In this document: piece after piece, positions 1 through 64,000 of the stretch | How the letters are laid out: each line of letters opens with the position of its first letter | Numbering within the stretch: the stretch's first letter is position 1 | Origin: Escherichia coli | GTDB lineage: Bacteria; Pseudomonadota; Gammaproteobacteria; Enterobacterales; Enterobacteriaceae | DNA length: 64,000 bases | Direction: 5' to 3' (one strand) | Assembly (NCBI RefSeq): GCF_003334785.1 | Contig: NZ_QOWV01000003.1 | The notes under the pieces: model-generated | Told to the model about the DNA's origin: nothing | Database searches by the model: none | The model's input: the letters and a program-made list of their open reading frames with translations, nothing else | Position numbers and translations under genes: made by a program

Positions 1-389
1 AGGCGATGGCTGCCGAAGGTGTGAAATATCTTGAAGAAAATGCCAAAAAAGAAGGTGTGAACAGCACCGAATCTGGCCTGCAATTCCGCGTGATCAACCA
101 GGGTGAAGGCGCAATTCCGGCACGTACTGACCGCGTTCGTGTTCATTACACCGGTAAACTGATCGACGGCACCGTGTTTGACAGCTCCGTTGCTCGTGGT
201 GAACCCGCTGAATTCCCGGTTAATGGCGTGATCCCTGGCTGGATTGAAGCACTGACTCTGATGCCGGTAGGTTCTAAATGGGAACTGACTATCCCGCAGG
301 AACTGGCATATGGCGAGCGCGGCGCAGGCGCATCCATCCCTCCGTTCAGCACCCTGGTGTTTGAAGTCGAACTGCTGGAAATCCTCTAA
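1..389 (+). CDS. fklB: FKBP-type peptidyl-prolyl cis-trans isomerase, C-terminal part (5' end outside window)
   Basis: ORF open from window start; translation has an FKBP-domain signature (..[29 protein letters not shown]); sits upstream of cycA as in K-12. Confidence 0.85.
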
Positions 390-697
390 GCAGCGCATTC
401 TGTTCCCCTCGAACCAGAGGGGAGCAGGCATTCAGCAATAAACCCTTCAGTTTGCCAAACGGCGCTATTTTGTGTTGCAAAGACCCCGTAAGCGTGTATT
501 TTTGTGAGCTGTTTCGCGTTATCACCGTGATATGACACTCACTTTAAACATAAAATTAACATTAGATCTAAATCTTAGTATTCATCCCGCGTATTGTTAC
601 CTAATATCGATGAGTCCCGATACAGATTCGTCGTATCATAGACTGACTAAAGGCCGTAGAGCCTGAACAACACAGACAGGTACAGGAAGAAAAAAAC

Positions 698-2110
698 ATG
701 GTAGATCAGGTAAAAGTCGTTGCCGATGATCAGGCTCCGGCTGAACAGTCGCTACGGCGCAATCTCACAAACCGACATATTCAGCTTATTGCCATTGGCG
801 GTGCCATTGGTACGGGGTTGTTTATGGGGTCTGGCAAAACGATTAGCCTTGCCGGGCCGTCGATCATTTTCGTTTATATGATCATCGGTTTTATGCTCTT
901 TTTCGTGATGCGGGCAATGGGGGAATTGCTGCTTTCGAATCTGGAATACAAATCTTTTAGTGACTTCGCTTCCGATTTACTCGGGCCGTGGGCAGGATAT
1001 TTCACCGGCTGGACTTACTGGTTCTGCTGGGTTGTAACCGGTATGGCAGACGTGGTGGCGATCACTGCTTATGCTCAGTTCTGGTTCCCCGATCTCTCCG
1101 ACTGGGTCGCCTCGCTGGCGGTGATAGTGCTGCTGTTGACGCTCAACCTTGCCACCGTGAAAATGTTCGGTGAGATGGAGTTCTGGTTTGCGATGATCAA
1201 AATCGTCGCCATCGTGTCGCTGATTGTCGTCGGCCTGGTCATGGTGGCGATGCACTTTCAGTCACCGACCGGTGTGGAAGCGTCATTCGCGCATTTGTGG
1301 AATGACGGCGGCTGGTTCCCGAAAGGTTTAAGTGGCTTCTTTGCCGGATTCCAGATAGCGGTTTTCGCTTTCGTGGGGATTGAGCTGGTAGGTACAACAG
1401 CTGCGGAAACCAAAGATCCGGAGAAATCACTGCCACGCGCGATTAACTCCATTCCGATCCGTATCATTATGTTCTACGTCTTCGCGCTGATTGTGATTAT
1501 GTCCGTGACGCCGTGGAGTTCGGTAGTCCCGGAGAAAAGCCCGTTTGTTGAACTGTTCGTGTTGGTAGGGCTGCCTGCTGCCGCAAGCGTGATCAACTTT
1601 GTGGTGCTGACCTCTGCGGCGTCTTCCGCTAACAGCGGCGTCTTCTCTACCAGCCGTATGCTGTTTGGTCTGGCGCAGGAAGGTGTGGCACCGAAAGCGT
1701 TCGCTAAACTTTCTAAGCGCGCAGTACCAGCGAAAGGGCTGACCTTCTCCTGCATCTGCCTGCTCGGTGGCGTGGTGATGCTGTATGTGAATCCTAGCGT
1801 GATTGGCGCGTTCACGATGATTACAACCGTTTCCGCGATTCTGTTTATGTTCGTCTGGACGATTATCCTTTGCTCGTACCTGGTTTACCGCAAACAGCGT
1901 CCTCATCTGCATGAGAAGTCGATCTACAAGATGCCGCTCGGCAAGCTGATGTGCTGGGTATGTATGGCGTTCTTTGTGTTCGTGGTCGTGTTGCTGACAC
2001 TGGAAGATGACACTCGCCAGGCGCTGTTGGTCACCCCGCTGTGGTTTATCGCACTGGGGCTGGGCTGGTTGTTTATTGGTAAGAAGCGGGCTGCTGAACT
2101 GCGGAAATAA
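698..2110 (+). CDS. cycA: D-serine/D-alanine/glycine:H+ symporter (APC family)
   Basis: 470 aa polytopic membrane protein; N-terminus MVDQVKVVADDQAPAEQSLRRNLTNRHIQLIAIGGAIGTGLF matches the amino-acid permease signature; synteny. Confidence 0.93.
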   Translation: MVDQVKVVADDQAPAEQSLRRNLTNRHIQLIAIGGAIGTGLFMGSGKTISLAGPSIIFVYMIIGFMLFFVMRAMGELLLSNLEYKSFSDFASDLLGPWAGYFTGWTYWFCWVVTGMADVVAITAYAQFWFPDLSDWVASLAVIVLLLTLNLATVKMFGEMEFWFAMIKIVAIVSLIVVGLVMVAMHFQSPTGVEASFAHLWNDGGWFPKGLSGFFAGFQIAVFAFVGIELVGTTAAETKDPEKSLPRAINSIPIRIIMFYVFALIVIMSVTPWSSVVPEKSPFVELFVLVGLPAAASVINFVVLTSAASSANSGVFSTSRMLFGLAQEGVAPKAFAKLSKRAVPAKGLTFSCICLLGGVVMLYVNPSVIGAFTMITTVSAILFMFVWTIILCSYLVYRKQRPHLHEKSIYKMPLGKLMCWVCMAFFVFVVVLLTLEDDTRQALLVTPLWFIALGLGWLFIGKKRAAELRK

Positions 2111-2154
2111 CCGCATTATCATGCTGGATGGCGCAATGCCATCCAGCTTTTAGA

Positions 2155-2817
2155 TTACTCACCCGCCAGCGCGCGTGGGAACAGTACATTGTTTTCCAGA
2201 CTGATGTGATCCATCAGGTCATCAATCAGTTCATTAATGCCGTTATACATCGCTTTCCAGGTGGTGCAGGCTTCTGGCGGCGGTGTGACGTTATTGGTAG
2301 TGTGTTTGATCACTTCCAGCAGTTCGCCCGCTTCATCGTGCTCGCTTTCCATTACGCTGATTGGCCCCATTGCCTGGCTGCCCATGCCTTGTTTGATCAT
2401 CGGGAAGAGGATCTGCTCTTCTTTCATCATGTGGCTGGAAAGCTCTTCATGCAGCATGGTCAGGTATTTTGTCAGCCCTTTTGGCACGCTCGGTTTGTCG
2501 GCGTGAACGCGCTCGACTTTAGTCGCTTGCAGGATCAGCTCCGGCAGTTGCTCGCGGTGACGATCGTGGTAGCGCACGATGATATGGTCGATGATTTCTG
2601 CCAGCGGGGCGCTACGCCAGTCTTTCTCAATCGGTTGTTCAGCAAGCTTTGCCAGCTCAGCTTCAATGACCTCAACATCCAGTTCTTTACGTGCCGCCGC
2701 ACGCGCCAGCGTTTGCTTACCGCCGCAGCAGTAATCCATATCATATTTACGAAACAGAGCCGAAGCGCGAGGGATAGAGAGCGCCAGTTCACCTAAAGGT
2801 TGGTCGCGATAAGCCAT
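2155..2817 (-). CDS. ytfE: iron-sulfur cluster repair di-iron protein (RIC)
   Basis: 220 aa; N-terminal [12 protein letters not shown]...DYCCGG motif and hemerythrin-like His/Glu-rich C-terminus. Confidence 0.93.
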
Positions 2818-2843
2818 AGCTGATACCTCATTCTTAATAAGAT

Positions 2844-2866
2844 AAGGTGTATTTTAAATGCATCTT
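2844..2866. promoter_or_regulatory. candidate NsrR operator in ytfE promoter
   Basis: 23-bp imperfect palindrome aaggtgtattttaaatgcatctt (reverse complement aagatgcatttaaaatacacctt) immediately upstream of ytfE, resembling the NsrR consensus as I recall it. Confidence 0.5.
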
Positions 2867-2924
2867 TAAGGCAAATGCTATAACCCTTACGTAGCAGAGG
2901 CTTATTTAACTCACTGCCAGTATG

Positions 2925-3899
2925 TCAACTTTCTGAGACAGATTCAGTTAAAGGCTTTTCCGGTTTTGCTCTGACTGCAATGACCACGCCAACCACTAAC
3001 AGCGCGATACCGCTCAGCGTCATCAGCGGCGGCATTTGCTGGCGTATCAAAAAGGTGTACAGCAAACCTGCCAGTGTTTCGAAAACGATCAGCGGCCCGA
3101 GAATCACTGTCGGTAATCGCTGGCTGGCGACGTTCCAGCAGAGTGCGCCAACCCATGAGCAAAGCACGGCTATCGCAACCATCAGACTAATAAACACCAG
3201 CGGACGGGGGCCAAAAGGTAAGGAGAAGTCCGGCGTTTGTATATTCAGCCAGTAACAGGCGACGAGATAGCCGATGAGAGAAACCGGCAGCGTGACCAGC
3301 GCCTGCGCCGTCGCCCACATCATCGGATGTTTGTCGGGATTTTCCCGCAGCCAGCGGGCGTTGCGCAGGGCATACCATGCCCAGCAGACCACGGAAACTA
3401 ACGCTAGCACGATGCCAGAGGTATAACGTGCCCAGTCAAAATCGGGGAGTCCGTGGTTTAACTCAGCAATATTCACACACGCCAGGCCGATGCCAATACA
3501 AATCAGTGCCGGGGCGAGTTTTCCCCACGCGAGTTTGCCGTCGCGCTGGCTATAAAGCAGATTGGCAAAGACAGGAATGACCACCGGCAGGGTGCCAATA
3601 ATCATCGTAGAAACAGGCGCGCCAGTACGTTGAATGGCACTGGCAAGGCAGAAGTAATAGATGAGGTTGCCCATCATAGTGAGCATCAAGGCGGTAAGCC
3701 AGTCGCGACGCGCCAACTGACGCAGACGCACGCGTCCCAGCCAGGCAATGGGTAGCGCAATTAACCCTAACGCCAGATAACGCCCCATCGACTGCAACAT
3801 CGCCGGGTATTCCGGCACGATCAACGGCCCGACAAAAATAAGCCCCCACATCAACCCTGCTAACAGGGCGTACAGCACGCCGCTAATCATTACTGGCAT
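2925..3899 (-). CDS. ytfF: inner membrane DMT/EamA-family transporter (start may be 9 nt downstream)
   Basis: 324 aa hydrophobic ORF with about 10 predicted transmembrane segments; synteny. Confidence 0.85.
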   Translation of the reverse strand: MPVMISGVLYALLAGLMWGLIFVGPLIVPEYPAMLQSMGRYLALGLIALPIAWLGRVRLRQLARRDWLTALMLTMMGNLIYYFCLASAIQRTGAPVSTMIIGTLPVVIPVFANLLYSQRDGKLAWGKLAPALICIGIGLACVNIAELNHGLPDFDWARYTSGIVLALVSVVCWAWYALRNARWLRENPDKHPMMWATAQALVTLPVSLIGYLVACYWLNIQTPDFSLPFGPRPLVFISLMVAIAVLCSWVGALCWNVASQRLPTVILGPLIVFETLAGLLYTFLIRQQMPPLMTLSGIALLVVGVVIAVRAKPEKPLTESVSES

Positions 3900-3998
3900 C
3901 CATTGGTCTGTCAGAAGAAACGTTCAGGAAGCAGACATGATTGCTCCCGGCATCCCGTCATTATCAGAGAGGATGCGGGAGGATGCCACTTTAATTAA

Positions 3999-4859
3999 CT
4001 ATTTATTAACATTAAAAAGATGGCTTACGCTTTCGGCTAACGTTGTCGTTGGGCGGCCAATCAATTTGCTCAGCGTTTTGCTGTCATCAAACAGACCGCC
4101 TTTCGATGCGCCAACGTCAGAATCCGCCAGCATATCCGCCAGTCCGTCAGGCAGGCCAACGCTTTTCAGCGCCGCAGCGAAATCGGTTTCGCTCAGATTT
4201 TGATAGGTAACCTGTTTGCCGCTCTGTTTGGTCAGCTCTGCCGCTAACTGTGTCAACGTCCAGGCACTATCGCCCGCCAGCTCGTAAACCTTGCCTTCGT
4301 GACCGGCTTCGCTAATCACGCGTGCCGCAGCTGCCGCATAATCTGCCCGCGTTGCCGAGGCAATTTTGCCATCGCCCGCGGCACCGATAAATACGCCGTG
4401 CTCCAGTGCTGCCGGGGCGCTGGCGAGATAGTTTTCGGTGTACCAGCCGTTGCGCAGCAGGGTGTAAACGATGCCAGAATCAGCCAACATTTTCTCCGTC
4501 TCGATGTGCTCATCGGCGAGGCCGAGCGGAGATTTATCCGCGTGAAGCAGACTGGTATAAGCGATAAATTTCACGCCAGCCGTCTTTGCGGCATTAATAA
4601 CATTACGATGCTGCGGGGCACGTTGACCCACTTCGCTGGAAGAGATCAGCAGTAGTTTTTCCACTCCCTGAAGTGCAGATGTCAGTGCGGCTTCATCGCC
4701 GTAGTCAGCCTGACGCACGGTAATGCCTTGTGCTGTCAGTGCCTGGGCTTTTGCCGGATTACGAACGATAGCCACTATTTGGCTGGCAGGAACCGTTTTC
4801 ATCAAGGATTTAATAACATAGTGACCAAGTTGGCCAGTGGCACCAGTAATAGCGATCAT
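3999..4859 (-). CDS. qorB: NAD(P)H:quinone oxidoreductase (NmrA-like SDR)
   Basis: 286 aa; N-terminal Rossmann motif MIAITGATGQLG; synteny (ytfG). Confidence 0.9.
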   Translation of the reverse strand: MIAITGATGQLGHYVIKSLMKTVPASQIVAIVRNPAKAQALTAQGITVRQADYGDEAALTSALQGVEKLLLISSSEVGQRAPQHRNVINAAKTAGVKFIAYTSLLHADKSPLGLADEHIETEKMLADSGIVYTLLRNGWYTENYLASAPAALEHGVFIGAAGDGKIASATRADYAAAAARVISEAGHEGKVYELAGDSAWTLTQLAAELTKQSGKQVTYQNLSETDFAAALKSVGLPDGLADMLADSDVGASKGGLFDDSKTLSKLIGRPTTTLAESVSHLFNVNK

Positions 4860-4947
4860 GGGAAGTCTCCATCGTTTTGTCTTGTGTTTAAATACGCTAA
4901 CACCTAAACTTACTTTTAGTAAGTACGTACAAAAAGGTAAGTATGAA

Positions 4948-5328
4948 ATGAGTCAGGTTAGCCTGTCACAACAACTGAAAGAGGGTAATCTCTTTGCGGA
5001 ACAGTGCCCGTCGCGCGAGGTGTTGAAACACGTCACCAGCCGTTGGGGGGTGTTGATTCTGGTGGCGCTACGCGAAGGTACTCATCGCTTTAGCGACCTG
5101 CGGCGCAAAATCGGTGGGGTGAGTGAAAAGATGCTTGCGCAGTCGTTACAGGCGTTAGAACAGGATGGTTTTCTTAACCGTATCGCGTATCCGGTGGTGC
5201 CGCCGCATGTGGAATATAGCCTCACGCCGCTGGGCGAGCAGGTGAGCGAAAAGGTTGCTGCACTGGCGGACTGGATTGAGTTGAATTTGCCCGAGGTGTT
5301 GGCGGTGCGGGATGAACGTGCGGCATAA
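4948..5328 (+). CDS. ytfH: HxlR-family winged-helix transcriptional regulator
   Basis: 126 aa from the ATG at 4948 (MSQVSLSQQL...); the longer ORF from 4837 would overlap the qorB start; divergent from qorB. Confidence 0.85.
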   Translation: MSQVSLSQQLKEGNLFAEQCPSREVLKHVTSRWGVLILVALREGTHRFSDLRRKIGGVSEKMLAQSLQALEQDGFLNRIAYPVVPPHVEYSLTPLGEQVSEKVAALADWIELNLPEVLAVRDERAA

Positions 5329-5337
5329 CTGCCGGCT

Positions 5338-5440
5338 GCGCTTATCCGGCCTACGGTTCATGACTTGTAGGGCGGATAAGATGCGCCAGCATCGCATCCG
5401 ACAAAAGTGCCGGATGCGGTTGATGATTTATAGGCCGAAA
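5338..5440. repeat. REP/BIME-type extragenic palindromes
   Basis: gcttatccggcctac / gtagggcggataag / gccggatgcgg motifs between the convergent ytfH and cpdB. Confidence 0.55.
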
Positions 5441-5450
5441 AAGAAGTGTA

Positions 5451-7394
5451 TTACTTACTCAAATCCACCTGATAAATCGCAAACCCGATATCATCGGTCG
5501 CGACTTTATTCATCGGATATTGCCCTTTCTCTTTAATAAACGCCGCGGCTTTATCTGATGGAGAGGTTTCGAAACGGATATCCAGTTTCTTATCGCCAGC
5601 TATCGGTGCTAAACGCCAGTTGTTATCTGCCGCCGGGTGAATTTCCCCCGCACGTTTCGACTCATCAGCAATCCACGCTGCCAGCACCGAGCGGTTCTCA
5701 TCCGGTGAAGCAAAAGCGATATGGCTGTCGCCCGTACCGGCAAATTTGCCGCCGTAAGCGCGATAGTTATTGGTGGCAACCAGGAACATGGCGTTCGGAT
5801 CAATCGGCTTGCCATTAAAGGTCAGGTTCTTAATCCTTTCCGCATTGGCATTAACCATCTGGCACTCGCCGTCATAACGGGCAGGCTGGGTAACATCAAT
5901 CTGATAATTCACACCATCAATCACATCAAAGTTATAGGTGCGGAAACCATCCCAGTTGATGAGTGACTGTGGTTTCGTGTTGTCAGGATCAATCTGGTTA
6001 AACTGTCCGGCGGAGCACTCCAGCCACTCTTTCACCTCTTTACCGCTGGCTTTCACCACAATCAGCGTATTGGGGTAGAGATAAAGATCGGCGGCATTAC
6101 GGAAGGTCAACTGGCCTTTTTCCACCTCCACATAGCTTGCCGGATCATTTTTGCGACCACCAACTTTAAACGGTGCAGCAGCTGAAAGCACCGGCAGTTT
6201 TGCCAGATCCGGATCGCCCTGAATGTAATGCTCGACATACGCTTTTTGCGCGTTGTTCACCACCTGCACGGTCGGATCGTCCTGCACCAGCGCCAGATAG
6301 CTATACATATTGTCGGCGGATTTACCGATTGGCTTGCTGACGAACTGGCGTGTGGCATCGTGATCGGCTTTGAGTGTTTCTACCAGCTTGCTGTCTTCCG
6401 CCGCGAGGGATTTTTTATTGGCGATGTCGTAAATCGGCCGTGCTTCCGCTTTCGCCTGCGTCACCTGCCATTTACCGCTGTTATTACTGAGTTGTAAGTC
6501 GACCACCCCAAGATGATCGCCCCACATGCCCGGCATTACCGCCGGAACACCATTCAGCGTGCCTTTCGCGATATCAGCCCCTTCGATATCAGCAAAATCT
6601 TTACCTGGGAAAACGGCGTGAGCATGGCCAAACATAATGGCGTTAACGCCAGGAATTTCACTGAGGTAATAAACTGAGTTTTCCGCCATCACTTTATACG
6701 GATCGGCAGATAGCCCGGAATGCGCCAGAACGACAACGACATCGGCACCTTTCTCGCGCATTTCAGGCACGTATTTGCGCACGGTTTCGGTAATATCATT
6801 CACCGTCACTTTTCCGGATAAATTAGCTTTATCCCAGCCCATGATTTGCGGCGGCACGACGCCAATATAGCCAATCTTCAGCGTCTGTTTTTTTCCGTCT
6901 TTATCGACCACTTCGGTATCTTTAATTAAATACGGTGTAAACATTGGCTGTTTGGTTCTGGCGTCAATGACGTTGGCATTTACATAAGGGAATTTCGCTC
7001 CCGCCAACGCATTTTTCAGGTAATCCAGACCGTAGTTAAATTCATGATTGCCGAGTGTACCGACCGTATAATCCAGCGTATTCAGCGCCTTATAAACCGG
7101 ATGAACATCACCTGCTTTTAATCCTTTCGCCGATATGTAATCGGCCAGCGGACTCCCCTGAATCAAATCGCCGTTATCGACCAGTACGCTGTTTTTCACT
7201 TCATTGCGGGCATCGTTAATCAGGCTTGCCGTACGTACCAGTCCGAATTTTTCCGTGGCGGTGTCTTTGTAATAATCGAAATCCATCATGTTGCTATGCA
7301 GATCAGTGGTTTCCATGATACGTAGATCGACCGTCGCTGCATTCACACTGGCGGCAATCAGCGTGGCCAGGAGCGTTGCGCTAAACTTAATCAT
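5451..7394 (-). CDS. cpdB: periplasmic 2',3'-cyclic-nucleotide 2'-phosphodiesterase / 3'-nucleotidase
   Basis: 647 aa from the ATG at 7394 ([19 protein letters not shown] signal peptide; aaagga RBS 9 nt upstream); metallophosphatase motifs. Confidence 0.93.
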
Positions 7395-7583
7395 CAGGGA
7401 CATCCTTTTATCATCGGGAATACGAAAGAAAAGGGAGAATAAACGCCTTACTTATAGAACAGTGAAGAATGCCACAATTTTACGCTTTGAAAATGATGAC
7501 ACTATCACAGTTGGCGCATTCATTAACGATAGGGTATAAGTAAAACAATAAGTTAACACCGCTCACAGAGACGAGGTGGAGAA

Positions 7584-8324
7584 ATGTTAGATCAAGTATG
7601 CCAGCTTGCACGGAATGCAGGCGATGCCATTATGCAGGTCTACGACGGGACGAAACCGATGGACGTCGTCAGCAAAGCGGACAATTCTCCGGTAACGGCA
7701 GCGGATATTGCCGCTCACACCGTTATCATGGACGGTTTACGTACGCTGACACCGGATATTCCGGTCCTTTCTGAAGAAGATCCTCCCGGTTGGGAAGTCC
7801 GTCAGCACTGGCAGCGTTACTGGCTGGTAGACCCGCTGGATGGTACTAAAGAGTTTATTAAACGTAATGGCGAATTCACCGTTAACATTGCGCTCATTGA
7901 CCATGGCAAACCGATTTTAGGTGTGGTGTATGCGCCGGTAATGAACATAATGTACAGCGCGGCAGAAGGCAAGGCCTGGAAAGAAGAGTGCGGTGTGCGC
8001 AAGCAGATTCAGGTCCGCGATGCGCGCCCGCCGCTGGTGGTTATCAGCCGTTCCCATGCAGATGCGGAGCTGAAAGAGTATCTGCAACAGCTTGGCGAAC
8101 ATCAGACCACGTCCATCGGCTCTTCGCTGAAATTCTGCCTGGTGGCGGAAGGGCAGGCGCAGCTGTACCCGCGCTTCGGACCAACGAATATTTGGGATAC
8201 CGCCGCTGGTCATGCTGTGGCTGCAGCTGCCGGAGCGCACGTTCATGACTGGCAGGGTAAACCGCTGGATTACACTCCGCGCGAGTCGTTCCTGAATCCG
8301 GGATTCAGAGTGTCTATTTATTAA
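7584..8324 (+). CDS. cysQ: 3'(2'),5'-bisphosphate nucleotidase
   Basis: 246 aa; inositol-monophosphatase-family motifs (..[12 protein letters not shown].., ..WDTAAG..). Confidence 0.93.
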
Positions 8325-8871
8325 TTAATTTATGCAGCAGGTCCATCACTTGCTGCACCTCTTCCTGTGTGAGCGCCCCGTCTTTGGCCCATTGCACGCG
8401 ACCATCCTTATCCAGCACCACTACAGCGGAACTTTCTTCATCCAGCTGCCAGGCACCGCGCGCGACGCCATTGCTATCGACAATAAACTGCGACCAGGGA
8501 TAAAGCTTTTTATTACTCTCCAGACTGCTGCGCACAAACATCCCTGAACCCGGAATCGCGTCGTCGGTGTTAACAATGGTGGTGGTCTGGTAGCGATCGT
8601 GCGGTAACTTCGCTGATTTAATCGCTTCAATCAGCGTCGCGTTTTTCTCTTTTGCAGAGGTGCGACCAGCAATATGTTGCAGTACTCGCACTTTTCCCAC
8701 TAACTGTGCGCTGTTCCAGGTTTTGTAGCTAAACTGATCTTTATCAAGCACCAACTCGCCTCGATCGGTAATGCCAATCGGCGGCACTCGCTGACCGGTT
8801 TCGAACTGATGTGCGGAAGCCATCATCGGCAACAGCAGGCAGGTGAGTGCCAGAATCTTGCGTAGGGTCAT
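8314..8871 (-). CDS. ytfJ: periplasmic protein YtfJ (signal peptide, unknown function)
   Basis: 185 aa; N-terminal signal peptide [20 protein letters not shown]; 3' end overlaps the cysQ 3' end by 11 bp. Confidence 0.88.
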
Positions 8872-9195
8872 GGTGTTTCCTTCTTATGATATGCAGGTGA
8901 TCCGACCACTTGGGTCTGAGTTTTAATCATATGTGCTATTTATCGAATTTCCCGCAAGTGTGATGCCAGTTTGCGGTCAAGCGCACAAATCATATGAAAA
9001 ATGAATGCTTATACTGAAGACCGCGCTTCGGTAAAAAGATAATTCTGAATAATTGTAACCTTTAGGTAAAAAAAGTTATACGCGGTGGAAACATTGCCCG
9101 GATAGTCTATAGTCACTAAGCATTAAAATTTGCGCCTCATAATAGTTGGGCCGATTGTGGCACCGCACAGGCGTAATACTCAGCAGGAGATAACA

Positions 9196-9402
9196 ATGAA
9201 AATTTTCCAACGGTACAACCCACTTCAGGTGGCGAAGTACGTAAAGATCCTGTTCCGTGGACGGTTATACATCAAGGACGTTGGCGCTTTTGAATTTGAT
9301 AAGGGTAAGATTCTTATCCCAAAAGTGAAGGATAAGCTGCATTTGTCAGTGATGTCCGAAGTTAACCGTCAGGTTATGCGTCTGCAAACAGAGATGGCTT
9401 AA
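9196..9402 (+). CDS. ytfK: small protein YtfK (68 aa)
   Basis: ATG at 9196 preceded by aggaga [20 protein letters not shown]... Confidence 0.85.
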
Positions 9403-9425
9403 CCAAAGTGCTATGCAGTAATAAG

Positions 9426-9448
9426 ACGGCTCCTGATTCAGGAGCCGT
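9426..9448. terminator. hairpin between convergent ytfK and ytfL (possible bidirectional terminator)
   Basis: acggctcctga-ttc-aggagccgt perfect stem; flanking U-tracts are weak. Confidence 0.4.
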
Positions 9449-9463
9449 TGATGTTTCTGGGGG

Positions 9464-10807
9464 TTACGCGACGCTTTCTTCTTTATCTTTAGCGTCAGGC
9501 AGTTTTGGCGAAAGGGCGGTGGCCTTGCTGTCGATCCGGGTCACCAGCAGCTGGTCGATGCGGTAGTTATCGATATCCACCACTTCAAATTTGTAGCCGG
9601 CGAATTTCACCGAATCGGTGCGTTTCGGGATCTTACGCAGCATAAACATCATAAAGCCGCCGATGGTTTCGTAGTTGCCCGACTGCGGGAACTCGTCAAT
9701 ATCCAGCACGCGCATGACGTCGTCAATTGGGGTGCCGCCGTCAATCAGCCATGAGTTCTCATCACGGGCGACAATCTGCTCTTCCAGCCCCTGACCGACT
9801 AGATCGCCCATCAGCGTGGTCATCACGTCATTGAGGGTGATGATCCCCACCACCAGCGCGTACTCGTTCATGATCACCGCGAAGTCTTCACCTGCGGTTT
9901 TAAAACTTTCCAACGCCTCTGAAAGGGTTAACGTATCCGGCACAATCAGCGTGTTGCGAATTTGTACGCCGCTGTTCAGTGCCAGGCTTTGGTTAGCCAG
10001 CACGCGGTTCAGCAGGTCTTTAGAATCGACATAGCCGATGATGTGGTCAATATCTTCATTACAGACGAGGAACTTAGAGTGCGGATGTTCCGCCACCTTA
10101 TTCTTCAGGCTTTGCTCATCTTCGTGGAGATCAAACCAAATCACGTTTTCACGCGGTGTCATTGACGACGGAACGGTACGGGATTCCAGCTCAAAGACGT
10201 TTTCAATCAGCTCGTGTTCCTGTTTACGTAACACGCCCGCCAGCGCACCGGCTTCCACTACCGCGTAGATGTCATCAGAAGTGATGTCATCTTTACGTAC
10301 CATTGGCAGTTTGAAAATACGGAAGATTATGTTCGCCAGTCCGTTGAAGAACCACACCAGCGGGGTGCAAACGTACAGGCAGAAGCGCATCGGGTTGATG
10401 ATACGCAAAGCGACAGCTTCTGGCGCAATCATACCGATGCGTTTCGGGGTTAAATCCGCAAACAGGATAAACATGCCAGTCACTAACGAGAAAGAGAGAA
10501 TAAAGCTCAGTTGCTCAGAGAGCTCTGCCGACATATAGCGGGAGAACAGGCTGTGAAAAGCTGGAGAAAATGCCGCATCACCGACGATACCGCCGAGAAT
10601 CGCCACTGCGTTCAGACCGATTTGGACCACGGTAAAGAACATGCCGGGATTTTCCTGCATATTCAGAACGCGTTGGGCATTTATATTGCCTTCATCAGCC
10701 AGCAGTTTAAGTTTGATTTTGCGTGAGGCGGCAAGTGAGATCTCGGACATCGAGAAGAACGCACTTACAGCGATCAAGCAGAGTATGACTAAAATACTGT
10801 TTAACAT
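9464..10807 (-). CDS. ytfL: CNNM/TlyC-family inner membrane protein with CBS pair and CorC-HlyC domain (polyamine exporter PaeA in K-12)
   Basis: 447 aa; N-terminal transmembrane region then CBS/CorC-like C-terminus; synteny. Confidence 0.9.
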   Translation of the reverse strand: MLNSILVILCLIAVSAFFSMSEISLAASRKIKLKLLADEGNINAQRVLNMQENPGMFFTVVQIGLNAVAILGGIVGDAAFSPAFHSLFSRYMSAELSEQLSFILSFSLVTGMFILFADLTPKRIGMIAPEAVALRIINPMRFCLYVCTPLVWFFNGLANIIFRIFKLPMVRKDDITSDDIYAVVEAGALAGVLRKQEHELIENVFELESRTVPSSMTPRENVIWFDLHEDEQSLKNKVAEHPHSKFLVCNEDIDHIIGYVDSKDLLNRVLANQSLALNSGVQIRNTLIVPDTLTLSEALESFKTAGEDFAVIMNEYALVVGIITLNDVMTTLMGDLVGQGLEEQIVARDENSWLIDGGTPIDDVMRVLDIDEFPQSGNYETIGGFMMFMLRKIPKRTDSVKFAGYKFEVVDIDNYRIDQLLVTRIDSKATALSPKLPDAKDKEESVA

Positions 10808-10974
10808 ATCTTATCCGACCTTTCAGGCCAGATCCTCGGAAGGGGAAGTTGATTAATTTGTGTGAAATACAAATTGAAAGCCGATTCGAAGAAAGTGAAC
10901 CGGCATTTTCAGTGGCTAGTATAGCGTAAGGTACTGTAAAGTCGCCAGAGGGTTAAAATTCAGACTGCTGATAA

Positions 10975-11095
10975 ATGCAATACTGCCTGATGCGCTATGC
11001 CAATCAGGCCTACGCAGTCCTTGCAATATATTGAATTTGGACGATTTTGTAGGCCTGGTAAGGCGTTTACGCCGCATCTGGCATAAATAAAGCGC
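10975..11095. repeat. REP-type palindromic repeats
   Basis: gcctgatgcgctatgccaatcaggcctac and ggcgtttacgccgcatctggc motifs in the ytfL-msrA intergenic region. Confidence 0.5.
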
Positions 11096-11129
11096 ACTTT
11101 ATCAACAATCTACATTTGTACCCGTAACG

Positions 11130-11768
11130 CTATGCTTCCGGTGGCAGACAGACGCCAATTCCGCCAATTCCACAGTAACCATACGGGTTTTTATGCAGAT
11201 ATTGCTGGTGGTCATCTTCGGCATAATAAAACGGTGTGGCGTTAGCGATTTCCGTGGTGATGTGACGATCATCATCGGCGGCAAGCATCGCCGCCTGAAA
11301 ACGTTCCAGACTGGCGCGAGCTGCGGCATCCTGTTCTGGGGTCAGCGGATAAATCGCTGAACGATACTGCGTGCCGTGGTCATTGCCCTGACGCATTCCC
11401 TGGGCGGGATCGTGATTCTCCCAAAATACCTGTAGCAACTGCTCATAGCTGATGACGGAAGGATCGTAAACAATGCGTACCGCTTCGGCATGACCCGTAT
11501 CACCGGAGCACACTTCCCGATAAGTCGGATTTGGCGTATAGCCTCCGGTATAGCCTGCGGCGGTGCTGTAAACGCCGGGTAACTGCCAGAACAGACGCTC
11601 CACACCCCAGAAACAACCCATCGCAAAAATGGCAATCTCCATTCCGTCAGGTACATTGGTCATTGAGTGACCGTTGACCGCATGCAGCGTGGCTACGGGC
11701 ATCGGGGTGTTACGTCCAGGCAGGGCATCGGCGGGGGAAACCAGATGCTTTTTATCAAATAAACTCAT
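11130..11768 (-). CDS. msrA: peptide methionine sulfoxide reductase A
   Basis: 212 aa from the ATG at 11768 ([19 protein letters not shown]...); catalytic GCFWG motif. Confidence 0.93.
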
Positions 11769-11931
11769 GGTGTCGCTCTCCCGAAAATCGGTCATTGGGG
11801 TTAAGGTTGTAACAAGAGGCGTATTTGCACACAATAACCACCGTGAATAGGTCTAAAGTAAAACATAAGAAATATTTGGGGTTTAGTCTGCTTTTTAATC
11901 CATATTACTGGATTTTTGTTAAGCCGTTTAA

Positions 11932-17483
<5,552 letters not shown>

Positions 17484-17485
17484 CA

Positions 17486-17827
17486 ATGCGAATATTTGTC
17501 TACGGCAGTTTACGCCACAAACAAGGCAACAGTCACTGGATGACCAATGCCCAGTTACTGGGCGATTTCAGTATCGATAACTACCAGTTGTATAGCCTGG
17601 GCCACTATCCAGGCGCAGTTCCGGGGAACGGAACAGTACACGGTGAAGTTTATCGTATTGACAACGCCACGCTGGCCGAACTTGATGCCTTGCGCACCAG
17701 GGGCGGTGAATACGCGCGCCAGTTGATTCAGACGCCGTACGGGAGTGCATGGATGTACGTTTATCAACGACCCGTCGATGGATTAAAGCTAATTGAAAGC
17801 GGCGACTGGTTAGACAGGGATAAGTAA
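17486..17827 (+). CDS. ytfP: gamma-glutamylcyclotransferase-like protein
   Basis: 113 aa; MRIFVYGSLRHKQGNSHW (AIG2/GGCT fold YGSL motif); starts 3 nt after the tamB stop. Confidence 0.9.
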   Translation: MRIFVYGSLRHKQGNSHWMTNAQLLGDFSIDNYQLYSLGHYPGAVPGNGTVHGEVYRIDNATLAELDALRTRGGEYARQLIQTPYGSAWMYVYQRPVDGLKLIESGDWLDRDK

Positions 17828-17835
17828 TAATAAAA

Positions 17836-17864
17836 GCACGCCACCTTCGGGTGGCGTTGTTTTA
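17836..17864 (+). terminator. rho-independent terminator after the tamAB-ytfP operon
   Basis: cgccacc-ttcg-ggtggcg hairpin followed by ttgtttt. Confidence 0.65.
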
Positions 17865-18149
17865 TGCGATGTATCTCGCGATTTTTTTTTGTAACTTTTC
17901 CATCTTTTGCTTTTCTCTCCGAGCCGCTTTCCATATCTGCAATCGCATAAAAAACTCTGCTGGCGTTCACAAATGTGCAGGGGTAAAACGGGGGCACGCT
18001 TTGAACGGTGAGTATGAGTGAGGTCGGCTAACTTCCAGCAAGTGGCTATGAACAGCAAAATGGTGGTCGGGTTTGCTTGTTCTTACCGTTCAAGCCTTGC
18101 AACCGCTGAGAATAATGATGGTGGAATAGAGAGTTTATTTATCGCGGGC

Positions 18150-18190
18150 ATAAAAAAACCCTTACTAACCGAAGCCCGGCGTTCAGGGTT
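18150..18190 (-). terminator. rho-independent terminator of ppa
   Basis: minus-strand aaccctgaacgccgggcttcggttagtaagggtt hairpin followed by ttttttt. Confidence 0.65.
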
Positions 18191-18206
18191 ATTGCGCTAG
18201 AAGAAC

Positions 18207-18737
18207 TTATTTATTCTTTGCGCGCTCGAAGGAAGCAACGATTTCAGCTTTAGCGGCTTCTGCGTTTTCCCAACCTTCAACTTTCACCCACTTGCCTTTT
18301 TCGAGGTCTTTGTAGTGCTCGAAGAAGTGAGCGATCTGCGCTTTCAGCAGCTCTGGCAGATCGTTAACGTCTTTAATGTGATCGTATTCTTTGCTCAGCT
18401 TTGTGTGCGGAACAGCAATCAGTTTCGCATCTTCACCGGCTTCGTCGGTCATTTTCAGAACGCCAACCGGACGGCAACGGATCACAGAACCCGGCTGCAG
18501 CGGGTACGGAGTCGGGACCAGTACGTCAACCGGGTCACCGTCCAGAGACAGGGTGTGGTTGATGTAACCGTAGTTGCACGGATAGAACATCGCGGTGGAC
18601 ATGAAGCGGTCAACGAACAGTGCGCCGCTCTCTTTGTCGATTTCGTATTTGATCGGATCTGCGTTAGCCGGGATCTCAATAACAACGTAGATGTCTTCCG
18701 GCAGATCTTTACCCGCAGGGACGTTGAGTAAGCTCAT
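18207..18737 (-). CDS. ppa: inorganic pyrophosphatase
   Basis: 176 aa; [34 protein letters not shown]... family-I PPase. Confidence 0.95.
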
Positions 18738-19046
18738 GTCTGTTTCCTTTAAAAATATGTGGCAAACAAGTGCCGAGTATTATAGCCAACTCGCGCCGAA
18801 TGTCTTCGCTTGTTTTCGTCTTCATTTTCCTTTTTCGCCAATTTTAAGACGGTATACAGAGCAGGAAAATCCATAACCGTAGCCGCATTTTTCATAGTGA
18901 GATGAAAGCGATTACAAACTTGTGATTAACGTTTTATTTACTTCTTTGAAGTGTGATGTAACGCAATCCGTTACATAACGAATTGTCTATAGTTTTTTCG
19001 CGAACATCTTTTCACCAATAATAATTACCCCGACGAGGACAACCCT

Positions 19047-20003
19047 ATGTGGAAACGCTTACTTGTAGTCTCTGCAGTCTCGGCAGCCATGTCGTCTATG
19101 GCGTTGGCCGCTCCATTAACCGTAGGATTTTCGCAGGTCGGATCGGAATCTGGCTGGCGCGCCGCAGAAACCAATGTGGCGAAAAGTGAGGCCGAAAAAC
19201 GCGGAATTACGCTGAAAATTGCCGATGGTCAGCAAAAGCAGGAAAACCAGATTAAAGCGGTACGTTCCTTCGTCGCGCAAGGGGTGGATGCGATCTTTAT
19301 CGCTCCGGTGGTTGCGACTGGTTGGGAACCGGTATTAAAAGAGGCGAAAGATGCCGAAATCCCGGTCTTCTTGCTCGATCGTTCTATTGATGTGAAAGAC
19401 AAATCTCTCTATATGACCACCGTCACTGCCGACAACATTCTCGAAGGCAAGTTGATTGGTGACTGGCTGGTAAAAGAAGTGAATGGCAAACCATGCAACG
19501 TGGTGGAGCTGCAGGGCACTGTTGGGGCCAGCGTCGCCATTGACCGTAAGAAAGGCTTTGCCGAAGCCATTAAGAATGCGCCAAATATCAAAATTATCCG
19601 CTCGCAGTCAGGTGACTTCACCCGCAGTAAAGGCAAAGAAGTCATGGAGAGCTTTATCAAAGCGGAAAACAACGGCAAAAACATCTGCATGGTTTACGCC
19701 CATAACGACGACATGGTGATTGGTGCAATTCAGGCAATTAAAGAAGCGGGCCTGAAACCAGGCAAAGATATTCTGACAGGTTCTATCGACGGCGTACCGG
19801 ATATCTACAAAGCGATGATTGATGGCGAAGCGAACGCCAGTGTTGAACTGACGCCGAATATGGCAGGTCCCGCCTTCGACGCGCTGGAGAAATACAAAAA
19901 AGACGGCACCATGCCTGAAAAGCTGACGCTGACCAAATCCACCCTTTATCTGCCTGATACCGCAAAAGAAGAGTTAGAGAAGAAGAAAAATATGGGGTAT
20001 TGA
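19047..20003 (+). CDS. ytfQ: ABC transporter periplasmic sugar-binding protein (galactofuranose in K-12)
   Basis: 318 aa; signal peptide and periplasmic binding fold; first gene of ytfQRT-yjfF. Confidence 0.93.
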   Translation: MWKRLLVVSAVSAAMSSMALAAPLTVGFSQVGSESGWRAAETNVAKSEAEKRGITLKIADGQQKQENQIKAVRSFVAQGVDAIFIAPVVATGWEPVLKEAKDAEIPVFLLDRSIDVKDKSLYMTTVTADNILEGKLIGDWLVKEVNGKPCNVVELQGTVGASVAIDRKKGFAEAIKNAPNIKIIRSQSGDFTRSKGKEVMESFIKAENNGKNICMVYAHNDDMVIGAIQAIKEAGLKPGKDILTGSIDGVPDIYKAMIDGEANASVELTPNMAGPAFDALEKYKKDGTMPEKLTLTKSTLYLPDTAKEELEKKKNMGY

Positions 20004-20010
20004 GGGTTGC

Positions 20011-20117
20011 TATGCCTGATGCCGATTCGTAGGCCGGATAAGGCGCTCGCGCCGCATCCGGCGGTGGTGCGCTGAAGCCTGATGCGACGCTTACCGCGTC
20101 TTATCATGCCTACTGGG
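20011..20117. repeat. REP/BIME element
   Basis: gcctgatgccgattcgtaggccggataaggcgctcgcgccgcatccggc ... gcctgatgcgacgcttaccgcgtcttatcatgcctac. Confidence 0.6.
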
Positions 20118-20142
20118 AGCACGCTTTACACCGGGGGAAACC

Positions 20143-21645
20143 ATGACGACTAACCAACACCAGGAGATCCTCCGCACCGAAGGATTAAGTAAATTTTTCC
20201 CCGGCGTCAAAGCGTTAGACAACGTTGATTTCAGCCTGCGCCGCGGCGAAATCATGGCGCTGCTCGGTGAAAACGGGGCAGGAAAATCAACGCTAATCAA
20301 AGCATTAACTGGTGTATACCACGCCGATCGCGGCACCATCTGGCTGGAAGGCCAGGCTATCTCACCGAAAAATACCGCCCATGCACAACAACTCGGTATC
20401 GGCACCGTCTATCAGGAAGTAAACCTGCTACCCAATATGTCGGTCGCTGATAATCTATTTATAGGCCGCGAACCCAAACGCTTCGGCCTTCTACGCCGCA
20501 AAGAGATGGAAAAGCGCGCCACCGAACTGATGGCATCTTACGGTTTCTCCCTCGACGTGCGCGAACCGCTCAACCGCTTTTCAGTCGCGATGCAGCAAAT
20601 CGTCGCTATTTGCCGGGCTATCGATCTCTCTGCCAAAGTGCTGATCCTCGATGAACCCACCGCCAGTCTCGACACCCAGGAAGTGGAGTTACTGTTTGAC
20701 CTGATGCGTCAGTTGCGCGATCGCGGCGTCAGCCTGATTTTTGTCACTCACTTTCTCGATCAGGTCTATCAGGTCAGCGATCGGATCACCGTCTTACGCA
20801 ACGGCAGTTTCGTAGGCTGTCGGGAAACGTGCGAGCTACCGCAGATCGAACTGGTAAAAATGATGCTGGGGCGCGAGCTGGATACCCACGCGCTACAGCG
20901 TGCCGGGCGAACATTGTTGAGCGACAAACCCGTTGCCGCGTTCAAAAATTACGGCAAAAAAGGAACGATCGCACCGTTTGATCTCGAAGTACGCCCCGGC
21001 GAGATCGTCGGTCTGGCTGGATTGCTGGGATCAGGACGTACCGAAACCGCCGAAGTGATCTTCGGTATCAAACCTGCTGACAGCGGCACGGCGTTGATCA
21101 AAGGCAAACCGCAAAACCTGCGATCGCCACATCAGGCTTCGGTACTGGGCATTGGCTTCTGCCCGGAAGACAGGAAAACCGATGGCATCATCGCTGCCGC
21201 CTCGGTGCGGGAAAATATCATCCTCGCTCTCCAGGCCCAGCGCGGCTGGCTACGTCCCATTTCCCGCAAAGAACAGCAAGAGATTGCCGAACGCTTTATC
21301 CGCCAGCTTGGCATTCGCACACCTTCAACTGAACAACCGATTGAATTTCTCTCTGGCGGCAATCAGCAAAAAGTGTTGCTTTCACGTTGGCTACTGACCC
21401 GACCGCAATTTCTGATCCTTGATGAGCCAACTCGCGGCATTGATGTTGGTGCCCACGCCGAGATCATCCGCCTGATTGAAACGCTATGCGCCGATGGTCT
21501 GGCGCTGCTGGTGATCTCCTCCGAACTGGAAGAACTGGTGGGCTATGCCGACCGGGTGATCATCATGCGCGATCGCAAACAGGTGGCGGAGATCCCGCTG
21601 GCAGAGCTTTCCGTTCCGGCGATCATGAACGCCATTGCGGCGTAA
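20143..21645 (+). CDS. ytfR: ABC transporter ATP-binding protein with duplicated ATPase domains
   Basis: 500 aa; two Walker A motifs (GENGAGKST, GLLGSGRTE) and two LSGG-type signatures. Confidence 0.93.
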   Translation: MTTNQHQEILRTEGLSKFFPGVKALDNVDFSLRRGEIMALLGENGAGKSTLIKALTGVYHADRGTIWLEGQAISPKNTAHAQQLGIGTVYQEVNLLPNMSVADNLFIGREPKRFGLLRRKEMEKRATELMASYGFSLDVREPLNRFSVAMQQIVAICRAIDLSAKVLILDEPTASLDTQEVELLFDLMRQLRDRGVSLIFVTHFLDQVYQVSDRITVLRNGSFVGCRETCELPQIELVKMMLGRELDTHALQRAGRTLLSDKPVAAFKNYGKKGTIAPFDLEVRPGEIVGLAGLLGSGRTETAEVIFGIKPADSGTALIKGKPQNLRSPHQASVLGIGFCPEDRKTDGIIAAASVRENIILALQAQRGWLRPISRKEQQEIAERFIRQLGIRTPSTEQPIEFLSGGNQQKVLLSRWLLTRPQFLILDEPTRGIDVGAHAEIIRLIETLCADGLALLVISSELEELVGYADRVIIMRDRKQVAEIPLAELSVPAIMNAIAA

Positions 21646-21655
21646 GGAGAACAGT

Positions 21656-22681
21656 GTGATGCCTCAATCTCTCCCGGACACTACGCCGCCGAAAAGGCGC
21701 TTTCGCTGGCCAACGGGAATGCCGCAGCTGGCGGCACTGTTGCTGGTGCTGCTGGTCGATAGCCTGGTGGCCCCGCATTTCTGGCAGGTGGTGCTCCAGG
21801 ATGGGCGTTTATTCGGTAGCCCCATAGACATTCTTAACCGTGCGGCCCCCGTTGCGCTGTTGGCTATCGGAATGACGCTGGTGATCGCAACAGGTGGGAT
21901 TGATCTCTCCGTGGGGGCGGTGATGGCTATCGCCGGAGCCACAACGGCTGCGATGACGGTCGCGGGATTCAGCCTGCCGATTGTTTTGTTAAGCGCCCTG
22001 GGCACTGGCATCCTGGCGGGATTGTGGAACGGCATACTGGTAGCGATCCTCAAAATTCAGCCGTTTGTTGCCACCCTGATCCTGATGGTCGCCGGGCGCG
22101 GCGTGGCGCAACTGATCACCTCCGGACAGATCGTCACGTTTAACTCGCCGGATCTCTCATGGTTTGGCAGTGGATCGCTGTTGTTCCTGCCAACGCCGGT
22201 CATTATCGCGGTGCTGACGCTTATCCTGTTCTGGCTGTTGACCCGCAAAACGGCGCTGGGGATGTTTATCGAAGCCGTTGGTATCAACATTCGGGCGGCA
22301 AAAAATGCCGGGGTAAACACGCGGATCATCGTCATGCTTACCTACGTGTTGAGCGGGCTGTGTGCGGCGATTGCGGGCATTATCGTGGCGGCGGATATTC
22401 GCGGTGCCGATGCCAATAACGCCGGGTTATGGCTGGAGCTGGACGCCATTCTCGCGGTGGTTATTGGCGGCGGATCGCTGATGGGCGGACGTTTTAACCT
22501 ACTGCTTTCGGTGGTGGGGGCGCTGATTATTCAGGGGATGAACACCGGAATTTTGCTTTCGGGCTTTCCGCCAGAGATGAACCAGGTTGTAAAAGCGGTG
22601 GTGGTTCTTTGCGTGCTGATTGTCCAGTCGCAACGCTTTATCAGTCTGATTAAAGGAGTACGTAGCCGTGATAAAACGTAA
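21656..22681 (+). CDS. ytfT: ABC transporter permease
   Basis: 341 aa from GTG 21656 (or ATG 21659) after an aaggaga RBS; multi-transmembrane. Confidence 0.88.
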   Translation: MMPQSLPDTTPPKRRFRWPTGMPQLAALLLVLLVDSLVAPHFWQVVLQDGRLFGSPIDILNRAAPVALLAIGMTLVIATGGIDLSVGAVMAIAGATTAAMTVAGFSLPIVLLSALGTGILAGLWNGILVAILKIQPFVATLILMVAGRGVAQLITSGQIVTFNSPDLSWFGSGSLLFLPTPVIIAVLTLILFWLLTRKTALGMFIEAVGINIRAAKNAGVNTRIIVMLTYVLSGLCAAIAGIIVAADIRGADANNAGLWLELDAILAVVIGGGSLMGGRFNLLLSVVGALIIQGMNTGILLSGFPPEMNQVVKAVVVLCVLIVQSQRFISLIKGVRSRDKT

Positions 22682-23663
22682 TTTGCCACTGATGATCACC
22701 ATCGGCGTCTTTGTGTTGGGTTATCTTTACTGCCTGACCCAGTTTCCCGGTTTTGCTTCCACAAGAGTGATCTGCAATATCCTGACCGATAACGCCTTTC
22801 TTGGGATCATTGCCGTTGGCATGACCTTTGTGATCCTCTCCGGTGGGATCGATCTCTCCGTCGGTTCGGTGATCGCCTTTACTGGCGTGTTTCTGGCAAA
22901 AGTGATTGGCGATTTCGGCCTCTCGCCGCTACTGGCGTTTCCGCTAGTGCTGGTGATGGGCTGTGCCTTCGGCGCATTTATGGGGCTTTTGATCGACGCC
23001 CTGAAGATCCCGGCATTTATCATTACCCTGGCGGGGATGTTCTTTTTGCGCGGTGTCAGCTATCTCGTTTCGGAAGAGTCGATTCCGATAAACCATCCCA
23101 TTTATGACACGCTCTCAAGCCTTGCGTGGAAAATCCCTGGCGGCGGTCGCTTAAGTGCGATGGGACTGCTGATGTTGGCGGTGGTGGTTATCGGTATTTT
23201 CCTCGCGCATCGTACCCGTTTTGGTAATCAGGTATACGCCATTGGCGGCAACGCAACGTCGGCGAACCTGATGGGGATTTCCACTCGCAGCACCACTATT
23301 CGCATTTATATGCTCTCCACCGGACTGGCAACGCTGGCGGGGATTGTCTTCTCGATTTATACCCAGGCCGGATATGCGCTGGCGGGCGTAGGTGTGGAAC
23401 TGGATGCTATCGCCTCAGTGGTAATTGGCGGTACGCTTCTGAGCGGTGGCGTTGGAACGGTATTAGGGACGCTTTTTGGCGTGGCGATTCAGGGGCTAAT
23501 ACAGACTTATATCAACTTTGATGGCACGCTGAGCTCATGGTGGACGAAAATCGCCATCGGTATTTTGTTATTTATTTTTATAGCATTACAGCGTGGATTA
23601 ACGGTGCTGTGGGAGAATCGTCAGAGTTCGCCTGTGACAAGAGTCAACATTGCGCAGCGATAA
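22668..23663 (+). CDS. yjfF: ABC transporter permease
   Basis: 331 aa multi-transmembrane; 14-bp overlap with ytfT. Confidence 0.9.
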   Translation: MIKRNLPLMITIGVFVLGYLYCLTQFPGFASTRVICNILTDNAFLGIIAVGMTFVILSGGIDLSVGSVIAFTGVFLAKVIGDFGLSPLLAFPLVLVMGCAFGAFMGLLIDALKIPAFIITLAGMFFLRGVSYLVSEESIPINHPIYDTLSSLAWKIPGGGRLSAMGLLMLAVVVIGIFLAHRTRFGNQVYAIGGNATSANLMGISTRSTTIRIYMLSTGLATLAGIVFSIYTQAGYALAGVGVELDAIASVVIGGTLLSGGVGTVLGTLFGVAIQGLIQTYINFDGTLSSWWTKIAIGILLFIFIALQRGLTVLWENRQSSPVTRVNIAQR

Positions 23664-23690
23664 AAACGCCTCTCCGTGTGGAGAGGCGCA
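23661..23690 (-). terminator. terminator hairpin between convergent yjfF and fbp
   Basis: cgcctctcc-gtgt-ggagaggcg perfect stem; U-tract on the minus strand. Confidence 0.55.
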
Positions 23691-23695
23691 GGAGA

Positions 23696-24694
23696 TTACG
23701 CGTCCGGGAACTCACGGATAAAGCGTTCGACATCTTCAACCATATGGTCGTTGCCGACAAAGAACGAACGGCGCTGGTGCAGAGTTTCCGGGATGATATC
23801 CAGAATACGCTCTTTGCCATCGCTCGCTTTACCGCCCGCTTGTTCCGCCAGGAATGCCATCGGGTTGCACTCATACAGCAAACGCAGTTTGCCGTCCGGG
23901 TGGCTGGCGGTGCTTGGGTAGAGATAAATACCGCCTTTCAGCAGGTTACGGTGGAAATCCGCGACCAGTGAACCGATATAACGTGAGGTATAAGGGCGGT
24001 TGGTGGACTTATCTTCTTCCTGGCAGAATTTAATGTACTTCTTCACCCCGTTCGGAAACTTAATGTAGTTTCCTTCGTTGATGGAGTAGGTTTTGCCTTT
24101 CTCCGGGAAGCGCATCCGTTCCTGGCACAGACAGAAAACGCCCAGCGAAGGATCGTAAGTAAAGGCGTGAACACCGCATCCGGTGGTGTAAACCAGCATG
24201 GTAGAGGAGCCGTATACCACGTAACCTGCCGCAACCTGTTTGTTACCAGGCTGGAGGAAATCTTCTTCCGTTACCGGCGTGCCAACAGGCGTAACGCGGC
24301 GGTAGATGGAGAAAATGGTACCGACAGAGACGTTAACATCGATGTTGGACGAGCCATCCAGTGGGTCCATCAGCACCACGTATTTTGCGTGTTCACAGCC
24401 TTCAAAGACGACAATCTCATCTTCTTCTTCAGAGGCAATGCCCGCAACGATATCGCGTGCTTTCAGTGCGGCTTTCAGTTTTTCATTAGCGAACAAGTCG
24501 AGTTTCTGCTGAACCTCGCCCTGCACGTTCTCAGCACCGCTGGCACCCAGGATATCAACCAGTCCTGCTTTGTTGATATCGCGATGGATAATCTTGGCGC
24601 CCAGTTTTATTGCCGACAGCAAAGCAGTGAGCTCACCGGTAGCATGAGAAAACTCGTGCTGCTTTTCGACAATAAATTCACCTAACGTTTTCAT
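23696..24694 (-). CDS. fbp: fructose-1,6-bisphosphatase class I
   Basis: 332 aa from the ATG at 24694 ([23 protein letters not shown]...). Confidence 0.95.
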
Positions 24695-24869
24695 AAAACT
24701 TTCCCTGCAATGTTTATGGAGTAAAGCGACCGCAACAATCTTAACAAATAATCTCAATGTTGCGCTCAGGTGAATCGCGCCAGCAAATTGCGGATTATCC
24801 TGAAATGCGTTTCTCACTTGCCCGACATATGCGTAAAATGAGCGGCAGATTAAAAAAGGATAGTGACGT

Positions 24870-26243
24870 ATGCGCATTCATATTTTAGGAATTTGTGGCA
24901 CGTTTATGGGCGGTCTGGCGATGCTGGCGCGCCAGTTAGGCCATGAAGTAACGGGTTCGGACGCCAATGTGTATCCGCCGATGAGCACCTTACTTGAGAA
25001 GCAAGGCATTGAACTGATTCAGGGTTACGATGCCAGCCAGCTCGATCCGCAGCCGGATCTGGTGATTATTGGCAACGCCATGACCCGTGGAAATCCGTGT
25101 GTGGAAGCGGTACTGGAAAAAAACATCCCTTATATGTCAGGTCCACAGTGGCTGCACGATTTTGTGCTGCGCGACCGCTGGGTGCTGGCCGTTGCCGGTA
25201 CACATGGCAAAACCACCACCGCGGGAATGGCAACCTGGATTCTGGAACAGTGCGGTTACAAACCGGGATTTGTGATCGGCGGTGTGCCGGGGAACTTTGA
25301 GGTTTCGGCGCGTCTGGGCGAAAGCGACTTCTTTGTTATCGAAGCGGATGAGTATGACTGCGCCTTCTTCGACAAACGCTCTAAATTTGTCCATTACTGC
25401 CCACGTACGCTGATCCTCAACAACCTTGAGTTCGATCACGCCGATATCTTTGACGACCTGAAAGCGATCCAGAAACAGTTCCACCATCTGGTGCGTATCG
25501 TTCCGGGGCAGGGCCGTATTATCTGGCCAGAAAACGACATCAACCTGAAACAGACCATGGCGATGGGCTGCTGGAGCGAGCAGGAGCTGGTGGGTGAGCA
25601 GGGGCACTGGCAGGCGAAAAAGCTGACCACCGATGCTTCCGAATGGGAAGTTTTGCTGGATGGCGAAAAAGTGGGCGAAGTGAAATGGTCGCTGGTAGGC
25701 GAACATAATATGCACAATGGCCTGATGGCGATTGCGGCGGCTCGCCATGTTGGTGTAGCGCCGGCAGATGCCGCTAACGCGCTGGGTTCGTTTATTAACG
25801 CTCGTCGCCGTCTGGAGTTGCGTGGTGAAGCGAATGGCGTCACGGTATATGACGATTTTGCCCATCACCCAACGGCGATTCTGGCAACGCTTGCGGCGCT
25901 GCGTGGCAAAGTTGGCGGTACGGCGCGCATTATTGCCGTGCTGGAACCGCGCTCGAATACCATGAAAATGGGGATCTGCAAAGACGATCTGGCACCTTCA
26001 TTAGGTCGTGCCGATGAAGTCTTCCTGCTGCAACCGGCGCATATTCCGTGGCAGGTGGCAGAAGTGGCAGAAGCCTGCGTTCAGCCTGCACACTGGAGTG
26101 GCGATGTGGATACGCTGGCAGATATGGTGGTGAAAACCGCTCAGCCTGGCGACCATATTCTGGTGATGAGCAACGGCGGTTTTGGTGGGATCCATCAGAA
26201 ACTGCTGGATGGTCTGGCGAAGAAGGCGGAAGCCGCGCAGTAA
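24870..26243 (+). CDS. mpl: UDP-N-acetylmuramate:L-alanyl-gamma-D-glutamyl-meso-DAP ligase (murein peptide ligase)
   Basis: 457 aa; Mur ligase motifs (GTHGKTTT). Confidence 0.93.
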
Positions 26244-26249
26244 TTCGGC

Positions 26250-26375
26250 CTTAGCCTGATATAGTGTGCGTAGGCCGGATAAGGCGTTCACGCCGCATCC
26301 GGCATTTGAGCATAGTGCCTGATGCGACGCTTGATGCGTCTTATCAGGCCTACAGGTGCACCGCATCCGGCAAAC
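26250..26375. repeat. REP/BIME element
   Basis: gcctgatatagtgtgcgtaggccggataaggcgttcacgccgcatccggc ... gcctgatgcgacgcttgatgcgtcttatcaggcctac. Confidence 0.6.
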
Positions 26376-26398
26376 CATACTCACATCAACAACGAAAA

Positions 26399-26950
26399 TT
26401 ACCCTTCATTCTCCGCCAGTTCGCGCAGATACTGGAAAATCTGGCGTGCGGATTTCGGCGGCTTATTCCCTTCTTTCTCTTTCTTCGCGTTGCGGATCAG
26501 AGTACGCAGTTGCTGACGATCGGCATCGGGCCACAGATTTAATACCTCAGCGATGGCGTCATCACCTTGATCGATCAGACGATCGCGCAGGTTTTCCAGT
26601 TTATGGAACAGCACCACCTGCTGGTTGTGACGGTTTTTCAGCTTATCCAGCGCCTGACGAATAGGCTCTACGTCGCGCTGGCGCAGCATCTTACCGATGA
26701 GCTGCAACTGGCGGCGGCGACCTTCCATCTTAATACGCTGGGCGAGCTCAATAGCCGCGCGCAGATCCGCATCTAACGGGATCTTATCCAGCGCGTTTTT
26801 CCCCAGATCAACAATTTCCGCGCCAAGGCGTTTTAGCTCCTCGGCATCACGTTTAATTTCACTTTTACTGACCCAGATAATTTCATCGTCTTCGTCTTCG
26901 ATGTCATCACCGGGAACGTCGTCGAGCCAGTCTTCGGGCTGCTTAGTCAT
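26399..26950 (-). CDS. yjgA: DUF615 ribosome-associated protein (YjgA/DarP)
   Basis: 183 aa; acidic N-terminus [23 protein letters not shown]; synteny. Confidence 0.9.
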
Positions 26951-27044
26951 CTCAGGCTCCTTAAAAAAAAGAGGCTAATGTTACCAGTTAAGATGCGCAC
27001 TGAAAAACGGTTCTCTGTTAGACTTCAGAGAAACTCTCTACATT

Positions 27045-28397
27045 ATGGCACTTGCAATGAAAGTAATCTCTCAAGTTGAAGCGCAGCGCAAGATTCTGGA
27101 AGAAGCAGTTTCCACTGCGCTGGAGTTGGCCTCAGGCAAATCGGACGGTGCGGAAGTTGCCGTCAGCAAGACCACCGGCATTAGCGTAAGCACGCGTTAT
27201 GGTGAAGTGGAGAATGTTGAATTCAATAGCGATGGCGCGCTGGGGATCACTGTTTATCACCAGAACCGCAAAGGTAGCGCATCATCCACCGATTTAAGCC
27301 CGCAGGCCATTGCCCGTACTGTACAGGCGGCGCTGGATATTGCCCGTTATACCTCGCCAGATCCCTGTGCCGGCGTGGCAGACAAAGAGCTGCTGGCCTT
27401 TGACGCACCAGATCTCGACTTGTTCCACCCTGCGGAAGTTTCCCCGGATGAAGCCATTGAACTGGCGGCCCGCGCAGAACAGGCGGCATTGCAGGCGGAC
27501 AAACGCATCACCAATACCGAAGGTGGCAGCTTTAACAGCCACTACGGTGTCAAAGTTTTTGGCAACAGCCACGGCATGTTGCAGGGTTACTGCTCAACGC
27601 GTCATTCGCTCTCCAGCTGTGTAATTGCCGAAGAAAATGGCGATATGGAGCGTGATTACGCCTACACCATTGGTCGTGCGATGAGCGATCTGCAAACGCC
27701 AGAGTGGGTTGGGGCCGACTGTGCTCGCCGTACTTTATCGCGCCTGTCACCGCGTAAACTCTCCACCATGAAAGCGCCGGTCATTTTTGCCAATGAAGTG
27801 GCAACCGGGCTTTTTGGCCATCTGGTGGGGGCGATAGCGGGTGGATCGGTTTACCGTAAATCCACCTTCCTGCTGGATTCGCTGGGTAAACAAATTCTGC
27901 CGGACTGGCTGACCATTGAAGAGCATCCGCATCTGCTGAAAGGGCTGGCATCGACGCCATTTGACAGCGAAGGTGTGCGCACCGAGCGTCGCGATATTAT
28001 TAAAGATGGCATCCTGACTCAGTGGCTGCTGACCAGCTACTCGGCGCGGAAACTGGGGCTGAAAAGCACCGGACATGCGGGCGGTATTCACAACTGGCGG
28101 ATTGCCGGACAAGGGCTAAGCTTCGAACAAATGCTCAAAGAGATGGGTACCGGGCTGGTGGTGACGGAGCTGATGGGCCAGGGCGTGAGTGCCATTACCG
28201 GTGATTATTCCCGTGGTGCAGCGGGCTTCTGGGTAGAGAATGGCGAAATTCAGTATCCGGTTAGCGAAATCACCATCGCAGGTAATTTAAAAGATATGTG
28301 GCGCAATATTGTCACCGTCGGTAACGATATTGAAACACGCAGTAATATACAGTGTGGTTCTGTGCTGTTGCCGGAGATGAAAATCGCCGGGCAGTAA
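27045..28397 (+). CDS. pmbA: metalloprotease PmbA (TldE)
   Basis: 450 aa; PmbA/TldD-family; synteny. Confidence 0.93.
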
Positions 28398-28576
28398 AAA
28401 ACTGGCGCGACCTGCCGCGCTATAAACTAAAAAATTACACAAAATCATTCGCACTGCATCGAGACGGAAAGTGAATGAGGGCCGGGGAGCGTACTCGCAG
28501 TACGTGACCCGGGCGAATGAGCGTAGCCGTCGATGAGGCAGTGTGAAGGATGAAGTGTAAATAAAAAAGGAAGTGA

Positions 28577-28966
<390 letters not shown>

Positions 28967-29010
28967 TTCCTCATTTCCCTGTTGCCTGCACTCAGGTAAC
29001 AGGGAACTTA

Positions 29011-29475
29011 TCATCGCAAATGATGCACCACCTGATTGCTGCTGCCGCGCCAGATCAGGGAAGGGTCTTTTAAATCCTGCACAAATTTGCCGTCGACCAG
29101 TACGTTAATCAAATCAACAACCTGCATTTGCGCAGCGTTGAGATCGTCGAGTTTATAGCCTGTCCACACCCAGATGTCTTTATCCGGACACTCGGCGCGG
29201 ATGCGTTTTACCAGTTTCAGAATATCCGGCACGTTTTGCGGATGCAGCGGATCGCCGCCGGAGAGGGAAATCCCCTGGCGTTTGATACGAGTGTCATTCA
29301 GATCGTTAATGATCTGGTCTTCCATTGCTTTGGTAAATGGCTGACCAGAATTTACCCGCCATGTGCTTTTGTTATAGCAACCGGGGCATTCATGAACACA
29401 CCCGGAGACAAACAGGGTGCAGCGAGTGCCGGGGCCGTTGACGATGTCGACAGGATAGTACTGATGATAATTCAT
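29011..29475 (-). CDS. nrdG: anaerobic ribonucleotide reductase activating protein (radical SAM)
   Basis: 154 aa; CxxxCxxC cluster (GCVHECPGCYNK). Confidence 0.93.
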   Translation of the reverse strand: MNYHQYYPVDIVNGPGTRCTLFVSGCVHECPGCYNKSTWRVNSGQPFTKAMEDQIINDLNDTRIKRQGISLSGGDPLHPQNVPDILKLVKRIRAECPDKDIWVWTGYKLDDLNAAQMQVVDLINVLVDGKFVQDLKDPSLIWRGSSNQVVHHLR

Positions 29476-29489
29476 TATTTCGCCTGGCT

Positions 29490-29620
<131 letters not shown>

Positions 29621-29632
29621 GTAGAGTGAAGA

Positions 29633-31771
29633 TTAACCTATCTGCCCATTTCCCAAATGTTTAACGCGGCGCTTAACTTCTTCCTGCTTACCGGCGTTAA
29701 ATGGACGTGCATCCGGGCTACCTAAATATCCGCACACGCGGCGAGTTACCGACACACGGGAGGCGTCATGGTTACCACATTTCGGGCAAGTGAAGCCTTT
29801 GCTGGTGCACTCGAACTCACCGGTAAAGCCACACTCGTAGCACTCATCAATCGGTGTATTGGTGCCGTAATACGGTACATGCTGATAGCTGTAATCCCAG
29901 ACATCTTCCAGCGCCTTCAGGTTGTGCTGAATGTTTGGATACTCGCCGTAGCAAATGAAACCACCGTTCGCCAGCGGCGGGTAAGGCGCTTCAAAGTCGA
30001 TCTTGTCGTACGGGTTCACCTTCTTCTCCACATCGAGGTGGAAACTGTTGGTGTAGTAACCTTTATCGGTCACGCCCGGCACCACGCCAAACTCAGCAGT
30101 ATCGAGACGGCAGAAGCGGTCGCACAGGTTTTCACTCGGCGTGCTGTAGAGACTGAAACCATAACCCGTTTCTTCTTTCCACTGATCCACTGCCTGACGC
30201 AGACGTTCAACAATGGCGATACCTTTCGCGCGAAGCTGCTCGTTGTCGTAAACATGCTCGCCGCCGAACAGCGCGTTAATGGTTTCGTGGATGCCGATGT
30301 AACCCAGCGAAATAGACGCACGACCGTTTTTGAAGATTTCAGAAACATCATCGTCAGCATTGAGACGCACGCCACAAGCACCTTCCATATAGAGGATCGG
30401 GGCCACGCGCGCTTTCACGCCTTCGAGACGAGCGATACGGGTCATCAGCGCCTTACGTGCCAGCACCAGACGTTCATCCAGCAGCTTCCAGAAGGTGGCT
30501 TCATCGCCTTTTGCTTCCAGAGCAATACGCGGCAGGTTCAGGCTGATCACGCCGAGGTTGTTACGACCATCGTGGATCTGCTCGCCGTTTTCATTTTCCC
30601 ACACGCCGAGGAAGCTGCGGCAGCCCATCGGGGTTTTAAACGAACCGGTGACTTTCACTACCTGATCGTAGTTCAGGATATCCGGATACATGCGCTTGCT
30701 TGCGCACTCCAGCGCCAGCTGTTTGATGTCGTAGTTCGGATCGCCTTTTTTATGGTTCAGACCATCGCGAATCGCAAACACCAGTTTCGGGAACACCGCA
30801 GTTTTACGGTTTTTACCGAGACCTGCGATACGGTTACGCAGGATAGATTCCTGAATCAGGCGCGATTCCCAGCTGGTGCCCAGACCAAAACCAAAAGTTA
30901 CAAACGGCGTTTGACCGTTGGCGGTATGCAGGGTGTTTACTTCGTACTCCAGCGACTGGAAGGCATCGTAGCACTCTTTAATGGTACGAGAGTTAGCGTA
31001 GCCTTCTGCGTCCGGGATGCTCCACTCTTCTGCGGTCTTGCGATGTTTGTTGTAGCTGGCGGTGACAAACGGTGCCAGCACTTCATCGATACGGTTAATG
31101 GTGGTGCCGCCATAAATATGGCTGGCAACCTGAGCAATAATCTGCGCAGTTACCGCGGTTGCCGTTGAGATCGACTTCGGCGGTTCAATCTCGGCGTTCC
31201 CCATTTTAAAGCCCTGGGTCAGCATGCCTTTCAGGTCGATCAACATGCAGTTGAACATCGGGAAAAACGGTGAGTAATCGAGATCGTGATAGTGAATATC
31301 GCCACGCTCATGTGCCTGCACCACGTCACGCGGCAGCAGGTGCTGACGTGCATAGTGTTTAGCCACGATCCCGGCCAGCAGGTCGCGCTGGGTTGGAATC
31401 ACCTTGCTGTCTTTGTTGGCGTTTTCGTTGAGTAACGAGGCGTTGGTCTGCTCGACCAGACCACGGATCTCCTGGTTCAGGCGACCGCGTTTTTCACGTT
31501 CAATGTCGCGATCGTGACGGTACTCGATGTAAGCACGAGCCAGTTGTTTGTATGGACCCGACATCAGCTGGTTTTCAACTGCGGTCTGGATCTCATTGAT
31601 ATCCACCTGGTTGCGGCCCTGCATCTGCTCGCTGACAACCGCGGCAACAGTGGCGCAATAATCGGCATCATCGACTTCCGCTGCTTTAGCTGCACGCAGA
31701 ATCGCTTCTTTGATGCGCTCTGATTTAAACGGCACTTTGCAGCCGTCTCGTTTCATCACATGCGGTGTCAT
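29633..31771 (-). CDS. nrdD: anaerobic ribonucleoside-triphosphate reductase (class III)
   Basis: 712 aa; C-terminal glycyl-radical region and Zn-ribbon cysteines. Confidence 0.95.
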   Translation of the reverse strand: MTPHVMKRDGCKVPFKSERIKEAILRAAKAAEVDDADYCATVAAVVSEQMQGRNQVDINEIQTAVENQLMSGPYKQLARAYIEYRHDRDIEREKRGRLNQEIRGLVEQTNASLLNENANKDSKVIPTQRDLLAGIVAKHYARQHLLPRDVVQAHERGDIHYHDLDYSPFFPMFNCMLIDLKGMLTQGFKMGNAEIEPPKSISTATAVTAQIIAQVASHIYGGTTINRIDEVLAPFVTASYNKHRKTAEEWSIPDAEGYANSRTIKECYDAFQSLEYEVNTLHTANGQTPFVTFGFGLGTSWESRLIQESILRNRIAGLGKNRKTAVFPKLVFAIRDGLNHKKGDPNYDIKQLALECASKRMYPDILNYDQVVKVTGSFKTPMGCRSFLGVWENENGEQIHDGRNNLGVISLNLPRIALEAKGDEATFWKLLDERLVLARKALMTRIARLEGVKARVAPILYMEGACGVRLNADDDVSEIFKNGRASISLGYIGIHETINALFGGEHVYDNEQLRAKGIAIVERLRQAVDQWKEETGYGFSLYSTPSENLCDRFCRLDTAEFGVVPGVTDKGYYTNSFHLDVEKKVNPYDKIDFEAPYPPLANGGFICYGEYPNIQHNLKALEDVWDYSYQHVPYYGTNTPIDECYECGFTGEFECTSKGFTCPKCGNHDASRVSVTRRVCGYLGSPDARPFNAGKQEEVKRRVKHLGNGQIG

Positions 31772-32006
31772 GATCGCTCCATATTTTTAAGAACAGGTTA
31801 TCCACAGAAATTGGGAAAGGCGTTTTCCGGTTTTTTCGTTTCGTTTTCCGGTGCTTTCCGCAATCGCCATCCGCTTATCCACAACGCCGCACCTTTTTCG
31901 TGGGGAGCTGTAGTAGCAATTATAGTCGATTAATACAACATATTGGGTTGGGACGCATTTTAAAGTCTATATATAGTGCTTTGCATCAAGGATGTTTGAA
32001 CTTTTT

Positions 32007-32020
32007 TTGATGTAGCTCAA
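32007..32020. promoter_or_regulatory. candidate FNR box upstream of nrdDG
   Basis: ttgatgtagctcaa matches TTGAT-N4-ATCAA at 9 of 10 positions; lies upstream of the anaerobically expressed nrdD. Confidence 0.45.
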
Positions 32021-32119
32021 AGTAAAAAGCAGAGCGTACGGATGACGGGCGCTACAGCGTTATGTAAATTTTTTAATGAATTTGCTGGTTGAAAAATCAA
32101 CAAAAACAACATGCTGACA

Positions 32120-32153
32120 GACAAAACCCCGGAATGACCGGCATTACCGGGGC
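32120..32153 (-). terminator. rho-independent terminator of treBC
   Basis: minus-strand gccccggtaatgccggtcattccgggg hairpin followed by tttt. Confidence 0.65.
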
Positions 32154-32164
32154 TTAGGGAAGAT

Positions 32165-33820
32165 TTACTTCTGTAACCACCAGACAGCCTCAAAAGGCCG
32201 TAAATTCATGGCACAGGGTTGTGGTGAGGCTTCTTCGTAGTTATGCATCACAAGCTGCCAGTTGCCGCGCATTTGCCCTGGCTGCCAGGGTTGGATCTCA
32301 CGGCTAAGGTTGGCAATGACCAGCAAGGTTTGCCCCTTCCATTCACGGCGATAGCACCACAATACAGGGCTGTTTGGCAGCAGATCCTGGTAATTGCCCC
32401 ATGTCAGGATGGCTTCCTGCTTACGCAGTGCGATTAACTTTTGGTAGGTGTAAAACACCGAGGAATCATCGGCCAGCGCGGCTTCTACGTTGATTTGTTG
32501 ATAGTTATCGCCCAGGCCAATCCACGGTTCGCCAGCCGTAAACCCGGCATTATCGCCGTTGCTCCATTGCATGGGCGTGCGGCTGTTGTCACGGGATTTA
32601 CTGGCGAGGATTGCCAATAACTCGTCGGCATCACGCCCATCGTTGCGCAGCTCGGCAAACATATTGAGGCTCTCCACGTCGCGATAGTCAGTAATGCGCG
32701 TGAAATGCGGGTTGGTCATGCCAATCTCTTCGCCCTGGTAGATATACGGCGTTCCCTGCATGCCATGCAGCACCATCGCTAGCATTTTTGCCGCAGGCAC
32801 GCGGTATTCACCTTCATCACCAAAGCGAGAAACAATGCGCGGCTGATCGTGGTTACACCAGAACAAGGCATTCCATGCTACGTTGTGCATTCCTTGTTGC
32901 CAGTGGCGGAACAATGTTTTCAACGCCACAAAGTCAGGTTTAGCCAGCGTCCATTTTTCACCACCGGGATAATCGACCTTCAGGTGATGAAAATTAAAGG
33001 TCATCGATAATTCACTGCCTGCCAGTGCCGCGTATCGCTGGCAATGCTCAAGGCTGGTGGAGGACATTTCACCTACGGTCATTAACCCGCGTGGCGTAAA
33101 CACATCGCGGTTCATCTCGTGCAAAAACTCGTGTGCTCGTGGCCCGTCGGTGTAGAAGCGACGCCCGTCGCCATCCAGGTCTTCAGGGAAACGCGGGTCT
33201 TTGGAGATCAGATTCACCACATCCAGGCGCAACCCATCGACCCCACGATCGGCCCAGAATTCACAGACTTTTTTCAGCTCTGCGCGTACCGCTGGATTCT
33301 CCCAGTTGAGATCCGCCTGTTCTGGTGCAAAGAGATGCAAATAGTACTGTTCGCTTTCCGCATGCCAGCGCCACGCACTACCGCCAAATTTTGAACGCCA
33401 GTTATTCGGTGGCGTTTCTGGTTCGCCATCGCGCCAGATATAAAACTGGCGGTAAGGGCTTTCTTTGTTCAGCGCCTCGCGAAACCAGGCATGTTGGGTA
33501 GAGGTATGGTTAAACACCATATCGAGAATGATACGAATCCCGCGCGATTTTGCCTGCGTCACCAGTTCGTCAAAATCGTCCAGCGTGCCGTAGGTGGGAT
33601 CAATCGCCGTATAGTTCGCTACGTCGTAACCGTTATCGACCTGGGGAGAGACATAAAAGGGGGTTAGCCAGATGGCATCAACGCCCAGTTTATGCAGATA
33701 GTCCAGGCGTTGGATAACGCCACGTAAATCGCCGGTACCGCTACCCGTGGTGTCCTGAAAACTCTTTGGATAAATCTGGTAGATAACGCCGTTTTGCCAC
33801 CAGTGGGGAAGATTAGTCAT
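32165..33820 (-). CDS. treC: trehalose-6-phosphate hydrolase (GH13)
   Basis: 551 aa from the ATG at 33820 (MTNLPHWWQNGVIYQIYPKSF...). Confidence 0.95.
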   Translation of the reverse strand: MTNLPHWWQNGVIYQIYPKSFQDTTGSGTGDLRGVIQRLDYLHKLGVDAIWLTPFYVSPQVDNGYDVANYTAIDPTYGTLDDFDELVTQAKSRGIRIILDMVFNHTSTQHAWFREALNKESPYRQFYIWRDGEPETPPNNWRSKFGGSAWRWHAESEQYYLHLFAPEQADLNWENPAVRAELKKVCEFWADRGVDGLRLDVVNLISKDPRFPEDLDGDGRRFYTDGPRAHEFLHEMNRDVFTPRGLMTVGEMSSTSLEHCQRYAALAGSELSMTFNFHHLKVDYPGGEKWTLAKPDFVALKTLFRHWQQGMHNVAWNALFWCNHDQPRIVSRFGDEGEYRVPAAKMLAMVLHGMQGTPYIYQGEEIGMTNPHFTRITDYRDVESLNMFAELRNDGRDADELLAILASKSRDNSRTPMQWSNGDNAGFTAGEPWIGLGDNYQQINVEAALADDSSVFYTYQKLIALRKQEAILTWGNYQDLLPNSPVLWCYRREWKGQTLLVIANLSREIQPWQPGQMRGNWQLVMHNYEEASPQPCAMNLRPFEAVWWLQK

Positions 33821-33869
33821 TACGTTATTCCTGCGAATGCGAGGGGGCGCAATTGCGCCCCGAAGAAAA

Positions 33870-35291
33870 TTAAACAATGTCCAGCGTGCCCAGGCGGTAT
33901 TTCCGCTGATAGATAAACGAGGTGAGTACAATCGGGATGATGATGGCGATAGCCATTGCCAGCGCAAACACCTGCCAGTAGCTCGGTTGAATCGAGAGAA
34001 TTCCCGGCAGGCCGCCTACGCCGATGCCATTCGCCATAACGCCGTTCAGGCCGCATAGCAATCCTGCCAGACCAGAACCAATCATCGCGCACAGCATCGG
34101 GAAGCGATATTTCAGGTTGATGCCGTACATTGCAGGCTCAGTGACCCCAAGCCAGGCGGAGATAGCGGCAGGCACGGAGATCTCGCGTTCATTGTGCTTG
34201 CGGCTGGAAATGATAATGCCTATCACGGCGGAGCCCTGAGCGATATTCGACAGCGCAATCAGCGGCCACACTGGCGTACCACCCATGCTTTGAATCATCT
34301 GCAAATCAATAGCAAGCGTGGTCTGGTGTACACCGGTGATCACCAGCGGGGCGTACAGGAAGCCAAACAATGCTGCGCCAATAGGTGCAAAGCTGCCGGT
34401 CATCAGGTGACGTACCGCAAAGGCAACGCCATCGCCAATCATGCGTCCAAACGGACCAATCAGCGCATGGGCGAGGAACACCGCGAGGATCAGCGAACAG
34501 ACGGGCACCACCACCAGATAGAGGTAATCCGGCACGATGCGTTTAAGGCGAGTTTCAATAACGCCCAGCGCCAGCCCGGCTAACAGTGCCGGGATCACCT
34601 GCGCCTGATAGCCTACTTTGGCGATGCTGAACATGCCAAAGTCCCACACTTCCGGCAGCTGCTGCCCGAGCAGATAAGCGTTCATCAGCTGTGGAGAAAC
34701 CAGCGTTACGCCAAGTACGATACCAAGGATCGGCGTGCCGCCCATTTTTTTCACCGCTGACCAGCAAATCCCGACCGGCAGGTAGAAGAAGATCGCTTCA
34801 CCGATCAACCACAGAAAATCGTAGATCGTTTGCAGGGAAGGGTACATTTGCGCCAGCGTTTGACCGTTGCTCATGGGCAAATCGCCGATCACATTGCGAA
34901 AACCGAGGATCAAACCGCCGCTAATCAACGCGGGCAGCAACGGGAAGAAGATCTCCGCGAAATGAGAGATCAACTGCTCATGCCATTTCATATTCTGCCG
35001 GGCGGCTTTTTTTACCTGCTCTTTATCAACCTGCGCCTGTCCGGTTGACGCAATCAGTGCTTGATAGTAATCACCCACATTGGTGCCAATCACCACCTGA
35101 AATTGCCCGGCATTGGTGAAACAGCCTTTCACCATGGGGAGTTGCTCAATTTCTTTCGGTCTGGCATTGGCCGGTTGGTTGAGGACAAAGCGCAGGCGAG
35201 TAATACAGTGGCTCACCGTCGCAATATTGCCGCGCCCGCCGACCAGTTCAATCAACCGATCGATATCCGTTTGGTTTATTTTGCTCATCAT
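33870..35291 (-). CDS. treB: PTS trehalose-specific EIIBC component
   Basis: 473 aa; EIIB cysteine motif (VSHCITRLR) then EIIC membrane domain. Confidence 0.95.
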   Translation of the reverse strand: MMSKINQTDIDRLIELVGGRGNIATVSHCITRLRFVLNQPANARPKEIEQLPMVKGCFTNAGQFQVVIGTNVGDYYQALIASTGQAQVDKEQVKKAARQNMKWHEQLISHFAEIFFPLLPALISGGLILGFRNVIGDLPMSNGQTLAQMYPSLQTIYDFLWLIGEAIFFYLPVGICWSAVKKMGGTPILGIVLGVTLVSPQLMNAYLLGQQLPEVWDFGMFSIAKVGYQAQVIPALLAGLALGVIETRLKRIVPDYLYLVVVPVCSLILAVFLAHALIGPFGRMIGDGVAFAVRHLMTGSFAPIGAALFGFLYAPLVITGVHQTTLAIDLQMIQSMGGTPVWPLIALSNIAQGSAVIGIIISSRKHNEREISVPAAISAWLGVTEPAMYGINLKYRFPMLCAMIGSGLAGLLCGLNGVMANGIGVGGLPGILSIQPSYWQVFALAMAIAIIIPIVLTSFIYQRKYRLGTLDIV

Positions 35292-35346
35292 AAAGCCCCA
35301 TGGCAGATGACATTTTTGGTTGGCTGCAGAATATATTGCGCGGAAA

Positions 35347-35360
35347 AATTTAAAAACGGG
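35347..35360. promoter_or_regulatory. candidate TreR (LacI-family) operator in treB promoter
   Basis: perfect 14-bp palindrome cgggaacgttcccg upstream of the treB start. Confidence 0.4.
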
Positions 35361-35409
35361 AACGTTCCCGAAACGCAGCGAAGATCACAATTTATCGTTC
35401 AGGAAACGA

Positions 35410-36357
35410 TCAGGACAGGGTGGCGGGGATGATGATTTGTTGCGGTTCGCTGCGCCCGGTTACCTGTGCGATCAATTGGCAGGCCGCCTGGCGTCCAGCT
35501 TCGGCGTAACCAGGATCTACGGTGACGATCTCCGGATGAAGGAATTTCATTAACGGCGTATTACCGACGCTCGCCAGTTGCAAGGTGTCGATGCGTTGCT
35601 CTTGCAGGTATTTACTTGCGCCAAGTGCCAGCGTGTCGGTTGCGCACAGTAAGGCGGTAGTTTCAGGCGTAATCACTTTTGCTACGTTCTCATAGCCTTG
35701 CTTCATAGCAAGCCCTGGCAGAGCGGCAACGGGATGCAGTTTATGCGCTTTGCAGAACGCCAGGTAGGCTTCGTGACGTCGCTTACCGGTCGTCACGTCA
35801 CTGTGCGGCACGCCGAGATAACTGATATTACGATGCCCCTGGTCATAGAGCCGTTGCATCAGGATCTTGATTGCCCCTTCGTCGTCATAACAGACCGAAG
35901 CAAAGCCTTTTGCGTCACGCGCCAGCAGAACCAGCGATGACTGCCAGTGGGCTAACATTTCTTCTGTTATGCCGGTAAAACCGAACAGCACTACGCCGTC
36001 GATATTACGCCGTTTTAGGATCCCCAAATGTTCGGCAACTAATTGCGGGGAAAACTGACTTTCCATCATGATTGGGTCGTAACCTTGTTCATAGAACGCT
36101 GGCAGCATGGTTTGAACGGCGAGATTTTCTGACAACGAATCCAGGCGGGTAACAATGATGGCGACCACTTTATCGCTTTGCCCACGCATAGCGCGCGCAG
36201 AGCGGGAAGGGGAAAATCCATGCTGATTCATCACTGCTTCCACGCGCTCGCGCGTGCGCTGGCTCACGCCGCTTTCGTTATTCAGCACCCGGGAAACCGT
36301 AGATTTCCCCACGCCGCTTAAGCGCGCGATGTCTTTGATGGTCAGCCGATTTTGCAT
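35410..36357 (-). CDS. treR: trehalose operon repressor (LacI family)
   Basis: 315 aa; N-terminal HTH IKDIARLSGVGKSTVSRVLN. Confidence 0.95.
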   Translation of the reverse strand: MQNRLTIKDIARLSGVGKSTVSRVLNNESGVSQRTRERVEAVMNQHGFSPSRSARAMRGQSDKVVAIIVTRLDSLSENLAVQTMLPAFYEQGYDPIMMESQFSPQLVAEHLGILKRRNIDGVVLFGFTGITEEMLAHWQSSLVLLARDAKGFASVCYDDEGAIKILMQRLYDQGHRNISYLGVPHSDVTTGKRRHEAYLAFCKAHKLHPVAALPGLAMKQGYENVAKVITPETTALLCATDTLALGASKYLQEQRIDTLQLASVGNTPLMKFLHPEIVTVDPGYAEAGRQAACQLIAQVTGRSEPQQIIIPATLS

Positions 36358-36469
36358 CCTGTTGTCCCGTAACGTGTTGTTTAATTATTTGAGGCTAACT
36401 TTACCCGTGCATTCAGCAATGGGTAAAGTCTGGTTTATCGTTGGTTTAGTTGCCAGCAGGTATTATATC

Positions 36470-36735
36470 GCCATAAATGCTACGAATATTATTGGATTCT
36501 CCTTATTATTTGCGGCGCTTTTTTCACTTACCGGAGGTTATATGGAACCTGATCCCACGCCTCTCCCTCGACGGAGATTAAAACTTTTTCGGTAAGCCCG
36601 TCTTTTCACGGCGTTACCGGATGCGTAAGGCCGTGACGTTTTAACGTCCCTGCTCAGCTTTATTACCTTCAGGTAAGGCTTCGCCACGCCTGAAGACATT
36701 TCTGTACTGTTTCAGACAGTGCGGAGGGACTCCTT
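36470..36735 (+). promoter_or_regulatory. mgtA 5' leader (Mg2+/proline-responsive) containing mgtL
   Basis: long untranslated leader ahead of mgtA carrying the proline-rich leader ORF mgtL; role known from K-12/Salmonella. Confidence 0.6.
36542..36595 (+). CDS. mgtL: mgtA leader peptide (17 aa, [17 protein letters not shown])
   Basis: ATG at 36542; proline-rich 17-codon ORF about 140 nt upstream of mgtA. Confidence 0.8.
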
Positions 36736-39432
36736 ATGTTTAAAGAAATTTTTACCCGGCTCATTCGCCATTTACCTTCCCGTCTGGTTCATCGTGATCC
36801 ATTGCCTGGCGCGCAGCAGACAGTGAATACGGTGGTCCCGCCGTCCTTAAGTGCGCATTGCCTGAAAATGGCGGTGATGCCCGAAGAAGAATTGTGGAAA
36901 ACGTTCGACACCCATCCGGAAGGGTTAAATCAGGCGGAAGTGGAATCTGCCCGCGAACAACATGGTGAAAATAAATTACCCGCACAACAACCGTCGCCGT
37001 GGTGGGTACATTTATGGGTCTGCTATCGCAACCCCTTTAATATTTTACTCACCATTCTCGGCGCTATTTCTTACGCCACGGAAGATTTATTTGCCGCGGG
37101 CGTTATCGCGCTAATGGTCGCCATTTCTACGTTGCTGAACTTTATTCAGGAAGCACGTTCCACTAAAGCGGCAGATGCCCTGAAAGCGATGGTCAGCAAT
37201 ACTGCGACGGTGCTGCGCGTAATTAACGACAAAGGCGAAAATGGCTGGCTGGAGATCCCGATCGACCAGCTGGTGCCCGGCGATATTATAAAACTGGCGG
37301 CGGGGGATATGATCCCGGCAGATTTACGTATCTTGCAGGCGCGGGATCTGTTCGTCGCTCAGGCGTCGTTAACCGGTGAGTCTCTGCCCGTAGAAAAAGC
37401 AGCTACCACTCGCCAGCCGGAGCACAGCAATCCGCTGGAGTGCGACACCCTGTGTTTTATGGGCACCACCGTGGTGAGCGGCACGGCACAAGCAATGGTG
37501 ATTGCTACAGGTGCCAATACCTGGTTTGGTCAACTGGCGGGGCGTGTTAGTGAGCAGGAAAGCGAGCCGAATGCCTTTCAGCAAGGGATCAGCCGCGTCA
37601 GTATGCTGCTGATTCGCTTTATGCTGGTGATGGCTCCGGTGGTGCTGTTAATCAATGGTTACACCAAAGGCGACTGGTGGGAAGCGGCACTGTTTGCGCT
37701 TTCGGTCGCGGTAGGCTTAACGCCGGAAATGTTGCCGATGATTGTTACCTCGACGCTGGCGCGCGGCGCAGTAAAGCTGTCGAAACAGAAAGTGATCGTC
37801 AAACATCTGGATGCTATTCAGAACTTTGGCGCAATGGATATTCTGTGCACTGATAAAACTGGCACCCTGACACAGGACAAAATTGTGCTGGAGAATCATA
37901 CCGATATCTCCGGTAAAACCAGCGAACGCGTGCTGCATAGCGCGTGGTTGAACAGTCATTATCAGACCGGACTTAAAAACCTGCTCGATACAGCGGTGCT
38001 CGAAGGTACGGATGAAGAGTCAGCGCGCTCGCTGGCCAGTCGTTGGCAAAAAATCGATGAGATTCCGTTTGATTTCGAGCGTCGCCGGATGTCGGTGGTA
38101 GTGGCAGAAAATACCGAGCACCATCAGCTGGTTTGCAAAGGTGCATTGCAGGAAATCCTCAATGTGTGTTCGCAGGTGCGTCACAATGGCGAGATTGTGC
38201 CGCTCGATGACATCATGCTGCGTAAGATTAAGCGGGTTACTGATACGCTGAATCGTCAGGGGCTGCGCGTGGTTGCGGTGGCGACGAAATACCTGCCAGC
38301 GCGTGAAGGAGATTACCAGCGGGCGGATGAATCCGACCTGATCCTCGAAGGATATATTGCTTTCCTTGATCCGCCAAAAGAGACAACTGCTCCGGCACTG
38401 AAGGCATTAAAAGCGAGTGGAATTACCGTAAAAATCCTTACTGGCGACAGTGAGTTAGTTGCAGCGAAAGTGTGCCATGAAGTGGGGCTGGACGCGGGAG
38501 AGGTGGTCATTGGTAGTGATATTGAAACGCTATCTGACGACGAACTGGCAAATCTCGCACAGCGCACCACGCTGTTTGCTCGTCTGACGCCGATGCATAA
38601 AGAACGCATTGTGACCTTACTGAAGCGCGAAGGGCATGTGGTTGGCTTTATGGGCGATGGTATTAATGATGCGCCCGCCTTACGCGCTGCGGATATCGGC
38701 ATTTCTGTGGACGGCGCGGTAGATATTGCCCGTGAAGCGGCTGATATCATCCTGCTGGAAAAAAGCCTGATGGTGCTGGAAGAGGGGGTTATTGAGGGAC
38801 GTCGCACTTTCGCCAACATGCTGAAATACATCAAAATGACGGCGAGCTCTAACTTCGGTAATGTGTTCAGCGTGCTGGTGGCGAGTGCTTTCTTGCCCTT
38901 CCTGCCGATGTTGCCGTTACACTTGCTTATTCAGAACCTGCTGTACGATGTGTCACAGGTGGCGATCCCGTTTGATAACGTCGACGACGAGCAAATTCAA
39001 AAGCCGCAGCGTTGGAATCCGGCGGATCTGGGGCGCTTTATGATCTTCTTCGGACCGATCAGCTCGATCTTCGATATTCTGACGTTTTGCCTGATGTGGT
39101 GGGTATTCCATGCCAACACGCCGGAAACGCAAACGCTGTTCCAGTCGGGATGGTTTGTGGTGGGCTTACTGTCGCAAACGCTGATTGTGCATATGATCCG
39201 TACCCGCCGTGTGCCGTTTATTCAGAGCTGTGCATCGTGGCCGTTAATGATCATGACCGTGATCGTGATGATTGTCGGGATCGCATTGCCGTTTTCACCG
39301 CTGGCCAGTTATCTGCAGCTGCAGGCGCTGCCGTTAAGCTATTTCCCGTGGCTGGTTGCGATTCTGGCAGGGTATATGACGTTAACCCAGTTGGTGAAAG
39401 GGTTCTATAGCCGTCGTTACGGCTGGCAGTAA
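36736..39432 (+). CDS. mgtA: Mg2+-importing P-type ATPase
   Basis: 898 aa; P-type ATPase motifs (DKTGTLT, TGDS, GDGINDAPAL). Confidence 0.95.
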   Translation: MFKEIFTRLIRHLPSRLVHRDPLPGAQQTVNTVVPPSLSAHCLKMAVMPEEELWKTFDTHPEGLNQAEVESAREQHGENKLPAQQPSPWWVHLWVCYRNPFNILLTILGAISYATEDLFAAGVIALMVAISTLLNFIQEARSTKAADALKAMVSNTATVLRVINDKGENGWLEIPIDQLVPGDIIKLAAGDMIPADLRILQARDLFVAQASLTGESLPVEKAATTRQPEHSNPLECDTLCFMGTTVVSGTAQAMVIATGANTWFGQLAGRVSEQESEPNAFQQGISRVSMLLIRFMLVMAPVVLLINGYTKGDWWEAALFALSVAVGLTPEMLPMIVTSTLARGAVKLSKQKVIVKHLDAIQNFGAMDILCTDKTGTLTQDKIVLENHTDISGKTSERVLHSAWLNSHYQTGLKNLLDTAVLEGTDEESARSLASRWQKIDEIPFDFERRRMSVVVAENTEHHQLVCKGALQEILNVCSQVRHNGEIVPLDDIMLRKIKRVTDTLNRQGLRVVAVATKYLPAREGDYQRADESDLILEGYIAFLDPPKETTAPALKALKASGITVKILTGDSELVAAKVCHEVGLDAGEVVIGSDIETLSDDELANLAQRTTLFARLTPMHKERIVTLLKREGHVVGFMGDGINDAPALRAADIGISVDGAVDIAREAADIILLEKSLMVLEEGVIEGRRTFANMLKYIKMTASSNFGNVFSVLVASAFLPFLPMLPLHLLIQNLLYDVSQVAIPFDNVDDEQIQKPQRWNPADLGRFMIFFGPISSIFDILTFCLMWWVFHANTPETQTLFQSGWFVVGLLSQTLIVHMIRTRRVPFIQSCASWPLMIMTVIVMIVGIALPFSPLASYLQLQALPLSYFPWLVAILAGYMTLTQLVKGFYSRRYGWQ

Positions 39433-39469
39433 AGAATAAACTGGGCACGATAGCCCCGATTCAGATTGC

Positions 39470-39600
39470 AGACAAAGTGAGCGTTGTTCATGCCGGATGC
39501 GGCGTAAATGCCTTATCCGGCCTACAAATTCAATCAATTGCAGGAATCACGTAGGCCTGATAAGCGTAGCGCATCAGGCAATTTTGCGTTTGTCATCAGA
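39470..39600. repeat. REP/BIME element
   Basis: gccggatgcggcgtaaatgccttatccggcctac ... gtaggcctgataagcgtagcgcatcaggc. Confidence 0.6.
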
Positions 39601-39637
39601 TTTAATCCGGGCATGATAGCCCGGATTTCCATCAAGA

Positions 39638-49810: not shown

Positions 49811-52666
49811 TTACAGCGCGGCGATAACAGCCTGCTGTTCAATCAGCTTCGCTTTCGCTTCCGCATAGCCTTCCAGCTTCTCACGCTCTTTCGCGATGAC
49901 CGCTTCCGGTGCGCGGGCGACAAAGCCTTCATTCGCCAGCTTGTTCTCGATACGGCTGATTTCGCCTTCGATCTTCGCCACTTCTTTCGCCAGACGCGCC
50001 AGCTCATCTTCTTTGTTGATGAGGCCAGCCATCGGGATCAGCAGCTCTGCGCCGTCGATGATCTTCGTAACGGAAACCGGACCTTTGTCATCGGCAGGCA
50101 GCACGGTGATGCTTTCCAGACGCGCCAGGGTTTGCAGGAAGCCACGGTTTTCATTTACGCGACGTTCTGCATCCGCGCTGCAACCACGCAGCAGCAGCTC
50201 CAGCGGTTTGCCCGGCGCGATGTTCATTTCTGCACGGATGTTACGTACCGCAACGATCGCCTGTTTCAGCCATTCGGTGTCGGCCAGTGTGGCTTCATCA
50301 ACCTGAGATGCATCGTACTGCGGGAACGGCTGCAGCATGATGGTGTCGGCAGTGATACCGCAAAGTACTTTCACACGCTGCCAGATGGTTTCGGTGATGA
50401 ACGGAATGATCGGATGCGCGAGGCGCAGCAGACCTTCCAGTACAGTCACCAGCGTATGGCGAGTACCGCGCAGTTCGGCTTCGGTGCCACCGTTCATTAC
50501 CGGCTTGGTCAGCTCCAGATACCAGTCACAGAACTGGTTCCAGGTGAACTCATACAGAATGCCTGCAGCGATATCGAAGCGGAAGCTGTCCAGCGCTTCG
50601 CGGTACGCTTTGATGGTCTGGTTGAACTCTGCCAGAATCCAGCGGTCCGCCAGCGACAGTGTCATTTCGCCGCCGTTAAAGCCGCAATCCTGACCTTCTG
50701 TGTTCATCAGCACAAAGCGGCTGGCGTTCCACAGCTTGTTACAGAAGTTACGGTAACCTTCCAGGCGCTTCATATCCCAGTTGATGTCACGACCGGTAGA
50801 CGCCAGCGCCGCCAGGGTGAAGCGCAGGGCATCGGTGCCGTGCGGCTCAATGCCGTTCGGGAACTGTTTCTCGGTGCGCTTACGGATTTTGTCCGCCAGC
50901 TGCGGCTGCATCATATTGCCGGTACGTTTTTCCAGCAGTTCTGGCAGCGAAATACCGTCAACCATATCCAGCGGGTCGATAACGTTACCCTTGGATTTGG
51001 ACATTTTCTGGCCTTCGTCGTCACGAATCAGACCGGTCATGTAAACAGTGTGGAACGGCACCTGCGGTTTGCCATTTTCATCTTTGATGAAGTGCATGGT
51101 CATCATGATCATGCGGGCAATCCAGAAGAAGATGATGTCGAAGCCGGATACCATCACGCTGGTTGGGTGGAACTGACGCAGGGCGTCGGTGTTTTCCGGC
51201 CAGCCAAGGGTAGAGAAGGTCCACAGCGCAGAAGAGAACCAGGTGTCGAGAACGTCTTCGTCCTGACGCAGGGCAACGTCGGCACCGAGGTTATTTTCCT
51301 TGCGCACTTCTTCTTCGTTGCGGCCAACATAAACATTACCCGCTTCGTCATACCATGCCGGGATACGGTGACCCCACCACAGCTGACGAGAGATACACCA
51401 GTCCTGAATATCGCGCATCCAGGAGAAATACATGTTTTCGTACTGCTTCGGTACGAACTGAATGTCGCCGTTCTCAACCGCTTCAACCGCCGGTTTCGCC
51501 AGTACATCGGCACGCACGTACCACTGGTCGGTCAGCATTGGTTCGATAACTACGCCGCCACGGTCGCCGTAAGGAACGGTCAGGTCGTGCGGTTTAATTT
51601 CTTCCAGCAGGCCGAGTGCGTCAACCGCAGCAACGACTGCTTTACGTGCGGCAAAACGCTCCAGTTTCTGGAATTCTGCCGGGATCTCGCTGGAATAAAC
51701 GTCAGATTCGTTACCTTTGGTATCGAACACCTGGGCGCTTTCACGGATATCGCCGTCAAAGGTCAGGATGTTGATCATCGGCAGGGCGTGACGTTTACCG
51801 ACTTCATAGTCGTTAAAGTCGTGCGCCGGGGTGATCTTCACGCAGCCGGTGCCTTTTTCCATGTCGGCGTGTTCGTCGCCAACGATCGGAATACGACGGT
51901 TAACCAGCGGTAGAATGACATATTTGCCAATCAGGTCTTTGTAACGCGGATCTTCCGGGTTAACGGCTACACCGGTATCGCCCAGCAGGGTTTCCGGACG
52001 GGTAGTCGCAACCACCAGGTAATCTTTACCGTCTGCGGTTTTCGCACCGTCAGCCAGCGGATAGCGGATGTGCCACATCGAACCTTTCGATTCGCGGTTT
52101 TCCACTTCCAGGTCAGAGATAGCGGTGCGCAGTTTCGGGTCCCAGTTTACCAGGCGTTTGCCACGGTAAATCAGGTCTTCTTTATACAGACGAACGAAAA
52201 CTTCTTTCACCGCATTGGACAGGCCTTCGTCCATCGTGAAGCGTTCACGCTCCCAGTCGACGGAGTTGCCGAGACGGCGCATCTGACGGGTAATCGTGCC
52301 GCCGGATTCCGCTTTCCATTCCCAGATTTTGTCGATGAAAGCTTCGCGGCCGTAGTCGTGACGGGTTTTACCTTCTTCTGCGGCAATCTTGCGCTCAACG
52401 ACCATCTGGGTAGCGATCCCGGCGTGGTCAGTACCGACCTGCCACAGGGTGTTTTTGCCCTGCATGCGCTGATAGCGGATCATGGTATCCATGATGGTTT
52501 GCTGGAAGGCGTGACCCATATGCAAACTGCCGGTGACGTTCGGCGGCGGGATCATGATGCAGAAACTTTCCTGGCTTTCATCGCCATTAGGCTTAAAGTA
52601 GCCCTGCTTTTCCCAGTGCTCGTAAAGCGGCTGTTCGATATCTTGTGGGTTATATGTCTTTTCCAT
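49811..52666 (-). CDS. valS: valine--tRNA ligase
   Basis: 951 aa; class I aaRS HMGH and KMSKS motifs; C-terminal coiled coil. Confidence 0.95.
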
Positions 52667-53109
52667 TATTTCCAGGTTGCCGTATTCAGGTTGAAACCAG
52701 CCACGCGGTAGGCTTTATAGCGTTCGCGCGCCAGTTGTTTCAGAGAATCTTCATAAGGAACGAAGTCTACCACTTCTGTGAAAGCGGTGGCAAAATCTGC
52801 AAAGCATGTTCGCAGACTAATCAATATATCGCGCGGGCTGCTGCTGCGTTTTTGCGGCCAGGCGATCTCCACCGGCGCACCGCCACGCGGTCCTTCTCCC
52901 GCTAAATTATGCGGAACAAAGCTTTCTGCCGGACGCGCCCACAGGGCTTCATCCAGCCGGTAAGCCTGCTTTTCATCTTCACAGGCGATGAGCACGCGCT
53001 TACCGCTGCGCCAACGTTCTGCGGCAATTTCACACACCAGTTGCTCAACGGCGCTTAAGCCATCGACGGTGGTGTCATTGTCCAGAAGGTAGAACGTCGC
53101 GTTTTTCAT
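52666..53109 (-). CDS. holC: DNA polymerase III chi subunit
   Basis: 147 aa; [33 protein letters not shown]; 1-nt overlap with the valS start. Confidence 0.93.
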
Positions 53110-53119
53110 AAATGGGGCT

Positions 53120-54977
<1,858 letters not shown>

Positions 54978-55240
54978 CTACGCTCCTGAATCTTAAAGAC
55001 AACGGCGGTGGCTACAGATAGAATTGCAAGCTTTCGTAACTCATGTCCGCTGTTGCGATGACTTCGTGTTAATCTTAACGTTATTACGGCATTGGCACGT
55101 CAGAACAAAATCTGAGAGGTGAATCCGTTGAGTATAATTATCTTAGCGACGATTTCGACGACTCAAGAGAATAAATGACGTTTAAGCCATGAAACAAGCT
55201 AAAATCCTGCAAAAGACGAGTTTTTACGGGCGTATTTAAA

Positions 55241-56341
55241 GTGATAATCATAAGATATCTGGTGCGGGAGACGCTCAAAAGCCAGCTGGCGATACTCTTC
55301 ATCTTGCTTTTGATCTTCTTCTGTCAAAAGTTAGTGAGGATCCTCGGCGCAGCGGTTGACGGCGATATTCCGGCGAATCTGGTGCTCTCCCTTCTCGGGT
55401 TGGGCGTGCCGGAAATGGCGCAGCTTATCCTGCCATTAAGCCTGTTCCTCGGGCTGCTGATGACGCTGGGCAAACTGTATACCGAAAGTGAAATTACGGT
55501 AATGCATGCCTGCGGCCTGAGCAAAGCGGTTCTGGTGAAAGCGGCAATGATCCTTGCGGTATTCACGGCAATCGTCGCGGCGGTTAACGTGATGTGGGCG
55601 GGACCGTGGTCATCGCGTCATCAGGATGAAGTGTTAGCAGAAGCGAAAGCGAACCCTGGCATGGCGGCGCTGGCGCAAGGGCAATTCCAGCAAGCGACTA
55701 ATGGCAGCTCGGTGCTGTTCATCGAAAGCGTTGACGGCAGCGATTTCAAAGATGTGTTCCTCGCACAAATTCGACCAAAAGGTAATGCACGTCCTTCTGT
55801 GGTGGTGGCCGATTCCGGACATTTAACCCAGCTGCGCGACGGCTCCCAGGTCGTCACTCTCAACCAGGGAACGCGCTTCGAAGGCACTGCACTGTTACGT
55901 GATTTCCGCATTACGGATTTCCAGGATTATCAGGCGATCATTGGTCACCAGGCGGTGGCGCTCGACCCGAACGATACCGACCAGATGGACATGTGCACAT
56001 TGTGGAACACTGACACCGATCGTGCTCGCGCAGAACTGAACTGGCGTATCACGTTGGTATTCACCGTGTTTATGATGGCACTTATGGTCGTACCGCTGAG
56101 CGTGGTTAACCCACGTCAGGGACGCGTACTGTCGATGCTGCCAGCCATGCTGCTGTATCTACTTTTCTTCCTGATCCAGACCTCCCTGAAATCGAACGGC
56201 GGTAAAGGTAAGCTGGACCCGACGCTGTGGATGTGGACCGTTAACCTGATTTATCTGGCTTTGGCGATTGTTCTCAACCTTTGGGACACCGTGCCGGTCC
56301 GCCGCCTGCGCGCCAGTTTTTCGCGTAAAGGAGCGGTGTGA
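55241..56341 (+). CDS. lptF: LPS export ABC permease LptF (GTG start)
   Basis: 366 aa; MIIIRYLVRETLKSQLAILFILLLIFF; YjgP/YjgQ permease family. Confidence 0.93.
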   Translation: MIIIRYLVRETLKSQLAILFILLLIFFCQKLVRILGAAVDGDIPANLVLSLLGLGVPEMAQLILPLSLFLGLLMTLGKLYTESEITVMHACGLSKAVLVKAAMILAVFTAIVAAVNVMWAGPWSSRHQDEVLAEAKANPGMAALAQGQFQQATNGSSVLFIESVDGSDFKDVFLAQIRPKGNARPSVVVADSGHLTQLRDGSQVVTLNQGTRFEGTALLRDFRITDFQDYQAIIGHQAVALDPNDTDQMDMCTLWNTDTDRARAELNWRITLVFTVFMMALMVVPLSVVNPRQGRVLSMLPAMLLYLLFFLIQTSLKSNGGKGKLDPTLWMWTVNLIYLALAIVLNLWDTVPVRRLRASFSRKGAV

Positions 56342-57423
56342 TGCAACCTTTTGGCGTACTTGACCGCTATATCGGTAAAACTATTTTCACCACCATCATG
56401 ATGACGCTGTTCATGCTGGTGTCGCTGTCGGGCATTATCAAATTTGTCGATCAGTTGAAAAAAGCCGGGCAGGGGAGTTACGACGCGTTAGGCGCAGGAA
56501 TGTATACCTTGCTGAGCGTGCCGAAAGATGTGCAAATCTTCTTCCCGATGGCGGCTCTGCTTGGGGCGTTGCTTGGTCTTGGGATGCTGGCGCAGCGCAG
56601 CGAACTGGTGGTGATGCAGGCTTCTGGTTTTACCCGTATGCAGGTGGCGCTGTCGGTGATGAAAACCGCCATTCCGCTGGTCTTGCTGACGATGGCGATT
56701 GGCGAATGGGTCGCGCCGCAGGGCGAGCAGATGGCGCGTAACTACCGTGCGCAGGCGATGTACGGCGGCTCGTTGCTCTCTACCCAGCAAGGCTTATGGG
56801 CGAAAGATGGCAACAACTTCGTCTACATTGAGCGGGTTAAAGGTGACGAAGAGTTAGGTGGCATCAGCATTTATGCCTTTAACGAAAATCGTCGTCTGCA
56901 ATCCGTACGCTATGCCGCTACTGCGAAGTTTGACCCGGAACATAAAGTCTGGCGTCTGTCGCAGGTTGATGAATCTGATCTGACCAATCCGAAACAGATC
57001 ACCGGTTCGCAGACGGTGAGCGGCACCTGGAAAACCAACCTCACGCCAGACAAACTGGGCGTGGTGGCGCTGGACCCGGATGCACTCTCAATCAGCGGTT
57101 TGCACAACTACGTGAAGTATCTGAAGTCGAGCGGTCAGGATGCCGGACGTTATCAGCTCAATATGTGGAGCAAAATCTTCCAGCCGCTATCCGTGGCGGT
57201 GATGATGCTGATGGCGCTGTCGTTCATCTTTGGCCCACTGCGTAGCGTACCGATGGGCGTGCGTGTGGTCACCGGTATCAGCTTCGGTTTTGTCTTCTAC
57301 GTACTGGACCAGATCTTCGGCCCGCTGACGTTGGTTTACGGCATCCCGCCGATTATCGGCGCACTGTTGCCAAGCGCCAGCTTCTTCTTAATCAGCCTGT
57401 GGCTGTTAATGAGAAAATCGTAA
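56341..57423 (+). CDS. lptG: LPS export ABC permease LptG
   Basis: 360 aa from the ATG at 56341 (overlaps the lptF stop, tgATG). Confidence 0.93.
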   Translation: MQPFGVLDRYIGKTIFTTIMMTLFMLVSLSGIIKFVDQLKKAGQGSYDALGAGMYTLLSVPKDVQIFFPMAALLGALLGLGMLAQRSELVVMQASGFTRMQVALSVMKTAIPLVLLTMAIGEWVAPQGEQMARNYRAQAMYGGSLLSTQQGLWAKDGNNFVYIERVKGDEELGGISIYAFNENRRLQSVRYAATAKFDPEHKVWRLSQVDESDLTNPKQITGSQTVSGTWKTNLTPDKLGVVALDPDALSISGLHNYVKYLKSSGQDAGRYQLNMWSKIFQPLSVAVMMLMALSFIFGPLRSVPMGVRVVTGISFGFVFYVLDQIFGPLTLVYGIPPIIGALLPSASFFLISLWLLMRKS

Positions 57424-57484
57424 CCAAGCAAGGGAGCGAAAGCTCCCTTTCACATTGTTGATAAAGTCAAATACGAGTTCGATC

Positions 57485-57530
57485 GGTCCCCTCGCCCCTT
57501 TGGGGAGAGGGTTAGGGTGAGGGGGACAGA
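57485..57530. repeat. GC-rich palindromic intergenic element (resembles a Box C-type repeat)
   Basis: ggtcccctcgcccctttggggagagggttagggtgagggggaca between convergent lptG and yjgR; family assignment is from memory. Confidence 0.35.
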
Positions 57531-57541
57531 TCGCGCCTGAC

Positions 57542-59044
57542 TTACCTTCTTCTCCCTCCCAGCAAACTCCCCAACATCCCGCGTACAATCTGATTCGTCA
57601 CCTGGCGAGCGGCGCTTTTGGCCATTGTCTGCACCACACCATCTTTCTTCCCGCCGCGTGGTCCGGTAGTGCCGAACAAAATATCCTTCAATCCACCAAG
57701 AATGCCGTCATCTACCGCTATCTCTTTCCCTTTCGCTGGAGGATTATTTTGCTGTTCAATACTCGCCTGTACGCCTTTTTGCAACATCTCATAGGCGGAT
57801 TCCCGGTCCACGTCATCCTCGTACTTGCCATACACCGGGGAGTGGTTAATCAAGCCATTGCGCTCATCTTCCGTCACCGGTCCCATCCGCGAACAAGGCG
57901 CAATCACCATCGCCCGTTCCACCACAGAAGGACTTCCTTTTGCATCGAGAAACGAGATTAACGCCTCGCCGGTCCCCAGTTCCTGGATTGCCTTTTCGGT
58001 ATCAAACGCCGGATTGGCCCGCATGGTTTGCGCCGCAGCTTTTACCGCTTTCTGATCTTTTGGCGTAAAAGCCCGCAAAGCGTGCTGAACGCGATTACCG
58101 AGCTGGCCGAGCACATTATCCGGAATATCAGACGGGTTTTGCGAAACGAACCAGACGCCCACGCCTTTTGAGCGAATAAGCCTTATCACCTGCTCAATCT
58201 TATCCAGCAGTACCTGCGGTGCATCGTTAAACAGCAGATGTGCTTCGTCGAAGAAAAACACCAGTTTTGGCTTCTCCAGATCGCCCGCTTCCGGCAATTG
58301 TTCATACAACTCTGAAATCATCCACAGCAGGCTGGCGGCGTACAGTTTCGGCATCTGATAAAGCTTCTCGGCGCTGAGGATATTAATAACGCCTTTACCG
58401 TTGGCATCGGTGCGCATCAAGTCTTTGATATCCAGCATCGGCTCACCAAAGAAGTGTGCTGCGCCTTGCTGTTCCAGCGACAACAGCCCGCGCTGGATGG
58501 CACCAACCGATGCGCTACTGATATTTCCGTACTGATTCTGGAAAGATTTGGCGTTATCGCCGATGTACTGGGTAATCGCCCGCAGATCTTTAAAGTCGAG
58601 CAGTAACAGCCCCTGATCGTCAGCAATTCGGAAGATGATATTCAGCACGCCAGATTGCACATCGTTGAGATTCAACAGCCGCGCCAGCAACAGCGGCCCC
58701 AGATCCGAAACCGTCGCCCGCACCGGATGGCCTTTCTCGCCAAAGATATCCCACACCACCACCGGATTAGCATGCGGTTGCCAGTCATTTACGCCGATAT
58801 TTTTAAGCCTTGCGAGCAGTTTTTCCGACGCCGTTCCTGCCTGCGCGATACCGGTCAGATCGCCTTTCACATCGGCCATAAACACCGGCACGCCGATTTC
58901 CGATAGAGACTCCGCCAGTTTTTGCAGCGTGACAGTTTTACCCGTCCCCGTTGCGCCAGTAATCAGCCCGTGACGGTTAGCCATTCCCGGCAGTAAAAAC
59001 AGTTCTGTGTCCGGCGTGCGGGCAATTAACAGGGGTTCGCTCAT
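57542..59044 (-). CDS. yjgR: DUF853-family P-loop NTPase
   Basis: 500 aa from the ATG at 59044 ([19 protein letters not shown]...); Walker A GATGTGKT. Confidence 0.9.
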
Positions 59045-59173
59045 GAGATTTCCTCCAGTTTCCTGCCTGGAGTATAGGCAACGGCTGTGCACTCTTCACC
59101 GCTAAATTCAGCAGATTGCGAGACGCCTTCCAAAGAGATTTAAGTGCCGGGCGACAGGCTCCCGGCAAAGGGA

Positions 59174-60193
59174 TCAGAAGTCGGCTTTCAGGACCACGCG
59201 GTAGCGCGCTTTACCATCGCGTACATGCTGGATGGCGTCGTTAATTTTCGACATCGGGAACAGTTCGGTGGTCGGCGCAACCTTGCTGCGGGCGGCAAAA
59301 CGCATCAGCTTACGCAGCTCATAAGGCGTGCCGGTAGCAGAACCAGAGATGCTGCGGTCGCCCGCAATTAACGTAAAGGCCGGAACAGACAGCGGCGTGA
59401 GAACCGCACCGACCGTATGGAAATTACCGCCATAGGTCAGCGCCTCAAAATAAGGCTGCCAGTCGAGGCTGACGTTCACAGTATTGATAATGAGATCAAA
59501 CTGCCCCGACAGGGCTTTCAGTGCCTGCGGATCGCGGCTATTCACCACTTTATCGGTACCCATCGCCAGTACTTCCTGCTCTTTCGCCGGATTAGAACTA
59601 AAGGCCGTCACCTCGCATCCCATTGCGTGCAGAAGTTTTATAGCGATATGCCCCAGCCCGCCAATACCAATTACCCCAACGCGGCTGGTAGCAGTGATAT
59701 GGTGCATCAACAGTGGTTTAAAGACCGTGATACCGCCGCACAACAGCGGCCCGGCGGACTCGATATCAATATTTTCTGGCAGTGGAATCACCCATTGCCA
59801 GTCCGCACGCAACTTCTCGGCAAAGCCACCGCGATTCATAATCGTCGGCACCGCACCTTGCTCGCAGTTGATCTGATTACCGCTAATACAGGTGTCGCAG
59901 TGACCACAGCTACGCGCCGTCCAGCCAATCCCGACACGCTGACCGACCTGCAAACCTTTATCCTGCGCGGCGCTCCCGAGTGCCACCACGCGCCCAATCA
60001 CCTCATGCCCGGCAACCAGCGGATATTGTGAAAATCCCCATTCGTTATCGATCATCGACAGATCGGAATGACAAATCCCGCAGTAATCCACCTGCACTTC
60101 AACATCTTGTGGCTTCAGCTCACCGGGATCGTACTCATAAACTTCCAGTTCGCCGCCCGCTTCTTTTGCGGCATAGCTTTTTATCATCGACAT
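59174..60193 (-). CDS. ahr: Zn-dependent NADPH aldehyde reductase (Ahr/YjgB)
   Basis: 339 aa from the ATG at 60193 ([26 protein letters not shown]...); MDR alcohol dehydrogenase motifs ([14 protein letters not shown]). Confidence 0.9.
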
Positions 60194-60388
60194 TTTTGGG
60201 TCCTTCTCTGGTGTTGTTTGGGAAGTGTAGAGCATGGCAGGGCGGGGTGCCTGGAGTGTGACAAAGGTTACATATCGCTGAGTGTAATGCTGAAAATTTC
60301 AGCACTTAGCGAGGTGGGTGCAAGCTGGCGCTTGCATGGTGGCGTGCGACAGGTATAATCCACAACGTTTTCCGCATACCTCTTCAGT

Positions 60389-60473
60389 GCCGAAGTGGCG
60401 AAATCGGTAGACGCAGTTGATTCAAAATCAACCGTAGAAATACGTGCCGGTTCGAGTCCGGCCTTCGGCACCA
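60389..60473 (+). tRNA. leuX: tRNA-Leu (anticodon CAA)
   Basis: 85-nt sequence gccgaagtggcg...ttcaaaa...ggttcgagtccggccttcggcacca with long variable arm, CAA anticodon loop and 3' CCA. Confidence 0.9.
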
Positions 60474-60563
60474 AGTCTTATCTAAGTCGTTGTTTTAAAA
60501 CAATTTAATCCATAATTTTGCTTGAAATCGCGTAGCCCCTCTTACAAAAGGGTATACGAGGCG

Positions 60564-62474
60564 ATGTCTCAGCGATATAAACTCTATCGTCGAACCAGCG
60601 GCATTTATGTTGTCCGCATTAGCATTCCCCAACGTTTTCGTCGATACGCAGGACAGTGTGAGATTCACACTTCAACAGGCACTCACGATCTTCATGAAGC
60701 AAAGCAGAAGTCCGCGCTCCTGTTGGCGGTCTGGTATCAGACCTTACAAGAGTATGAACAATTGGATTATCGAACTTTAAGTGACTGCGCCCCGCTGCTT
60801 GCTGGTGAGGGTATGATCTCGCTTTCTAACTTTGCTCAGTCAGTTGAGTTGCCTGTTGCGCAATTAATACAGGCGGTGATGAACCGTAATCTGCCCGTAT
60901 TCTGGCTGGCGACGGGGCAGGCTGGCTTTTATGTTGCAGCGCTCTCTGAGGCTGAGCTAGACCCGCTTGATGGCAGTTACGTTCTTAATTATGGCGAAGA
61001 GAAGGGTATCGAGGGGGTTGCTAAAGGCTATCTGCAACTCACTGCGCAACCAGCACATTTACGTAACATTATTAGCGACGGTTATTCAGAAGCTTCGGTG
61101 TTCAAAACTGCCGGAAGCGACGCTAAAGGCGGTTGGTTTTTCACCTCCGGTTGGCCGGTAATTAAACCCGATACGCTTTTGATCAATAAAGTCCATGCAG
61201 AAAGCCTAAGGCTTGATTGGCTGGCTAAGACCACGCCTCCAGTCGCTAGTGTTCATCCTACCGTGCCTCTTGCCGCTCCTGCCCCTACTATCGATAACGA
61301 GTATGTTAATCGAAAGTATTACACTAAGAATCTGTCGTGGTTATGCTCTGAATATCTAAAGCATCGGCGCAAGGGCAAGGTATCGGAGTCGGCTATAAGT
61401 GATATCCGTAACTATTTCAGCTTTATGATCGAAGCGATGGGTGACATTCAGTTGGAAGATTTTGATCGCGATTTCCTCCGGGCTTATGAGAGCAAACTGC
61501 GCACGATCCCAGCAAACCGTAATTTAGTCAAAGCTAAATATGGAGTGAAAACGCTGGATCAGTTAATCGCCAAAGCGGCAGAATGCGGCGATAAATTGAT
61601 GACTGAGGAATCCGTTAGGAAGTATATCAACGGCATTTATGGTGCAATGAAGTGGGCTGTTGCTGACGGTAAGCTACTGAAATCGCCATGCGAAAACTTT
61701 TTTCCATCCGATGATAAAGATGAGCGAGATCAGGATCACACTGACATATTTGAACCGCATGAAATTAAAGCGATTTTTTCGTTACCGTGGTTTGAGGCTG
61801 GAACTGTTGAACGCAATGCGCAAGGGCGATTCCATCAATATTGCCCGTTTAACTATTGGGCACCTTTGCTGGGCTTGATGACGGGGGCGCGAGTTAATGA
61901 AATCGCTCAGTTACTGCTGAGTGATGTTCTGGCAGACGACGGCGTCTATTATTTGAACCTTGAAAGCGATAATGAAAGCGGAAAGAAACTCAAAAATGCT
62001 AATGCTCGCCGCAAGATTCCGCTCCATTCAAAGCTGATTAGTCTCGGTTTCATCGACTACGTGAACGCCTTAAAAGATGCAGGGTATACCCGTCTCTTCC
62101 CGGAGCTTAAACCACATAAAACAAAAGGCTATGGTAGGCCAGTTTCCGCATGGTTCAATGAATCGTTGCTTGCGGGGCGGTTGAAACTCGAGAGGAACAG
62201 AAGCAAATCTTTCCATTCTTTTCGCCACTCAGTTTCGACTTTGCTCAAGGAGAAGGGCGTTAGCTCAGAATTACGAGCGCAGCTACTTGGGCATGTGCGC
62301 GGCGAAACTGAAACGGAAGTGCGATATAGCAAAGACCTCAAACCAATTCATATGATTGAAGTCGTGGAGAAAATTGATTTTTCGTTACCTGATATAGCGG
62401 AATTCAACATTCCTGACGGGCTGGATGCTGTCAGAGATGCGTTGCGAAGAAAGCGTGGCAAACAAACAGGTTGA
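60564..62474 (+). CDS. large tyrosine-type site-specific recombinase/integrase (~636 aa)
   Basis: ATG at 60564 with acgagg RBS; C-terminal catalytic motifs TGARVNE (Arg), HSFRHSVSTLL (HxxR), LLGHVRGETETEVRYSK (His, Tyr); long N-terminal and central extensions. Confidence 0.85.
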   Translation: MSQRYKLYRRTSGIYVVRISIPQRFRRYAGQCEIHTSTGTHDLHEAKQKSALLLAVWYQTLQEYEQLDYRTLSDCAPLLAGEGMISLSNFAQSVELPVAQLIQAVMNRNLPVFWLATGQAGFYVAALSEAELDPLDGSYVLNYGEEKGIEGVAKGYLQLTAQPAHLRNIISDGYSEASVFKTAGSDAKGGWFFTSGWPVIKPDTLLINKVHAESLRLDWLAKTTPPVASVHPTVPLAAPAPTIDNEYVNRKYYTKNLSWLCSEYLKHRRKGKVSESAISDIRNYFSFMIEAMGDIQLEDFDRDFLRAYESKLRTIPANRNLVKAKYGVKTLDQLIAKAAECGDKLMTEESVRKYINGIYGAMKWAVADGKLLKSPCENFFPSDDKDERDQDHTDIFEPHEIKAIFSLPWFEAGTVERNAQGRFHQYCPFNYWAPLLGLMTGARVNEIAQLLLSDVLADDGVYYLNLESDNESGKKLKNANARRKIPLHSKLISLGFIDYVNALKDAGYTRLFPELKPHKTKGYGRPVSAWFNESLLAGRLKLERNRSKSFHSFRHSVSTLLKEKGVSSELRAQLLGHVRGETETEVRYSKDLKPIHMIEVVEKIDFSLPDIAEFNIPDGLDAVRDALRRKRGKQTG

Positions 62475-62606
62475 ATCAGTTACTATTCAGTTGAGTGATG
62501 CTTGAATGCGCTGGGACGCTTCCTGGCGCATTTTTTATTAAGGGTGGTGGATTTCATAGTGCTGAATTTGGAGACGCTCAAAACACGTTTGGTGAAACTT
62601 GATGAC

Positions 62607-62939
62607 CTACGATTGCACCCGCAGCCCTTCTACGCTTTCTGATGGTAGATTTATCACTGTTTTAATGCTGGCCTCTATGTTGCCAATGATGTCTTCGCGC
62701 GGGCCGCTGCGCCAGTCATCGCTTGCGTAAAAAGCGTCGAGAACCGTAGTCATGCTTTTAGGGCTGACAAAGGCGCGAATCAGGTAATAGCAGTCCGGGT
62801 CATGCAGAGAGTTACCAAACGAAACAACATCGATCCCGTGGCGTTGGTGTAGGGGAACACTGATTTCCTGCATAATGGCGTGAAAAGCGGCACCGCTGCC
62901 TTTGCGTAAGGTGTATTGCAGTATCTCGACGGTTCTCAA
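62607..62939 (-). CDS. hypothetical small protein, possibly NIPSNAP-like (dimeric alpha+beta barrel); TTG start
   Basis: 110 aa ORF convergent with the integrase; ggag RBS 8 nt before TTG; pattern VEILQYTLRKGSGAAF...HGIDVVSFGNSLHDPDCYYLIRAF...FYASDDW judged by eye only. Confidence 0.35.
   Translation of the reverse strand: MRTVEILQYTLRKGSGAAFHAIMQEISVPLHQRHGIDVVSFGNSLHDPDCYYLIRAFVSPKSMTTVLDAFYASDDWRSGPREDIIGNIEASIKTVINLPSESVEGLRVQS

Positions 62940-64000: not shown

Follow-up and report, generated by a model that had tools for sequence, protein, structure and literature searches.

A probable deletion scar of the chpS–chpB toxin–antitoxin operon between ytfP and ppa in Escherichia coli

According to Masuda et al. 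(1993, as cited in PMC7167474), the chpS–chpB pair of Escherichia coli K-12 (chpBI–chpBK) is a type II toxin–antitoxin (TA) operon of the MazEF/PemIK family. In K-12 MG1655 both genes lie within an 886-bp interval between the convergent genes ytfP and ppa (RefSeq annotation). The DNA analysed here, a stretch of 64,000 nucleotides of an E. coli chromosome (contig NZ_QOWV01000003.1, hereafter the window), shows at the same place a gap of only 379 bp, from 17828 to 18206, in a region matched by all 5,426 of 5,426 complete E. coli genomes. This locus raises the question of whether the gap is a site that never received the operon, or a site from which the operon was lost. A preliminary description of the window had given the extent of the gap and the K-12 arrangement, both of them correctly (for the latter, PMC5120126 agrees), and had interpreted the gap as an empty site. 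As detailed below, this interpretation did not survive the alignment with K-12, which instead points to a deletion scar in which the leader of the cassette survives together with about 130 nt of decayed chpB.

Layout of the ytfP–ppa gap and the chpB relic

The features referred to in the text, with the coordinates of the window, are the following.

13704–17483, plus strand: tamB (from the ORF list)
17486–17827, plus strand: ytfP, gamma-glutamylcyclotransferase family, left flank of the gap (ORF; annotated in identical genomes)
17838–17890, plus strand: ytfP intrinsic terminator, formed by the hairpin ACGCCACCTTCGGGTGGCGT (17838–17857), a second small hairpin (17865–17880) and a T9 run (from folding)
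17858–17990, plus strand: retained leader, or spacer, of the chpSB cassette, equivalent to the K-12 ytfP–chpS intergenic region, up to the left deletion junction, which ends ...GGGGTAAAACG (from alignment)
17991–17999, plus strand: 9 nt, GGGGCACGC, at the junction of deletion 1, with no K-12 counterpart
18000–18129, plus strand: chpB pseudogene relic, codons 7–48 followed by the last three codons and the stop (from blastn, Smith–Waterman and tblastn)
18018–18200, plus strand: spurious 60-aa ORF, which crosses the relic out of frame and runs through the ppa terminator
18119–18124, plus strand: TGGTGG microhomology at the junction of deletion 2, where two blastn matches overlap
18130–18206, minus strand: chpB–ppa spacer with the ppa intrinsic terminator (95% identity to K-12; from folding)
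18207–18737, minus strand: ppa, inorganic diphosphatase, right flank of the gap (ORF; annotated in identical genomes)
19047: start of ytfQ

Comparison with K-12 revealed an abrupt change at the left border of the gap. Specifically, ytfP is 99.7% identical to its K-12 counterpart, and the sequence of the gene immediately upstream of the leader reaches 99.5–100% identity in 200-nt bins; right after the ytfP stop codon, the divergence from K-12 rises from <1% to 14%. The bin covering the leader (17790–17989, 200 nt) is 85.9% identical to K-12, and the corresponding value over 17780–17990 is 87%. At the opposite border, the region 18119–18206 shows 95% identity to the last 10 nt of chpB followed by the chpB–ppa spacer. 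In MG1655, chpS starts 211 bp past ytfP and chpB ends 79 bp ahead of ppa, the same spacing figures being tabulated in PMC5120126.

Both terminators previously proposed for the gap are present. The ytfP terminator folds with a free energy of -24.5 kcal/mol (z = -4.25), and its hairpin is kept in all the genera compared, whether the cassette is present or not. The ppa terminator is composed of a hairpin (18157–18190) and a U7 tract on the minus strand, which appears as an A run at 18152–18158 on the plus strand. The claim that the gap holds nothing else did not stand, as the leader and the chpB relic are found there as well. A promoter scan of the region 17400–18800 returned no promoter-like site, and a Rfam scan of the region 17700–18300 (E <= 1) returned no family at threshold. 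A match to the S15 leader inside ppa scored 16.8 bits against a gathering score of 39.5, and was taken as chance.

The relic was recognized at the nucleotide level. The segment 18000–18124 aligns to K-12 chpB codons 7–48 with 72% identity over 127 columns (blastn, E 2e-14), and its Smith–Waterman score against chpB is 71, compared to 16 +/- 2, with a maximum of 26, for 2000 shuffles. The final codons and the stop of chpB follow at 18119–18129. In position, orientation and flanks, the relic is colinear with the intact K-12 gene, since the leader and the downstream region align on either side of it. Its reading frame is destroyed, as indicated by three-frame translation and by the alignment: two in-frame stops, TGA at 18009–18011 and TAA at 18029–18031, replace Gly10 and Phe17, respectively, and single nucleotides are deleted after 18012 and after 18074. 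The closest sequences are those of the Escherichia chpB clade, with 71–74% identity, versus 48–60% for the chpB genes of other genera. In the RefSeq annotation of relic-bearing genomes, the relic itself is unannotated.

The alignment with K-12 and the tBLASTN searches proposed in the preliminary description bore out that the window lacks the intact pair present in K-12, but the alignment also uncovered the chpB remnant. With ChpB as query, tblastn on the 64-kb window found only a 28-residue fragment (residues 15–42, at 18023–18106), while ChpS gave chance matches only (E >= 2.4), all of them outside the gap. An intact ORF for the 116-aa toxin is missing from the window. Also missing is chpS, the gene for the 83-aa antitoxin, which in the intact operon directly precedes the toxin gene and overlaps it; in the alignment to K-12, chpS is wholly deleted. 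The palindrome GAGTTATACTTTGTATAAC, which in K-12 would represent the operator together with the promoter, falls within deletion 1. Taken together, none of the features that define a functional TA operon is present in the gap, and all those of a pseudogene scar are. With respect to the K-12 operon, the window shares the ytfP–ppa site and the orientation, the leader, the downstream region and a relic homologous to chpB codons 7–48 and the last codons; it differs in the lack of chpS, of the operator/promoter and of an intact toxin ORF, and in a chpB remnant that is 28% diverged and interrupted by stops and frameshifts. The site is unable to function as a TA system.

The 60-aa ORF at 18018–18200 had already been judged not credible, and the comparison with other relic-bearing genomes led to the same judgement. 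The frame is interrupted by stops in 536 and KE26, the two B2 strains examined, the GTG start is replaced by GTA in E. albertii, and the ORF is never annotated in relic-bearing genomes.

Deletion junctions and the putative operator

Relative to K-12, two segments are missing from the window. Deletion 1 measures about 303 bp and comprises 49 bp of the promoter/operator/ribosome-binding-site region, the whole of chpS and the first chpB codons. Deletion 2 measures 201 bp, is in frame and covers chpB codons about 49–115. Together with 3 nt of small indels, these two values account for the difference in length between the two intervals (886 - 379 = 507 = 303 + 201 + 3). The hexamer TGGTGG occurs at both ends of the K-12 segment missing in deletion 2, and a single copy of it is left in the window; this is the signature expected of a microhomology-mediated event, and deletion 2 may well have arisen in this way. 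At the junction of deletion 1, the 9 nt GGGGCACGC recur with 1–2 changes in the relics of B2 strains, E. albertii and SCPM-O-B-8794. An attempt to read these 9 nt as chpB nt 10–18 gave 0/9 matches and was abandoned.

The sequence GAGTTATACTTTGTATAAC upstream of chpS is conserved in all the seven aligned cassette-bearing lineages, which belong to six genera, and is absent from the window. It is located just before the chpS ribosome-binding site, 209–214 nt past ytfP (loci L007–L086), and across the six genera its position is invariant and its sequence nearly so, whereas the remaining leader has diverged. On these grounds, GAGTTATACTTTGTATAAC likely corresponds to the ChpS/ChpB operator and the -10 region.

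In conclusion, these data support the interpretation of the gap as the non-functional scar of a chpS–chpB type II TA operon that was formerly located here and was removed by two deletions with a single old origin, a reading to which we assign a probability of roughly 0.88. In this scenario, the first deletion would have taken the palindromic operator/promoter region, chpS and the beginning of chpB, and the second one the chpB codons comprised between the TGGTGG repeats. What would be left is the cassette leader, about 125 nt of 5' chpB disrupted by frameshifts and stops, the three terminal codons, and the shared downstream region, in which the ppa terminator lies. Judging from its sequence, the gap would work only as two back-to-back terminators, and neither expression nor activity is expected from it. 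As loss of the antitoxin would otherwise have been lethal, TA biology suggests that the toxin was inactivated before the antitoxin was lost or together with it.

A comparable behaviour is reported for ccdO157, a chromosomal type II TA system at a fixed intergenic site. As Mine and colleagues are said to have described in Genetics in 2009 (cited in PMC7167474), some E. coli strains carry it intact, whereas in others it has degenerated. Its decay reportedly proceeds mainly by point mutations of the toxin, with the antitoxin kept. The two cases are alike in that a chromosomal TA system at a fixed site is intact or degenerate depending on the strain, with toxin inactivation as a permissive first step. 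They differ in that the antitoxin of the ytfP–ppa site is fully deleted, the toxin is reduced to a fragment, and a single scar allele is common to several species.

Alleles of the site among E. coli genomes

The distribution of the two states was assessed in the 5,426 complete E. coli genomes. A chpSB match was found in 3,100 of them, and was full length in 3,098. The scar, counted as a match to a 166-nt probe across both deletion junctions, was found in 2,322 genomes. The two classes sum to 5,422 of 5,426 and intermediates are essentially absent. The scar and the intact operon coexist in E. coli as two alleles of a polymorphic site, and homologous recombination via the conserved ytfP and ppa flanks has probably shuffled them. 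Three of 3,101 chpSB matches sit on records classed as plasmids.

Carriers of the scar include BL21(DE3), strain 536 and ATCC 25922 (strain 'Seattle 1946'). It follows that BL21(DE3) and ATCC 25922 are devoid of ChpB and ChpS, which is relevant when phenotypes of K-12 TA deletions are extrapolated to them. For strain typing, a use suggested previously, the allele is too widespread to permit fine discrimination, the surrounding 25 kb being 100% identical in many unrelated isolates. As to its suggested use for studying gain or loss of the TA module, the difference between strains is real and common, but the scar records a loss and offers no pre-insertion site.

Variability of the ytfP–ppa locus has been known since 2013, when Pastorello et al. 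(mBio, PMC3735183) described it as occupied by esiB, by chpBS or by neither. In their set of 47 genomes, 32% had neither, 53% chpBS and 15% esiB. The window corresponds to the 'neither' allele, and the frequency obtained here, namely 2,322 scar genomes minus about 188 with esiB, out of 5,426, is of the same order as the published 32%. The accessible text of that paper describes the genes as simply absent and makes no mention of a chpB remnant, whereas a remnant is present here. A search of the literature library covered here for a described chpB remnant or pseudogene at the ytfP–ppa site found no paper, and in a bacteraemia genome-wide association study (PMC6096937) chpB and chpS are treated as accessory genes. 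Since the 'neither' allele appears to be a loss scar, it should not be used as the pre-insertion state in studies of gain and loss.

The esiB gene itself, which encodes a secretory-IgA-binding protein, was detected in 188 of the 5,426 genomes. In UPEC_U013 (locus L087, 1834–3524), it is flanked on each side by a copy of the ytfP terminator hairpin, and the same chpB relic follows downstream. The duplicated hairpin probably corresponds to the 'short direct repeats with partial inverted symmetry' mentioned by Pastorello et al. (PMC3735183). In the window, the hairpin occurs once and an insert of 1.5 kb is absent (esiB being 1.47 kb long), which sets it apart from the esiB allele.

Further states of the site were encountered. 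In the cerebrospinal fluid (CSF) isolate E. coli N50 (locus L088, 1–3500), an operon of licT, a glycoside hydrolase family 1 gene and a beta-glucoside PTS IIABC gene adjoins ppa and replaces the relic, which represents a fourth, rare state. In FDAARGOS_1250 (NZ_CP069571.1), IS1A interrupts an otherwise 100% identical ytfP–ppa region. Strain HH45 (locus L003, 1070–1335), labelled as a PemK/MazF pseudogene in RefSeq, carries 101 nt identical to K-12 chpB followed by relic-type sequence. It was considered as an intermediate allele and set aside, with about 130 nt upstream being extremely G+C-rich and laden with homopolymers; this allele probably reflects an error of the assembly or the consensus, or else may have arisen by recombination of the intact and scar alleles. 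The ytfP–ppa site thus emerges as a small hot spot, where chpSB, the scar, esiB with the scar, the beta-glucoside operon and an IS1 insertion are found.

The cassette in other genera, and the age and divergence of the scar

The state of the site outside E. coli was surveyed with YtfP as query and one genome per species, which yielded 80 loci. In 10 of the 80, chpS–chpB directly follows ytfP: four Escherichia lineages, Lelliottia, Enterobacter asburiae, two Pseudocitrobacter, Kluyvera genomosp. 1 and strain RIT691. In nine of the ten, ppa follows the cassette within the fetched flank, while in Lelliottia it was not found within that flank. The cassette leader measures 209–214 nt in all the seven cassette loci that were aligned. 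With the same position and spacer length in Lelliottia, E. asburiae, Pseudocitrobacter, Kluyvera and others, the cassette is native to the ytfP–ppa site. Unoccupied sites, found in Citrobacter, Klebsiella, Enterobacter hormaechei, Pluralibacter and Trabulsiella, are 94–155 bp long and contain the two terminators and little else, the spacer being lacking at truly empty sites. In comparison with the approximately 100–160 bp, terminators only, of a never-occupied site, the window has 379 bp with leader and relic, and this length is accounted for by the terminators plus cassette debris.

These data bear on the possibility that the gap is a true ancestral empty site, and that K-12-like strains gained chpSB by insertion between the terminators. 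Such a gain would be in keeping with the patchy occurrence of chpSB in Enterobacteriaceae, limited to the ten of 80 ytfP loci above, and with TA modules being commonly seen as horizontally mobile (reviewed in PMC2654758 and PMC7167474). However, about 130 nt of leader and about 130 nt of chpB are retained in the right place and orientation, and genuinely unoccupied sites have neither of them. A pre-insertion site cannot hold pieces of the insert, so that the relic refutes this explanation, to which we give almost no credence. Rather, the scar appears to mark an old loss and not a gain by K-12. It would be an unremarkable relic devoid of function, at a site already known to vary, where chpSB would be ancestral and was lost once, long ago. 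Loss of the cassette is recurrent, as independent fragments of it are found elsewhere: Citrobacter sedlakii (locus L033, 2933–3062) has two ChpB C-terminal fragments, residues 64–107, at the ytfP–ppa site, and Enterobacter cloacae DSM 26481 (locus L035, 4600–4668) has a ChpS fragment, residues 9–31, adjoining ppa.

Both junctions, as well as the TGA and TAA stops, are common to the B2 strains 536 and KE26, to the E. albertii type strain NBRC 107761 and to the divergent Escherichia lineage SCPM-O-B-8794. The same junctions and stops across these lineages indicate that the scar arose once, and its sharing by E. coli phylogroups, E. albertii and another Escherichia lineage that the loss is old. 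A comparison of tamB 4-fold sites places E. albertii as outgroup of the remaining Escherichia lineages, and those that carry the relic are not grouped in one clade; the scar is consequently at least as old as the radiation of the genus, or it has moved between species.

The divergence values of the locus are not uniform. The relic differs by 27–28% from every intact Escherichia chpB, against only 4–18% among relic-bearing species, and intact Escherichia chpB copies differ by 2–5% in the relic segment. Within E. coli, the relic diverges by 6% between phylogroup A/B1-type and B2 strains, compared to 8–16% at 4-fold sites, which is about the neutral rate. The gaps of E. coli and E. albertii share 89% identity over their whole length, versus 60–65% at the 4-fold sites of the flanking tamB and ytfQ; at the 4-fold sites of ytfP and ppa the identity is 87%, and for ytfP, ppa and intact chpS/chpB the values between species range from 82 to 93%. 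A 1.3-kb island of low divergence (window 17486–18737) therefore spans the site with either allele. It is a mild puzzle that the relic differs less between species than do neutral sites of the flanking genes, and a model of simple vertical neutral decay would not yield both the 27–28% and 4–18% figures of the relic and the 89% identity of the gap. We favour two old allele classes that recombination in the conserved flanks has passed between Escherichia lineages. Selective constraint on the relic itself is less probable in view of the broken ORF, the scattered substitutions and indels, and the lack of a promoter or Rfam match.

Selection could be invoked if the scar had been co-opted, with leader and relic acting as a small RNA, as a ppa/ytfP 3'UTR element or as a 60-aa peptide, so that its persistence and low divergence would be explained. 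The high identity of the gap between E. coli and E. albertii, set against that of tamB and ytfQ, and the survival of the relic in at least three species-level lineages despite bacterial deletion bias are compatible with such a role. Co-option is nevertheless quite improbable, considering that the scans detected neither a promoter-like site nor an Rfam family, that the ORF is lost in the B2 strains and in E. albertii, and that substitutions and 1–2-nt indels are scattered through the relic among lineages. Moreover, ytfP, ppa and intact chpSB are equally low in divergence; the island is thus independent of the relic and is better explained by interspecies exchange or by a locally low substitution rate. 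The large distance between relic and intact gene, together with the short distances within each class and the sharp rise in divergence past ytfP, could also be accounted for if the relic descended from another chpB allele or paralogue, deeply diverged (roughly 15–25% nucleotide difference), that was imported into Escherichia and then decayed, and was never the same copy as the intact gene. We regard this origin as unlikely: the relic is clearly closest to Escherichia chpB, with all sampled chpB genes of other genera far more distant, neither the 5,426 E. coli genomes nor the 80 species loci showed a relic-like intact gene, and the leader of the E. albertii relic allele has several K-12-like states, as predicted for one diverging locus.

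Building on the preferred reading of two old allele classes exchanged among lineages, we tentatively consider that intact chpSB and the scar may form an ancient allele pair older than the split of Escherichia. Both occur in several species-level lineages off the species tree, and they could be co-maintained or repeatedly swapped by recombination in ytfP and ppa. Such a pair, if real, would leave the 1.3-kb island that is observed, and the site would represent a natural experiment on the retention of an 'addictive' TA module versus its cost. The wider biological significance of the scar is small, and the low interspecies divergence over ytfP, gap and ppa might interest work on recombination and on TA population genetics.

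Two other differences from K-12 were observed in the window. Between cysQ and ytfJ, ytfI is missing, 1,225 bp of K-12 (locus L006, 7088–8312) being replaced by 4 nt at 8325–8328. In the yjgL region (45118–46100), the segment 45186–45908 is only 83.6% identical to K-12, with short unalignable pieces on either side, and yjgL is present as a divergent allele in a window that is otherwise 97–98.5% identical to K-12.

Follow-up and report, generated by a model that had tools for sequence, protein, structure and literature searches.

The 129 bp that separate yjgR from ahr in the 64-kb window (the whole stretch of E. coli DNA analysed here, 64,000 nucleotides) are, with a probability that we put at about 0.88, an empty-site allele of the yjgR–ahr junction, one of two old alternatives in E. 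coli. The empty site would consist of two parts, a 39-bp yjgR leader beside the ATG that is common to all alleles, and a 90-bp segment carrying a stem-loop after the ahr stop codon and, putatively, the distal portion of the yjgR promoter. The K-12-type allele has the 5.1-kb idnK/idnDOTR (GntII) cluster in place of the 90 bp. The structure and the frequencies of the alleles were observed directly in the genomes compared below.

The yjgR–ahr junction in the window and in K-12

In the window, yjgR and ahr were contiguous and in the same relative orientation, with no genes between them. The sequence, the translations and the RefSeq annotation of E. coli E2865 agreed on a spacer of exactly 129 bp (59045–59173), confirming the adjacency claimed in a sequence-only reading of the window. 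The E2865 genome was 100% identical to the window over 55000–60473, where RefSeq annotates yjgR and ahr. At the amino acid level, YjgR and Ahr of the window were 98.4% and 98.5% identical, respectively, to their K-12 counterparts, and the leuX gene carries the annotation tRNA-Leu in E2865 and leuX in K-12. The features of the junction and its surroundings are as follows.

57542–59044, minus strand: yjgR, encoding a HerA-like/DUF853 P-loop protein of 500 aa (open reading frame and translation)
59042–59044, minus strand: yjgR start codon
59045–59083, minus strand: 39-bp yjgR leader with TATACT and a GGAGGAA Shine-Dalgarno sequence, found in idn-less and idn-carrying alleles
59084–59173, minus strand: 90-bp segment of the idn-less allele, standing for the 5,087-bp idn block of K-12
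59145–59167, minus strand: GC-rich stem-loop 3' of the ahr stop codon, probable hairpin of the ahr 3' end
59174–60193, minus strand: ahr (yjgB), encoding an NADPH-dependent aldehyde reductase of 339 aa (open reading frame and translation)
59174–59176, minus strand: ahr stop codon
60389–60473, plus strand: leuX tRNA-Leu (Rfam tRNA match, 59.4 bits), where the island is integrated and the conserved segment ends
60563–62474, plus strand: large site-specific integrase of ~637 aa with which the leuX island begins (open reading frame 60522–62474)

We give practically no credence to an assembly artefact, such as a collapsed region, as the explanation of the adjacency. The identical junction (100%) was present in the independent complete genomes E2865, JCM 5491, WCHEC035148, Seattle 1946, and others, and no point in favour of an artefact was found.

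The gene order given for K-12 in the earlier reading, with idnR-idnT-idnO-idnD-idnK between yjgR and ahr, was borne out by the MG1655 annotation, which reads yjgR, idnR, idnT, idnO, idnD, idnK, ahr, leuX. This is the GntII (subsidiary gluconate/L-idonate) locus idnK-idnDOTR of E. coli K-12, reportedly described by Bausch et al. in 1998 (J Bacteriol 180:3704). The absence of the cluster from the window was likewise upheld, both by a BLAST comparison with K-12 and by a search with the Idn proteins. Across the 64 kb no idn ortholog was detected, and the Idn proteins matched only paralogues of 21–33% identity; the idn DNA block had no match in the window at E ≤ 1e-3.

BLAST homology to K-12 extended from 57525 to 59083 and resumed from 59174 on. 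The homology on the yjgR side thus ended 39 bp upstream of the yjgR ATG, and that on the ahr side restarted exactly at the ahr stop codon. Between the two breakpoints (59083/59084 and 59173/59174), the window has 90 bp and K-12 has 5,087 bp (K-12 locus L001, 6104–11190). Only 3 bp separate the stop codons of idnK and ahr in K-12, and yjgR lies directly downstream of idnR. The window and the K-12 GntII locus occupy the same site, with the flanking genes pepA, lptF, lptG and yjgR on one side and ahr and leuX on the other being 95.7–98.8% identical, but the window lacks all five idn genes and has 90 bp that are missing from K-12. The difference between the two is a replacement, neither a plain insertion nor a plain deletion.

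The earlier reading had proposed searching the 129-bp spacer for residual idn fragments. The search was run and none were found: when the 90 bp were compared with the idn blocks of K-12 and Citrobacter sp. FP75, nothing better than 10-mers with E = 0.62 came up. The motif GCG(A/C)GACGCCT occurs in both the spacer and the 5' end of idnT, and was rejected as a remnant, being below BLAST significance and consistent with chance.

The G+C content was 47.3% for the idn block, 53.8% for yjgR, 55.6% for ahr, and 55.6% for the 90-bp segment, so that the K-12 idn block has the deviant base composition of mobile genomic islands. No integrase, transposase or IS genes were found between yjgR and ahr in the K-12 annotation, and the idn block had no flanking direct repeats or target-site duplication, the longest repeat at its borders being 6 nt.

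The stem-loop at the 3' end of ahr

The spacer had been said to contain a terminator-like hairpin. The inverted repeat in question, at 59145–59167, has 7-bp arms and a 9-nt loop (tgccggg / cgacaggct / cccggca). Of 5000 shuffled versions of the spacer, 284 had a perfect 7-bp inverted repeat with a loop of 3–12 nt, and the hairpin, taken alone, is therefore only mildly unusual. On folding, the stem of 7 bp contained 6 G-C pairs, had an energy of −13.5 kcal/mol, and started 9 nt past the ahr stop codon. Four empty-site alleles were folded and gave stem-loops of 7–10 bp, starting 9–14 nt past the ahr stop codon; stems of 9–10 bp at the same position were seen in E. coli DG341-1, E. albertii and C. 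werkmanii.

A GC-rich stem-loop a few nucleotides after a stop codon, conserved in position, is what the hairpin shares with Rho-independent terminators. It differs from them in that the stem is not followed by a run of U (the tail on the ahr strand is CUUAAAUC) and in that a scan of 58900–59400 for the intrinsic terminator consensus returned 0 sites. What stands of the earlier description is a position-conserved stem-loop that departs from a canonical intrinsic terminator on these two points. We would describe the hairpin as a stem-loop at the 3' end of ahr that is conserved and has no U-tract, and its position and conservation suggest that it may act as a weak or atypical terminator or as a transcript stabiliser.

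A sigma-70 consensus promoter scan of 58900–59400 found 0 promoters. The folding of a 93-nt stretch (the 90 bp and the ahr stop codon) was no better than that of shuffled sequences (z = 0.11), and an Rfam search of 58800–60600 at E ≤ 1 returned leuX only, with no known sRNA or riboswitch in the spacer. The 90 bp may hold the upstream part of a putative yjgR promoter.

Distribution of the alleles in E. coli and other Enterobacteriaceae

Among 5,426 complete E. coli genomes, the contiguous yjgR–ahr junction, defined as a single alignment across the junction (93.9–100% identity), was found in 3,213 (59%), and the idn block was present in 2,055 (38%). By subtraction, about 160 genomes (3%) are in a third state. 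The K-12 arrangement is thus the minority form at yjgR–ahr and the idn-less form is the majority. The idn block was present in unrelated backgrounds, including K-12, BL21, O104:H4 2009EL-2071, SMS-3-5, and an ST1193 strain. Idn-less backgrounds included E2865, O55:H7 DEC5D, O25b:H4-ST131 strain 4993, O91 RM7190, and APEC O78:H51, and the ST131 genome H137 had the same contiguous junction at 97.4% identity.

The K-12-type yjgR–idnR junction was found in 2,052 of the 2,055 idn-carrying genomes, and yjgR was single-copy (5,430 places in the 5,426 genomes); therefore, idn in E. coli is essentially always at this site. The sequence-only reading had named two observations that would speak against it, idn genes located elsewhere in reference genomes and idn genes downstream in this strain. 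The same junction count places idn at yjgR in the references, and the downstream part of the window contained no idn. This indicates, indirectly, that a genome with the contiguous junction lacks idn, and thus that the window strain would also lack it beyond the 64 kb.

One genome in the third state, Z22-6 (locus L088, 7301–7790), has kept the yjgR-proximal 79 bp of the empty-site spacer, and its ahr is cut to a pseudogene fragment of ~190 bp adjoining leuX. A dptFGH phosphorothioation-dependent restriction island comes next in Z22-6.

In the assembly MLI104K2 (NZ_CP116925.1, labelled 'complete' in RefSeq; locus L004, 8440–9040), G, C and A homopolymer tracts lie between yjgR and ahr, and the noisy stretch is annotated as a hypothetical protein and a LacI-family pseudogene. 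We rejected this assembly as an intermediate with decaying idnR and idnT, because the ~600 bp are homopolymer noise unique to it. Where it can be read, its idnR fragment was 96–98% identical to idnR of idn-carrying genomes, and the stretch has the look of an error of basecalling or polishing in a locus that carries idn.

Plasmids, at four places in the genome collection, also had a copy of the 3' part of ahr. In one of them, NZ_CP172870.1 of E. coli strain 35 (83522–83916), it is annotated as a zinc-binding dehydrogenase. The plasmid copy was 94.5–95.4% identical, and the match started exactly at the ahr stop codon (59173/59174 in the window).

Published gene-content surveys describe idn-less E. 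coli. According to the passages on this locus in one report, idnODRKT is accessory, being carried by 83% of the genomes with pks and by about 31% of those without it, is clade-specific within ST95, and is missing from ST95 clade IV (PMC8545132). In the corresponding passages of another, idnK is missing from the ST131 genomes H30 JJ1886 and H22 S250 and present in SE15 (PMC5369007). As far as these passages go, the two reports concern the same presence/absence polymorphism as the one described here, and differ in giving gene presence or absence only, addressing neither how the junction is built nor whether other genera conserve the empty site (PMC5369007, PMC8545132). The idn-negative allele is a common and ordinary gene-content difference that has already been documented.

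For outgroups, one scan of species-representative genomes with YjgR gave six informative Enterobacteriaceae loci, with no Salmonella among them.

E. albertii NBRC 107761: ahr and yjgR adjacent, spacer homologous to that of the window
Citrobacter werkmanii NBRC 105721: ahr and yjgR adjacent, spacer homologous to that of the window
Citrobacter sp. FP75: ahr-idnK-idnD-idnO-idnT-idnR-yjgR
Enterobacter cloacae DSM 26481 (locus L008, 8217–9863): one open reading frame of 548 aa on the opposite strand between ahr and yjgR
Leclercia and Enterobacter sp. Ag1 (loci L009 and L010): ahr–yjgR gap of similar size, 1.8–1.9 kb

Judged by eye only, the 548-aa product of E. cloacae is dihydroxyacetone-kinase-like. 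The ahr–yjgR intergenic site may have taken in different cargo in different genera.

The empty sites of E. albertii and C. werkmanii resemble that of the window in the length of the spacer (~130–140 bp), the homologous 90 bp, the position of the hairpin, and the 39-bp leader. In E. albertii, the locus was about 90% identical to the window overall. In C. werkmanii, the sequence of the hairpin differs, with a stem of CCGGGGGG/CCUCCCGG and a loop of 6. Local alignments of the 90 bp gave z scores of 71 for E. coli DG341-1, 50 for E. albertii, and 20 for C. werkmanii, and none of 300 shuffles scored as high. The 39-bp leader hardly varied between E. coli, E. albertii, the two Citrobacter genomes, E. 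cloacae and Leclercia, the last two sharing only this leader with the window. Partial conservation of the 90 bp in E. cloacae and Leclercia had been suspected by eye and was dropped after a shuffle test; an argument on polarity from these two genomes was dropped as well, because the z scores were only 0.4 and −0.6.

The idn-type sequence of Citrobacter sp. FP75 joins the empty-type sequence upstream of yjgR at the same nucleotide as in E. coli, and on the ahr side the divergence again starts at the ahr stop codon. The Idn proteins of FP75 were 80–96% identical to those of K-12, and Ahr, YjgR and LptG were 91–94% identical. Both alleles are thus present in both Escherichia and Citrobacter, and therefore both are old. 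The convergent ahr and idnK genes of FP75 are separated by a 31-bp spacer (locus L007, 4857–4887) with its own inverted repeat, GCTCAG...CTGAGC; in K-12, in contrast, the 3 bp between the two stop codons leave no hairpin.

Origin and exchange of the two alleles

We lean modestly towards the view that idn was acquired and that the empty site is the older form. The G+C content of the idn block (47.3%) is well outside the range of the flanks and the 90-bp segment (53.8–55.6%). The layout of the empty site, with a hairpin for ahr followed by a leader for yjgR, fits two adjacent genes and has been kept across genera. Having no sequence in common with the idn allele, the 90 bp cannot be what a deletion left at its junction. 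In the most likely course of events, as we infer it, the idn block would have entered an ancestral ahr–hairpin–yjgR arrangement and displaced the 90 bp, and homologous recombination in the flanking genes would then have passed both alleles from lineage to lineage. Against a firm polarity, Escherichia and Citrobacter each have both alleles, no simple insertion or deletion turns one allele into the other, the idn block has no hallmarks of a mobile element, its divergence between genera looks vertical, and the outgroup sample is small.

The opposite direction, in which idn was ancestral in the common ancestor of Escherichia and Citrobacter and was lost in one old deletion that also substituted ~90 bp and then spread by recombination, strikes us as rather unlikely. 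It draws on the fact that Citrobacter sp. FP75 has idn at this site too, where idn has diverged from K-12 about as far as the flanking core genes have, as expected of vertical co-inheritance, and on the diversity within idn (0.2–1.2%), which resembles that of lptF and lptG (0.4–1.7%) and points away from a very recent arrival. It leaves unaccounted for a 90-bp segment that resembles no part of the idn allele, an idn block whose G+C content is about 7–8 points below that of both flanks and of the 90 bp, and an empty site with sensible gene-end and gene-start signals, including a hairpin after ahr that is kept across genera. Far less probable still is a recent deletion, specific to a strain or lineage, that removed idnRTODK from a K-12-like ancestor and left a scar. 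Set against K-12 alone, the window does look like a clean 5-kb absence, but the junction is shared by the 3,213 complete genomes of many backgrounds at the identities given above, and E. albertii and C. werkmanii have an orthologous spacer. A deletion scar would be marked by residual idn sequence or by a junction made of flanks only, and the spacer of the window has neither: it contains no idn residue, and 90 bp of it are missing from K-12.

Pairwise nucleotide identity was compared among six E. coli genomes (the window and loci L001, L003, L085, L086 and L087), with the idn genes taken from the four idn-carrying genomes only. Identities were 93.6–96.4% for yjgR, 94.9–98.4% for ahr, 98.3–99.6% for lptF and lptG, and 98.1–100% for the idn genes. 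In 200-bp windows, there were 6–21 differences in the 5' part of yjgR versus 0–6 inside idn, with a sharp shift at the edge of the block. A very recent sweep of idn in E. coli was considered and rejected, as its diversity is below that of yjgR and ahr yet comparable to that of lptF and lptG; it is therefore the flanks, yjgR and ahr, that are unusual. The shift in diversity fits repeated recombination ending in the flanks, beside the leuX island hotspot, and is no evidence of anything more exotic.

A broader reading, which we hold only tentatively and regard as more doubtful than not, is a trans-genus presence/absence polymorphism. It would combine the occurrence of both alleles in Escherichia and Citrobacter, the same junction nucleotide on the yjgR side, and the core-gene-like divergence; the diverse flanks might result from repeated recombinational exchange or from long-term balancing selection on the use of idonate and 5-ketogluconate.

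Use of L-idonate and 5-ketogluconate is a niche carbon-source trait, loosely linked to gut colonisation. From established knowledge of the pathway, a strain with the allele of the window is predicted to be without GntII and unable to use L-idonate or 5-ketogluconate by that route, and to depend on GntI for gluconate. For annotation, the 90 bp should be treated as a conserved, functional-looking intergenic region rather than as a scar, and the presence of idn alters what adjoins yjgR upstream and ahr downstream. Because the diversity shifts at the edges of the cassette and Citrobacter shares both alleles, the locus is a tidy case of cassette-like exchange of accessory genes near the leuX hotspot; it reveals no new kind of biology, and its importance beyond bookkeeping is small.

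The 100% identity to E2865 stopped at 60473, the last base of leuX, and the sequences were unrelated beyond. The integrase region was 92.9% identical in nucleotides to E. coli DG341-1, where the counterpart is annotated as a site-specific integrase, and the leuX island differed in every other genome inspected. With three yjgR–ahr states across the 5,426 genomes and these differing islands, the window ends, on its 3' side, in a variable region, as the sequence-only reading had proposed. Over 60474–64000, the window was 92.7–92.9% identical to the leuX island of the chicken isolate DG341-1, which carries DUF2971, NIPSNAP and DUF1643 genes.

On the other side of yjgR, a second replacement-type polymorphism was observed in the lptG–yjgR intergenic region (57424–57541; 4402–4561 in the K-12 locus L001). 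The BLAST alignment with K-12 breaks between 57450 and 57525, and a four-genome alignment has about 70 differences per 200 bp there. K-12 and the ST1193 strain have one form, and SMS-3-5 and O104:H4 have the other. The window aligned unbroken to SMS-3-5 and O104:H4 across this region and appears to share their form.

Follow-up and report, generated by a model that had tools for sequence, protein, structure and literature searches.

The leuX gene for tRNA-Leu(CAA) lies near the right end of the 64,000-nt stretch of Escherichia coli DNA analysed here (the window), and is followed by a large tyrosine integrase gene (int), a small cargo gene and a conserved block without annotated genes that runs past the window end. 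The features of this region, with Int domains given by residue and nucleotide where available, are as follows:

60389..60473, plus strand: leuX, tRNA-Leu(CAA), intact, its 3′ 25 nt belonging to attL (ARAGORN, Rfam)
60449..60476, no strand: attL core, 28-nt GGTTCGAGTCCGGCCTTCGGCACCAAGT (T-stem/T-loop/acceptor 3′ half plus CCA plus 3 nt)
60532..60559, plus strand: candidate arm-type Int-binding site, GTAGCCCCTCTTACAAAAGGGTATACGA, overlapping the int Shine-Dalgarno
60564..62474, plus strand: int, 636-aa tyrosine integrase (ORF, Pfam, PHROG, Foldseek)
60582-60752, Int aa 7-63: DUF6538 domain (Pfam)
60810-60968, Int about aa 83-135: predicted Xis/MerR-like winged helix (structure model)
Int about aa 140-222: alpha/beta subdomain
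61332-61691, Int aa 257-376: core-binding domain
61755-62366, Int about aa 398-601: catalytic domain
62504..62533, plus strand: terminator-like hairpin and T-run after int, by consensus scan only
62607..62939, minus strand: 110-aa ORF, the first cargo cassette (RefSeq name 'NIPSNAP family protein')
63176..64000, no strand: conserved block without annotated gene, continuing for about 28 nt past the window end, its only gene part being the 3′ 56 nt of a DUF1643 gene
63945..64000, minus strand: 3′ end of this frameshifted DUF1643 gene (RefSeq annotation of identical DNA), the remainder lying beyond the window

The tRNA call (ARAGORN, with Rfam RF00005 at 59.4 bits) is identical to K-12 leuX over the compared last 85 nt up to the CCA. 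A 90-nt gap separates it from int, the ATG of which begins at the 91st base. The int ORF has possible starts at 60522 (TTG) and 60564 (ATG) and its stop side at 62474; the ATG is preceded by GAGG 5 nt upstream, agrees with the RefSeq start in identical DNA (WP_000083138.1) and yields 636 aa. Int belongs to the tyrosine recombinase/phage integrase superfamily (PF00589), with Pfam matches to Phage_integrase (residues 436–582, 5.3e-9), DUF6538 (7–63, 6.8e-8) and, weakly, a SAM-like domain (259–376), and a match to the PHROG_1 integrase family at 3e-32. NCBIfam returned XerA/XerD matches only, all sub-threshold, and a search of PDB sequences only an archaeal XerA-like chain (E 0.13). The catalytic residues R443, K477, H551-x-x-R554, H577 and Y588 occur in order, and R443, K477, R554 and Y588 are invariant across 24 homologues with identities down to 21%. 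A reading of this DNA made from sequence alone had described a 636-aa recombinase with an R...HxxR...Y set 91 bp after tRNA-Leu(CAA), a description upheld by the ORF, the phage-integrase domain, the invariant residues and the fold.

Residues 67–245 were of low confidence in a first AF2 model of the whole protein and were resolved in a second one after the N-terminal sequences supplied had been made more diverse; in it the extra 160–200 or so residues take the form of an excisionase/MerR-like winged helix and a small alpha/beta subdomain. The best Foldseek matches are full-length lambda Int, Tn1549 Int and Brujita Int (E 4e-7 to 3e-6), and matches to lambda Int, Tn1549 Int, Cre and XerH have a probability of 1.00. 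Int shares the catalytic hexad and the core-binding plus catalytic fold of lambda Int, Tn1549/Tn916 Int and Brujita Int, but is nearly twice the size of lambda-type integrases, begins with DUF6538 rather than any named arm-binding family, and carries about 160 added residues (winged helix plus alpha/beta subdomain), while no separate xis/RDF gene is present in the element. As modelled, its small N-terminal beta-sheet-plus-helix domain, taken with a motif repeated in both arms, would resemble the arm-type binding of lambda-type integrases.

In genomes identical to the window, a perfect 28-nt repeat of the leuX 3′ end lies 7,314 bp downstream, beyond the window end, with 0 chance matches expected for the core. 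This is the attR that the sequence-only reading had anticipated, and it delimits, by 28/25-nt repeats, an element of 7,314 bp rather than an island of the 30–60 kb over which that reading had proposed to extend the search. An intact tRNA adjoined by the integrase, with the tRNA 3′ end repeated at the far boundary, was also found in 9 further elements. The otherwise identical E. coli genome L003 carries a precise empty site, in which the 7.3-kb unit is missing, leuX runs straight into the AbiJ-NTD4/fec region and attB is exactly the attL-left sequence followed by the attR-right one. Among metagenome contigs, 5 different sequences follow the right end of the element and its core, and in L004 and L005 K-12-type and other flanks do so.

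Each arm of the element carries one copy of a gapped motif of about 28 nt, the first overlapping the int Shine-Dalgarno and the second lying 54 nt before the attR core; a search of 43.7 kb finds the pattern twice where 0 matches are expected, and it is kept across genera (alignments A6/A7). By its conservation it is a candidate Int-binding site. The attP junction is predicted to read GAGACTTA-core-AGTCTTATC; searches of 5,426 complete E. coli genomes, of JGI metagenomes and of IMG/VR turned up neither an attP-type junction (excised circle) nor a tandem, assemblies being a weak assay for a rare circle.

The gene order in K-12 is yjgR-idnRTODK-ahr-leuX-intB, where intB is a 1191-nt pseudogene in the KpLE2/PR-Y element. 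In the window yjgR (57542–59092) directly adjoins ahr (59174–60235) and idn is therefore absent, as had been remarked before, although this polymorphism is distinct from the island and lies across ahr from it. Beyond attR lies an older, integrase-less composite with AbiJ-NTD4/PDC-S32, IS debris and a fec-IS1 segment in common with K-12 KpLE2; the leuX variable region of a genome identical to the window spans about 33 kb and includes the fec operon, IS elements and CP4-like remnants. The placing of the integrase at the left edge of strain-variable DNA was correct. Other genomes carry the same unit before unrelated downstream DNA. The leuX site is defence hotspot #37 of E. coli and, according to published reports, the most occupied one (PMC12707154, PMC10121019).

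Seven genes make up the element: int, the 110-aa ORF, the DUF1643 pseudogene, a serine resolvase (res gene product, Res), a DUF4062 protein, a membrane protein and an HTH protein, with no relaxase, type IV secretion, replication or packaging genes among them. The 110-aa ORF moves as a cassette among related elements; searches with Pfam, NCBIfam, PHROGs and PADLOC gave no match and did not bear out its RefSeq 'NIPSNAP' name. An intact 155-aa version of the DUF1643 protein is encoded in L005 (Pfam DUF1643, 5.8e-42), and the pseudogene state of this cassette in the E. coli copy indicates some decay. The DUF4062 protein matches PADLOC PDC-S60 over the N-terminal 160 of 906 positions (5.8e-27), and cargo of related elements matches PDC-M18A/B, PDC-S49 and PDC-S06, all such matches being to PADLOC 'PDC' candidate families and none to a validated system. 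Immediately downstream, where the sequence-only reading had expected any novel system to lie, there is a small cargo in which the defence genes are candidates only, none of them validated.

The whole of Res (186 aa) can be aligned with gamma-delta resolvase (1.4e-25), and also with Tn3 resolvase and Gin; it matches PHROG_125 at 1.2e-55, and precomputed annotation assigns the Pfam Resolvase domain to its homologues. It fits the small serine recombinases, which have an N-terminal catalytic domain, a C-terminal HTH and a length of about 185 aa. Directly upstream of the gene, a 134-nt region with three copies of TTTTCTGGCA is conserved in 8 elements and is, on this conservation, a candidate res-like site. 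In Tn3-family transposons res likewise lies directly upstream of the resolvase gene. The end-to-end alignment and the conserved candidate site with its three motifs recall the Tn3/gamma-delta resolvase-res system, with the differences that the element has no transposase and would move by a tyrosine integrase, and that the three motifs are direct repeats in which no crossover dinucleotide was identified. The genes next to Res are defence candidates, a likeness to those small serine recombinases for which a link with defence genes has been described (PMC12632615). An invertible segment driven by the serine recombinase was considered and dropped: the sole inverted repeat (L001 24853–24873/26240–26260, 21 nt, 81%) falls within coding sequence, the diverged copies in L005 and L021 do not conserve its two arms together, and our own estimate of chance occurrence is about 3 seeds of 12 nt per 10 kb.

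The left part of the element is present in 583 of the 5,426 complete E. coli genomes (about 11%, counting those with at least 80% of the 3.7-kb left part), including Nissle 1917, ATCC 25922 and ML35, so that the island is not strain-specific as had been supposed. Copies are about 100% identical in many strains, which could also reflect homologous recombination of flanking core genes, and a diverged copy (about 93%) occupies the same leuX site in other E. coli. Int homologues of the leuX clade, 65–100% identical, occur in E. coli, Enterobacter, Yersinia, Serratia and Pantoea; all of their genes begin 90 nt after tRNA-Leu(CAA), with 25-nt repeats 7.3–10 kb apart. A clade at 46% identity is located after tRNA-Thr(CGT), and betaproteobacterial relatives lie after tRNA-Gly(CCC) or tRNA-Arg(CCG) in elements of 5.5–7.8 kb. 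Res and HTH co-occur with Int, and relatives in Enterobacter, Yersinia, Serratia and Pantoea have a common order, namely Int, variable genes, the small serine resolvase with its conserved upstream site, further variable genes and an XRE-type HTH, the variable slots often holding PADLOC defence candidates. Natural variants include both swapped cassettes and a switched tRNA target. DUF6538 is not mentioned, and a leuX integrase-resolvase islet not described, in the literature searched.

We conclude that the window probably ends within a compact, 7.3-kb site-specific integrative element in the leuX 3′ end, a member of an Int-Res-HTH chassis family. The repeats, the precise empty site, the one right end on at least five different leuX-downstream flanks, the intact catalytic set and fold of Int and the chassis common to several genera are all direct observations. 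In the mechanism that we posit, Int, as a probable arm-type tyrosine integrase, would recombine the chromosomal gene with a copy, carried by the element, of the final 25 nt of tRNA-Leu(CAA), restoring an intact tRNA at attL and leaving a 25–28-nt direct repeat at attR. The chassis consists of Int, the small serine resolvase with its res-like site, and the XRE-type HTH regulator beside attR, with cassette slots between them. DUF6538 and the internal excisionase-like winged helix may bind the repeated arm motifs and so replace a separate Xis, the HTH protein may repress int or cargo, the resolvase could act on the res-like site and reassort element halves, and passage from cell to cell could be by a helper, a conjugative element or a transducing phage.

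One such route, compatible with an integrative element of this kind, concerns the gene-free block, which might be an oriT used by a co-resident ICE or plasmid, making the element a relaxase-less mobilisable island ('iOriT'). The block is about 850 nt long, its last 80 nt or so overlapping the DUF1643 3′ end and its first 240 nt or so being backbone common to several genera, and it is more conserved than the genes (E. coli and Yersinia are 89.6% identical over it, compared with 73.9% over int). L021 and L005 carry it as well, and L006, L008 and L015 carry parts of it. A structured RNA is unsupported: Rfam gave no match at E<=1 for either strand of the block, covariation as scored by RNAalifold is about 0 or unfavourable on both strands, and MFE z-scores are -2.1 and -1.1, with few diverged sequences to compare. 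A 2026 preprint describes over 1,500 islands that lack a relaxase and have island-specific oriTs, and 52 new oriT families (bioRxiv 10.64898/2026.01.13.699239). Mimicry of an oriT or cos of known plasmids or phages was rejected, however, as only the DUF1643 3′ end of the block finds matches in a set of 72,556 plasmids and the block has no nucleotide match in 50,697 phage records; it is also missing from Pantoea and from some Yersinia and Enterobacter members, and no nick-site motif was identified in it. An oriT here is a tentative proposal that we consider possible but doubtful.

It is unlikely that the element is an immobile relic, with an Int that is intact but inactive and a spread by vertical descent and homologous recombination of the yjgR-fim region. 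The lack of an attP or tandem junction in the genomes, metagenomes and IMG/VR searched, the missing excisionase gene, the frameshifted DUF1643 gene and the near-identical copies in many strains are consistent with such a relic. They are weighed against a full-length int ORF with its invariant catalytic set in hundreds of genomes and across genera, the at least five different attR flanks, the conservation of arm and core sequences at the DNA level, and the 93% diverged copy at the same site.

A phage satellite of P4-like, PICI or similar type, dependent on a helper phage for packaging, would also be small, insert at a tRNA gene and carry defence-like cargo; a homologous 9.7-kb contig from gut samples has been deposited as 'UNVERIFIED Bacteriophage sp.', and both the membrane protein and DUF1643 belong to PHROG families without an assigned function. 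PHROGs, NCBIfam and Pfam searches of all element proteins nevertheless found no primase/replicase, AlpA, capsid-redirecting, terminase or head genes, the profile matches being confined to integrase, invertase/resolvase, an XRE regulator and unknowns, and the same phage records gave no nucleotide match, nor IMG/VR the junction. To our knowledge, 7.3 kb is below the size of known phage satellites. We regard this origin as very unlikely. Most improbable of all is a large, strain-specific KpLE2/P4-like island or prophage of 30–60 kb, with the integrase at its left edge and the whole leuX region as cargo, which the 33-kb variable region with its K-12 KpLE2-like content might suggest but which is contradicted by the precise empty site in L003, and opposed by the attR only 7.3 kb from attL, the absence of a further leuX repeat from the next 16 kb downstream and the identical unit before unrelated DNA elsewhere.

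The integrative element preferred here shares with P4-like IntB of K-12 KpLE2 and with PAI II536-type islands the leuX 3′ target, the place after the tRNA and the integrase superfamily (PMC7545054). Its integrase is nevertheless not of P4 type, as the sequence-only reading had rightly held: Int has no significant pairwise similarity to a P4-type Int with the usual domains (BLASTP E 0.055), is 636 aa long against about 400 aa, and bears DUF6538 instead of Arm-DNA-bind_3 (DUF4102) and Phage_int_M. The element, at 7.3 kb, also differs from P4-type leuX islands of tens of kb, and in some genomes it lies upstream of P4-type remnants. The element also resembles the 'integrase-only' defence islands of E. 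coli hotspots, leuX being #37 (Hochhauser et al. 2023, PMC10121019; PMC12707154), in its hotspot location, in having recombinases as its sole mobility genes and in a variable cargo that includes defence candidates; what differs here is a specific family with exact att sites, an Int-Res-HTH chassis, recurrent cassette junctions and sister clades that switch tRNA, together with a cargo of PADLOC candidates (PDC) rather than validated systems.

These results describe a widespread family of tRNA-inserting elements with candidate anti-phage genes, of which we found no description in the literature searched. Beyond the integrase the cargo is modest and consists of candidates only, and the analysis flags a conserved gene-free block and several small cassettes that are as yet uncharacterised, namely DUF4062 with the membrane protein, DUF1643 and the 110-aa ORF. 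How recombinase-only islands move and swap cargo is an acknowledged open question (PMC10121019; bioRxiv 2026.01.13.699239), for which the family, with 7.3 kb, seven genes and exact att sites, is a very small and sharply bounded model that occurs in strains as convenient to work with as Nissle 1917, ATCC 25922 and ML35. A further, joint proposal, rather improbable as a whole, is that these elements are minimal self-contained cargo shuttles for tRNA hotspots. Int would have absorbed an excisionase-like DNA-bending domain that makes a separate Xis needless; the mid-element resolvase and res would resolve transient tandem insertions, so that left halves (att-int-cargo) and right halves (res-cargo-HTH) are reassorted; the chassis would move between tRNA-Leu and tRNA-Thr; and the gene-free block would be an island-specific oriT. 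If true, this would provide a mechanism by which 'integrase-only' defence islets move and shuffle their cargo.

The tRNA-Leu(CAA) gene leuX and the large tyrosine integrase (Int) 91 bp beyond it, which the sequence-only reading had taken as the left edge of a strain-specific island, are real and correctly placed according to ARAGORN, Rfam, the open reading frame and the RefSeq start. RefSeq begins int at the same ATG on identical DNA (WP_000083138.1, 'site-specific integrase'), this ATG being base 91 past the tRNA end. The direct repeat of the leuX 3' end which that reading had anticipated as attR was also recovered by a search downstream: the final 25 nt of leuX, together with the 3 bases that follow (GGTTCGAGTCCGGCCTTCGGCACCAAGT), have a perfect second copy 7,314 bp on in both JKHS016 (100% identical over the final 25 kb of the window) and BS74R-D (differing from it at 7 of 23,701 positions), with no further copies in the next 16 kb (0 expected by chance). 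Spanning only these 7,314 bp, the island is small, not large. It is also common, not strain-specific: the 3.7-kb stretch between leuX and the end of the window is present (at least 80% coverage) in 583 of 5,426 complete E. coli genomes, including Nissle 1917, ATCC 25922, ML35 and NCTC9087. The element lacks genes for phage structural proteins, replication, a relaxase or secretion.

leuX, the genes of the element and the region past attR, in order (L001 is a locus of nearly identical DNA extending beyond the window end)
60389-60473, + strand: leuX, tRNA-Leu(CAA) (ARAGORN; Rfam tRNA model, 59.4 bits)
60522 (TTG) or 60564 (ATG) to 62474: gene 1, int; the ATG start, with GAGG ahead, gives 636 aa
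minus strand: gene 2, 110-aa ORF, then ~1 kb free of genes
gene 3: DUF1643 gene, frameshifted
gene 4: serine recombinase (Res), 186 aa
gene 5: DUF4062 protein, 281 aa
gene 6: membrane protein, 164 aa
gene 7: XRE-type HTH protein, 154 aa
L001 28022-28846, ~0.5 kb beyond attR and outside the window: AbiJ-NTD4 protein (PADLOC candidate family PDC-S32, 5.6e-104)
past attR: IS30/IS3 debris, with a group II intron added in JKHS016
past attR: fec operon, ykiE and IS1F in K-12 order
past attR: CP4-like remnants, then nanM, nanC, fimB

Int carries the expected phage-integrase domain (Pfam Phage_integrase, aa 436-582, 5.3e-9; PHROG_1 'integrase', 3e-32), together with DUF6538 (aa 7-63, 6.8e-8) and a weak SAM-like core-binding match in Pfam. 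The proposed R...HxxR...Y catalytic set is borne out by R443, K477, R554 and Y588, invariant among 24 homologues down to 21% identity, with H551 and H577 filling out the usual tyrosine-recombinase set. The enzyme is indeed not P4-type, since BLASTP against a P4-type integrase with Arm-DNA-bind_3/Phage_int_M gave only E 0.055. An AlphaFold model from 24 sequences is confident over residues ~250-636, with full-length lambda Int (4e-7), Tn1549 Int and Brujita Int as its closest structures in the PDB. A winged helix resolved in a second model, which used more varied N-terminal sequences, matches pSK1 Par (score 7.5; 1.3 Å over 52 residues), RacA (6.8), a small-terminase DNA-binding domain (6.1) and the excisionases TorI (5.5), Pukovnik Xis (5.0) and GIsul2 AlpA/Xis (4.7). 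From the models and these structure matches, Int reads as a predicted series of arm-binding-like domain, Xis-like winged helix, small alpha/beta, core-binding and catalytic domains. The element contains no separate xis gene, and the internal winged helix may stand in for Xis. Candidate arm sites are provided by a ~28-nt motif, GTAGCCCCT-N3-ACAAAAGG-N3-TACGA, found once per arm (directly ahead of the int start codon and 54 nt ahead of the attR core) and nowhere else in 43.7 kb, and by CAGCAGGTT, 14 nt ahead of the attR core; the latter and the core of the former are kept across genera. The right arm also holds a degenerate second att core (GGTTTGATTCCGTCCAGCGGATCAAACT, 68%; L001 27348-27375, outside the window and 116 nt before attR), seen in E. 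coli and E. kobei elements only, which might be either a relic or an additional site for Int.

Eleven JGI metagenome contigs recovered by exact search contain the right end of the element and core, followed by five different downstream sequences. One of these is the K-12-type flank, also present in the E. coli locus L004, and another is close to that of L3Cip3, in which a diverged (~93%) copy of the element is followed by an IS-disrupted integrase fragment. Because one right-end junction meets five different flanks, the element has inserted several times. At least one element end is present in 680 complete E. coli genomes; an attP-type junction (right end-core-left end) was absent from metagenomes, IMG/VR and all complete E. 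coli genomes searched. On the IncY plasmid pCP53-92k (NZ_CP033095.1; L105 6934-9537), the final 43 nt of leuX are present together with int (99.7% aa) and the 110-aa ORF, adjoining a tet(A) transposon and a P4-like integrase; this copy is a captured chromosomal fragment, not an insertion at a plasmid site.

Enterobacter, Yersinia, Pantoea and one gut contig whose Int is just 35% identical all share one gene order with the element: Int, variable genes, 186-aa resolvase, variable genes, ~154-aa HTH. This 9.7-kb human gut contig (MT836560.1, 'UNVERIFIED Bacteriophage sp.') ends in a HicB-like gene and has neither tRNA nor phage structural genes in its ORF list; it is probably an islet from a chromosome that was wrongly labelled as phage. 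In loci where Int falls to 42-46% identity (next to tRNA-Thr, except that L021 and L023 showed no tRNA), Res and HTH stay 84-92% and ~90% identical to the E. coli proteins, from which we infer that the int/att module has been swapped on one chassis. Pairwise blastn revealed recurrent sharp junctions at element positions 2075, 2726-2728, 4021-4026, 4695-4706, 5631-5636 and 6974-6977 (position 1, the first attL core base, is window 60449). The junction at 4021-4026, found in nine comparisons including an E. coli deletion variant, forms the outer boundary of a 134-nt stretch that lies upstream of Res and has many invariant positions across eight elements and three TTTTCTGGCA copies. The alignment of Res to gamma-delta resolvase covers the full length (1.4e-25), and in position and size the 134-nt stretch resembles a Tn3-family res site. 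We hypothesise that Res could resolve tandem insertions and so reassort element halves; complete E. coli genomes contained no tandem arrays. A small serine recombinase also lies within a few kb of many distant DUF6538 integrases.

A ~850-nt block (window 63176-64028, L001 22877-23729; its end read from identical genomes, as the window stops at 64000) has as its only annotated gene the last ~80 nt of DUF1643. It is 89.6% identical between E. coli and Yersinia elements, against 73.9% for Int and 81.8% for the resolvase block, and its gene-free part is 92.9% identical in an element with Int at 42%; the first ~240 nt are common to more members. The block has no Rfam match, convincing covariation or unusual folding energy, and searches among plasmids and phages gave no counterpart. 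Possible identities are a DNA site (an island-type oriT, for example), an undescribed transcript or a recently exchanged module.

PADLOC returned candidate families only for the cargo: the DUF4062 protein matches the N-terminal 160 positions of PDC-S60 (5.8e-27), HTH resembles RM 'control proteins', and related elements hold PDC-M18A/B, PDC-S49 and PDC-S06/AAA_13. The Pfam match to DUF4062 is weak (3e-4) and that to DUF1643 strong in the intact version. Between resolvase and HTH (L001 24879-26279, outside the window), the DUF4062 gene is convergent with that of the 164-aa membrane protein (PHROG 20749, 1e-102, a family with no function assigned), and the two may form a defence candidate. The 110-aa ORF, which RefSeq names 'NIPSNAP', had no match in any library searched.

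The leuX variable region spans ~33 kb in total, and beyond attR is an older region without integrase. The AbiJ-NTD4 gene belongs to this older island because it directly follows leuX in the empty-site genome; a 190-aa ORF after it had no match. MG1655 has the order yjgR-idnR-idnT-idnO-idnD-idnK-ahr-leuX followed by intB of the KpLE2 element, a 1191-nt pseudogene; the K-12 arrangement given in the sequence-only reading is right. The reported lack of idn beside ahr also stands: yjgR and ahr are 81 nt apart in the window (57542-60235), the intervening L-idonate operon of K-12 being missing, as it is in all the other E. coli loci examined (L001, L003, L004, L005, L093). The idn loss is a polymorphism separate from the leuX element. 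Further upstream, RefSeq annotates two core-region genes of the near-identical L001 and L093 as pseudogenes: a frameshifted hypothetical gene after tabA (corresponding to window ~44548-46175, offset +40299) and yjgN with an internal stop (~48561-49757, same offset).

Enterobacter, Cronobacter, Yersinia, Pectobacterium and Pantoea have homologues of Int at 65-96% identity, with one in Serratia (L016) at 72%, named in their sources just 'site-specific integrase' or 'DUF6538 domain-containing protein'. The tRNA-Leu(CAA)-to-int gap is 90 nt in every leuX-clade locus read, and the 25-nt tRNA-end repeat lies 7.3-10 kb off in most (none inside loci L014 and L015). In the Yersinia loci L007/L008 (9887 versus 17235/18737), attL has the host tRNA T-loop T (GGTTCGATTCC) and attR a G, as in E. 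coli, a one-base difference that may help place the crossover point. A sister clade in Phytobacter, Pseudocitrobacter and Mangrovibacter (46% to the window Int) uses tRNA-Thr(CGT), and betaproteobacterial relatives (29-35%) use tRNA-Gly(CCC) or tRNA-Arg(CCG) with elements of 5.5-7.8 kb.

leuX is a classic island site (PMC7545054). On the E. coli defence-island map it is hotspot #37, which is reported to be the most occupied one (PMC12707154; PMC10121019). 'Integrase-only' islands of unknown mobility have been noted (PMC10121019), and small serine recombinases of unknown role were proposed as defence-gene markers (PMC12632615). The literature searched contained no mention of DUF6538 and no description of the leuX element. 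An integrase islet inserted at a tRNA in a known hotspot is a familiar kind of thing; Int itself is an unusual, large, uncharacterised arm-type enzyme, and the Int-Res-HTH architecture and its family are, as far as could be checked, undescribed.

Follow-up and report, generated by a model that had tools for sequence, protein, structure and literature searches.

A 110-residue protein encoded beside the leuX integrase of Escherichia coli is best explained as a diverged NIPSNAP protein within the dimeric alpha+beta-barrel superfamily. On this explanation the protein would be a dimer that binds a small ligand or acts on it in an enzyme-like manner, and its gene would be a fixed backbone gene of the genomic island in which it lies. 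We give the explanation as a whole a probability of about 0.6. The identity of the protein is already known to the databases, as its RefSeq name attests. What is new here is the recognition of a NIPSNAP gene as a backbone gene of a family of defence islands, together with two conserved non-coding blocks. The stretch of DNA analysed, called the window below, comprises 64,000 nucleotides of an E. coli contig (NZ_QOWV01000003.1).

The gene and the leuX island

The gene lies near the end of the window, in the company of a tRNA gene, an integrase gene and several non-coding elements:

60389..60473, plus strand: tRNA-Leu(CAA), leuX (ARAGORN; Rfam tRNA, 59 bits)
60449-60473, plus strand: left direct repeat (attL core), formed by the final 25 nt of leuX and recognised by its recurrence in Nissle 1917
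60564..62474, plus strand: 636-aa tyrosine integrase of the DUF6538 + Phage_integrase type (RefSeq 'site-specific integrase', WP_000083138.1)
62504..62533, plus strand: hairpin with T-run, the intrinsic terminator of the integrase, between the convergent genes (terminator scan, 13 pairs)
62534..62606, minus strand: conserved non-coding stretch of 63-75 nt directly 3' of the NIPSNAP stop codon (column identity)
62607..62939, minus strand: coding sequence of the 110-aa NIPSNAP-like protein, TTG start and TAG stop, equal to RefSeq WP_001261095.1 (ORF list, dN/dS, AF2, PDB fold matches)
62947..62951, minus strand: Shine-Dalgarno sequence GGAGA, 7-8 nt 5' of the TTG; GGAG itself occupies 62951-62948, 8 nt before the TTG
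62940..63175, minus strand: conserved 5' flank of ~230 bp, which moves together with the gene and is presumed to hold its promoter and leader (blastn)
~63945-64000, minus strand: 3' end of a DUF1643 gene in the cargo slot beside the NIPSNAP gene; the DUF1643 gene carries a frameshift in Nissle 1917 but is intact in O157:H7

The earlier note, made from the letters of this DNA, had described an ORF of about 110 aa at 62607-62939 that starts on TTG behind a GGAG ribosome-binding site and converges with the integrase, and both the ORF list and a reading of the sequence agree with that description. On the minus strand the sequence leading into the start codon is GGAGATAATGCT-TTG, and a reading of the interval between the in-frame TGA on the 5' side (63026-63024) and this TTG found no alternative in-frame ATG, GTG or TTG. 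An intact ORF of 106-110 codons was present in 16/16 orthologous loci, with no frameshifts or stops; these are the window and 15 loci from other E. coli strains, Klebsiella, Pectobacterium, Yersinia, Raoultella, Kosakonia, Enterobacter, Phytobacter, Pluralibacter and Pseudocitrobacter, and the start and length of the ORF are conserved across at least 10 genera. The GGAGA is kept in all 15 enterobacterial loci set against the window. It is followed by TTG in 15 of the 16, and the remaining one, from Kosakonia cowanii, has an ATG at the identical codon, which fixes the start site of the ORF. Column identity at codon positions 1, 2 and 3 is 0.92, 0.94 and 0.76, and the median pairwise dN/dS is 0.18 (116 pairs from the 16 loci). 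These comparisons show that the ORF is a real gene under purifying selection. It almost certainly encodes a protein of NIPSNAP fold. The conservation of a weak TTG start suggests selection for low translation.

The gene is found in 647 of 5426 complete E. coli genomes, with at least 80% query coverage in 642 of the 647, and the leuX-type integrase is found in 602 E. coli genomes. The coding sequence was annotated 'NIPSNAP family protein' in 29 of 30 sampled E. coli rows. The segment 60300-64000 is 100% identical in many complete E. coli genomes, including Nissle 1917 and ATCC 25922, in which the identical protein carries the same RefSeq accession and the name 'NIPSNAP family protein'. A single plasmid record carries the gene, and none of 50,697 phage records gave a match; the gene is typically neither phage- nor plasmid-borne. 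Two IMG/VR contigs (L026 and L027) hold an N-terminally truncated match that covers residues 30-110 at 73% identity, and L027 additionally carries the island HTH gene, a resolvase and a glyU-type integrase. Both are probably islands that were swept into prophage calls, not phage genes.

The integrase starts 90 nt after leuX, and the NIPSNAP ORF converges with it across a spacer of 132 bp. The integrase matches PHROG 1, integrase, at E = 3e-32, and its Klebsiella homolog carries PF20172 and PF00589. For the start of the integrase, RefSeq and the Klebsiella alignment favour ATG 60564 (636 aa) over the TTG 60522 (650 aa) of the mechanical ORF list. In Nissle 1917, whose locus (L001) is 100% identical, the 25-nt leuX repeat occurs again 7.3 kb downstream, the two copies lying at 20150-20174 and 27464-27488 of L001. 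The right copy is the equivalent of window positions 67763-67787, beyond the window end, and the window stops inside the island. In order, the Nissle island contains the integrase, NIPSNAP, a frameshifted DUF1643 gene, a 186-aa serine recombinase, a 281-aa protein, a 164-aa membrane protein and a 154-aa XRE-type HTH protein, and no phage or conjugation (transfer) genes appear in the island gene list. Past the right repeat of the Nissle locus lie further remnants, namely AbiJ-NTD4 and fragments of IS30 and IS3, and then fecIRABCDE. With an adjacent tyrosine integrase, 25-bp repeats and variable defence cargo, the leuX locus is an integrase-only tRNA island. A contig labelled 'MAG: Collinsella sp.' (L009, JAIJJM010000048.1) matches the E. 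coli leuX island at 99-100% identity, leuX, integrase, NIPSNAP, resolvase and HTH included; most probably it comes from E. coli and was mis-binned into an actinobacterial MAG.

Passages of Hochhauser et al. 2023 (PMC10121019) and of a review (PMC12707154) describe leuX as hotspot #37, the defence hotspot that is occupied most often in E. coli, and note leuX islands that have integrase genes, lack other mobility genes and are mobilised in an unclear manner. The present island resembles those published islands in its tRNA-adjacent tyrosine integrase, in its lack of phage and conjugation genes, and in its type of variable defence cargo, of which Gabija is one example. Neither a conserved backbone nor a NIPSNAP gene is described in these passages of PMC10121019 and PMC12707154, whereas both are defined here at three tRNA sites and in many genera. 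A literature search on NIPSNAP in connection with islands or integrases, and on DUF6538, found nothing relevant.

The slots of these islands hold Gabija (GajA + GajB) in E. coli UTI89, AbiLi + AbiLii in Klebsiella, a retron-type RT in Pectobacterium, a PDC-S60-like protein in Nissle, and DUF1643, DUF4160 and IS1203 in O157:H7. The NIPSNAP gene directly flanks the slot that carries Gabija, AbiL or DUF1643, the cargo genes mostly read towards it, and at hotspot #37 it sits on islands that carry defence genes. This arrangement favours the view that the protein itself takes part in the defence function of the island, as a sensor, regulator or anti-defence factor acting with the system in the neighbouring slot. 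We nevertheless consider such a role unlikely. A scan of the protein against PADLOC-DB 2.0 matched 0 families at E<=1, and the neighbouring systems vary by locus and are known to function on their own, which disfavours a specific partner. Moreover, homologs at 40-54% identity occur in ordinary chromosomal neighbourhoods without defence genes.

Fold and proposed activity of the protein

Direct scans of the 110-aa protein gave no match in Pfam (even at E<=10), NCBIfam or PHROGs, and phmmer against PDB sequences returned chance matches alone (E>=0.23, xylose isomerase), so that a profile search was needed. Because a direct Pfam match is absent, the NIPSNAP assignment rests on remote homology and fold. 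The Pfam search that the earlier note had proposed was thus negative when run directly and positive through remote homologs: scanned singly, 51 of 74 matched PF07978 at E<=1e-3 (best 6.6e-11) and 66 did so at E<=0.1. Clustered at 90% identity, the homologs form 358 clusters, mostly from Enterobacterales, 79-99% identical and named NIPSNAP by NCBI/UniRef. Among representatives of 50%-identity clusters, 461 matched at E<=1e-3 and 213 at E<=1e-10. Searched against the PDB, the family profile matched 1vqs (9.6e-6), 2ap6 (1.1e-5; Atu4242), 5ixu (1.4e-3) and 5k9f (5e-3; 'NIPSNAP domain protein'), and 5kak was matched as well.

In the alignment of 74 members (A1), W76 and I88 are invariant, and E5, L11, G14, P29, G42, R55, F70, Y71, S73, G79, P80 and R81 are near-invariant. 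The consensus motif is AFYxSxxWRxGPRE. The window's protein has every one of the invariant and near-invariant residues, and the family reaches distant phyla at 37-54% identity with the invariant residues kept. An AF2 model built with this alignment reached a pLDDT of 97.3 and a pTM of 0.88. It predicts a ferredoxin-like domain of ~100 residues in the order beta-alpha-beta-beta-alpha-beta, with the elements E2-11, H16-33, E37-43, E50-57, H60-72 (and short H74-77 and H81-87), E88-98 and H100-109. In a Foldseek search of the PDB, ranks 1-15 were all NIPSNAP structures (1vqy, 5kak, 5k9f, 5ixu, 1vqs and 2ap6; TM 0.78-0.82, rmsd ~2 A), and 49 of the 50 top matches in AFDB50 bear the name NIPSNAP.

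By eye, the earlier note had guessed at an alpha/beta barrel of NIPSNAP/ABM type, and this guess has held: the RefSeq name, the PF07978 matches, the family profile, the structure prediction that the note had itself suggested and the Foldseek ranking, with NIPSNAP TM scores above those of ABM structures, all agree with it. It had also named a lack of homologs or of a fold match, or disruption of the ORF in close relatives, as grounds for giving the guess up; homologs exist, the fold finds its matches, and the ORF is intact in relatives.

Within the same superfamily, the protein might instead be a monooxygenase or isomerase of the generic ABM type that needs no cofactor (PF03992-like, as are LsrG and ActVA-Orf6) and not of NIPSNAP type. 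Such enzymes share its topology, LsrG and several putative monooxygenases appear in the fold search from rank 16 onward, and weak ABM matches were obtained for 11/74 homologs at E<=0.1 (best 2.4e-3). At E<=1e-3, however, 0 of the 74 homologs matched ABM, as against the 51 that matched NIPSNAP, and the query itself had no ABM match. The TM scores of the ABM structures are also lower, at 0.55-0.68, than those of the NIPSNAP structures. An enzyme of the generic ABM type is accordingly quite unlikely.

As a divergent NIPSNAP protein, the window's protein has the fold order and the single domain of ~100 residues in common with the solved bacterial members, namely Atu5224 (1VQY) and Atu4242 (1VQS/2AP6) of Agrobacterium and 5K9F, 5IXU and 5KAK of Burkholderia xenovorans. 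The profile alignment to 1vqs ends at a common Trp, which is W76 in the window's protein. Identity to the solved structures is only 12-21%, and the protein differs from them in having its own subfamily motif, FYxSxxWRxGPRE, and in being island-borne in Enterobacterales. Eukaryotic NIPSNAP1/2 are mitochondrial proteins with tandem NIPSNAP domains that serve as a mitophagy signal. They share the family name with the window's protein, and their tandem layout is also seen in the bacterial homologs P0124 and P0126. No parallel in function follows from this.

We propose that the 110-residue protein is soluble, consists of a single ferredoxin-like domain and most likely forms a homodimer. Dimerisation is expected from the superfamily and is supported indirectly here. 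The homologs P0124 (222 aa) and P0126 (245 aa) are natural tandem fusions of two copies, which counts in favour of a dimer, and a linked two-copy AF2 model reached a pTM of 0.85. However, this model superposes poorly on tandem ABM chains (whole-chain TM 0.39-0.56) and is no guide to the geometry of a dimer. By analogy with the superfamily, each subunit may bind, and perhaps convert, a small ligand in a pocket between the sheet and the helices. This pocket would be marked by the near-invariant residues E5, R55, F70, Y71, S73, W76 and G79-P80-R81, several of which make up the FYxSxxWRxGPRE motif. We put the chances of a ligand-binding or enzymatic accessory role at about even, and the role would be independent of integration. 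The literature search found no function for bacterial NIPSNAP proteins. The contexts of homologs at 46-54% identity showed no common neighbour, and these unrelated neighbourhoods therefore give no hint of a pathway. Alternatively, the very tight linkage of the gene to one island end could point to an island-specific role.

A common backbone at three tRNA sites

Islands of 7-11 kb with the same gene order are found at leuX, thrW and glyU. They consist of an integrase, NIPSNAP, a slot, a small serine recombinase (resolvase), a second slot, the 164-aa membrane protein and the XRE-type HTH protein. The tRNA-Thr(CGT) site (thrW, downstream of proBA) is occupied in Klebsiella and in E. coli UTI89, where the island is bounded by two tRNA-Thr copies ~10.6 kb apart. 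The tRNA-Gly(CCC) site (glyU) is occupied in Kosakonia, Enterobacter, Pluralibacter and others. Amino acid identity to the genes of the window's island is as follows:

HTH protein: 87-93%
serine recombinase: 83-92%
NIPSNAP: 83-93%
integrase at leuX sites: 79-100%
integrase at thrW sites: ~46%
integrase at glyU sites: ~36%

Integrase modules thus seem to have been swapped on a shared backbone. To judge from ~20 loci, the NIPSNAP gene is very probably a fixed gene of this backbone that flanks a cargo slot, and not itself cargo. Here the earlier note, which had called the ORF the only candidate cargo gene inside the window, needs to be corrected in both respects: NIPSNAP is among the most conserved backbone genes of the island, with the true cargo in the variable slots beside it, and the 3' end of the DUF1643 pseudogene also enters the window at ~63945.

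Some individual loci deserve mention. At L002, L013, L018, L020, L024 and L025 the backbone (HTH, membrane protein, resolvase and NIPSNAP) is 83-93% identical while the identity of the integrase follows the tRNA gene occupied. A contig assigned to 'Martelella alba' (L019) carries a glyU island of enterobacterial type. Just 3' of the NIPSNAP terminator at L007, L011, L016 and L018, and at 10476-10673 of L014, there are short stretches similar to the 3' end of a thrW-type integrase gene, evidently remnants. In the loci with such remnants an intact integrase lies 3-6 kb off, behind IS elements or other genes. The thrW-type remnants beside NIPSNAP suggest that cargo was gained in events that truncated an earlier copy of the integrase.

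The constant place of the gene at the integrase end could be explained if the protein were an accessory of the integrase, acting in directionality or excision or regulating int. The gene is convergent with and adjacent to integrases of three diverged clades at three tRNA sites, and the sequence between the two genes includes a strongly conserved stretch, as such a role would have it. The evidence of fold and of descent nevertheless makes it very unlikely. An alpha+beta barrel is not the winged-helix or HTH fold of an excisionase, and NIPSNAP remains ~85% identical while the integrases drop to 36-46%, although a partner would be expected to diverge together with its integrase. No integrase was found between NIPSNAP and the tRNA gene at L017, L012 and L015, and the NIPSNAP gene is intact at each of them; at L017 (Kosakonia oryziphila, 10001-10512) it lies ~115 bp from tRNA-Gly(CCC). 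In several loci, cargo or IS elements put 1-6 kb between NIPSNAP and int.

Conserved non-coding sequence and implications

The 5' flank of the NIPSNAP gene is conserved along with the gene. By blastn it is 77-88% identical over 62940/62961-63162/63177 at L007, L011, L016, L018 and L020, and column identity in its first 130 nt is 0.72-0.73. A scan for sigma-70 promoters over 62400-64000 found nothing, a result that counts against our preferred explanation. In that explanation the gene has its own conserved 5' region, is translated from a weak, conserved TTG and ends at a hairpin common to it and the convergent integrase. The stem of this hairpin is kept elsewhere through differing sequences, with changes on both sides in 2/14 pairs.

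The stretch directly 3' of the stop codon is strongly conserved. Its column identity is 0.86-0.92 (9 loci), compared with 0.79 at codon position 3, and it is 98% identical between E. coli and Klebsiella, between which the NIPSNAP gene has a dS of 0.60. RNAalifold found no structure in it except the terminator hairpin. In a search of 60000-64000 at E<=1, Rfam reported the tRNA alone and nothing on either this stretch or 63275-63416. A small ORF of 24-32 aa within the 3' stretch was considered and rejected, as its ATG is lost in L011 and L014. The stretch also contains, on the minus strand, a putative weak promoter picked by hand (-35 TTGAGC, 17 nt, -10 TATGAA), which would possibly read antisense into the integrase.

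A second conserved non-coding block of ~142 nt lies at 63275-63416. It lacks a long ORF and recurs at 77-92% identity in 9 loci, on islands at all three tRNA sites, and is sometimes detached from the NIPSNAP 5' region. No coding signal was detected in it, and RNAalifold gave no covariation.

That the segment is conserved mainly as DNA, for instance as a homology arm for cargo exchange or as a regulatory region in which the ORF is incidental, is scarcely credible and largely refuted by the substitution pattern: the non-coding flanks are indeed as conserved as the gene or more so, and the module is common to islands with unrelated cargo and diverged integrases, but third codon positions vary most, with the low dN/dS and uninterrupted frame already described, the family extends to distant phyla with its invariant residues, and the AF2 model is of high confidence.

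The view of the ORF itself changes little, as it was already annotated and has a well-known fold. For the islands, a backbone of NIPSNAP, resolvase, membrane protein and HTH protein is common to small leuX, thrW and glyU islands that swap integrases and defence cargo. The NIPSNAP gene offers a simple marker for finding such islands, and the gene and the two non-coding blocks are concrete targets for deletion. A further idea, which is speculative and improbable, is that NIPSNAP, its conserved 5' region and the 3' stretch together form the functional core module of this unnamed family of integrase-only defence islands. Such a module could be, for example, a ligand-sensing switch or a source of antisense transcripts that controls integrase expression, excision or the expression of cargo. 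If this is true, a bacterial NIPSNAP protein would have a function for the first time, and there would be a way into the question of how integrase-only islands move.
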